Of a stretch of DNA of 32,000 bases, positions 1 to 32,000 are shown one piece after another (the stretch's first letter is position 1; the number at the start of each line of letters is the position of its first letter). Location of the stretch: assembly GCA_033854095.1 (NCBI GenBank), contig JAWOKW010000020.1, positions 2,166-34,165 of the forward strand, in the 5' to 3' direction. Both the position numbers and the translations under genes were made by a program. The notes beneath the pieces were generated by a model, which was given only the letters and a program-made list of their open reading frames with translations, made no database searches and was not told the DNA's origin. Source of the stretch: Candidatus Methanoperedens sp. (GTDB taxonomy: Archaea; Halobacteriota; Methanosarcinia; Methanosarcinales; Methanoperedenaceae).

Positions 1-296
1 TCTATTGTGTCAGCCACGTTTATTTACCTCCTATGTTTTATTTTCCAAGAAATTGATCACTTGGCATCGGCACAATAAGAGCGATAAACAGCGTTCAGAG
101 CATAGAACTCAAAAAGAGATTATGTTCCATTTTTCTCCAGAACACTGTTGTTTATTGTATCGATTTTCCATTACAATCCCTTGTATGGCATACCTATTAT
201 CTTATAGTACTTAAAGTTTGCGAATCATTCATGATAATACATTACAAACTATATACTATCGAAGCCGCACACATTTACGTAATGTGACTTTACGCT

Positions 297-635
297 TTAC
301 CCACCACTTTCTAAACTGACATCACTCATTTCTGTTGGAGCTGCTTCCTTTTCTTTCTCTAATTTCTCACTTACTTCTTCACGGGTGAATACCTTCTCAC
401 CGAGCTCTTTCTCCTCAACTTTCTGTATCAGTGTAAGAACTTCAGTTTTATAATATAGATTTGTTATATCGACAAGTGCCCATGTACCTTCCTCATCTGA
501 TATGATTTCTGTTATATGACCCTTCGTACCTGTTGGAGTGTAGAGCACAAAACTTCCCACATGCAGATAGTTTCCCGCTGAATCATTGCCTGCTGAATCA
601 TTGCCTGCTGAATCACTGACCACTATTTCACTCAT
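297..635 (-). CDS. small hypothetical protein with an N-terminal DSAGN x3 repeat and a charged C-terminal tail (conserved-archaeal type)
   Basis: 112-aa ORF with ATG at 635, and the only long ORF in this interval. It has a compact core (GSFVLYTPTGTKGHITEIISDEEGTWALVDITNLYY) followed by a Glu/Lys-rich tail. It may be DUF2098-like, but that is from memory and unverified. Confidence 0.55.
   Translation of the reverse strand: MSEIVVSDSAGNDSAGNDSAGNYLHVGSFVLYTPTGTKGHITEIISDEEGTWALVDITNLYYKTEVLTLIQKVEEKELGEKVFTREEVSEKLEKEKEAAPTEMSDVSLESGG
570..614. repeat. 15-bp in-frame tandem repeat, 3 copies
   Basis: The plus strand reads attgcctgctgaatc at 585-599 and again at 600-614 (perfect copies). A third copy, gtttcccgctgaatc at 570-584, differs at 3 positions. 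The repeat encodes DSAGN-DSAGN-DSAGN on the minus strand. Confidence 0.9.
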
Positions 636-724
636 TTCTACTCGTACTATGCGTTAATACCTTTTAATAATTACGGTTGCTTGGAAACCAGTACCTATTT
701 GTAATCCCCAGTCAGTTACACATC

Positions 725-1024
725 ATGCGCAAAAAACAGAAAGATTGGGCAAAGGACATGGCGTATCAGCGTATCATCCGCCTTTTTGAGCTTGCAGGCC
801 ATGAGTTCAAAACCCACCCTGAACGTAGCAACAGGTACGTAGGACTTGCAAGGCGCATTGGGATGAGATACCGCGTAAGGATGCCGCAGGAACTGAAGCA
901 GCAGATATGCAAGCACTGCCATACTTATTTAGTGCAGGGTGCAACAGCGCGCACAAGGCTTGGAAGTTCATATATGATCACAACCTGCACAATATGTGGA
1001 AAGCAGATGAGGCGACCGTATTAA
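725..1024 (+). CDS. rnp4: RNase P protein component 4 (Rpp21 family)
   Basis: The sequence RYVGLARRIGMRYRVRMPQELKQQICKHCHTYLVQGATARTRL...TCTICGKQMRRPY matches the Rpp21 pattern: a helical N-terminus plus a CxxC...CxxC zinc ribbon. I take ATG 725 (MRKKQKDW) as the start rather than the track's TTG at 677. Confidence 0.8.
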   Translation: MRKKQKDWAKDMAYQRIIRLFELAGHEFKTHPERSNRYVGLARRIGMRYRVRMPQELKQQICKHCHTYLVQGATARTRLGSSYMITTCTICGKQMRRPY

Positions 1025-2455
1025 TTTCGCTCTCTGTGCAATCTTTTCCATTAAAGGATGCCCCTTATCATATACGAATGTGAAGTCTGCCTTAGGACTT
1101 GATTCTATCAGTTCAAGTGTATTTTGGAGCGCTACTGTCAGAGATTCAAAATCAGGCTCAGTGATCACTTCGGCATTGAAAGGATAAGTTTCTTTAAGTT
1201 CTACAGGATAGGCTCCAAAAGGAGGTTTAAAATCAAGCACCCAGTCAAAATCAGCTTCATTGTCAAGCTTTTCGGTCCTTATAAGGATTTTGCCTTCAAA
1301 GTCTAAATTCTTAAGTTTTTCTCTGTATCTCAGTACTTCAGGGCGAAGCGATGATTCAGGACCGCTGTAAAAGAATACCGAACCCGATGACGGTTGGAAC
1401 TTCTCTATCCAGTCAGAATAAAAAAGCATGCGTTTAAGCCCATTCAAGAGCTGAGGATGCGCCCTGCATCGCTGCTCCACAAGTTCCCAAAGGCTTCCTT
1501 CCTTAACTGCCTGTTTGACCTCCCTCATCTCTGCAAACGTAACATAGAGATTGTGGCGAGAAAGCATTTCTTCCCATTCCTCACTTTTTATTAATTCATC
1601 AGCATCGTGAGAAGCGCATACAGGGCAGGAGCATGGAAGATACTTGAGGTTATCGAGATGATACGTGCCGCGCACTGTCATATATCGTTTCTCCTTTGCA
1701 TACAGGGCGTAGGAAGCAGAATCGAATAGATCGCATCCAAGCGCAACTGCTAAGGAGAACATCATCGGGTGACCTGCGCCAAAAAGATGCACAGGTGCTG
1801 AAGGAGAAAGACCTTTTTTTGATGCCACGATGACATCCACAAGATCTGAATAACGATACGACTCCATGAGCGGCACCACTGCGCCAACAGGGTATATGTC
1901 AAAATCAGCCTCGCAGAGCCTGCGCGCCGCGCATTCCCTTAATTCAGGGAACATCGAACCCTGCACAGGCGCAGCCAATAGCATGTTCCCTTTCAGTGGA
2001 AGGGCTTCTTTTGCCCTCTCTATAGTTATTTCAAGTTCTGACTCAGCGCGCTTTTTTGGAACATCAGGCGGGGTCGGAATGTCAAGTGGAACGCCAATAT
2101 CAGAGCCGATGTCATGCTGGAACTGAACGATCTGTGAATTATTGACTTCCACTTCGCCGTAAACTGATAATTGATATGAGCCTGAGTCTGTCATTATAGG
2201 GCCTTCAAAACCAAGAAGCGAATGTAGCCCTTCGCTCAGAGCCTTCTTTTTGAGCTCAGATTTGCGATAAATTATATATGAATTTGTAATAATAATTTCT
2301 GCGCCTAATTTGCGAAGTTCAGCAGGCTTTATGATCTGGATATTCGGATTAACAACAGGCATTATAGCCGGCGTCTCAACTACCCCATGCGGGGTTTCAA
2401 GGCGACCAATGCGGCCGGCGCAGTCCTTGTTGAGGAGTTCGAAGATTGGGGGCAT
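968..2455 (-). CDS. tgtA: archaeosine tRNA-guanine(15) transglycosylase (archaeal TGT)
   Basis: The N-terminus FELLNKDCAGRIGRLETPHGVVETPAIMPVVNP, the motifs IMTDSGSYQ and LFGAGHP, and the zinc site CSCPVC...H are typical TGT features. ATG 2455 fits the N-termini of homologues and avoids overlapping the upstream gene's stop at 2490. At about 495 aa it probably lacks a C-terminal PUA domain. Confidence 0.9.
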   Translation of the reverse strand: MPPIFELLNKDCAGRIGRLETPHGVVETPAIMPVVNPNIQIIKPAELRKLGAEIIITNSYIIYRKSELKKKALSEGLHSLLGFEGPIMTDSGSYQLSVYGEVEVNNSQIVQFQHDIGSDIGVPLDIPTPPDVPKKRAESELEITIERAKEALPLKGNMLLAAPVQGSMFPELRECAARRLCEADFDIYPVGAVVPLMESYRYSDLVDVIVASKKGLSPSAPVHLFGAGHPMMFSLAVALGCDLFDSASYALYAKEKRYMTVRGTYHLDNLKYLPCSCPVCASHDADELIKSEEWEEMLSRHNLYVTFAEMREVKQAVKEGSLWELVEQRCRAHPQLLNGLKRMLFYSDWIEKFQPSSGSVFFYSGPESSLRPEVLRYREKLKNLDFEGKILIRTEKLDNEADFDWVLDFKPPFGAYPVELKETYPFNAEVITEPDFESLTVALQNTLELIESSPKADFTFVYDKGHPLMEKIAQRAKLIRSPHLLSTYCAGCDHI

Positions 2456-2489
2456 GATGGTTGCCAATTCATGAGCTTGCCACTTAAAT

Positions 2490-3929
2490 TTAACTGAGGC
2501 CAAGCTCATTCCATATTCTGTCTATATGTGCTTTTACTCTATCATCCATCTTTAAAGCCAGAGGCCATTCACGATTAAAACCCTCATCTTTTCCCTTTCG
2601 TGTAGCATCGATCCCCATTTTTCCGCCAAGATTTGGAAGGTGTGAAGCATGGTCAAGAGTATCTGTCGGCGCACGGTCAATCAGCATAACATCCTGTGCA
2701 GGGTCTATGCGCGTAGTGGTAGCCCACAGCACATTCTTCATATCCTGCACATTCACATCATCATCAAGAACAATTATCGTCTTTGCAAACATCATCTGTC
2801 CCATGCCCCATAGAGCGAACATGACTTTTTTAGCATGCCCAGGATAGCGTTTTTTAATAGATACTATACAGAGGTTGTGGAAAACAGCTTCAACTGGCAG
2901 ATTGATATCAACTATCTCAGGGAGCTGCGCCTTCATAAGAGGAAGGAATATCCTCTCAGTGGCTTTGCCGAGGTATGCATCTTCCATAGGTGGTATTCCC
3001 ACAACAGTGGCATGGTATATTGGGTTTTTGCGATGTGTGATGCAGGTTATATGAAATACCGGGAACTCATCCGCTAATGAATAATATCCTGTGTGGTCTC
3101 CAAATGGCCCCTCAACACGCTTTTCTTTTGAATCTACATATCCTTCGAGTATAATCTCAGCCTGCGCTGGCACAAAGAGGTCAACAGTTTCACATTTAAC
3201 AAGCTCTACGTTCTTTTTCCTCAAAAACCCAGAAAACATAATCTCGTCGATATTATCAGGCAGCGGCGCAGTCGCAGAATAGACAACTGCCGGGTCAGCC
3301 CCGATAGCCACTGCAACTTCTATTCTTTCGCCTGCATCTGCATAATCCCTTGCGCCGTGTTTATGGATATGCCAATGCATGCCTGTTGTCTGCCCATCAT
3401 AAACCTGCATCCTGTACATCCCTGTGTTCTGTTTTCCGCTCTTTGGGTTTTTAGTGAACACAAGAGGAAGCGTGATAAAGCGTCCTCCATCATGGGGCCA
3501 GCATTTAAGTATGGGAAATTCATCAAGCGAAAAGCCTTCTTTAAGTATGACTTCCTTACATGGTGCTGAGCGCACGTACTTTGGAGCAAAGGATGTGAGT
3601 TCTCCAAGCTGCGGGAGCATCTTTATTCCTTCCCAGATTCCAGACGGCGCTTCAAGTTTGAGTAGCTTCTGTATCCGCTCGCCAATTTCATCAAGGCTAT
3701 TTACACCCAGCGCAAGGTTCATGCGCTCCATGCTTCCGAAGGCATTGGCAAATACAGGGATCTTATAGCCTTTAACGTTTTCAAATAGAAGCGCAGCACC
3801 TTTATTTTTTACTGTCCTGTCCAGTATTTCCGTGATCTCAAGCTCTGTGCTGACCTCGGTTTTTATCCTCCTGAGAAGACCTTTTTTTTCAAGAACGTCT
3901 ATGAATTCGCGCAGATCTTTATATGCCAC
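2490..3929 (-). CDS. UbiD-family (prenylated-FMN dependent) decarboxylase
   Basis: 479 aa with the typical UbiD N-terminus MAYKDLREFIDVLEKKGLLRRIKTEVS, plus the blocks GMYRMQV and GPFGDHTGYY. The start codon at 3929 is GTG. Confidence 0.9.
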   Translation of the reverse strand: MAYKDLREFIDVLEKKGLLRRIKTEVSTELEITEILDRTVKNKGAALLFENVKGYKIPVFANAFGSMERMNLALGVNSLDEIGERIQKLLKLEAPSGIWEGIKMLPQLGELTSFAPKYVRSAPCKEVILKEGFSLDEFPILKCWPHDGGRFITLPLVFTKNPKSGKQNTGMYRMQVYDGQTTGMHWHIHKHGARDYADAGERIEVAVAIGADPAVVYSATAPLPDNIDEIMFSGFLRKKNVELVKCETVDLFVPAQAEIILEGYVDSKEKRVEGPFGDHTGYYSLADEFPVFHITCITHRKNPIYHATVVGIPPMEDAYLGKATERIFLPLMKAQLPEIVDINLPVEAVFHNLCIVSIKKRYPGHAKKVMFALWGMGQMMFAKTIIVLDDDVNVQDMKNVLWATTTRIDPAQDVMLIDRAPTDTLDHASHLPNLGGKMGIDATRKGKDEGFNREWPLALKMDDRVKAHIDRIWNELGLS

Positions 3930-4143
3930 TGTTATCAGACCTTACCTTATTTCCTGCTTTTTCAAGACATGCCCTGTGAATATATCCAAGCTGCCTTTTC
4001 TTCCAGTTTTTGGATTCATTGCTCATTCCTTCTATAGGTTCATAAACAATAAGCATGTTCTTCGTATCCTCAGGGAACATCAATTTTACAAAATCGCCAC
4101 AGATCATGCATTTTTTCCATCGGGTGTATTTTCGTTCGGTCAT
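3919..4143 (-). CDS. small hypothetical protein, possible C2HC zinc-binding
   Basis: 74-aa ORF filling the gap between thrC and the UbiD gene. It contains CMIC...HRAC. Its stop overlaps the UbiD GTG start by 11 nt. There is no clear SD and no family was recognised. Confidence 0.35.
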   Translation of the reverse strand: MTERKYTRWKKCMICGDFVKLMFPEDTKNMLIVYEPIEGMSNESKNWKKRQLGYIHRACLEKAGNKVRSDNSGI

Positions 4144-4174
4144 ATTTATCTCTTGAATTCTGGGAATAACTTCC

Positions 4175-5317
4175 TCACGCCAGCCCGTACATATCTTTCA
4201 ACCCATGCCCAGTAGCAATGACCACGACCGTACCAGATAATTTCTTTTTCATAACGCCTGCATAAGCCACAGCGCCGCTTGGCTCAACAAATATGCCGTT
4301 CTTAGCCAGCCTGTTGCGCGCAGAAAGTGCTTCTTCATCGCTGACCCTCAGAGCCTCGCCGCCTGAATCCCTGATGGCTTTAAGCGCAGCGATGCCATCT
4401 ATAGGGTCTCCACATGCGATGGCTGTTGCGATTGTTTTTGGGTTCTGGACAGGAATAATCTCCCCAAGCTCGTTCTCCCATGCATGCACAACAGGGGCGC
4501 AATTCTCGACCTGCACTGCTATTATATGCGGGATCTTATCTGTGATCCCTACAAGTGAAAGCTCGCGGAATGCCTCAAAAACACTCCATATCAATGTTCC
4601 GTTGCCCACAGGCACTACTAAATAATCAGGCACGTGCCAGTACAACTGGTCAGCGATTTCAAAACCTATGGTCTTTGTCCCTTCACTGCGCCATGGATAG
4701 TCGCCTGTTAAAAATGAGTCGATGCTTGAGACTACATAATCCTCAGCCTGCTTCATGGCGATAGAATAATCTCCATTCACGATTATCGTCTTTGCGCCAT
4801 AGGCTTTTATCTGCGTGATTTTCTCTTTACCCACTATATTGGGCATAAAAACAGTGCATTCAAGCCCAGCATAAGCCGCGTATGCTGCAATAGATGCGCC
4901 CATGTTCCCTGTAGAAGCAAGGGCAACTTTGTGTTTTCCAAATTCCATCGCTTTTGTGATCTCAAGTGAAGAGCCTCTGTCCTTGAACGAACCTGTGGGG
5001 TTTGCAGCTTCATACTTTATAAGCAGCCTTCCGCTCTTTCCAAGCCTTTTGTTAGAAAGTAAGGGAGTGCCGCCTTCTCCCATTGTTATTATTTTTGAAA
5101 GATCCTTTGCAGGCATGAACGCCCAGTATTTCCAGTGCGTCGGTTTACTGCGCATGAAATCATCGCGCAGAATGACCTCCTGTATTGACTTGTAGTCATA
5201 TTCTGCATCAAGAGCAGAGCCGCAGTTTTTGCATCTTGGGATAGGAAGCTTTTCTATTTCTTTTGGTTTATATTTTGCAGCGCAGCGAAAACACTTAAAA
5301 CCTGTTACATACACCAT
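4175..5317 (-). CDS. thrC: threonine synthase (PLP-dependent) with an N-terminal zinc ribbon
   Basis: The PLP-lysine motif NPTGSFKDRGSS is present, with glycine-rich loops (GNGT, ATGHGLKD) and an N-terminal CFRC...CKNC ribbon, as in archaeal ThrC. Confidence 0.9.
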   Translation of the reverse strand: MVYVTGFKCFRCAAKYKPKEIEKLPIPRCKNCGSALDAEYDYKSIQEVILRDDFMRSKPTHWKYWAFMPAKDLSKIITMGEGGTPLLSNKRLGKSGRLLIKYEAANPTGSFKDRGSSLEITKAMEFGKHKVALASTGNMGASIAAYAAYAGLECTVFMPNIVGKEKITQIKAYGAKTIIVNGDYSIAMKQAEDYVVSSIDSFLTGDYPWRSEGTKTIGFEIADQLYWHVPDYLVVPVGNGTLIWSVFEAFRELSLVGITDKIPHIIAVQVENCAPVVHAWENELGEIIPVQNPKTIATAIACGDPIDGIAALKAIRDSGGEALRVSDEEALSARNRLAKNGIFVEPSGAVAYAGVMKKKLSGTVVVIATGHGLKDMYGLA

Positions 5318-5402
5318 ATATAATAATTCACGCGCTTTTGATAAATATTATTCGGAATGTTCAGATAAAGCTTTTTGTAATTTATTAACCATTTAGTTAT
5401 TA

Positions 5403-6704
5403 ATGCTCGACTTTTTGCCTCCTTCTACTGCCAGCATGGACACAAACATAGAATTCTTTCAAAAATTAGCCCTTGCGACGTTCATTGGTATTCTCATCGG
5501 CATTGAAAGAGAACACAGGCGACCAAAAGGGGTTGAATTGATAGCTGGAGTTCGCTCGTTTGCTATAGCAGCCATAACGGGCATGCTCTCTTCTTATCTT
5601 GCGCTTAAAATCTCCAATCCAGGAATATTGCTGGTTTCACTTGCGTTTTTTGCTATAATATCAGCTATATATGTGTATATAAAAAACGCTATAGTAAAGC
5701 AACCGGGCATCACAGGTCCTATTGCGCTTTACAGCACATTCCTCCTTGGTGTTCTCATAACATACGACCTGTACCTCATCGCCATCGCCGGAGCTATTAT
5801 TATAACTCTGCTGCTTGCAGAAAAGCGTCCGCTTCATTCATTTGCCACAGACCTGACTGATGATGAGATCCTGAGCGCGGTGCGTTTTTTAGTAATTGTG
5901 TTCATACTCTATCCCATAACTCCGGATGAGTTGATCATGGGAGTTATAAATCCGAGATGGATTCTTCTGATCTTGATAATAGTTTCGACTGTCAGTTTCA
6001 TCAGTTTTGTTATTATGAAAAAACTGGGAACAGGCTTCGGAATACCCCTTTCAGGGCTTCTCGGAGGGCTCGTGAACAGTGAAGCGACCACAGGCGCACT
6101 TGCATCTATGGCTAAAAAAAGAAGCGAACTGCTGGAATCAGGCTATGTGGGGATCATCCTGTCCACTGTTACAATGCTGATCAGGAATATGGCAGTGGCA
6201 TTCATCGTTGATCCAAGCGGAAAAGTGCTTTTGTTGATGATTCCTCCGCAGCTTATCATCACAGCTTTTGCTGCAGCATCTGTACTGAGATCAAGGAACC
6301 ATATACCTGCTGCTGAGCCAATAAAACTGGAATCGCCTTTTGCACTATATTCTGCTATAAAATTCGCATTTGGTTTCGCAGCCTTATCTATTGCTTCAAG
6401 ATTCACAAATATGTGGGCAGGCGCCGCAGGTATTTATGCTACTGCGCTTGGAGGATTTATCAGCAGTGCCGTGGTAACGGCTTCAGCAGCGCTGCTTGCT
6501 GTAAGCCACGTTGTTCCATATTCGACAGCCGCTCTCACAGCAGTCCTTGCGAGCATAATAAGCATCAGTAATAAAATCGTGCTAGTGAAGTTGGCAGGTC
6601 CGACTGAGCTTGCGGATCTAATAAAGAATACCTTTATGCGCTTTATCGTATTCGGTACCGCTGTTCTAATTTTATGGGGTATTTTCATAACCTATATTTA
6701 TTAA
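5403..6704 (+). CDS. MgtC/SapB-family integral membrane protein with a DUF4010-like C-terminal half
   Basis: 433 aa and polytopic. The N-terminus ALATFIGILIGIEREHRRP is the MgtC-family signature. An alternative start lies at ATG 5436. Confidence 0.75.
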   Translation: MLDFLPPSTASMDTNIEFFQKLALATFIGILIGIEREHRRPKGVELIAGVRSFAIAAITGMLSSYLALKISNPGILLVSLAFFAIISAIYVYIKNAIVKQPGITGPIALYSTFLLGVLITYDLYLIAIAGAIIITLLLAEKRPLHSFATDLTDDEILSAVRFLVIVFILYPITPDELIMGVINPRWILLILIIVSTVSFISFVIMKKLGTGFGIPLSGLLGGLVNSEATTGALASMAKKRSELLESGYVGIILSTVTMLIRNMAVAFIVDPSGKVLLLMIPPQLIITAFAAASVLRSRNHIPAAEPIKLESPFALYSAIKFAFGFAALSIASRFTNMWAGAAGIYATALGGFISSAVVTASAALLAVSHVVPYSTAALTAVLASIISISNKIVLVKLAGPTELADLIKNTFMRFIVFGTAVLILWGIFITYIY

Positions 6705-6726
6705 TACAGAAAACCATATTAAATAT

Positions 6727-7554
6727 ATGTTTGGTCTGACCACCACAGATTACCTGATCATTCTCGGAATACTGATTCTTCTCTATCTGACGCTGTACCC
6801 ACAGTTTCAGATGCAATCTGCAAAACGAAAAAGGCTTGGCAAAATCCGTGAAATGGAAGAAAAATGGGGTACAAAGGTACTGACCATGATTCATAGAAAG
6901 GAAGCGATCTCAATGCTCGGCTTACCAGTATATCAGTACATAGATGTTGAGGATGCCGAAGATATTTTAAGGGGGATACGCGAGGCAAAGGATAAACCCG
7001 TTGATATTATCATCCACACACCAGGAGGTCAGCTCCATGCCTCTGTGCAGATTGCAAGAGCACTGAAAAACCATACCGCCCGAACGCGTGTTTTCGTTCC
7101 GCATTATTCCATGTCAGGCGGAACGATAATCGCTCTCGCAGCGAATGAAATAGTCATGGATAAAGATGCTTCTCTTGGTCCTATAGACCCGCAGATCGGT
7201 GACTTTTTGCGTGGGGTCTTCCCTGCGCCTTCATGGCTTCATGTGGCAGCGAAAAAAGGGCTTGGAGCCGATGACACGACCCTTATGATGAGCGATATAT
7301 CAGAAAAAGTGTTAAATTTCATGCGGACAACTGTGAATGAACTTCTCGATGGCAAATTCGATGATACGAGAAAACAAAAAAAGGTTGTTGAGAAACTGAT
7401 AGGCGGAGAGATGGTGCATGCGCAGCTCATATCAGCAGATGATGCCAGAGCTCTTGGGCTTGCAGTTTCCACAGAACTTCCCCCTGAAATCCATGACTTC
7501 ATGAAATGCTTCCATGCGGTCAGATCGAATGTAGAGTATCTGACACAGGAATAA
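6727..7554 (+). CDS. membrane-anchored ClpP-fold serine protease (SDH/serine dehydrogenase proteinase family, NfeD/SppA-like)
   Basis: It has an N-terminal TM helix followed by IIHTPGGQLHASVQIARALKNH...HYSMSGGTIIALAANEIVMD..LGPIDPQ, which is the ClpP-class protease pattern. Confidence 0.75.
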   Translation: MFGLTTTDYLIILGILILLYLTLYPQFQMQSAKRKRLGKIREMEEKWGTKVLTMIHRKEAISMLGLPVYQYIDVEDAEDILRGIREAKDKPVDIIIHTPGGQLHASVQIARALKNHTARTRVFVPHYSMSGGTIIALAANEIVMDKDASLGPIDPQIGDFLRGVFPAPSWLHVAAKKGLGADDTTLMMSDISEKVLNFMRTTVNELLDGKFDDTRKQKKVVEKLIGGEMVHAQLISADDARALGLAVSTELPPEIHDFMKCFHAVRSNVEYLTQE

Positions 7555-7556
7555 AT

Positions 7557-8471
7557 ATGCTGCGTATAACATTTCTTGGGACAGGCGGGACGCTTCCCAC
7601 GCCAAACCGCAACCCATCTGCCATATTGATCAACAGGGAAGGCGAGATGATGCTTTTTGACTGCGGTGAAGGTACGCAGCAGCAGATGATGCGCGCAAAG
7701 ACAGGCATGAAGCTCAATTCCATTTTTGTCACTCATTTCCATGCAGACCATTTTCTTGGGATTCCTGGACTTATACAGACAATGTCTTTTAACGGGCGAA
7801 CCGAGCCTCTTGAAATATATGGACCAGAATGGACAGAACAGATGGCAAGACTCCTTATTGAGCTTGGTTACTACAAACTCGGATTTTCAATAAATGCGCA
7901 TGAGCTTGGGAATGGGGAGATTATTGATAAGGGAGATTATTTCATAAAAGCGGTCGAAACTGACCACGGCATTCCGAGCATAGGCTATGTACTTGAAGAA
8001 AAAAAGCGCACAGGAAGATTTAACAGGGAAAGAGCTATCGAACTTGGCGTCCCTGTAGGCCCGCTTTTTTCAAAGCTCCAGAAAGGCGAACCTGTTACAA
8101 TAAACGGCAGGATGATACTGCCCTCCATGGTCCTGGGAGAAAAAAGAACGGGAAGAAAGCTTGTGTATAGCGGGGATACACGTCCGTGTAGTTCTATTGC
8201 TAAAGAAAGCACAGGGGCAGACCTGCTCATCCACGATGGGACGTTAGCAGATGAACTTATGAACTGGGCGATCGAAACAAAACATTCAACAGCAGGAGAG
8301 GCTGCTCTTCTTGCAAAAAAAGCAAAGGTAAAGCAGTTGATATTAACCCACATCAGCTCAAGGTACTCTGAAAGTGTAGAGCCACTGTATGAGGATGTGA
8401 AGAAGGTTTTTGAGAATGTCAGAATCGCAGAAGATCTCATGGAAGTTGAGATACATCTGAGGGATATATAA
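7557..8471 (+). CDS. rnz: ribonuclease Z (tRNA 3' endonuclease, metallo-beta-lactamase)
   Basis: MLRITFLGTGGTLPTPNRNPSA, the motif HFHADH and a C-terminal THIS block are present. ATG 7557 lies 2 nt after the upstream stop, so the track's 7506 start is an upstream extension that overlaps the protease gene. Confidence 0.9.
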   Translation: MLRITFLGTGGTLPTPNRNPSAILINREGEMMLFDCGEGTQQQMMRAKTGMKLNSIFVTHFHADHFLGIPGLIQTMSFNGRTEPLEIYGPEWTEQMARLLIELGYYKLGFSINAHELGNGEIIDKGDYFIKAVETDHGIPSIGYVLEEKKRTGRFNRERAIELGVPVGPLFSKLQKGEPVTINGRMILPSMVLGEKRTGRKLVYSGDTRPCSSIAKESTGADLLIHDGTLADELMNWAIETKHSTAGEAALLAKKAKVKQLILTHISSRYSESVEPLYEDVKKVFENVRIAEDLMEVEIHLRDI

Positions 8472-8552
8472 TACCAGGTTCCATATTTTTTAGCCAATGA
8501 AAAAGATTAAAATTAAGTATAACTGCGCCCATTCAGGTCAAAAGGTGAGACA

Positions 8553-9800
8553 TTGTTTACTATCAAGAACATTTATGCAAGAGAGATACTCGATTCAAGG
8601 GGCAACCCTACCATAGAAGTCGATGTTCTGACAGAGAGCGGATTCGGAAGAGCAAGTGTCCCGTCAGGCGCATCAACAGGAACAAATGAAGCGCTTGAAC
8701 TGAGGGATAAAGATAGCAGATACAATGGAAAAGGAGTCAAAACAGCAGTGAACAATGTTAATACTGAAATAAAGGACGCACTCATGGGAATGGATGTGCG
8801 CTGCCAGCGTGATATCGACAGGGTAATGATAGAGCTTGACAGTACGCTGAACAAATCAAGGCTCGGCGCCAATGCTATTCTGGGAGTATCTTTAGCTGCG
8901 GCACATGCTGCTGCGGACTCTCTTGGCATTTCTCTTTACCGTTACCTCGGAGGTACTAACACTTTTATGCTTCCCTGTCCAACAATGAACATAATAAATG
9001 GTGGAAAACATGCTGGTAATGAATTGGCGATACAGGAGTTCATGATTCAACCAAAAGGCACAGAGACATATTCTGAGGCCTTGCGCATGGGGGCTGAAAC
9101 ATATCACATACTCGGAAGCATACTTTCGAAAAAATACGGAAGCTCGGCTGTCAATGTAGGATACGAAGGCGGATATGCTCCACCTATTCACAATACAAGG
9201 GATGCACTTGATTCCCTTATGAAGGCTATTGAAGAGGCAGGTTATGATAAAAAAATCACAATTGGCATGGACGCAGCAGCGTCCGAGTTCTATAAAAACG
9301 ACATATACAGTATCGATGGAGAAACATTCTCAGGCGACGATCTGATAGATTATTATTCTGACCTCGTAAAGACCTATCCCATCGTTCTTATCGAGGACCC
9401 ATTCCATGAAGAAGCATTTGATGATTTTGCTGATCTGACAGAAGAACTTAAAGGAACTATAATCGTGGGCGATGACCTTTTTGTGACAAATGTAAAACGG
9501 CTTGAACAAGGTATAAAAATGAACGCTGCGAACGCACTACTGCTTAAAGTAAATCAGATAGGTACGCTGTCAGAGGCTTTTGATGCCGCAAGGATTGCGC
9601 AGAAGAACAGGTTCAAGGTGGTAGTAAGCCACAGGTCTGCTGAGACCGAAGATACTACCATCGCAGATATCTCAGTGGCTATCAATGCCGAGTTGATCAA
9701 GACAGGAGCGCCAGCAAGAAGCGAGCGCAATGCAAAATATAATCAACTGCTGAGGATCGAGGAAGAGCTGGGGAAAGCAGCAAGTTATATACAGCTTTGA
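8553..9800 (+). CDS. eno: enolase (phosphopyruvate hydratase)
   Basis: IKNIYAREILDSRGNPTIEVDV, SHRSGETEDTTIADL-like SHRSAETEDTTIADI, and KTGAPARSERNAKYNQLLRIEEEL are all present. The start is TTG at 8553, preceded by AGGTGA at 8543-8548. Confidence 0.95.
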   Translation: MFTIKNIYAREILDSRGNPTIEVDVLTESGFGRASVPSGASTGTNEALELRDKDSRYNGKGVKTAVNNVNTEIKDALMGMDVRCQRDIDRVMIELDSTLNKSRLGANAILGVSLAAAHAAADSLGISLYRYLGGTNTFMLPCPTMNIINGGKHAGNELAIQEFMIQPKGTETYSEALRMGAETYHILGSILSKKYGSSAVNVGYEGGYAPPIHNTRDALDSLMKAIEEAGYDKKITIGMDAAASEFYKNDIYSIDGETFSGDDLIDYYSDLVKTYPIVLIEDPFHEEAFDDFADLTEELKGTIIVGDDLFVTNVKRLEQGIKMNAANALLLKVNQIGTLSEAFDAARIAQKNRFKVVVSHRSAETEDTTIADISVAINAELIKTGAPARSERNAKYNQLLRIEEELGKAASYIQL

Positions 9801-9830
9801 TGAATTACATATATGAGACAGGAGATAGAT

Positions 9831-10037
9831 ATGCCAGATAGAAAATATGTAATCGAATCTAGAAGATATACAGGTGAAGATGGTAAAATGACATTCGATC
9901 GGTGGATAACAAGCGCAAACGTCATTGAGATAAGACACAATGACCAGTATTTAGTGTTCTACCCGCTTGAAGGAGAACATGCTGGGAAAAAACACTATAT
10001 ACCGTTCTCGAATATTCACATAGTGAGAGAATTATAA
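9831..10037 (+). CDS. small hypothetical protein
   Basis: 68 aa counted from ATG 9831, with GGAG a few nt upstream. It is tightly spaced between eno and rubredoxin on the same strand. No family was recognised. Confidence 0.5.
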
Positions 10038-10059
10038 GTTACTGAATTATGGTGAGTAT

Positions 10060-10218
10060 ATGACAAAATATCGGTGCACAGTCTGCGGTTATATATACGA
10101 CCCCGATGCAGGGGACCCTCCAAGAGCTAAACCCGGAACTGCCTTTGAAGACCTGCCTGAAGATTGGGTCTGCCCTGTATGTGGCGCACCCAAGGATATG
10201 TTCGAAAAAATAGCATAA
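10060..10218 (+). CDS. rub: rubredoxin
   Basis: This gene is below the ORF track's size cut-off and I translated it by hand: [52 protein letters not shown]. It has the canonical CxxCG...CPxCG rubredoxin pattern. GGTGAG lies upstream. Confidence 0.9.
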
Positions 10219-10222
10219 AAAT

Positions 10223-10241
10223 AGGGCGCGGCAGGCGCCCT
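10223..10241. terminator. GC-rich hairpin between convergent rubredoxin and Cys-rich genes
   Basis: agggcgc (10223-10229) pairs with gcgccct (10235-10241) across a 5-nt loop. The hairpin sits in the 44-bp convergent spacer. Confidence 0.35.
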
Positions 10242-10262
10242 GATGCTGTCAATCCAGCCCAA

Positions 10263-10385
10263 TTATTTTGGCGCTTTAAGTGGTTTACAAGTACACTTAT
10301 CGTATGGTTTGCCGCATCCTTCGCAAACTTTGTTTACTATGTTTCTTCCGCACTTACAGGGAGTACAGCCGCAAACTTTGCACAT
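10263..10385 (-). CDS. 40-aa cysteine-rich (9 Cys) lysine-rich small protein, metallothionein-like
   Basis: Hand translation gives MCKVCGCTPCKCGRNIVNKVCEGCGKPYDKCTCKPLKAPK, from ATG at 10385 to TAA at 10263-10265. GGAGGTGA sits at 10395-10402 (minus strand), 9 nt upstream of the ATG. A TTTAAATA box lies about 45 nt upstream. Confidence 0.6.
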   Translation of the reverse strand: MCKVCGCTPCKCGRNIVNKVCEGCGKPYDKCTCKPLKAPK

Positions 10386-10429
10386 GTTTTGTTGTCACCT
10401 CCACTTCAAAAGATAATTGAAAATAATCT

Positions 10430-10437
10430 TATTTAAA
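10430..10437 (-). promoter_or_regulatory. archaeal TATA box (TTTAAATA) for the Cys-rich small gene
   Basis: The minus strand reads TTTAAATA, matching the archaeal TTTAWATA consensus. Its spacing would give a short leader that contains the SD. Confidence 0.45.
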
Positions 10438-10776
10438 ACTTGCTGTCATTTTTTCTGAAACCTTCAACTTACAGCGCAGTTTTAAATCTCCGTAATTTAT
10501 GAATAATTAGCCACACATGCGCAGATAAAAACGAATGCGCTGCTGTAAGACATTTCAGTGAGTAGTTTCAATCCCTTTGGGGTTTTCTAAGGCGCTGCAA
10601 CGGGATAATAGCTTTAGTTGTAGCACTCCATCTAGAACGTAGATTTGGTACTTTAAATACTCATTTCTAAGCCCCTAATTTTTTTCTAAATGATCTAATA
10701 ACCTCTGCATATCATTTATTTTTTTCATATTTCTTGTTGATAAGACAATATTTTTTTAAGAAACCCATAAATCTAT

Positions 10777-11394
10777 TTAGTGTCTATCCGAAAAATCTCT
10801 AAGCTCTCCGTGTTCTGGTATGAAAAACTCGGTTACCGATGCTTTTTCATGCTCATCTACGAACCGAGGGTTCATAGCCGACTCTGTGGTTTTAACTTTT
10901 CGGACATCACTCAGGCGCATCGTACTGCGTCTTATCAGCGCCCCTGCACACAGCAGGGCAAATAACAGATACAACATCTCAAAACCTGGAGCTTCCCTTG
11001 GCAATTTCTGGCGCGATTGTTTTATCTCAGCCACCATTTCATCTGGCCCTAAGTATCCAATGTGCCTTGAAATCTCTTTTCCTCTGGAATCTAAGAACAC
11101 GATAGTGGGATAATAGGTTATACCGTATTTACTTTCAATATCAATCCTGTTCTGTGTATCGACCTTTATTGCAATGTAATCCTTCATTTCTGAAACCACG
11201 CGCGGGTCAGGATAAGTCCCTTCTTCCATCGCTATGCATGGCGGGCACCAGTCGGCATAGAAATCAAGGAGCACAGGTTTTTGCATAGCGGCTGCTGCAC
11301 TCATGCCTTCTTCATAGTCATACCACTGAGTAGTGTCTGCTTTTGCTACAGCGGTTGAAAGTAGAATTAAAAGAAATATCCTCATGGACTTCAT
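10777..11394 (-). CDS. exported, membrane-anchored thioredoxin-fold protein (CPPC active site)
   Basis: It has a signal peptide MKSMRIFLLILLSTAVAKA, the thioredoxin-like motif LLDFYADWCPPC, and a C-terminal TM helix (MLYLLFALLCAGALI) followed by a tail of about 50 aa. Its start lies only 2 nt after the aRF1 stop. Confidence 0.8.
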   Translation of the reverse strand: MKSMRIFLLILLSTAVAKADTTQWYDYEEGMSAAAAMQKPVLLDFYADWCPPCIAMEEGTYPDPRVVSEMKDYIAIKVDTQNRIDIESKYGITYYPTIVFLDSRGKEISRHIGYLGPDEMVAEIKQSRQKLPREAPGFEMLYLLFALLCAGALIRRSTMRLSDVRKVKTTESAMNPRFVDEHEKASVTEFFIPEHGELRDFSDRH

Positions 11395-11396
11395 AA

Positions 11397-12641
11397 TTAA
11401 ATCCCGGTCTTGAATCTCAGGATTGCCCCGATTCCGCCGAACGCATTGAGCAGCTGGCTGCCTTCTTCAAAATCACTTGATATGAAAACTATGTTAGTAC
11501 CCATCTGGTCTGCAATGGTAGAGAGTTCATCCACGATATCTATCGATTCCTGAATACCAAGACCTGCTCCGCACTTTGTACAATTCCCTGGCTGGTATTC
11601 CTCACCAGGTTTCTTCATGATGGTTTTCTTTTCCTCAAAGCCGCAATTGCTGCATTTTATTGTGAGGCGCAGCTTTCGAAGTTCATCCGAAAGCAGAAGC
11701 GTGTCAACAGAACCCATCTGCAGGTTCTTCCTGACCTGTTCTTCCCCATATGACGCAAGACCTGTATCGCTCACAAGTTCTTTCAGGAAGCGTTCCATGT
11801 ATTTTTTCTCCTGCACCACCTCTACGTTTTGCAGGGCATCTCCAAGTTTATCAAAAAGTTCGTATAGACCTGACTCATCGGTATACGCCACATCAAAAAG
11901 CCCAAGAACTTTTTTCTGTATTTCATGATGAAGATATCCCCCGCTTTCGAATTCTTCTTTCGTGGGCGATGGGCCGCCTATGAAAATGCCTTCAAGGTCG
12001 TTTGGGTCAACAGCAAGGAAAACCTCACTTGCAGCATCCCCTATGCGTGTATAGAATTCATTGATCGCGATGAGGCGAAGCTGCTGGAACCTGTGCGAAC
12101 TCTGACCTCCTTTTCTCTGCTTCCCAGGGACTGTAGATGTGAGATGTGTAGCCTCTTCTATATGCTTCCCGCGCAATAGACCGATTGTGGCTTCGCGCCT
12201 GTCAAGGACTATGAGACCATAGGTCTTTTTCTCATGAAGCATATCCTCAAGCGGTGTGAGAAGAAACGACGAATCGCAGTGGTATTTATAGGATGTTATA
12301 GGTTCAGGCGGTTCTATGATGTATGTCTGCATCTCTGTCTTGTTAGCACCTATGTCCACTGCACCGCAAAAAATCACAACACCGTTTTCTGGTGCGCGTG
12401 ATATAAGTTTAAGTCTTGAAAGCAGTGACTCGATCGCGCTTGTCACGTTCTGCCGTGTCACTCTTGATTTGATGTTTGAGGCTTGACCAAATTCTTCCCT
12501 GAGCTGGGATGCTACTTCATGTATCTGTTTATCATGCGGGATATATAGTGAAATGAGTTCAGTGCCTCTGCCGTGTTTATCACGCAGGGCTTCAAGTGTT
12601 CTTTTGAATTCGTATTTTTTATGAGCTGCTGATTCTACCAT
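11397..12641 (-). CDS. prf1: peptide chain release factor aRF1
   Basis: The NIKS motif (ASNIKSRVT), the GGQ motif (KGGQSSHRF) and a C-terminal zinc ribbon CSNCG...CTKCG are present. I prefer ATG 12641, preceded by GGAGGAT with a 9-nt spacer, over the track's TTG at 12659. Confidence 0.95.
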   Translation of the reverse strand: MVESAAHKKYEFKRTLEALRDKHGRGTELISLYIPHDKQIHEVASQLREEFGQASNIKSRVTRQNVTSAIESLLSRLKLISRAPENGVVIFCGAVDIGANKTEMQTYIIEPPEPITSYKYHCDSSFLLTPLEDMLHEKKTYGLIVLDRREATIGLLRGKHIEEATHLTSTVPGKQRKGGQSSHRFQQLRLIAINEFYTRIGDAASEVFLAVDPNDLEGIFIGGPSPTKEEFESGGYLHHEIQKKVLGLFDVAYTDESGLYELFDKLGDALQNVEVVQEKKYMERFLKELVSDTGLASYGEEQVRKNLQMGSVDTLLLSDELRKLRLTIKCSNCGFEEKKTIMKKPGEEYQPGNCTKCGAGLGIQESIDIVDELSTIADQMGTNIVFISSDFEEGSQLLNAFGGIGAILRFKTGI

Positions 12642-12791
12642 TGGAACAATATCCTCCAAAAATTAGAAGATTTATTTCTCCATATTTGCTATTATAGATA
12701 ATATGTTCGTTGTTATGGATGTCTATTACAGCCCCAAGATAAATCTTTTTATAATTTGCTGTCTTAGATGCAGTATAATTACTAAGGAAGT

Positions 12792-13577
12792 GTGCAATTG
12801 ACACATCAATTCTACAGGCTATGCAATGATGTCGTAGAGGCTATAGAGACGGACGTCTCTGGATTGATCGGGAAACCTGAAGCAGGCGTTACACTTCGTA
12901 TCGGAGCTGACGGCACACCTACTGAAAAAATAGATGAAGTAGCTGAAAATGCAGCACTCTCTGTGCTTGAGGCTGACGGCAGGTCGATGCGGCTCGTGAG
13001 CGAGGAACTGGGTGAAAAGATCATAGGTAAAAAGCCTGAATTTACTTTTGTGCTTGACCCGATTGACGGCACGTTCAACGCTGTAAACAATATCCCTTTT
13101 TTCTGTGTGCCTGTGGCTATAGGCAGCTCTGATCTATCAGACATCAGGTATGGGTATGTGAAAAACCTTCTTAACAGGGATATCTATACGGCAGAAAGAG
13201 GAAAAGGCGCATTTTTGAATAACAGGAGAATACATGTGTCATCTATTTCCCGGCTCTCTGATTTAAGCGTAATATCCTATAGCACCTGTGCCGTGTTCAG
13301 CAACCATACGGTCAGGCGGGCAAGGGTGTTCGGATGCGCAGCGCTTGAACTCTGCTATATCGCTTCAGGCATATTCGATGCTTTTATCGACATGCGCCGT
13401 ATGCTTCGAGTTACAGATATAGCTGCAGGAAAACTGATTGTGGAAGAAGCAGGCGGGCTTGTGACAGATGAAAAAGGAAAGCCACTTTCAGCCAAACTTG
13501 ATGTAAAGCTACGTGTAAACATGGTGGCGAGCAATGGACGTGTGCATGATAAATTACTCGAACTTGCACGGGTGTGA
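12792..13577 (+). CDS. inositol monophosphatase-family phosphatase (FBPase/IMPase/NADP-phosphatase-like)
   Basis: The motifs VSEELG and VLDPIDGTFNA and the C-terminal block AALELCYIASGIFDAF are IMPase-family signatures. The start is GTG at 12792; there is no nearby in-frame ATG. Confidence 0.85.
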   Translation: MQLTHQFYRLCNDVVEAIETDVSGLIGKPEAGVTLRIGADGTPTEKIDEVAENAALSVLEADGRSMRLVSEELGEKIIGKKPEFTFVLDPIDGTFNAVNNIPFFCVPVAIGSSDLSDIRYGYVKNLLNRDIYTAERGKGAFLNNRRIHVSSISRLSDLSVISYSTCAVFSNHTVRRARVFGCAALELCYIASGIFDAFIDMRRMLRVTDIAAGKLIVEEAGGLVTDEKGKPLSAKLDVKLRVNMVASNGRVHDKLLELARV

Positions 13578-13579
13578 AT

Positions 13580-14401
13580 ATGAAAAAAATAGGTCTTATT
13601 TCAAGATGTGACAGGGATGATGTGATAGAGCTTGTTAAAGAAATTGTGAAATATCTAAGCTCAAGAGCCGAAGTGCTGATAGACCTGAAGACCGCTGAAA
13701 AACTCAATTATAAAGGCACGCCGATGGCAGAGATGCGAAAAAAAGGCGCGGAATTCATTATTTCAGTCGGAGGCGATGGCACTGTGCTCCGTGGTATACA
13801 GAAGATGGACGATCCGCTTCCCGTGCTTGGAATAAATATGGGCACTATTGGGTTCCTTGTGGACGTGAACCCTGAAGATACATTTGCTGTTCTCGATAAG
13901 ATGTTTTCTGGTTTTGAAGTTGAGGAAAGGTCGCGTCTTGCTGTCATGGTCAACGATGTGCACTTCCCTTCTGCTACAAATGAGGTGGTGATTGTCACCG
14001 CAAGTCCAGCAAAGATGCTCTCTTACAGGATTTTTGTGGACAAAAGCAGGCTTGAGGAACTGCGTGCTGACGGTGTGGTTTTTGCCACTTCAACAGGCTC
14101 AACAGCGTATGCAATGAGCGCTGGGGGCCCTATGGTAGACCCGCGCGTTGATGGTACTGTAATAGTACCCCTTGCGCCATTCAAGCTGTCATCAAGACCA
14201 TGGGTCGTCCCTGCAAAGAGCGAGATAAAGGTTGAATTGACAATGCCCAAAAAAGAGGCTGTGATCGTAATAGATGGGCAATATTCAAGAAAGATAAATA
14301 AAGATGATACAATACTTATCATGAAAGCAGAAAAACCAGCCAGGTTCGTGAAGACAAAGGAATCCGGGTTTTATGAGAAGGTGAGACGCAAGCTTGTGTA
14401 A
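13580..14401 (+). CDS. nadK: NAD kinase
   Basis: GGDGTVLR, NMGTIGFL and STGSTAYAMSAGGP are present. ATG 13580 lies 2 nt after the upstream stop. The track's GTG at 13574 would overlap that gene by 4 nt. Confidence 0.9.
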   Translation: MKKIGLISRCDRDDVIELVKEIVKYLSSRAEVLIDLKTAEKLNYKGTPMAEMRKKGAEFIISVGGDGTVLRGIQKMDDPLPVLGINMGTIGFLVDVNPEDTFAVLDKMFSGFEVEERSRLAVMVNDVHFPSATNEVVIVTASPAKMLSYRIFVDKSRLEELRADGVVFATSTGSTAYAMSAGGPMVDPRVDGTVIVPLAPFKLSSRPWVVPAKSEIKVELTMPKKEAVIVIDGQYSRKINKDDTILIMKAEKPARFVKTKESGFYEKVRRKLV

Positions 14402-14409
14402 AAAGAAAA

Positions 14410-14443
14410 ATGAAGAGGAGTATCTTTAATTCTCCTTCTTCAT
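14410..14443. terminator. hairpin in the convergent spacer (nadK versus the repeat-protein gene)
   Basis: atgaagaggag (14410-14420) pairs with ctccttcttcat (14432-14443). This gives 11 bp with one bulge and an 11-nt loop. Confidence 0.4.
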
Positions 14444-14459
14444 GTACAGGATTTCCTAT

Positions 14460-15656
14460 TTATATGTCATCGTTGGTTATAGTACACGTTCTGGTATCAC
14501 CGCCCACTATATAACCAATGCAATCAACTGAGCTTGATTGAGAATAACCTGAATTCCCACTTTCCCATACGCTGTACGAGCCTTCATACATTGTTATATT
14601 GACGCCATCCTCAGAACCAGGGAATGACTGCCACAGGTTATTTCCAGATACATACATCGTGAAGTCAGATGCATTTGCTGTACCGCCGTTGTCATTGATT
14701 ACATGTTTCTTGACTATAAGATGAGCCTTCGGTATATCGTCGTTGGTTATAGTACACGTTCTGGTTTCACCGCCCAGTATGTAACCATTGCAATTTGGTG
14801 AGCTTGATTGATAATAACCTGAATTCGCACTCTCCCATACGCTGTACGAGCCTTCATACATTGTTATATTGACGCCATCCTCAGAACCAGGAAATGACTG
14901 CCACAGGTTATTTCCTGATACATATATCGTGAAGTCGGATGCACCTGCTGCACCGCCGTTGTCATTGATAACATGTTTCTTGACTATAAGATGAGCCTTA
15001 GGCCTGTCGTCATTGGTTATCGTACAGGTCTTGTTTTCTCCCGGCTCTATTTGACCGATGCATTCAGGCGAATACGATGTAATATAATCCGGACCCCAAT
15101 AATTTTCATAAACACTATAATATCCTGAGCCGATCTTGACATCAGTACCATTTTCTGAACCCTGGAAATAACCAGGTGAGGGGTTATTACAGCAGACAGA
15201 TATTGAGAAGTCGGATGCGTTCGCTGTGCCTTCATCATCATTGATCACATGTTTGATTACGTTCAAATGTGGAACTATAATATGATTGGTTATTACGCAG
15301 GTCTTGGCTTCGTTATTATTTATGCGTCCGGAGCAGCCGGGCGAATATGATATATTGTAGCCTTTCACTGCAAGTTCGGTCACACTATACTCACTGTTCT
15401 TCATAGTAACGGTTGTTCCTGTTTCTGAACCTCTGAATATAGATGGCGACGGATCTTTCGCCGTAACTGCCACTACAAAACCAGATGCGTTCATCGTACC
15501 GTAACCATCATTGATTACATTTACGAATACTACAAGCGTGGGAACTTTCTGACCCTGACCTTGAGCTGCATATGCTTGAAAAACACTGCCAGTAAGCAAT
15601 GAAGTTATTGCAGCTATTGCCAGCAGCACAAGTTTCATTTTGTTCTTAAAATTCAT
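14460..15656 (-). CDS. secreted protein made of four tandem ~90-aa beta-sandwich-like repeats, each with a Cys pair
   Basis: It has a signal peptide (MNFKNKMKLVLLAIAAITSLLTGSVFQAYA) and GGAGGT 7 nt upstream of ATG 15656. Four repeats follow the pattern V-I-N-D-x-G-T-A-x-A-S-D-F...F-x-G-S-E-x-G...Y-S-V-x-E...G-Y...S-P-x-C-x-G...K/R-T-C-T-I-T-N-D-D. There is no C-terminal anchor. Confidence 0.8.
   Translation of the reverse strand: MNFKNKMKLVLLAIAAITSLLTGSVFQAYAAQGQGQKVPTLVVFVNVINDGYGTMNASGFVVAVTAKDPSPSIFRGSETGTTVTMKNSEYSVTELAVKGYNISYSPGCSGRINNNEAKTCVITNHIIVPHLNVIKHVINDDEGTANASDFSISVCCNNPSPGYFQGSENGTDVKIGSGYYSVYENYWGPDYITSYSPECIGQIEPGENKTCTITNDDRPKAHLIVKKHVINDNGGAAGASDFTIYVSGNNLWQSFPGSEDGVNITMYEGSYSVWESANSGYYQSSSPNCNGYILGGETRTCTITNDDIPKAHLIVKKHVINDNGGTANASDFTMYVSGNNLWQSFPGSEDGVNITMYEGSYSVWESGNSGYSQSSSVDCIGYIVGGDTRTCTITNDDI
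14463..15002. repeat. 270-bp direct tandem duplication (2 copies) inside the repeat-protein gene
   Basis: The copies span 14463-14732 and 14733-15002 and are nearly identical at the DNA level. The encoded 90-aa units are identical at 80 of 90 residues by my count. Confidence 0.9.
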
Positions 15657-15991
15657 TCTTTTTACCTCCGTTTATTGCACTTCCATCAGTGCTTATTGAT
15701 GCATTTACCATACCACCTTTTTTAGGAAAATCCCCCTGCATCTCGGATTTTTAAGTATGGTTTTAAATTAAACCACTATAATAAAGAGATATTTTTTCTT
15801 TAACCACATCCATCATACACCTCGACTTGACTAAGGCTATTCAGATATATATACCTTTCCAGATTCAACAGCATCCCCTGCACAAAGAATAGTTTTAATA
15901 TGGATTCCCCTAACGTTCCAATGCAGAACTGTATCATCATATTCATCTGGAGCGCTGTTGATATTGATGATGAAGATAGTCACGGAAGTGC

Positions 15992-16888
15992 ATGATGTTC
16001 GCAACATACTACTGGGAACGGATAAAAGGACACAAACCAGCGATGCTCGGACTGTTGTTCATCGTATTTCTGATGCTGTCAGCTGCCATCGGACCGTATT
16101 TTACAATCAGTCCAACTCAGGTGAATTTCAATGAAAAGAACCTCCCTCCAATTGGATTTACCACAGAACAATCCACTTATGATGCAGGCAATTTCATTTC
16201 AACAGTAGAGCACGGGACATGGAAGCATCCGCTTGGCACTGATGATATGGGGCGGGATATGCTTGCTATGCTGCTCTCAGGTGCAAGGGTCTCTTTGCTT
16301 GTGGGTTTATTCGCAACAGGGATAGCCATATTCATAGGTGCGCTCCTTGGAGTTTCCTCTGCTTATTTCGGAGGGCTGACAGATGATATCCTGATGAGGC
16401 TTACGGATGTGATGATGACGTTCCCATTCCTTCTTCTGCTCATACTTATCGTGTATCTCTTTGGCGGAAGCCTGACTTTAATAATAATTGCCATAGGCAT
16501 AACAGGCTGGACCGGGACAGCGCGCCTTGTCAGGAGTGAAACTCTCTCTCTTCGCACCCGTGAATTCATACTTGCATCTAAAGCCCTGGGAGCAAGTGAT
16601 TTCCGTATCATCTTCTATCATCTGCTCCCCAATACATTGAGCACAATCATAGTGCTTGCAACACTCTCGATTCCTGGAACAATTCTGGCAGAGGCTGCAT
16701 TGAGCTTTATAGGTCTTGGGGACCCGCAGGTCGCAAGCTGGGGAAATATCCTGAATTCTGGACAGAGCAGCCTTCAGACCGCCTGGTGGGTGGCTGTTGA
16801 GCCTGGGATTATGCTCTTTTTAACAGTGCTGTCGTTCAATTTTCTTGGGGATGGTCTGCGCCGTGCTTTTGATCCGAGGAGCGAATAA
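15992..16888 (+). CDS. ABC transporter permease, OppC/DppC/NikC type
   Basis: HPLGTDDMGRDMLAMLLSGARVSL is present, along with the binding-protein-dependent permease EAA-type loop (ASKALGASDFRIIFYHLLPN) and six TM segments. Confidence 0.9.
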   Translation: MMFATYYWERIKGHKPAMLGLLFIVFLMLSAAIGPYFTISPTQVNFNEKNLPPIGFTTEQSTYDAGNFISTVEHGTWKHPLGTDDMGRDMLAMLLSGARVSLLVGLFATGIAIFIGALLGVSSAYFGGLTDDILMRLTDVMMTFPFLLLLILIVYLFGGSLTLIIIAIGITGWTGTARLVRSETLSLRTREFILASKALGASDFRIIFYHLLPNTLSTIIVLATLSIPGTILAEAALSFIGLGDPQVASWGNILNSGQSSLQTAWWVAVEPGIMLFLTVLSFNFLGDGLRRAFDPRSE

Positions 16889-16894
16889 TTTGTG

Positions 16895-16982
16895 ATAGAA
16901 CGCGGATTACACGGATGACGCAGATAGACACGGATGCATAAATCCGTGAGAATCCGTCAAATCCGTGTAATCTGTGTTCTAT
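16895..16982. repeat. 88-bp composite palindrome built from ACGGAT/ATCCGT units, lying between cistrons
   Basis: The outer arms are atagaacgcggattacacggat (16895-16916) and atccgtgtaatctgtgttctat (16961-16982), complementary at 20 of 22 positions; both mismatches would form G-U pairs in RNA. An inner hairpin is formed by cacggat (16929-16935) and atccgtg (16942-16948). Confidence 0.8.
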
Positions 16983-17011
16983 TTAGGTTTATAAATGTAT
17001 TATGTGAAGTT

Positions 17012-17983
17012 ATGCGGGATACTATAATCATGTCTGTAAATTCCCTTAAGACGTATTTCTTCACAAAAAAGGGCACAGTAAAAGCAGTGGATGATATTTC
17101 CTTTGACCTTAAAAAGAGCGAAATCCTGTGCATCGTAGGAGAATCTGGCTCAGGTAAAACAGTCACTGCGCTTTCAATCCTGCGCCTCGTTGAGCCGCCG
17201 GGGAAAATCGTGGATGGTCGGATAACTCTAAATGGGAAAAACCTGCTTGAACTCTCTCCAGCGCAGATGCAGGAAATACGCGGAAACAGACTTGCCATGA
17301 TATTCCAGGACCCTCATTCATCACTTAATCCCATCTTTACAATAGGGGACCAGATAATGGAAGCTTTAACAGCGCACAAAAATATCACGAAAAAAGAAGC
17401 TTTTGCGCGAGTAATAGAGCTTCTGGAACTTGTGGGGATTCCAGCACCCGAAGAGCGCTTCCATGAATATCCACATCAGTTCTCAGGCGGCATGAAGCAG
17501 AGGGCGGTCATAGCAATGGCTCTTGCATGTGCTCCAGATGTGCTGATAGCAGACGAGCCGACAACAGCTCTTGATCTTACGGTACAGGCGCAGATACTTG
17601 ACCTTTTTCTTGAACTTAGAGCTAAATTTAATATGGCAATTATATATATAACGCATGACCTTGGAGTTGTCTCTGAAATAGCAGACCACATCATTGTCAT
17701 GTACGCTGGCAGGATAATAGAAAAAGGATGCAAGGAAGACATCCTGCAAGAACCAAGGCATCCCTACACAAAAGGACTGCTGGGCTGCCTTCCCGCTGAT
17801 AAAGGAAAGCTTGTCTCGATTCCGGGCACTATATGCAGCCTCATAAATCCACCTGAAGGCTGTATTTTTCATCCAAGATGCAGTGCCGCTGCAAATATTT
17901 GCAGAAAGATAAGACCTGAACTGATACAGATAAAGAATGAGCACTATGTGTGCTGCTTTAAAGGGGGAATACAGCATAGGTAG
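17012..17983 (+). CDS. ABC transporter ATP-binding protein, OppD/DppD type
   Basis: It has Walker A GESGSGKT, the signature FSGGMKQR, Walker B LIADEPTTALD, and the C-terminal oligopeptide-type extension (PRHPYTKGLL...GCIFHPRC). The start is ATG 17012 or 17030. The track's start at 16934 would read through the palindrome. Confidence 0.9.
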   Translation: MRDTIIMSVNSLKTYFFTKKGTVKAVDDISFDLKKSEILCIVGESGSGKTVTALSILRLVEPPGKIVDGRITLNGKNLLELSPAQMQEIRGNRLAMIFQDPHSSLNPIFTIGDQIMEALTAHKNITKKEAFARVIELLELVGIPAPEERFHEYPHQFSGGMKQRAVIAMALACAPDVLIADEPTTALDLTVQAQILDLFLELRAKFNMAIIYITHDLGVVSEIADHIIVMYAGRIIEKGCKEDILQEPRHPYTKGLLGCLPADKGKLVSIPGTICSLINPPEGCIFHPRCSAAANICRKIRPELIQIKNEHYVCCFKGGIQHR

Positions 17984-18917
17984 CCTCATCGAAATAATAG
18001 ACCTGAAAAAATATCATCCTCTCAATCGTGGTTTTTTTTCAAAAAGCAGAGGATATGTCAGGGCTGTTGATGGCGTCTCTTTTTCAATCTCTGATAGAGA
18101 GACGCTTGGTCTTGTGGGCGAGTCAGGGTGCGGTAAATCCACCCTTGGTCGATGTATCATAAAACTTGAGGAGACTGATTCTGGGATGATACTCTACAGG
18201 GGAACAGACATCACAAGAGCTAAAAAAAATGAGCTTGGAAGTTTCAGAAAAGAAGTCCAGATGATATTCCAGGACCCAAGCTCCAGTCTTGACCCAAGAA
18301 TGACTGTTGGGGACTCAGTAGAGGAAGCTCTTATAATACATGATATAGGCGATGAAGGAGAACGCGCTGAGCTGGTAGGAAGACTGCTGGTTAAAGTTGG
18401 TCTTGAGCCTGATTTTATGACAAGATATCCCCACGAGCTCAGCGGAGGACAGCTACAGAGAATAGGCATAGCAAGAGCGCTTGCGCTTGACCCGAAGCTG
18501 ATCATTGCTGATGAGCCTGTAAGCGCTCTTGATGTATCTGTGCAGGCGCAGATATTGAACCTGCTCATTAACTTAAAAGAAGAGCTTGGGCTTGCTTATC
18601 TGTTCATCGCACATAACCTGTGGGTGATCCGCTATATCTCTGACAGGGTGGCAGTTATGTATCTTGGAAAGATAGTAGAGATTGCTGACAGGAATGACCT
18701 GTTTGAAGCGCCGCTACATCCATACACCACAGCTTTGCTATCCTCGCTTCCTGGAAAGAAAGAGAGAATAAAAGGTGAGGTTCCCTCGCCCGTAAATCCG
18801 CCGCATGGATGCAGGTTTCATCCGCGATGCTCCAGAAGGTTTTATAAATGTGACAGGATTGAACCAGAATGGAAGGAAATCGAAAAAGGACATTTCGTGA
18901 TGTGCCATCTGTATTGA
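17937..18917 (+). CDS. ABC transporter ATP-binding protein, OppF/DppF type
   Basis: It has Walker A GESGCGKS, the signature LSGGQLQR, Walker B IIADEPVSALD, and the C-terminal block PLHPYTTALL...GCRFHPRC. ATG 17937 or 17946 overlaps the end of the OppD-type gene by about 40-47 nt. Confidence 0.9.
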   Translation: MSTMCAALKGEYSIGSLIEIIDLKKYHPLNRGFFSKSRGYVRAVDGVSFSISDRETLGLVGESGCGKSTLGRCIIKLEETDSGMILYRGTDITRAKKNELGSFRKEVQMIFQDPSSSLDPRMTVGDSVEEALIIHDIGDEGERAELVGRLLVKVGLEPDFMTRYPHELSGGQLQRIGIARALALDPKLIIADEPVSALDVSVQAQILNLLINLKEELGLAYLFIAHNLWVIRYISDRVAVMYLGKIVEIADRNDLFEAPLHPYTTALLSSLPGKKERIKGEVPSPVNPPHGCRFHPRCSRRFYKCDRIEPEWKEIEKGHFVMCHLY

Positions 18918-19954
18918 AAGAAATTGCAAGAAAAGAAATCAGAAGCCTTTACCCGGGCTATTTTGCACTTGTTATGGCGACGGGCATTGTTTCCATTGCC
19001 GCATACTTCTCAGGAATGCCGTCTATAGCACGGTCGCTCTTTTTTATTAACAAGCTCGCCTATGGAGTTTTGTGGTTACTGACCATAGTTCGCCTTATCT
19101 GGTACAGGCATGATCTTATTAATGTTTTAACAGACCATGCTAAGGGGCCCGGCTTTTTTACGATGGTCGCAGGCACCTGCATACTTGGGAACCAGTTTGT
19201 GATTATTGCAGGAGATTCCACAACTGCGGTTTTTCTCTTGATTATAGGAACATTTCTCTGGCTTTTCTTGATCTATGGAATCTTCGCTGCATTACTTGTG
19301 CAAGAAAATAAACCCACGCTGGAAGGCGGAATTAATGGGGGGTGGCTCATAGCTGTAGTAGCCACACAATCTGTCTCTATACTCGGTACACTTGTCGCCC
19401 CCGAGTTCATGACATGGAAGGAGGCTCTTCTTTTTTCAACACTTATTCTGTTCCTGCTCGGCTGCATGCTGTACATATTGATTATCTCTATGATATTTTA
19501 TCGACTGACATTTTTCTATCTTGCTCCTTCGATGTTCACGCCGCTTTACTGGGTCAATATGGGCGCAACAGCGATCACAACCCTTGCAGGAGCAAGACTT
19601 ATCTTAGTTTCTTCCCAGTGGGTGTTTTTACAGGAAATCCTTCCATTTCTTAAAGGATTTACATTGGTTTTTTGGGCTACAGCCACATGGTGGATTCCTG
19701 TGCTCTTGATCCTTGACATATGGCGCCATCTTTACAAACATTATCCGCTTGCTTACGATCCTATGTATTGGAGTCTTGTCTTCCCTCTCGGTATGTACAC
19801 CACGAGCACTCTCATTTTTGCTCAGGCTGCAGGATTGCCTTTAATGTATACGATTTCTCACTACTTTATATATGCAGCTTTAGCGGCTTGGCTGGTTACT
19901 TTTATCGGAATGATTCATGCGATTATAAAAAAAACAATAACACAAAATATATAA
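18869..19954 (+). CDS. TDT-family (TehA/Mae1/SLAC1-like) anion/dicarboxylate transporter
   Basis: About 10 TM segments, with the N-terminal YPGYFALVMATGIVSIA typical of the family. The start is uncertain. ATG 18869 overlaps oppF by 49 nt; the in-frame GTG 18902 or TTG 18914 would shorten that overlap. Confidence 0.7.
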   Translation: MEGNRKRTFRDVPSVLKEIARKEIRSLYPGYFALVMATGIVSIAAYFSGMPSIARSLFFINKLAYGVLWLLTIVRLIWYRHDLINVLTDHAKGPGFFTMVAGTCILGNQFVIIAGDSTTAVFLLIIGTFLWLFLIYGIFAALLVQENKPTLEGGINGGWLIAVVATQSVSILGTLVAPEFMTWKEALLFSTLILFLLGCMLYILIISMIFYRLTFFYLAPSMFTPLYWVNMGATAITTLAGARLILVSSQWVFLQEILPFLKGFTLVFWATATWWIPVLLILDIWRHLYKHYPLAYDPMYWSLVFPLGMYTTSTLIFAQAAGLPLMYTISHYFIYAALAAWLVTFIGMIHAIIKKTITQNI

Positions 19955-20009
19955 GCTAAGAAAAGGAACATAATACATGGTAGGATAAAAAAGGTTGACT
20001 TTGAGATGG

Positions 20010-20032
20010 GTTACCTTTTAGAGATAGGTAGC
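20010..20032. promoter_or_regulatory. imperfect inverted repeat GTTACCT-N9-AGGTAGC upstream of RHH/V4R paralog 1
   Basis: gttacct (20010-20016) and aggtagc (20026-20032) match at 6 of 7 positions. The repeat lies about 88 nt upstream of ATG 20120. Its half-site resembles the palindrome at 24249-24267. Confidence 0.25.
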
Positions 20033-20119
20033 TTTTTGTAAAAACAATAAAAGTCAATGTATTGCATAAAAACGGGTAAGGCGGGACATATTTGGAATTT
20101 AAACCCAGGATCGGAAAAT

Positions 20120-21571
20120 ATGATTGTTACAAGACATATCTCCCTTGACAGCGACTGTGTTGAGAAGATGAAACCATACGTGGAAAAGCATAAAGGCAAT
20201 TTCAGCGCTGCAATAAGGGAGATAATAGACCAGGCAGGGAAATCCAGTTATCCATCCAATTCATCTGTGATCGACAGTACATTGTTCAAATGGATGCTGG
20301 ATGAAATAGACGGCATACTCATCCCTGACAACATACTGGATGAAATAATCGATCCAGCCCTGATAAACTCGATGGAAAAACTTGAAGAATATCTTAACAT
20401 ACGCTTTGGTGAGCTTGAATGGGATATCAATATTGTTCTAAAATATGATAATAATCTCTCGCCAGCGGATATATTGATAGAAATAAGCGGCAGTCCTCAA
20501 AAAGCAAAATTCGCCGCCTGTCTGCTTTCCCAGTTCCTTGTGAAAAATTCACTTGAATGCAACCCGCTTGAGGTCAGGTCTGTTGTTAATTTTAATAACG
20601 GTGTAAAGGTCGAAATTTCAAGATCAACGAAAAAAGAAGCGCAGAGCAGCATATTCACCTTTTTTGGGGAAATGGATAAAGCCATAAGAGCTATAAAAAC
20701 ACAGCCAGTTTTCTGGAAAGCATTAGTGGATAGACATGTCCTGAGCAATTATAACATGGTCACCATCCACAGGAATTATTTCGAGGATTTACTGGCAGGC
20801 AAAGTTCCGCTGGGAGAGATAACGATAGAAAATATTGCAAAAAAACCAATTCAGGAAATTCCACTTAAAGAGATGCTTTCCCTGGTAAAAGAGGTCTATG
20901 AGACATCCAAGGTCTCAGATAGAGTCGAGCTCAACAGGGATTCGATAATATTCTTCCATAACTATAGAAATAAAGAAGCAATAGAAAAATTGATGGAGAG
21001 CCTTATCTCGCTCTTAGAAGCTAACGGTCATTTATATGATGCAAAATCAACTGCGAACATGATAGTCCTGACTCACAGACCTGATGTGGGTATAAAAATA
21101 AACGAAATAGTAGATAATCTAAAAATCAGTAACAGCAGGCTTGACCAGGAATTAATCATGTTTATGACATTCGTTAAAAATCTGAAGAACATGCCTGATA
21201 TAACTTCATCCCTGACATCACTGGGCACAAGGATAGGCAGGTCATTAATGCAGGAGTACGAAAAAGAGAATGAAATAAAGAACTGGGATATACATACTTT
21301 CCAGAAGGCTTTTGAAATAATCGATTCCAAACTTCACAGGGAAAGCGAATGGAAGTTGGACGGAACAAATCTGCTGTACACAATCAAAAAATGCAATATA
21401 ACCGCAGAAGGCACTGCGTTTGATACGCATATCTGCCATACAGCAAGGGAAGCATTCAAAGGTGCTTTGAGCTACGCATTTGGGAACAGAGCGCGGCTGG
21501 AAATTAATAAATTATTAACTCACGGGGACAATCTTTGTGAGGTGGTTATACGAATACCTCCTGTGAGTTAG
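20120..21571 (+). CDS. RHH-like N-terminus + V4R-like C-terminal domain protein (putative ligand-sensing regulator), paralog 1
   Basis: 483 aa counted from ATG 20120; this start was chosen by alignment with the paralog. The N-terminus MIVTRHISLDSDCVEKMKPYVEKHKGNFSAAIREIIDQA has the beta-strand, helix, helix pattern of CopG/RHH proteins. The C-terminus LGTRIGRSLMQEY...KKCNITAEGTAFDTHICHTAREAFKGALSYAFGNRARLE...HGDNLCEVVIRI fits the V4R (4-vinyl reductase) small-molecule-binding pattern. Confidence 0.7.
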   Translation: MIVTRHISLDSDCVEKMKPYVEKHKGNFSAAIREIIDQAGKSSYPSNSSVIDSTLFKWMLDEIDGILIPDNILDEIIDPALINSMEKLEEYLNIRFGELEWDINIVLKYDNNLSPADILIEISGSPQKAKFAACLLSQFLVKNSLECNPLEVRSVVNFNNGVKVEISRSTKKEAQSSIFTFFGEMDKAIRAIKTQPVFWKALVDRHVLSNYNMVTIHRNYFEDLLAGKVPLGEITIENIAKKPIQEIPLKEMLSLVKEVYETSKVSDRVELNRDSIIFFHNYRNKEAIEKLMESLISLLEANGHLYDAKSTANMIVLTHRPDVGIKINEIVDNLKISNSRLDQELIMFMTFVKNLKNMPDITSSLTSLGTRIGRSLMQEYEKENEIKNWDIHTFQKAFEIIDSKLHRESEWKLDGTNLLYTIKKCNITAEGTAFDTHICHTAREAFKGALSYAFGNRARLEINKLLTHGDNLCEVVIRIPPVS

Positions 21572-21591
21572 GTACGTATTAAAAGGAGTGA

Positions 21592-21930
21592 TTGGATATG
21601 GATAAATTGAAAAGTAAGGAATCGGATAAATATGGAGTAAATAAAAGAGATAGATTTGGGGTTGACAAATGGATAAAGGGCGGAGTTCTGTCTTTAATCG
21701 CCGGGCTCTTTATGTCGTTTGCTATAGGCATGGTGTTCCTTATCCCGATAGCGGTCGGCACATTTCTGGTCTATGGGCTGGTCGTCTACTTGAGGGGACG
21801 GAAGAACAGAATCACAGTGTCCATAAAGCCATCAGCGGCGATGGAAGCAATTGCTCGCAGGGAAGAGGAACTCAATAGGGAGAAAGAGAGACTGCTGTAC
21901 GAAGAATCCAGAAATGAGATAAAACATTGA
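21592..21930 (+). CDS. small membrane protein (2 TM helices + charged coiled-coil tail)
   Basis: 112 aa, with GGAGTGA upstream and lying 20 nt after paralog 1. The TM segments are VLSLIAGLFMSFAIGMVFLI and IAVGTFLVYGLVVYL. The C-terminus is ARREEELNREKERLLYEE. Confidence 0.6.
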   Translation: MDMDKLKSKESDKYGVNKRDRFGVDKWIKGGVLSLIAGLFMSFAIGMVFLIPIAVGTFLVYGLVVYLRGRKNRITVSIKPSAAMEAIARREEELNREKERLLYEESRNEIKH

Positions 21931-21957
21931 ATTCCACTATGGTTGAGGGTATAAGAG

Positions 21958-22830
21958 ATGCAGTTTAATAAGTTAATGGTTCTGATTTTTATTTTATTTA
22001 TGGCTGGCATTATATCTGGTATTGCATCAGGGCAGAACGTGGATGTATCATGTTTCCATTGTCATTCAACACAGGTAAATGAGCTAAAAAAGAGCGTACA
22101 CTTCAATCAGAATATCTCATGTGCAGACTGTCATGGCGGAGAAATACACATCAACGGAACTGCTGTATCTGTAGATGTAATGAGTGAGAACTTTACAGGA
22201 GTACCTACAAGAGCGAACATATCAAACGTATGCTCAAAGTGTCATAGTGAAGCAGCACGTTTATACAGGGAAAGTATACATTTTAAAGAACTTGAGAAGG
22301 GAATAACAATAGCAGCCACATGCACGGATTGCCACGGTGCCCATAGTATCCTGTCATCCAGTGACCCTGGCTCTATGACCTATTCAGGTAATGTTCCGCA
22401 GTTGTGTGCAAGCTGTCATGAAAACCAGACAAAGATGAGTGCATGGTACTATGGGATCAAGACAGACAGATTTGACACATATAAACAATCGTATCATTAC
22501 AAAGCGCTTTTGTCAGGTGGGAAAGGGCTTGCAACATGCCCTGACTGCCATGAGAGCCATGATACAAAAAATGAAAGCGACCCAACATCTGCCATATACC
22601 AAGCAAATCTGCCAGCAACATGCGGGAAAGCAAGTTGTCATCCAGGTCAGAGCGCCCTAATCTATGGCGGGCAAATCCATGAAGGGCAATCAGTTACTTT
22701 CTTCTCTATTGATGCAAAGAAGCTTGTGACTTATTTCTACATAGTAATGATACTTTTTGAGATCACGTTCACGCTCGGGCTCATTTCTGTTGATATCACT
22801 TCGAAGTTCGAGATAAGAAGGAGGGAGTAA
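21958..22830 (+). CDS. heptaheme c-type cytochrome, membrane-anchored (N-terminal signal/TM and C-terminal TM)
   Basis: There are six CxxCH motifs (CFHCH, CADCH, CSKCH, CTDCH, CASCH, CPDCH) and one Cx4CH (CGKASCH, nt 22621-22641). Exactly seven further His residues are available as distal ligands. A C-terminal hydrophobic helix (LVTYFYIVMILFEITFTLGLISV) is present, along with several N-x-S/T sequons. Confidence 0.9.
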   Translation: MQFNKLMVLIFILFMAGIISGIASGQNVDVSCFHCHSTQVNELKKSVHFNQNISCADCHGGEIHINGTAVSVDVMSENFTGVPTRANISNVCSKCHSEAARLYRESIHFKELEKGITIAATCTDCHGAHSILSSSDPGSMTYSGNVPQLCASCHENQTKMSAWYYGIKTDRFDTYKQSYHYKALLSGGKGLATCPDCHESHDTKNESDPTSAIYQANLPATCGKASCHPGQSALIYGGQIHEGQSVTFFSIDAKKLVTYFYIVMILFEITFTLGLISVDITSKFEIRRRE

Positions 22831-22831
22831 A

Positions 22832-23662
22832 ATGGCTGAATTAACATTCAAGAGGTTCACGCTTAATCAGCGTATCGAGCACATAATATTTTTTGCGACA
22901 TTTATCTTGCTTGCATACACAGGTTTTCCTCTGAAATTTCCGGATGAATGGTGGTCAAGATGGATGATCGCATCAGTGGGAGGCTTTGATAACAGGACAT
23001 TTATACATCACACATCTGGTCTGCTGATGATTGGAGTAAGCATTTACCATGTGGTTTATCATGTGGCTTTAGAAAAACCTCGCTTTGATATATTATTTAA
23101 CCCGAAGGACCTTCAAGATTTTAGTAAGCAGCTGCGGTATTTCTTGCGGTATTCAGATGAGCGTCCAAGATTTGGGAGATACACATGGAAGCAGAAGTTC
23201 GAATATTTCGGAGCAGGGTTCGGGGCTGTTATCATGGGTTTCACAGGAATACTGATGTGGAATCCCTTTGAAGCCATGAAATACTTTCCGATAGGGTTTA
23301 TCCAGATAGCTAACCTGTTCCACACATGGGAAGCAGTCCTTGCATCCCTTGCTGTGTTTGTAGGGCATTTCTATGACGAACATTTTGTAAGATTTCCGAA
23401 TCTGTCATGGTTAACAGGTAATATTTCAGAAGAAGAAATGCGCCATGAACATTCTATCGAATATGAGGAGGTGATGAAGAACACTGTAACCGAGAACAAT
23501 CTGACGGCTGAACATATAAAGAGCGACAGCAGCGCAGGCAGCATAATGTTACTCGGATTTGTAAGGTTAGTGTTCACAGTGGTTTTCTTAGCTATATTCA
23601 TCTGGATGATATGGATATCTTATAAAGTGCTGGTAGAGGCGGTCAGTACATATGTAATCTAA
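22832..23662 (+). CDS. b-type cytochrome membrane subunit (FdnI/HydC, Ni/Fe-hydrogenase cytochrome b family-like)
   Basis: The N-terminus RFTLNQRIEHIIFFATFILLAYTGFPLKF is the family hallmark. Conserved His residues lie in the TM helices (IHHTSGLL...YHVVYHV, FVGHFYDEHF). There are five predicted TM segments. The ATG lies 1 nt after the cytochrome c stop, and AGGAGGG lies upstream. Confidence 0.8.
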   Translation: MAELTFKRFTLNQRIEHIIFFATFILLAYTGFPLKFPDEWWSRWMIASVGGFDNRTFIHHTSGLLMIGVSIYHVVYHVALEKPRFDILFNPKDLQDFSKQLRYFLRYSDERPRFGRYTWKQKFEYFGAGFGAVIMGFTGILMWNPFEAMKYFPIGFIQIANLFHTWEAVLASLAVFVGHFYDEHFVRFPNLSWLTGNISEEEMRHEHSIEYEEVMKNTVTENNLTAEHIKSDSSAGSIMLLGFVRLVFTVVFLAIFIWMIWISYKVLVEAVSTYVI

Positions 23663-23673
23663 TGCTGAGAGTG

Positions 23674-24186
23674 TCAAAATCGAGACCACTTCGGACCGAA
23701 TTTATCCACAAGACTTCCTATCTCGATCAGTACCAGCGCCAAAACTATGTATATGAATGCGATATCACTTGGCGCTGATACGCTCCCACCAGCCATAGCA
23801 GTGAGGTTAGCATTCATTGCCATCACCCCTCCAATAGAGAGCGCGATCAGAAAGCCATTTATAGTCCAGTACACTCTCTCGTCAGACCTCAACTGGATAA
23901 TATAAACTACAAACAACATTGCAAGGGTCATCCATATCTTTACTGCTATCACGCCCATGAAACCCTGCGCCATAAAGGAGTAGCTCGCTATTGGATTGGC
24001 TTCAATGCCAGGTCCGCGTGCATCCATCATATACGCAGCAGTAACTGCATCACCTATACCAAAGATAAGAAATGCTATAAGATAAAGAACATGCTGCAAA
24101 TTTAGTCTCTTTACTGCGAAAATCGCTAGCAGCTTTGCAATCTCTATGAGTTCATATACAAACCCCTTCTGGATATTTTCTGTCAT
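23674..24186 (-). CDS. DUF5658-like integral membrane protein
   Basis: 170 aa with 4-5 TM segments. The motif GIGDAVTAAY...GIEANPIA resembles the D-x-x-T...E-x-N-P signature of DUF5658 (from memory). Confidence 0.6.
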   Translation of the reverse strand: MTENIQKGFVYELIEIAKLLAIFAVKRLNLQHVLYLIAFLIFGIGDAVTAAYMMDARGPGIEANPIASYSFMAQGFMGVIAVKIWMTLAMLFVVYIIQLRSDERVYWTINGFLIALSIGGVMAMNANLTAMAGGSVSAPSDIAFIYIVLALVLIEIGSLVDKFGPKWSRF

Positions 24187-24248
24187 ATTCTTCCCCTGAA
24201 GAAACTACTCTTCAAACAACTATTAGCTGCATAACTGAATATCGCTAG

Positions 24249-24267
24249 TTGCTACTAATAGTAGCAA
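24249..24267. promoter_or_regulatory. perfect 19-bp palindrome TTGCTACTA-A-TAGTAGCAA in a divergent promoter region (candidate operator)
   Basis: ttgctactaatagtagcaa has 9-bp perfect arms around one central base. It lies between the DUF5658 gene (minus strand) and paralog 2 (plus strand), immediately upstream of an A/T-rich TATA-like stretch at 24277-24286. Confidence 0.4.
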
Positions 24268-24355
24268 GACTGAAAGTTATTTAAATCAAGAAACCAAAAA
24301 TATAATATAATCAGACAATAATTACAATAAATAATCATGATAGATGTGGGGTTAC

Positions 24356-25852
24356 ATGATTCTTAGAAAAAATATCTCTCTAAATGAGGAGTATCTACAG
24401 AAACTTGAGCCATTGATAGAAAAGCACAACGGCAATCTCAGTGCTGTCATACGTGAAGTGATTGACCTTGCAGATGCTGCATTTCAGGATCCTGATTCTG
24501 TGAAAAGGCTTATCTCAGGATTGAAAAAAGAGCAGAGCTTAACATCTCTTGCTCTTGCATGGGCGTTAAGGAACCTTGCTGGCAGAATCCCTGATGAGGA
24601 AATCGTTCACAACATTGTTGGCAACAATATCTATTCTATTTCTGCTCTTGAAGAGCGCTTGAATGAACTTGCAGGAGAAATCTACTGGGGCTCATCCACT
24701 AAAATCATTTCTGATGACGACAGACAGCCTAAGAATGTAACGTGCACTATAACAGGGAAGAATCCAGATATGAATAGATTTTTGGGTGCTGTTATTGCTA
24801 TATTTGCAGCGAAAAAATACGCTCTTGGTATATATAGTCTGAGAAGTGTAAATGACACTTTTGAAATAATAATGAAAAGCAGTGAAGATGGTATAAAAAG
24901 CATAGAAGAAAATTTCGGATATATGGATCCTGCTTTTCGCGAATTATACAAAAAACCTGATTTCTGGAACATCATAATACCTCTTCATGCAAAGATGAAT
25001 TATAATATGGTGACCATATCAAGACAGCTATTTGATGAAGTTTTAGGGGGCATGGCAAATCCTAAAATTTCAGCATGTTTTGAAAATTTTTTTGGTTGTC
25101 CCATACATAATATTACGTTAGAGGAGTTCTTAAAAAAAATGCAGGTTCTTTATAAGTCTATGGGTTTAATTGAAGATATGAACATCAATAAAGACTCTCT
25201 GATAATACACCATGGGCTCAACAATCCTGATGCTATCAAAAAATTGGCTGATATGTTTGTAGAATTATTAAATTTGAGTGGTCAGACATACACTTCCACG
25301 GTCGGTGAAAACCTTATCGTACTGAAACCCCTGCCAGCAGTGGGCAAAATACTTATAAAAATAATAGAGGATTTTAAACCAGTCGAAGAGCCTATTGAGA
25401 ACCATCATAAAGATATCATTAGAATGCTTGACATGCTTAAAAACGTGCCTTCAAATGAAGAATTCATAAAATCTCTTGGCAGGAAATTTGGAAAAAGGAT
25501 GATACAGACTTATGAAAAAGATAAAAAGATAGATAAGTGGGATGCACAGAGCTTTATCAAATGTATGCAGGACATGAGTGTGATTTTCAATCAGGAATCT
25601 AAATGGGAAATTGTCAGCGAAAATGTCATTTATGGCAAAATCAGCACCTGTCCATTGATAAAAGGTGAAGAAAAAATCAACTCCATGAACTGTACATTTA
25701 TAAAGGGGATATTCGATGAATGGATATCGCATGTGTTCGGCGAACAGGTAGAACGGGTTCATGCAATGCCAACAGCCTTTGACTTTTGCGAGGCTTATGT
25801 TGCATTTGACAGGATAAACAGAAATTGGCAGGATAAAAAGTTAGCCCCTTAA
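24356..25852 (+). CDS. RHH-like N-terminus + V4R-like C-terminal domain protein (putative ligand-sensing regulator), paralog 2
   Basis: 498 aa from ATG 24356. The N-terminus MILRKNISLNEEYLQKLEPLIEKHNGNLSAVIREVIDLA matches paralog 1 at 20 of its first 39 residues. Shared blocks are NYNMVTI, I/LNxDSxIxxH, LKNxP...LGxxxGxxxxQxYEK...W and ESxWxx. The Cys triad C-x13-C-x31-C compares with C-x13-C-x33-C in paralog 1. Confidence 0.7.
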   Translation: MILRKNISLNEEYLQKLEPLIEKHNGNLSAVIREVIDLADAAFQDPDSVKRLISGLKKEQSLTSLALAWALRNLAGRIPDEEIVHNIVGNNIYSISALEERLNELAGEIYWGSSTKIISDDDRQPKNVTCTITGKNPDMNRFLGAVIAIFAAKKYALGIYSLRSVNDTFEIIMKSSEDGIKSIEENFGYMDPAFRELYKKPDFWNIIIPLHAKMNYNMVTISRQLFDEVLGGMANPKISACFENFFGCPIHNITLEEFLKKMQVLYKSMGLIEDMNINKDSLIIHHGLNNPDAIKKLADMFVELLNLSGQTYTSTVGENLIVLKPLPAVGKILIKIIEDFKPVEEPIENHHKDIIRMLDMLKNVPSNEEFIKSLGRKFGKRMIQTYEKDKKIDKWDAQSFIKCMQDMSVIFNQESKWEIVSENVIYGKISTCPLIKGEEKINSMNCTFIKGIFDEWISHVFGEQVERVHAMPTAFDFCEAYVAFDRINRNWQDKKLAP

Positions 25853-27280
25853 CCTGGTTTTTCTATAGTTCCTTATTTCCTCAAGTACCCTTTTATCGAT
25901 TGTTCCTGGCTCTGTCATCGATCTGGCATCAAGTATTTCGTTCAGGTATCTCTGGGGAATGATATCCTTTTCAATCAGTACTTGCTTCAGGGATTTATTC
26001 TCAGAAAGCGCGATCTTTACGATATCTGCCACATTCTCGTACCCGATATAAGGATTAAGCACTGTCGCCAGACACTGGCTGTTTTCAAGAAGCCATGCGC
26101 AGCGTGTCGCATCAACCCGAATGCCTGATACGCATTTCTCACGCAGCATCCTGATAGTGTTTGTTAAAAGTTCTATGCCCCACAATAAATCAAAGGCTAT
26201 AAGCGGTGTCATCACGTTGAGTTCAAGCTGTCCTGCTTCTGCTGCAAGGGTTACTGCATGGTCGTTGCCTATGACCTGAAAACATACCATGTTCACAGCT
26301 TCAGGAATGGATGGATTGATTTTTCCTGGCATTATCGAAGAGCCAGGCTCCACTTCAGGCAGGACTATCTCAGAAATCCCGGCTTTTGGACCTGAGTTCA
26401 GAAGACGCAGGTCATTTGAGACCTTGTTGAGTTCAACAGCCAGTATCCTTATGGAATTGGAGAGCTCAACAAAACCTGTCATACTCCATGAGAGCATCAC
26501 GCTGTTGCCTGGATAAAACTCAAAACCTGTCAATTCCCTCAATTCAGAAAGTATAGTCTTTTTAAAATTCGGGTGGGTATTGATACCTGTCCCAACCGCT
26601 GTGCCGCCTATGCTCAGTTCAAGCATGCTTTTTTCTGCATTTTGAATTCTTTCAATACATTTTTCTAAGGCTGATGCGTATCCTTCAAAAACCTGACCAT
26701 ATCTTACAGGCACTGCATCTTCAAGATGAGTCCGTCCCACCTTGATTACACTCTCGTATTCCTTTGCTTTGTCACGAAATGCGCCAGTTATTTCTTTAAG
26801 TTCCCTGAAAAGAGGAGGCAGTGTTAAAAGCACGCTCAACCTGATTGCAGTAGGAATTACATCATTGGATGACTGCGCCATATTGACGTGGTTATTTGGA
26901 TGAACGATATGGTAGTCGCCAGGCTTTCCTCCCAGTTTTTTAATCGCAGCATTGGCAATGACCTCATTGGTGTTCATATTGAACGGTGTGCCTGCGCCTG
27001 CCTGAAATACGTCGAGTATGAATTCATCCCTGTATTTTCCTGCGATGACCTCGTCAGATGCCTGTACTATCGCATTTCCAATTTTTTTATCAAGCATGCC
27101 AAGTTTCATGTTCGTCAGAGCTGCTGCTTTTTTTATGATGACTATAGAGGTTATGAACTCAGGCTTTGCTTTTATGCCGCTGATCTTGAAATTATTAAAA
27201 GCGCGTGTTGTGAACGCACCGTAGAGTACGTTGTCAGGAACCTCTATCTCGCCAAGGCTGTCTTTTTCGATTCTACCCAT
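25841..27280 (-). CDS. aspartate ammonia-lyase / class II fumarate hydratase family lyase
   Basis: The signature GSSIMPGKINP and the motif SQSSNDV are present, with the N-terminus RIEKDSLGEIEVPDNVLYGAFTTRAFNNFKIS. The QAGAGT block looks aspartase-like while QSSND looks fumarase-like, so substrate specificity is unresolved. The 3' end overlaps paralog 2 by 12 bp (convergent). Confidence 0.9.
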   Translation of the reverse strand: MGRIEKDSLGEIEVPDNVLYGAFTTRAFNNFKISGIKAKPEFITSIVIIKKAAALTNMKLGMLDKKIGNAIVQASDEVIAGKYRDEFILDVFQAGAGTPFNMNTNEVIANAAIKKLGGKPGDYHIVHPNNHVNMAQSSNDVIPTAIRLSVLLTLPPLFRELKEITGAFRDKAKEYESVIKVGRTHLEDAVPVRYGQVFEGYASALEKCIERIQNAEKSMLELSIGGTAVGTGINTHPNFKKTILSELRELTGFEFYPGNSVMLSWSMTGFVELSNSIRILAVELNKVSNDLRLLNSGPKAGISEIVLPEVEPGSSIMPGKINPSIPEAVNMVCFQVIGNDHAVTLAAEAGQLELNVMTPLIAFDLLWGIELLTNTIRMLREKCVSGIRVDATRCAWLLENSQCLATVLNPYIGYENVADIVKIALSENKSLKQVLIEKDIIPQRYLNEILDARSMTEPGTIDKRVLEEIRNYRKTRLRG

Positions 27281-27524
27281 TTTAATCCCGCCGCATAACT
27301 TCAGATAATATATTTATAAATCTGAACAGGCAAAACCCATATAGCGTCACCGGTTAATATATTTTATCCACTCTAAAGGTCGACCAATATATATTTATAC
27401 GATAAGTTACATACCACGGCGATGTGGAGGTCAGCCAACAGATCCTGTTTGTTCTCAATTTTTGCAACATCGACAAAGTTCACATTGATATGTATGGCAT
27501 TGATTTATCAAAGGACGTAATCTA

Positions 27525-28040
27525 ATGAGTCAGCCTCAAGTCTCTGATTCATCGAGAACTCCGCAAGCAAAATCTGAACAGGTAATCACCGTTCAACATC
27601 TTGTGAAAAGATACAGAGAGTTCGTGGCTGTTAACGACATTTCTTTCTCGATAAGGGAAAAGGAGATCTTTGGAATCATTGGACCCAATGGTGCAGGCAA
27701 GACCACCACGGTGGAGTGCATTTCTGGGCTTCGCGTGCCGGATTCTGGTTCAATCAGCATCTATGGGCTTTCTCCGCAGAAGGATAGGAACAGGACGAGA
27801 GAGTTTGTTGGCGTTCAGTTACAGGAAAGCGCGCTACCTCCACGCCTCAAGGTGGGAGAAGCGGTGAGACTCTTTGCTTCCTTCTATCCAGACCCACTGG
27901 ACCCGAACGAACTACTCGAATCATTGGGAATCAAGAAAGCAGAGAGATTGTGCGATCGCCTTGCCCTCATTAATTTCTATGGATGCGTTGTGTTTAGGCT
28001 TATATTGGATCATTGCTCATACCCTCATAATACAGCATAG
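27525..28040 (+). pseudogene. truncated ABC transporter ATP-binding protein (N-terminal half only)
   Basis: Walker A GPNGAGKTT and the Q-loop region (VGVQLQESALPPRLKV) are present. Homology ends near residue 140 (...LLESLGIKKAE, about nt 27945). No LSGGQ signature, Walker B or H-loop follows; the remaining roughly 30 codons look like read-through into unrelated sequence. Confidence 0.7.
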
Positions 28041-28237
28041 TATATCAAAGGAACTACTGCCAAAATGTGCGCCTAACTTTCAGCGTTAAATAAGTTTTTC
28101 TGGCTTCCTATCGCCTTTCGAGAGCATTATAACAAGCGTGGATGCAATGACGCGTTCCGAAGCTCGCCTTGGACCTAATAGACTGCTTCGACGGTATGGA
28201 CATCCTTCAGCCTGAGGATCATGATTATATGTATCAA

Positions 28238-28423
28238 CTATACGATATTTAAGTATCTGTTATCAATCTGTATTTTTGCCATTTCCACAGCACATTTTGT
28301 ATAATCCTTCCTGTTTATCCTTCCCTTTGTCAACCAGCCAATAATTCCTTCTCTGTACCCGATATCGGGTTTGCCTGAGATGGAAGAAAAAGCCTCTGAA
28401 ATGGTTATCCCTTCATTTATCAC
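28238..28423 (-). pseudogene. C-terminal fragment of a YjjX/DUF84-type (inosine/xanthosine) NTPase-like protein
   Basis: ISEAFSSISGKPDIGYREGIIGWLTKGRINRKDY aligns by eye with the E. coli YjjX C-terminus ([36 protein letters not shown]). The N-terminal ~110 aa of the family are absent. The same frame hits a stop at 28508-28510, and the upstream DNA is occupied by an unrelated ORF in another frame. Confidence 0.4.
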
Positions 28424-28931
28424 TGTTTTTAAAGAATTTGATGAAGTATTTCCACCCTGTCTTGCAGAGATGTTTCCTTTTCTGCGGGTCTTTCCTGACC
28501 CAGTCCATCAAATAGAAGAACTGCGCCTTGTATTCATCCACGGTTTCCTCAACAATCCGCGGTGGGTTCGGGACACCAAGCCTGCGAAGATATTCGATGA
28601 ACAGCTCTTCTCCTTTTTGCTGGGCGCTGCCATCGATTTTCATAACAGTGAGCCTGTAACCTTCATTTTTCAGCCATTCTACTGTTTTATCATGGATGCA
28701 GCCAGAACATATCTCTATTTCTTCATCTTTCGGGACATTTAGCTTTATGAATCCCTGTTCTACGATATCTCTGGCAGACGCAAGATAGGTCTTCCTTTTA
28801 AATGTATGTACGTTGAAATGCTCAATCGGGACTACATCGTAATATATCTCTTCGGTCTCTTTACGCAGGACAATGATACCTACTCCTCCAACAGGCGTGC
28901 CCCATCCCTGGTCATCTATCTGAATTGTCAT
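28413..28931 (-). CDS. hypothetical protein
   Basis: 172-aa ORF lying 44 nt downstream of kptA on the same strand. The N-terminus TIQIDDQGWGTPVGGVGIIVL is faintly reminiscent of the first strands of an RNase H-like fold (D-x-x-G-x-G), but no family was recognised. Confidence 0.55.
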   Translation of the reverse strand: MTIQIDDQGWGTPVGGVGIIVLRKETEEIYYDVVPIEHFNVHTFKRKTYLASARDIVEQGFIKLNVPKDEEIEICSGCIHDKTVEWLKNEGYRLTVMKIDGSAQQKGEELFIEYLRRLGVPNPPRIVEETVDEYKAQFFYLMDWVRKDPQKRKHLCKTGWKYFIKFFKNSDK

Positions 28932-28975
28932 GGTCTTGATTTGACAGCGTGTTTGTATTTAATTCTGTCCTTACG

Positions 28976-29593
28976 TCAAGATATCAAACACAAATACTTG
29001 GGCGGTATCTCCTCTGAAAGGACTATGCTTTCAGTAGCTGACAGCATTGCTACGCCATTTTTCTGGGCTTCTTTTGCATCTATTCTTATCATAACAGGGT
29101 CATCTGTATGGATTCTTGCTACTTCCTGCGCTTTCTCAATCGATGTGCTCAGATGGACATATCTCTGTTTTATTGGTTTTATCCCTTTTTCAAGCAGGAT
29201 ATCCACTTCTTCACGGCTGGCTCCGTAATAAAGCTCAGGAAGCGTGTTTTCAGGATAATCAAGGTCGATATCTACAGAATGCCCATACCTCGCCCGAATT
29301 TTCCTGCCCTGTATTTCGTATCTCGTTTTTTCATCCGATTCGACTATTGAATAAAGTTTTTCTTTATTTGCCCATTTATAGCGCGTCCGCATAGCATCGC
29401 ACAGAACATCCACATCGACCCAGCCGTGCTGGTTCATAGCCAGACCAAGGTCGTCAGGGAAATGCCGCAGTGCTCCTGAAATAAAACGCCCAAGCCGCTC
29501 TGTCTGGTCATCATCCAGTATCAGGTTTCCTGCATCACCACAATGGCATGAATCTCCCCTGAAGTATCCGTGGACCGAACATTTTTTAATCAT
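28976..29593 (-). CDS. kptA: RNA 2'-phosphotransferase (Tpt1/KptA family)
   Basis: RFISGALRHFPDDLGLAMNQHGWVDV, IRARYGHSVDI and QRYVHLS are Tpt1 hallmarks. ATG 29593 (MIKKCSVHGYF) is preferred over the track's start at 29671. Confidence 0.85.
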   Translation of the reverse strand: MIKKCSVHGYFRGDSCHCGDAGNLILDDDQTERLGRFISGALRHFPDDLGLAMNQHGWVDVDVLCDAMRTRYKWANKEKLYSIVESDEKTRYEIQGRKIRARYGHSVDIDLDYPENTLPELYYGASREEVDILLEKGIKPIKQRYVHLSTSIEKAQEVARIHTDDPVMIRIDAKEAQKNGVAMLSATESIVLSEEIPPKYLCLIS

Positions 29594-29688
29594 CTCTGTG
29601 CCTATATGAATCAGCAAGTTATAAAATTTACCGCAATATTGATTTACTATCCGAACAAAATAACATATCATCGGGAGAGGAAAAAATA

Positions 29689-30798
29689 ATGGACATCACT
29701 GACAATGTATTCGAAACTGTTGATGAGATCGGACCTGAAAAAATTGTTTTTTTATATGAGCCTGTAACAAAAATAAAAGGTGTCGTAGTTGTTGATAATG
29801 TGGCTGCTGGACCTGCTGTTGGCGGCGTCAGGATGGAGCCTGACGTAACCATTACTGAAGTCAGAAGGCTTGCCCGTGCGATGACATATAAAAATGCCAT
29901 GGCAAGTCTTCCTCACGGAGGAGGAAAATCAGGGATCATAGCTGACCCAAAGAGCTTGAATAAGGAGCAGGTGATCAGGGCTTTTGCCCGTGCAATAAAA
30001 AATATCAAGGAATACATCCCAGGACCTGATATGGGAACCGACGAGACCAGCATGGCATATATTTATGATGAAAACTCCCGTGCCGTGGGACTGCCAAGAG
30101 AACTTGGCGGGATACCACTTGATGAAGTAGGTATAACAGGGTATGGTGTGGCAGAGTGTACTGATGTAGCAAAAGATTATATCAACCTTGACCTGAATGG
30201 AGCACGCCTTACTATCGAAGGGTTTGGGAATGTCGGACAGCCTACAGCGCGTTTTCTTGCTGAAAAGGGCACAAAACTCATCGCTGTAAGCGACTCAAAA
30301 GGTACGATTTATAGTCCACGGGGCATAGATGTTGATGAACTGATACGGGTTAAAGATGCTACAGGCTCGGTAATAAATTATAAGAGCGGCGAAGTATTGA
30401 AAACCACAGACCTGCCCACAATAAGTACTGATATTTTTATCCCTGCTGCGCGTCCTGATGTAATAACTGAAGCCAACTCTGATGTGCTTGACGCGAAATT
30501 GGTCATCGAAGGCGCAAATATCCCTGTTACTGAAGCTGCTGAGAAGATGCTTCACGATAGAGGAATCCTCATTGTCCCTGATTTCGTAGCCAATGCAGGC
30601 GGAGTTATAGCCGGTGCTGTTGAATATCACGGGGGGACCGAGAAAGCAGCCTTTGACAGGGTAGACAGCACTATTCCCAGGAACACAAAAGAGATACTTG
30701 ATAAGGTGTACGGTGAAAAAATGTATCCAAGGGAAGCTGCTGTCGAGATCGCAAAGCAGAGGGTGCTGCGGGCGATGAAATACAGGAAGCGGGAATAG
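29689..30798 (+). CDS. Glu/Leu/Phe/Val dehydrogenase family protein (short, 369 aa)
   Basis: The catalytic-Lys region GGVRMEP...LPHGGGKSGI and the Rossmann motif GFGNVG are present. GGAGAGG lies upstream. Confidence 0.9.
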   Translation: MDITDNVFETVDEIGPEKIVFLYEPVTKIKGVVVVDNVAAGPAVGGVRMEPDVTITEVRRLARAMTYKNAMASLPHGGGKSGIIADPKSLNKEQVIRAFARAIKNIKEYIPGPDMGTDETSMAYIYDENSRAVGLPRELGGIPLDEVGITGYGVAECTDVAKDYINLDLNGARLTIEGFGNVGQPTARFLAEKGTKLIAVSDSKGTIYSPRGIDVDELIRVKDATGSVINYKSGEVLKTTDLPTISTDIFIPAARPDVITEANSDVLDAKLVIEGANIPVTEAAEKMLHDRGILIVPDFVANAGGVIAGAVEYHGGTEKAAFDRVDSTIPRNTKEILDKVYGEKMYPREAAVEIAKQRVLRAMKYRKRE

Positions 30799-30823
30799 CT
30801 AAGAGAATCAGGGTAATTAATTC

Positions 30824-30831
30824 TTTTTTTT
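30824..30831 (+). terminator. oligo-T tract downstream of the dehydrogenase gene
   Basis: A run of 8 T lies 26 nt after the stop, in the 38-bp convergent spacer. Archaeal termination typically uses oligo-T. Confidence 0.35.
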
Positions 30832-30836
30832 CTGCC

Positions 30837-32000
30837 TCAGCTGAAAAGATATACTTCCACCTGTTCGCCTTTTTCAATATCTCTATCTGTTATAACATAC
30901 CCATCCACGATGACAGAGCGGGGCGAGGCAGAGATGATGGCAGTCTCATATTCCTTCTCAAACAGGTTCATGGCTGAATTCCTATACCCCATGGTGTTTG
31001 CCGTGTTTTGTTCTATTTTCACGAACAGTATGTAGTTAAAACCTTTCTCCTGCAGCATTATATCCTCATTTATCGTAAGCATGCGCGTTGCTCTGGGGAT
31101 ATCTGTAAAATAACTGCGCACAACCATCTCAAGAGCTGCGAATGCTCCTGTGGGCTTGCCCGGAAGGCTAAATACTGGCTTATTGTTGATTATCCCAACA
31201 GCAACCGGCTTTCCTGGGCGGATTGCAACCCTGTGGAATACAGTTTTGCCTGTTTCTGCAATGATATCTGCAACATAATCGCGCTCACCCACTGAGACGC
31301 CGCCTGTTGTGAAAACAGCATCGTTCTTTTCTACCGCATAAAGGAGCATGTTCTTTATTCTGTCATAATCATCAGGCACAGTGCCAATAAGTGTGGATTC
31401 GCAACCCATCTCTTTCATGAAACCCTGTATCAGCACTGCATTGGTATTTTTTATCATGCCGTTATGTATCTCCGTACCTGTGGAGATTATGCCTGTTCTG
31501 ATTTTTTTGTATACTGCGACTTTTTCAATATTAAGGCTATATAAAAGTGCAGCGCTCTGCGGCATTATGCGGTGGTTTTTCTCAAAAATCTTATCCCCAA
31601 CCCTGTAATCAGAGCCAGCACGGAACACATTTTCCCATTTTCTTAAATTTTTGCCGTAAAGGTGCTCTTTTTTAACCTCAGCATCCTCAATCTTCAGCAC
31701 AGCATCCGCACCCTGTGGAAGTAATGCGCCTGTTGCTATTGCTACAGCTTCGCCGCCTTTTATTTTGGCAATACTATCGCCTGCATATGCCCTGCCTGAT
31801 ATTTTCAGTGGATATCTATCTTCGCAGCGAACCGCAAATCCATCCATAGCTGCTATATCGAATTCAGGCGACCTAGAATGAGCGAAAATAGTTTCACTCA
31901 GTTCTCTGCCTATAGAGTCATTAAGGCTGACCTGCTCTGATTCACGCCTGAAGTAAAAATCGCTCTTTAAATCTTTTACTTTTTCAAGTGCTTCTCTAAG
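30837..32000 (-). CDS. moeA: molybdopterin molybdenumtransferase MoeA (5' end beyond the window)
   Basis: The AMDGFAV motif is present, together with an MoaB/MogA-like domain (IISTGTEI...FTTGGVSVGERDY) and RVAIRPGKP. The reading frame stays open upstream of the track's Met at 31847 up to nt 32000 (LREALEKVKDL...SRSPEFDIAAMDGFAV), so the gene is truncated by the window edge. Confidence 0.85.
   Translation of the reverse strand, partial: LREALEKVKDLKSDFYFRRESEQVSLNDSIGRELSETIFAHSRSPEFDIAAMDGFAVRCEDRYPLKISGRAYAGDSIAKIKGGEAVAIATGALLPQGADAVLKIEDAEVKKEHLYGKNLRKWENVFRAGSDYRVGDKIFEKNHRIMPQSAALLYSLNIEKVAVYKKIRTGIISTGTEIHNGMIKNTNAVLIQGFMKEMGCESTLIGTVPDDYDRIKNMLLYAVEKNDAVFTTGGVSVGERDYVADIIAETGKTVFHRVAIRPGKPVAVGIINNKPVFSLPGKPTGAFAALEMVVRSYFTDIPRATRMLTINEDIMLQEKGFNYILFVKIEQNTANTMGYRNSAMNLFEKEYETAIISASPRSVIVDGYVITDRDIEKGEQVEVYLFS

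Follow-up and report, generated by a model that had tools for sequence, protein, structure and literature searches.

A family of probable one-component regulators and its association with multihaem cytochrome operons in Methanoperedenaceae

Regulators that join a DNA-binding domain to a V4R domain are already known in methanogens, where MsvR controls its own gene through a motif upstream of it and responds to redox state (PMC3729527). We analysed a 32,000-nucleotide stretch of Candidatus Methanoperedens DNA (the window) in which two paralogous genes flank a cytochrome module, and their products have a V4R-like domain in common with MsvR, a methanogen-specific regulator of Methanothermobacter and Methanosarcina. 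MsvR differs in being a helix-turn-helix (HTH) protein of about 250 amino acids that lacks the 290-amino-acid core carried by the window family behind its ribbon-helix-helix (RHH); its cysteines follow a C-x25-C-x7-C pattern, unlike those of the window family, its targets are oxidative-stress genes and not cytochromes, and its operator, TTCG-N7-9-CGAA, is absent upstream of both paralogues. By sequence, the C-terminal domain is closest to ArsR-HTH + V4R/MetOD1 proteins (P0357 and P0358), whose architecture resembles that of Msr of Methanosarcina. These proteins and the MetOD1 response regulators have an ArsR-type HTH or a REC receiver and lack the AF_0136_C core, and the former contain four cysteines (C-x13-C-x25-C-x7-C) against three in the window family. 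Galperin et al. 2018 (PMC5847659) describe MetOD1, a domain of archaeal response regulators, as related to HNOB, V4R and ATC hydrolase and as having three conserved cysteines. NikR likewise places an alpha/beta domain for ligand binding and oligomerisation behind an N-terminal RHH, but it is a nickel sensor of about 135 amino acids without a V4R domain, and the similarity of its core to that of the window family is not significant. The sensor of XylR, DmpR and MopR (V4R + XylR_N) belongs to the same fold class and has a cysteine cluster in the equivalent place, but these are bacterial sigma-54 enhancer-binding proteins with AAA+ and Fis-type HTH domains that bind phenolics.

The cytochrome modules surveyed here have been described before as menaquinone:cytochrome c oxidoreductase clusters (Leu et al. 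2020); the clusters of Leu et al. 2020 and Arshad et al. 2015 match the cytochrome b and 6–7-haem cytochrome c of the window, with NrfD, FeS and MHC genes in related loci. Leu et al. (PMC7327174) do not use the word 'regulator', which occurs in Arshad et al. 2015 only in general remarks and references, and regulators do not figure in either account of these clusters. We propose, with a probability of roughly 0.6, that the window paralogues are one-component regulators built from an RHH, a PF27313 core and an exchangeable input domain, of which paralogue 1 regulates cytochrome operons and paralogue 2 is a separate regulator.

The gene map in Table 1 agrees with the preliminary description of this DNA in the coordinates of both flanking genes, in the presence of four genes between them and in the plus-strand gaps of 20, 27 and 1 nt. 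Open reading frames could also start upstream, at 20057 for paralogue 1 and 24344 for paralogue 2, but the starts given earlier are the right ones because homologues are about 480–490 amino acids long and begin with MIVT(R/K)HISL or MILRKNISL. The paralogy proposed there is confirmed and extends over the full length of both proteins (BLASTP, 28% identity, 49% positives, E 1e-63), which belong to different clades, and includes identity at 20 of the first 39 residues and the common blocks NYNMVTI, LKNxP..LG..G....Q.YEK...W and ESxW. The heptahaem cytochrome c matches NapC/NirT-type and multihaem Pfam families, and the cytochrome b matches Ni_hydr_CYTB (E 3e-15) and, below its cut-off, the FdnI-type TIGR01583 (E 3e-17). 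Together the two cytochromes form a putative menaquinol:cytochrome c oxidoreductase of the cytochrome b + MHC type of Leu et al. 2020 (PMC7327174). The DUF5658 match falls just under the Pfam cut-off (E 9e-5), and a Pfam search with the two-transmembrane (2-TM) protein matched no family.

Table 1 Features of the window discussed in the text
Feature	Position	Strand	Basis or remark
Putative promoter of the paralogue 1 operon, TATA-like A/T-rich stretch GCTTTTTGTAAAAACAATAAAAG	20031–20053	+	Read from sequence
Candidate operator	20066–20087	+	33–54 nt upstream of the paralogue 1 start codon
Paralogue 1, 483 aa	20120–21571	+	BLASTP, PF27313
Parts of paralogue 1			Probable RHH, residues 1–45; helical linker; core, residues ~100–340; V4R/MetOD1-like domain, residues ~340–480
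Small 2-TM protein with charged C-terminal helix	21592–21930	+	ORF reading
Heptahaem c-type cytochrome with C-terminal membrane anchor	21958–22830	+	6 CxxCH + 1 CxxxxCH
Membrane cytochrome b, Ni_hydr_CYTB/FdnI type	22832–23662	+	
DUF5658-like membrane protein	23674–24186	-	Divergent from paralogue 2, convergent with cytochrome genes
Candidate operator, palindrome TTGCTACTA-A-TAGTAGCAA	24249–24267		DUF5658/paralogue 2 intergenic region
Paralogue 2, 498 aa	24356–25852	+	Three-part architecture as in paralogue 1, PF27313

Domain architecture of the family

Both paralogues carry a precomputed PF27313 (AF_0136_C) annotation and are members of a small uncharacterised archaeal family with this core, for which a profile search of 1.84 billion proteins returned 166 matching clusters at 50% identity. 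The earlier statement that no such family had been described thus needs qualifying, as Pfam already lists the core and some members bear the JGI/NCBI label 'predicted hydrocarbon binding protein (V4R)'; it stands in that our literature search found no published characterisation or experimental work on any member. Members combine an N-terminal RHH, a core of about 290 amino acids and an exchangeable C-terminal input domain, and are probably one-component transcription regulators. The core consists of two beta-beta-alpha-beta-beta-alpha modules for which no solved structural relative was found, the weak matches to ACT/ferredoxin-like folds (E ~0.04) not being significant. The C-terminal domain is V4R/MetOD1-like in the window, a REC receiver in forms from some Methanosarcinales and Methanofastidiosia MAGs (P0248 and P0257 are annotated 'response regulator'), or absent, as in short forms of about 345 amino acids.

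The N-terminus is very probably an RHH, as first suggested from its sequence pattern. The family N-terminal profile aligned with CopG/NikR/ParD/Arc/Mnt reference sequences, entered by hand, over 40 columns in register (hhalign, probability 88.5%, E 2.7e-6). Of all Pfam families, RHH_1 matches the most members (4 of 22, best E 0.006, sub-threshold), and one protein reached by the family profile, P0340, scores above the cut-off of RHH_1. Neither window paralogue reaches the Pfam thresholds for RHH_1 or V4R, a PDB sequence search matched NikR alone (E 1.1, correct register), and the RHH strand is not formed in monomer models. Conservation within the family is highest at the N-terminus, which holds the sole invariant residues, N27 and I36.

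For the C-terminal ~140 amino acids, the V4R-like fold proposed earlier is borne out by Foldseek matches to Bet3, H-NOX and the MopR sensor (E 1e-4 to 2e-2; MopR structure 5kbg, E 0.016). The family profile also reaches the ArsR-HTH + V4R/MetOD1 proteins in a library of 1.8 billion proteins (E 1e-5 to 1e-4), and the alignment with them spans the full domain, cysteine positions included. The cysteine spacings had been read correctly as C-x13-C-x33-C in paralogue 1 (C425, C439 and C473) and C-x13-C-x31-C in paralogue 2, but the triad is no special addition: by this alignment it corresponds to a modified form of the cysteine cluster usual in V4R/MetOD1 domains (PMC5847659). A role for it as a thiol/disulfide redox switch, such as has been proposed for MsvR, in place of a structural metal site beside a small-ligand pocket, is doubtful. 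The V4R domain of MsvR does have three conserved cysteines and redox-dependent DNA binding (PMC3729527), long forms (nearly) always have C425 and C439, and the genes that would be regulated are respiratory. Yet the third cysteine of the canonical C-x25-C-x7-C pattern is missing from the family, which has an additional cysteine farther upstream instead, and C473 is replaced by serine in P0177. The cysteine cluster of MopR and PoxR provides zinc ligands. The corresponding cysteines of those proteins form a structural zinc site (cited in PMC5847659), which also argues against a switch. The haem, quinone or redox signal suggested for the window proteins is pure speculation.

Linkage of the paralogue-1 clade to cytochrome operons

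The link between paralogue 1 and a cytochrome module, proposed from this one locus, is strongly conserved in Methanoperedenaceae genomes. A multihaem cytochrome gene lies directly downstream of 51 of 113 paralogue-1-clade genes, a count inflated by shared ancestry because every surveyed locus comes from this one family. Each of the 53 multihaem genes counted in these loci has a family gene within 3 kb, and none of 386 genes farther than 3 kb from a family gene is multihaem. The 2-TM protein is a conserved companion of paralogue-1-clade genes: its gene directly follows 33 of the 113, and homologues precede at least 25 others. Module variants pair the heptahaem cytochrome c with a cytochrome b, as in the window, or with NrfC-like and NrfD-like proteins, and some genomes hold several family paralogues within one supercluster with cytochrome modules. 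Some paralogue-1-clade members adjoin unrelated genes (aroE-like, radical-SAM-like and amine-oxidase-like).

Common descent within a single family could in principle produce such adjacency by chance or mere synteny among close relatives, without functional meaning. We consider this highly improbable, since the linkage recurs with two unrelated module types, cytochrome b and NrfCD, each with its own paralogue, and persists across rearranged clusters in 38 assemblies at 58–73% protein identity. The paralogue-1 type is a consistent part of operons for electron export in methane-oxidising Methanoperedens.

Candidate operators and a proposed regulatory model

Tandem AAAACGG repeats, a candidate operator by sequence, occur upstream of operon-first family copies. 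Across Methanoperedenaceae loci the motif density is 3.4 per kb at positions −120 to −1 of family genes against a background of 0.069 per kb (~49-fold), and all 12 strict tandem sites found in 2.05 Mb (both strands) lie less than 200 nt upstream of family genes. Units are spaced 8–11 nt apart. The motif precedes 35 of 103 family genes; many, not all, of those without it have coding sequence immediately upstream. The candidate operator of paralogue 1 comprises a perfect unit, AAAAACGGG (20068–20076), followed 9 nt on by a degenerate unit, AAGGCGGG, and holds the single AAACGGG of the window; that it contains one perfect and one degenerate unit counts against the regulator model. In orthologous loci a comparable A/T-rich stretch stands ahead of the repeats. 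An inverted repeat noted earlier at 20010–20032 fared less well: its 7-nt arms contain one mismatch, a repeat finder missed it, and none like it was seen by eye upstream of the similarly arranged L041 orthologue.

The paralogue-1 clade has multiplied in Methanoperedenaceae, its genes standing first or inside menaquinol:cytochrome c oxidoreductase operons. While the analysis establishes homology, domain composition, the statistics of gene context and the enrichment of the motif, we infer DNA binding, the direction of regulation and the signal in the following model. RHH dimers or higher oligomers would bind the tandem GGGnAAAACGGG repeats that follow the TATA-like element and precede the start codon of the first operon gene, and binding would control transcription of the paralogue-1-clade gene itself and of the cytochrome genes. 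DNA affinity would change when the V4R-like domain receives a signal, either a ligand of small hydrophobic or tetrapyrrole-like type or a state of the cysteine cluster.

Several paralogues per supercluster, each with a respiratory module, are unusual for regulators and would suit an accessory subunit too. The cytochrome-adjacent members might then be cytoplasmic proteins for haem or quinone handling, assembly or gating, with the H-NOX/V4R-like domain holding a cofactor; the fold is capable of haem or lipid binding, modules and family genes occur roughly one to one and share an orientation, and gaps are very short, the apparent family-gene ORF and the cytochrome gene even sharing 4 nt in loci L044 and L057. 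We regard this as unlikely, given that the RHH is the best-conserved part of the family, that relatives bear a REC receiver or sit amid two-component genes, that some paralogue-1-clade members neighbour unrelated genes as listed above, that a specific repeat motif marks upstream regions, and that no signal peptide or TM segment is evident by sequence inspection, whereas cytochrome c faces outward.

Paralogue 2 and its neighbours

The two paralogues had been read as one paired sensor-regulator system that jointly tunes the bracketed cytochrome c/cytochrome b module. Their flanking positions and common architecture in the window, and the superclusters with multiple paralogues elsewhere, lend this reading some appeal, but it is very unlikely to be correct. 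None of six paralogue-2 orthologues adjoins a cytochrome b/c module, and all 109 of 109 family paralogues clustering with cytochromes elsewhere belong to the paralogue-1 clade, in a sample retrieved by paralogue-1-clade patterns and biased to that clade. PAS kinase/REC genes adjoin five of the six orthologues and DUF5658 is also present in four of those five; the sixth, on a 5-kb contig, has a KaiC-like ATPase as its only identifiable neighbour. DUF5658 is divergent from the orthologues in L070, L072, L073 and probably L069, and is accordingly a partner of paralogue 2 and not of the cytochromes. As the partners of this clade are DUF5658 and PAS histidine kinases, the bracketing pair is no conserved system, and the position of paralogue 2 beside a cytochrome cluster is particular to this genome. 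On our reading paralogue 2 is a regulator in its own right, with a divergent DUF5658 gene and PAS/MASE3 histidine kinase and REC genes as its conserved neighbours.

The predicted base-contacting residues of the RHH strand also differ (T4/H6 in paralogue 1, R4/N6 in paralogue 2), as do the upstream motifs, direct repeats before paralogue 1 and a palindrome before paralogue 2. This second inverted repeat of the preliminary description is a perfect 9+9 palindrome. Sites related to it, of the form TTGCYAC-N5-(G)TTAGCAA, occur upstream of the orthologues in L069 and L073, whereas none lies within 260 nt upstream of those in L070–L072.

Gene cluster, protein family and domain architecture

All six genes listed in the preliminary description of the window, two paralogous genes and the four between them, are present as open reading frames (ORFs), with the reported gaps of 20, 27 and 1 nt on the plus strand. 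The two paralogues align over their full length (28% identity, 49% positives, E 1e-63), and the alignment bears out the shared sequence blocks, the 20 identities among the first 39 residues and the cysteine spacings C-x13-C-x33-C and C-x13-C-x31-C attributed to them. The ATG codons at 20120 and 24356 are the most sensible starts, because several hundred homologues are about 480–490 aa long and begin MIVT(R/K)HISL or MILRKNISL. ORFs called mechanically begin at 20057 and 24344, over-extending the true genes by 21 codons (20057–20119) and 4 codons (24344–24355). The public records for paralogue 1 (P0001, 504 aa) and paralogue 2 (P0121, 502 aa) take the longer starts, and P0001 thereby swallows the candidate operator described below. 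An Rfam scan of the window gave no match. The 3′ end of paralogue 2 shares 12 nt (25841–25852) with that of a convergent gene, which by the look of its sequence encodes a class II fumarase/aspartase-type lyase.

Features of the window around the two paralogues
Feature	Position	Strand	Description
Inverted repeat	20010–20032		7-nt arms, one mismatch
Candidate operator	20066–20087		One perfect and one degenerate unit at 20068–20085; sole AAACGGG in the window
Paralogue 1	20120–21571	+	Public record P0001
2-TM protein	21592–21930	+	112 aa; charged C-terminal helix
Cytochrome c	21958–22830	+	290 aa; six CxxCH and one CxxxxCH; matches NapC/NirT, cytochrome c7/c3 and other multihaem families
Cytochrome b	22832–23662	+	Ni_hydr_CYTB/FdnI type
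DUF5658-like membrane protein	23674–24186	-	Convergent to the cytochrome genes
Inverted repeat	24249–24267		Perfect palindrome, 9 + 9, one base between
Paralogue 2	24356–25852	+	Public record P0121
Lyase-like gene	25841–27280		479 aa; convergent to paralogue 2

Precomputed annotation lists PF27313.1 for the exact window proteins and for all homologues; the family carries the name AF_0136_C, after an Archaeoglobus fulgidus protein. In a local Pfam copy neither paralogue reached a curated Pfam or NCBIfam threshold, and NCBIfam gave nothing for either. The family is small: when 1.84 billion representative proteins were searched with its profile, 166 clusters matched at E <= 1e-3. Nearly all of its named matches come from Candidatus Methanoperedens. 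The label 'predicted hydrocarbon binding protein (contains V4R domain)' is attached to a few, and all others are called 'hypothetical'. A homologue search from an alignment of short forms again returned mostly Methanoperedens long forms and added little taxonomy. We found no paper on this family in the literature searched. The remark in the preliminary description that no described regulator family with this architecture was known is only partly right, given that the proteins are members of PF27313.

Residues ~50–340 form a family-specific core. An AlphaFold model of the ribbon-helix-helix (RHH) region and core, built from a diverse alignment, is confident (pLDDT 87, pTM 0.68) and comprises a helical linker and two beta-beta-alpha-beta-beta-alpha modules with helices between them. 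Foldseek found no match for this model in the PDB at E <= 1e-3; the best weak matches were the LAGLIDADG protein I-DmoI, ACT domains and designed ferredoxin-like proteins.

The whole-protein model has a pLDDT of 73, and its C-terminal part (residues ~340–480) is of moderate confidence (~55–87). Searched against the PDB with Foldseek, this domain matches Bet3/TRAPPC3 (E 1.3e-4), H-NOX (E 6e-4) and the phenol-sensor domain of MopR (5kbg, E 0.016) with TM(target) values of 0.44–0.57, and as modelled it belongs to the HNOX-like/V4R fold class. The family profile also reaches three proteins at E 1.6e-5 to 1.2e-4 over positions ~360–488: P0348, a stand-alone MetOD1 protein with MetOD1 above cut-off and V4R weak, and P0357 and P0358, which are ArsR-HTH proteins with V4R/MetOD1/ATC-hydrolase-like domains. 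These fold matches and the profile link uphold the V4R-like C terminus proposed earlier, but the Pfam V4R (PF02830) gathering threshold and the canonical cysteine cluster do not: the window proteins give no V4R match at all, two of 22 members match V4R with a best E of 0.031, and the cluster C-x25-C-x7-C of MsvR and MopR is incomplete, the third of four cysteines being absent. Alignment with proteins of the P0348/P0357/P0358 type spans the whole domain and places the family cysteines on Cys 1, 2 and 4 of C-x13-C-x25-C-x7-C. The canonical V4R triad of MopR corresponds to Cys 2–4 of this pattern. The MsvR triad, C206, C232 and C240 (PMC3729527), corresponds to the same three positions. The family triad, previously presented as an added feature, is therefore a variant of the standard V4R/MetOD1 cluster. 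Members of the paralogue-1 clade also have a conserved histidine near the cluster (T/S-H-G-D).

Most family clusters are short forms of ~345 aa that end after the core. Two clusters, P0248 and P0257, carry a clear CheY-like receiver (REC) domain in place of the V4R-like domain (alignment A3, columns ~400–539), and proteins of this type are annotated 'response regulator' in metagenome-assembled genomes of Methanosarcinales and Methanofastidiosia. The attachment of different input domains to a conserved RHH and core is characteristic of transcription-factor families.

Predicted DNA-binding region and candidate operator

The N terminus of both paralogues is probably an RHH, in line with the original proposal. 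It follows the pattern of a strand (IVTRHISL), a helix, a G-N-x-S turn and a second helix; both structure models predict helices at residues 11–23 and 28–41 and, as monomer predictions, leave residues 1–10 unstructured. The G26-N27-x-S29 turn is invariant or nearly so, and N27 and I36 are the sole invariant residues family-wide. A profile of the first 46 residues (alignment A4) aligned in register over 40 columns with a hand-compiled set of CopG, NikR, ParD, Arc and Mnt sequences (A5; hhalign probability 88.5%, E 2.7e-6). The Pfam RHH_1 gathering threshold was reached by neither paralogue, with paralogue 2 at E 0.16 and 12.4 bits against a cut-off of 20.5 and no match for paralogue 1. RHH_1 is the Pfam family found most often among members (4 of 22, all sub-threshold), and P0340, a protein reached by the family profile, clears its cut-off. 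In PDB sequence searches the whole-family profile gave only noise; the N-terminal profile gave NikR at E 1.1 and a designed TPR protein, a spurious match due to short repeats.

Operon-first genes of the paralogue-1 clade are preceded by two to four tandem copies of GGGnAAAACGGG spaced 8–11 nt apart (loci L046, L050, L063, L042, L021 and others). Most copies lie 35–80 nt ahead of the start codon, immediately 3′ of an A/T-rich, TATA-like stretch. In the 120-nt stretches preceding 103 family genes, AAACGGG has a density of 3.4 per kb; over 2.05 Mb, both strands included, the density is 0.069 per kb. The strict tandem form AAAACGG-N1-6-AAAACGG occurs 12 times in the same 2.05 Mb (both strands), each time less than 200 nt upstream of a family gene. 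Family genes that follow a 2-TM gene have coding sequence upstream and are without a promoter of their own. Short tandem direct repeats are typical RHH operators, as for MetJ and omega, and we regard the GGGnAAAACGGG repeats as a candidate operator of this kind. A specific repeated motif at its own promoter, the mark of an autoregulated one-component repressor, is present in the paralogue-1 clade, with binding predicted. Alignment with CopG predicts which residues of the strand would point towards the bases: T4/H6/S8 for the paralogue-1 clade, but R4/N6/S8 for short forms and the paralogue-2 clade. This difference would fit the use of different operators.

Two inverted repeats had been put forward as regulatory sites. 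The one upstream of paralogue 2 is indeed a perfect palindrome, and relatives of the form TTGCYAC-N5-(G)TTAGCAA lie upstream of two of the five other orthologues (L069 and L073), or at three of six loci counting the window. The repeat upstream of paralogue 1 went unreported by a repeat finder, and we set it aside as weak and, judging by locus L041, not conserved.

Genomic settings of the two clades

We scanned species-representative genomes with patterns of the paralogue-1 clade, and looked up paralogue-2-type and short-form loci singly. The scan gave 65 loci, all in Methanoperedenaceae or unclassified relatives, in which an HMM search of ORFs found 122 family genes, often two to four consecutive on one strand. 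All 109 full-length family genes in these loci group with paralogue 1 and separately from paralogue 2, a result that is owed in part to the paralogue-1 patterns used in the scan. A recurring supercluster runs from a family gene, cytochrome c (6+1 haem), cytochrome b, a second family gene and a 2-TM gene to a further family gene, cytochrome c (7 haem), an NrfC-like FeS protein and an NrfD-like membrane protein. Three or four paralogues are interleaved with two types of quinol:cytochrome c oxidoreductase module, cytochrome c with cytochrome b and cytochrome c with NrfC-like and NrfD-like proteins, in L057 (1248–14493), L040 (10001–21440), L052, L035, L004, L005 and L061.

Downstream sequence was available for 113 full-length family genes; the gene that comes next encodes a multihaem cytochrome in 51 cases and a 2-TM protein in 33, and most of those 2-TM genes then precede another family gene. 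No gene in the loci with four or more CxxCH motifs (53 in all) is more than 3 kb from a family gene, and the 386 genes beyond that distance include no multihaem gene. Only short gaps separate family genes from cytochrome genes, and in L044 and L057 the apparent ORFs share 4 nt. Leu et al. 2020 (PMC7327174) describe these cytochrome modules as 'menaquinone:cytochrome c oxidoreductase' clusters and do not mention regulators; Arshad et al. 2015 treat regulation in general terms only.

A 2-TM protein of ~100–130 aa with a charged C-terminal helix regularly accompanies family genes. Its gene commonly stands between two of them, with a cytochrome gene after the second, and is found for example at L057 9690–9980 and L040 17330–17620. 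The protein matched no Pfam family; it may work with the regulators as their partner in the membrane or form part of the complex as a subunit.

Some genes of the paralogue-1 clade adjoin unrelated genes that, judged from sequence, are aroE-like, radical-SAM-like, amine-oxidase-like and others, as expected of an expanded regulator family. Non-respiratory genes following family genes, typed by eye, include shikimate-dehydrogenase-like (L043 11496–15595), Fe-S/radical-SAM-like (L054 11440–12651) and FAD amine-oxidase-like genes (L039 10083–11792) and one for a 167-aa protein (L007 11835–12338). A third long-form clade is represented by P0360, labelled 'Methanobacteriota archaeon', which shares ~41–44% identity with paralogue 1 across the first 340 residues. 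In L076/L077 (4188–7473) its gene lies upstream of mch and diverges from a gene for a stand-alone V4R protein, behind which come HdrC/HdrB/HdrA-like and FlpD genes, a neighbourhood that ties the family to other energy-metabolism genes.

Orthologues of paralogue 2 have a different setting. None of the six looked up (51–68% identity) adjoins a cytochrome b/c module, which argues against the paired system of regulators bracketing a cytochrome module that was first proposed for the window. A divergent DUF5658 gene is found at four of the six, three by Pfam match and one by position and size, and PAS/MASE3 histidine kinase and REC-PAS genes lie alongside five. These contexts indicate that the DUF5658 gene of the window belongs with paralogue 2, and that the bracket is a local accident. 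In L069–L073 and L078 the signalling neighbourhood comprises divergent DUF5658 and REC genes, with MASE3/PAS/GAF histidine kinase and REC-PAS genes downstream; such kinase genes are absent after paralogue 2 of the window. KaiC-like ATPases are frequent near these orthologues and KaiB is also present, and in L069 a giant 1192-aa multihaem protein with a dockerin domain is encoded nearby on the opposite strand.

One gene per module and very close gene spacing would also suit accessory or assembly factors of respiratory modules, the main rival explanation for the family. Such a role is harder to square with the conserved RHH, with fusions to REC, with the signalling genes around some members and with the operator-like motif, and a one-component regulator acting at its own operon is the best-supported reading. 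Such a regulator would bind the repeats at the promoter of its operon, binding there would control the downstream cytochrome genes, and the V4R-like domain would receive the signal.

Relation to known regulators

A one-component regulator of this kind would work like the MsvR/Msr-type and NikR-type proteins, but the family belongs to none of these groups. The architecture and its dedicated tie to electron-export operons are new; the underlying principle is already known. In methanogens, MsvR provides a precedent that combines a DNA-binding domain with a cysteine-bearing V4R domain and autoregulation (PMC3729527). Membership of the MsvR group was ruled out, as the window proteins match no HTH family and TTCG-N7-9-CGAA is absent at their genes; the motif occurs once in the window, at 11675, which is chance level. 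AmzR (MA2561), likewise archaeal and ~500 aa, combines PAS and GAF domains with basic zipper-like helices at its N terminus (bioRxiv 10.1101/2025.05.05.652248), and was ruled out since the window proteins match neither PAS nor GAF. No regulator of Methanoperedens multihaem cytochrome genes is described in the literature that we searched.

Electron-acceptor choice in anaerobic methane oxidisers of the Methanoperedens group is poorly explained, and the family supplies concrete candidates that are workable without a pure culture: a predicted DNA-binding protein inside cytochrome operons, a predicted operator and a ligand-binding domain. More speculatively, and at odds well below even, Methanoperedens may possess a lineage-specific regulatory layer for extracellular electron transfer in which each menaquinol:cytochrome c oxidoreductase module has its own RHH-core-V4R sensor-regulator. 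Modules would then sometimes carry two sensor-regulators and a small 2-TM partner, sharing the tandem AAAACGG operator but differing in what they sense (haem, the redox state of menaquinone or acceptor-related ligands). The paralogues would jointly choose the electron-export branch that serves nitrate, iron, manganese or electrodes, and the ~290-aa core would represent a new fold for signal relay and oligomerisation. With its RHH, new core and exchangeable V4R or REC input, the family also extends the range of archaeal regulator designs, which bears on the long-noted scarcity of recognisable signal-responsive transcription factors in archaea.

The core may equal MetOD5, a 300-aa domain that occurs as MetOD5-REC in response regulators of Methanoregula (Galperin et al. 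2018, PMC5847659), to which the REC-fused forms may correspond. MetOD5 proteins include Mboo_1609 and Metfor_1899, and the REC-fused family members P0248 and P0257 fit by size and order.
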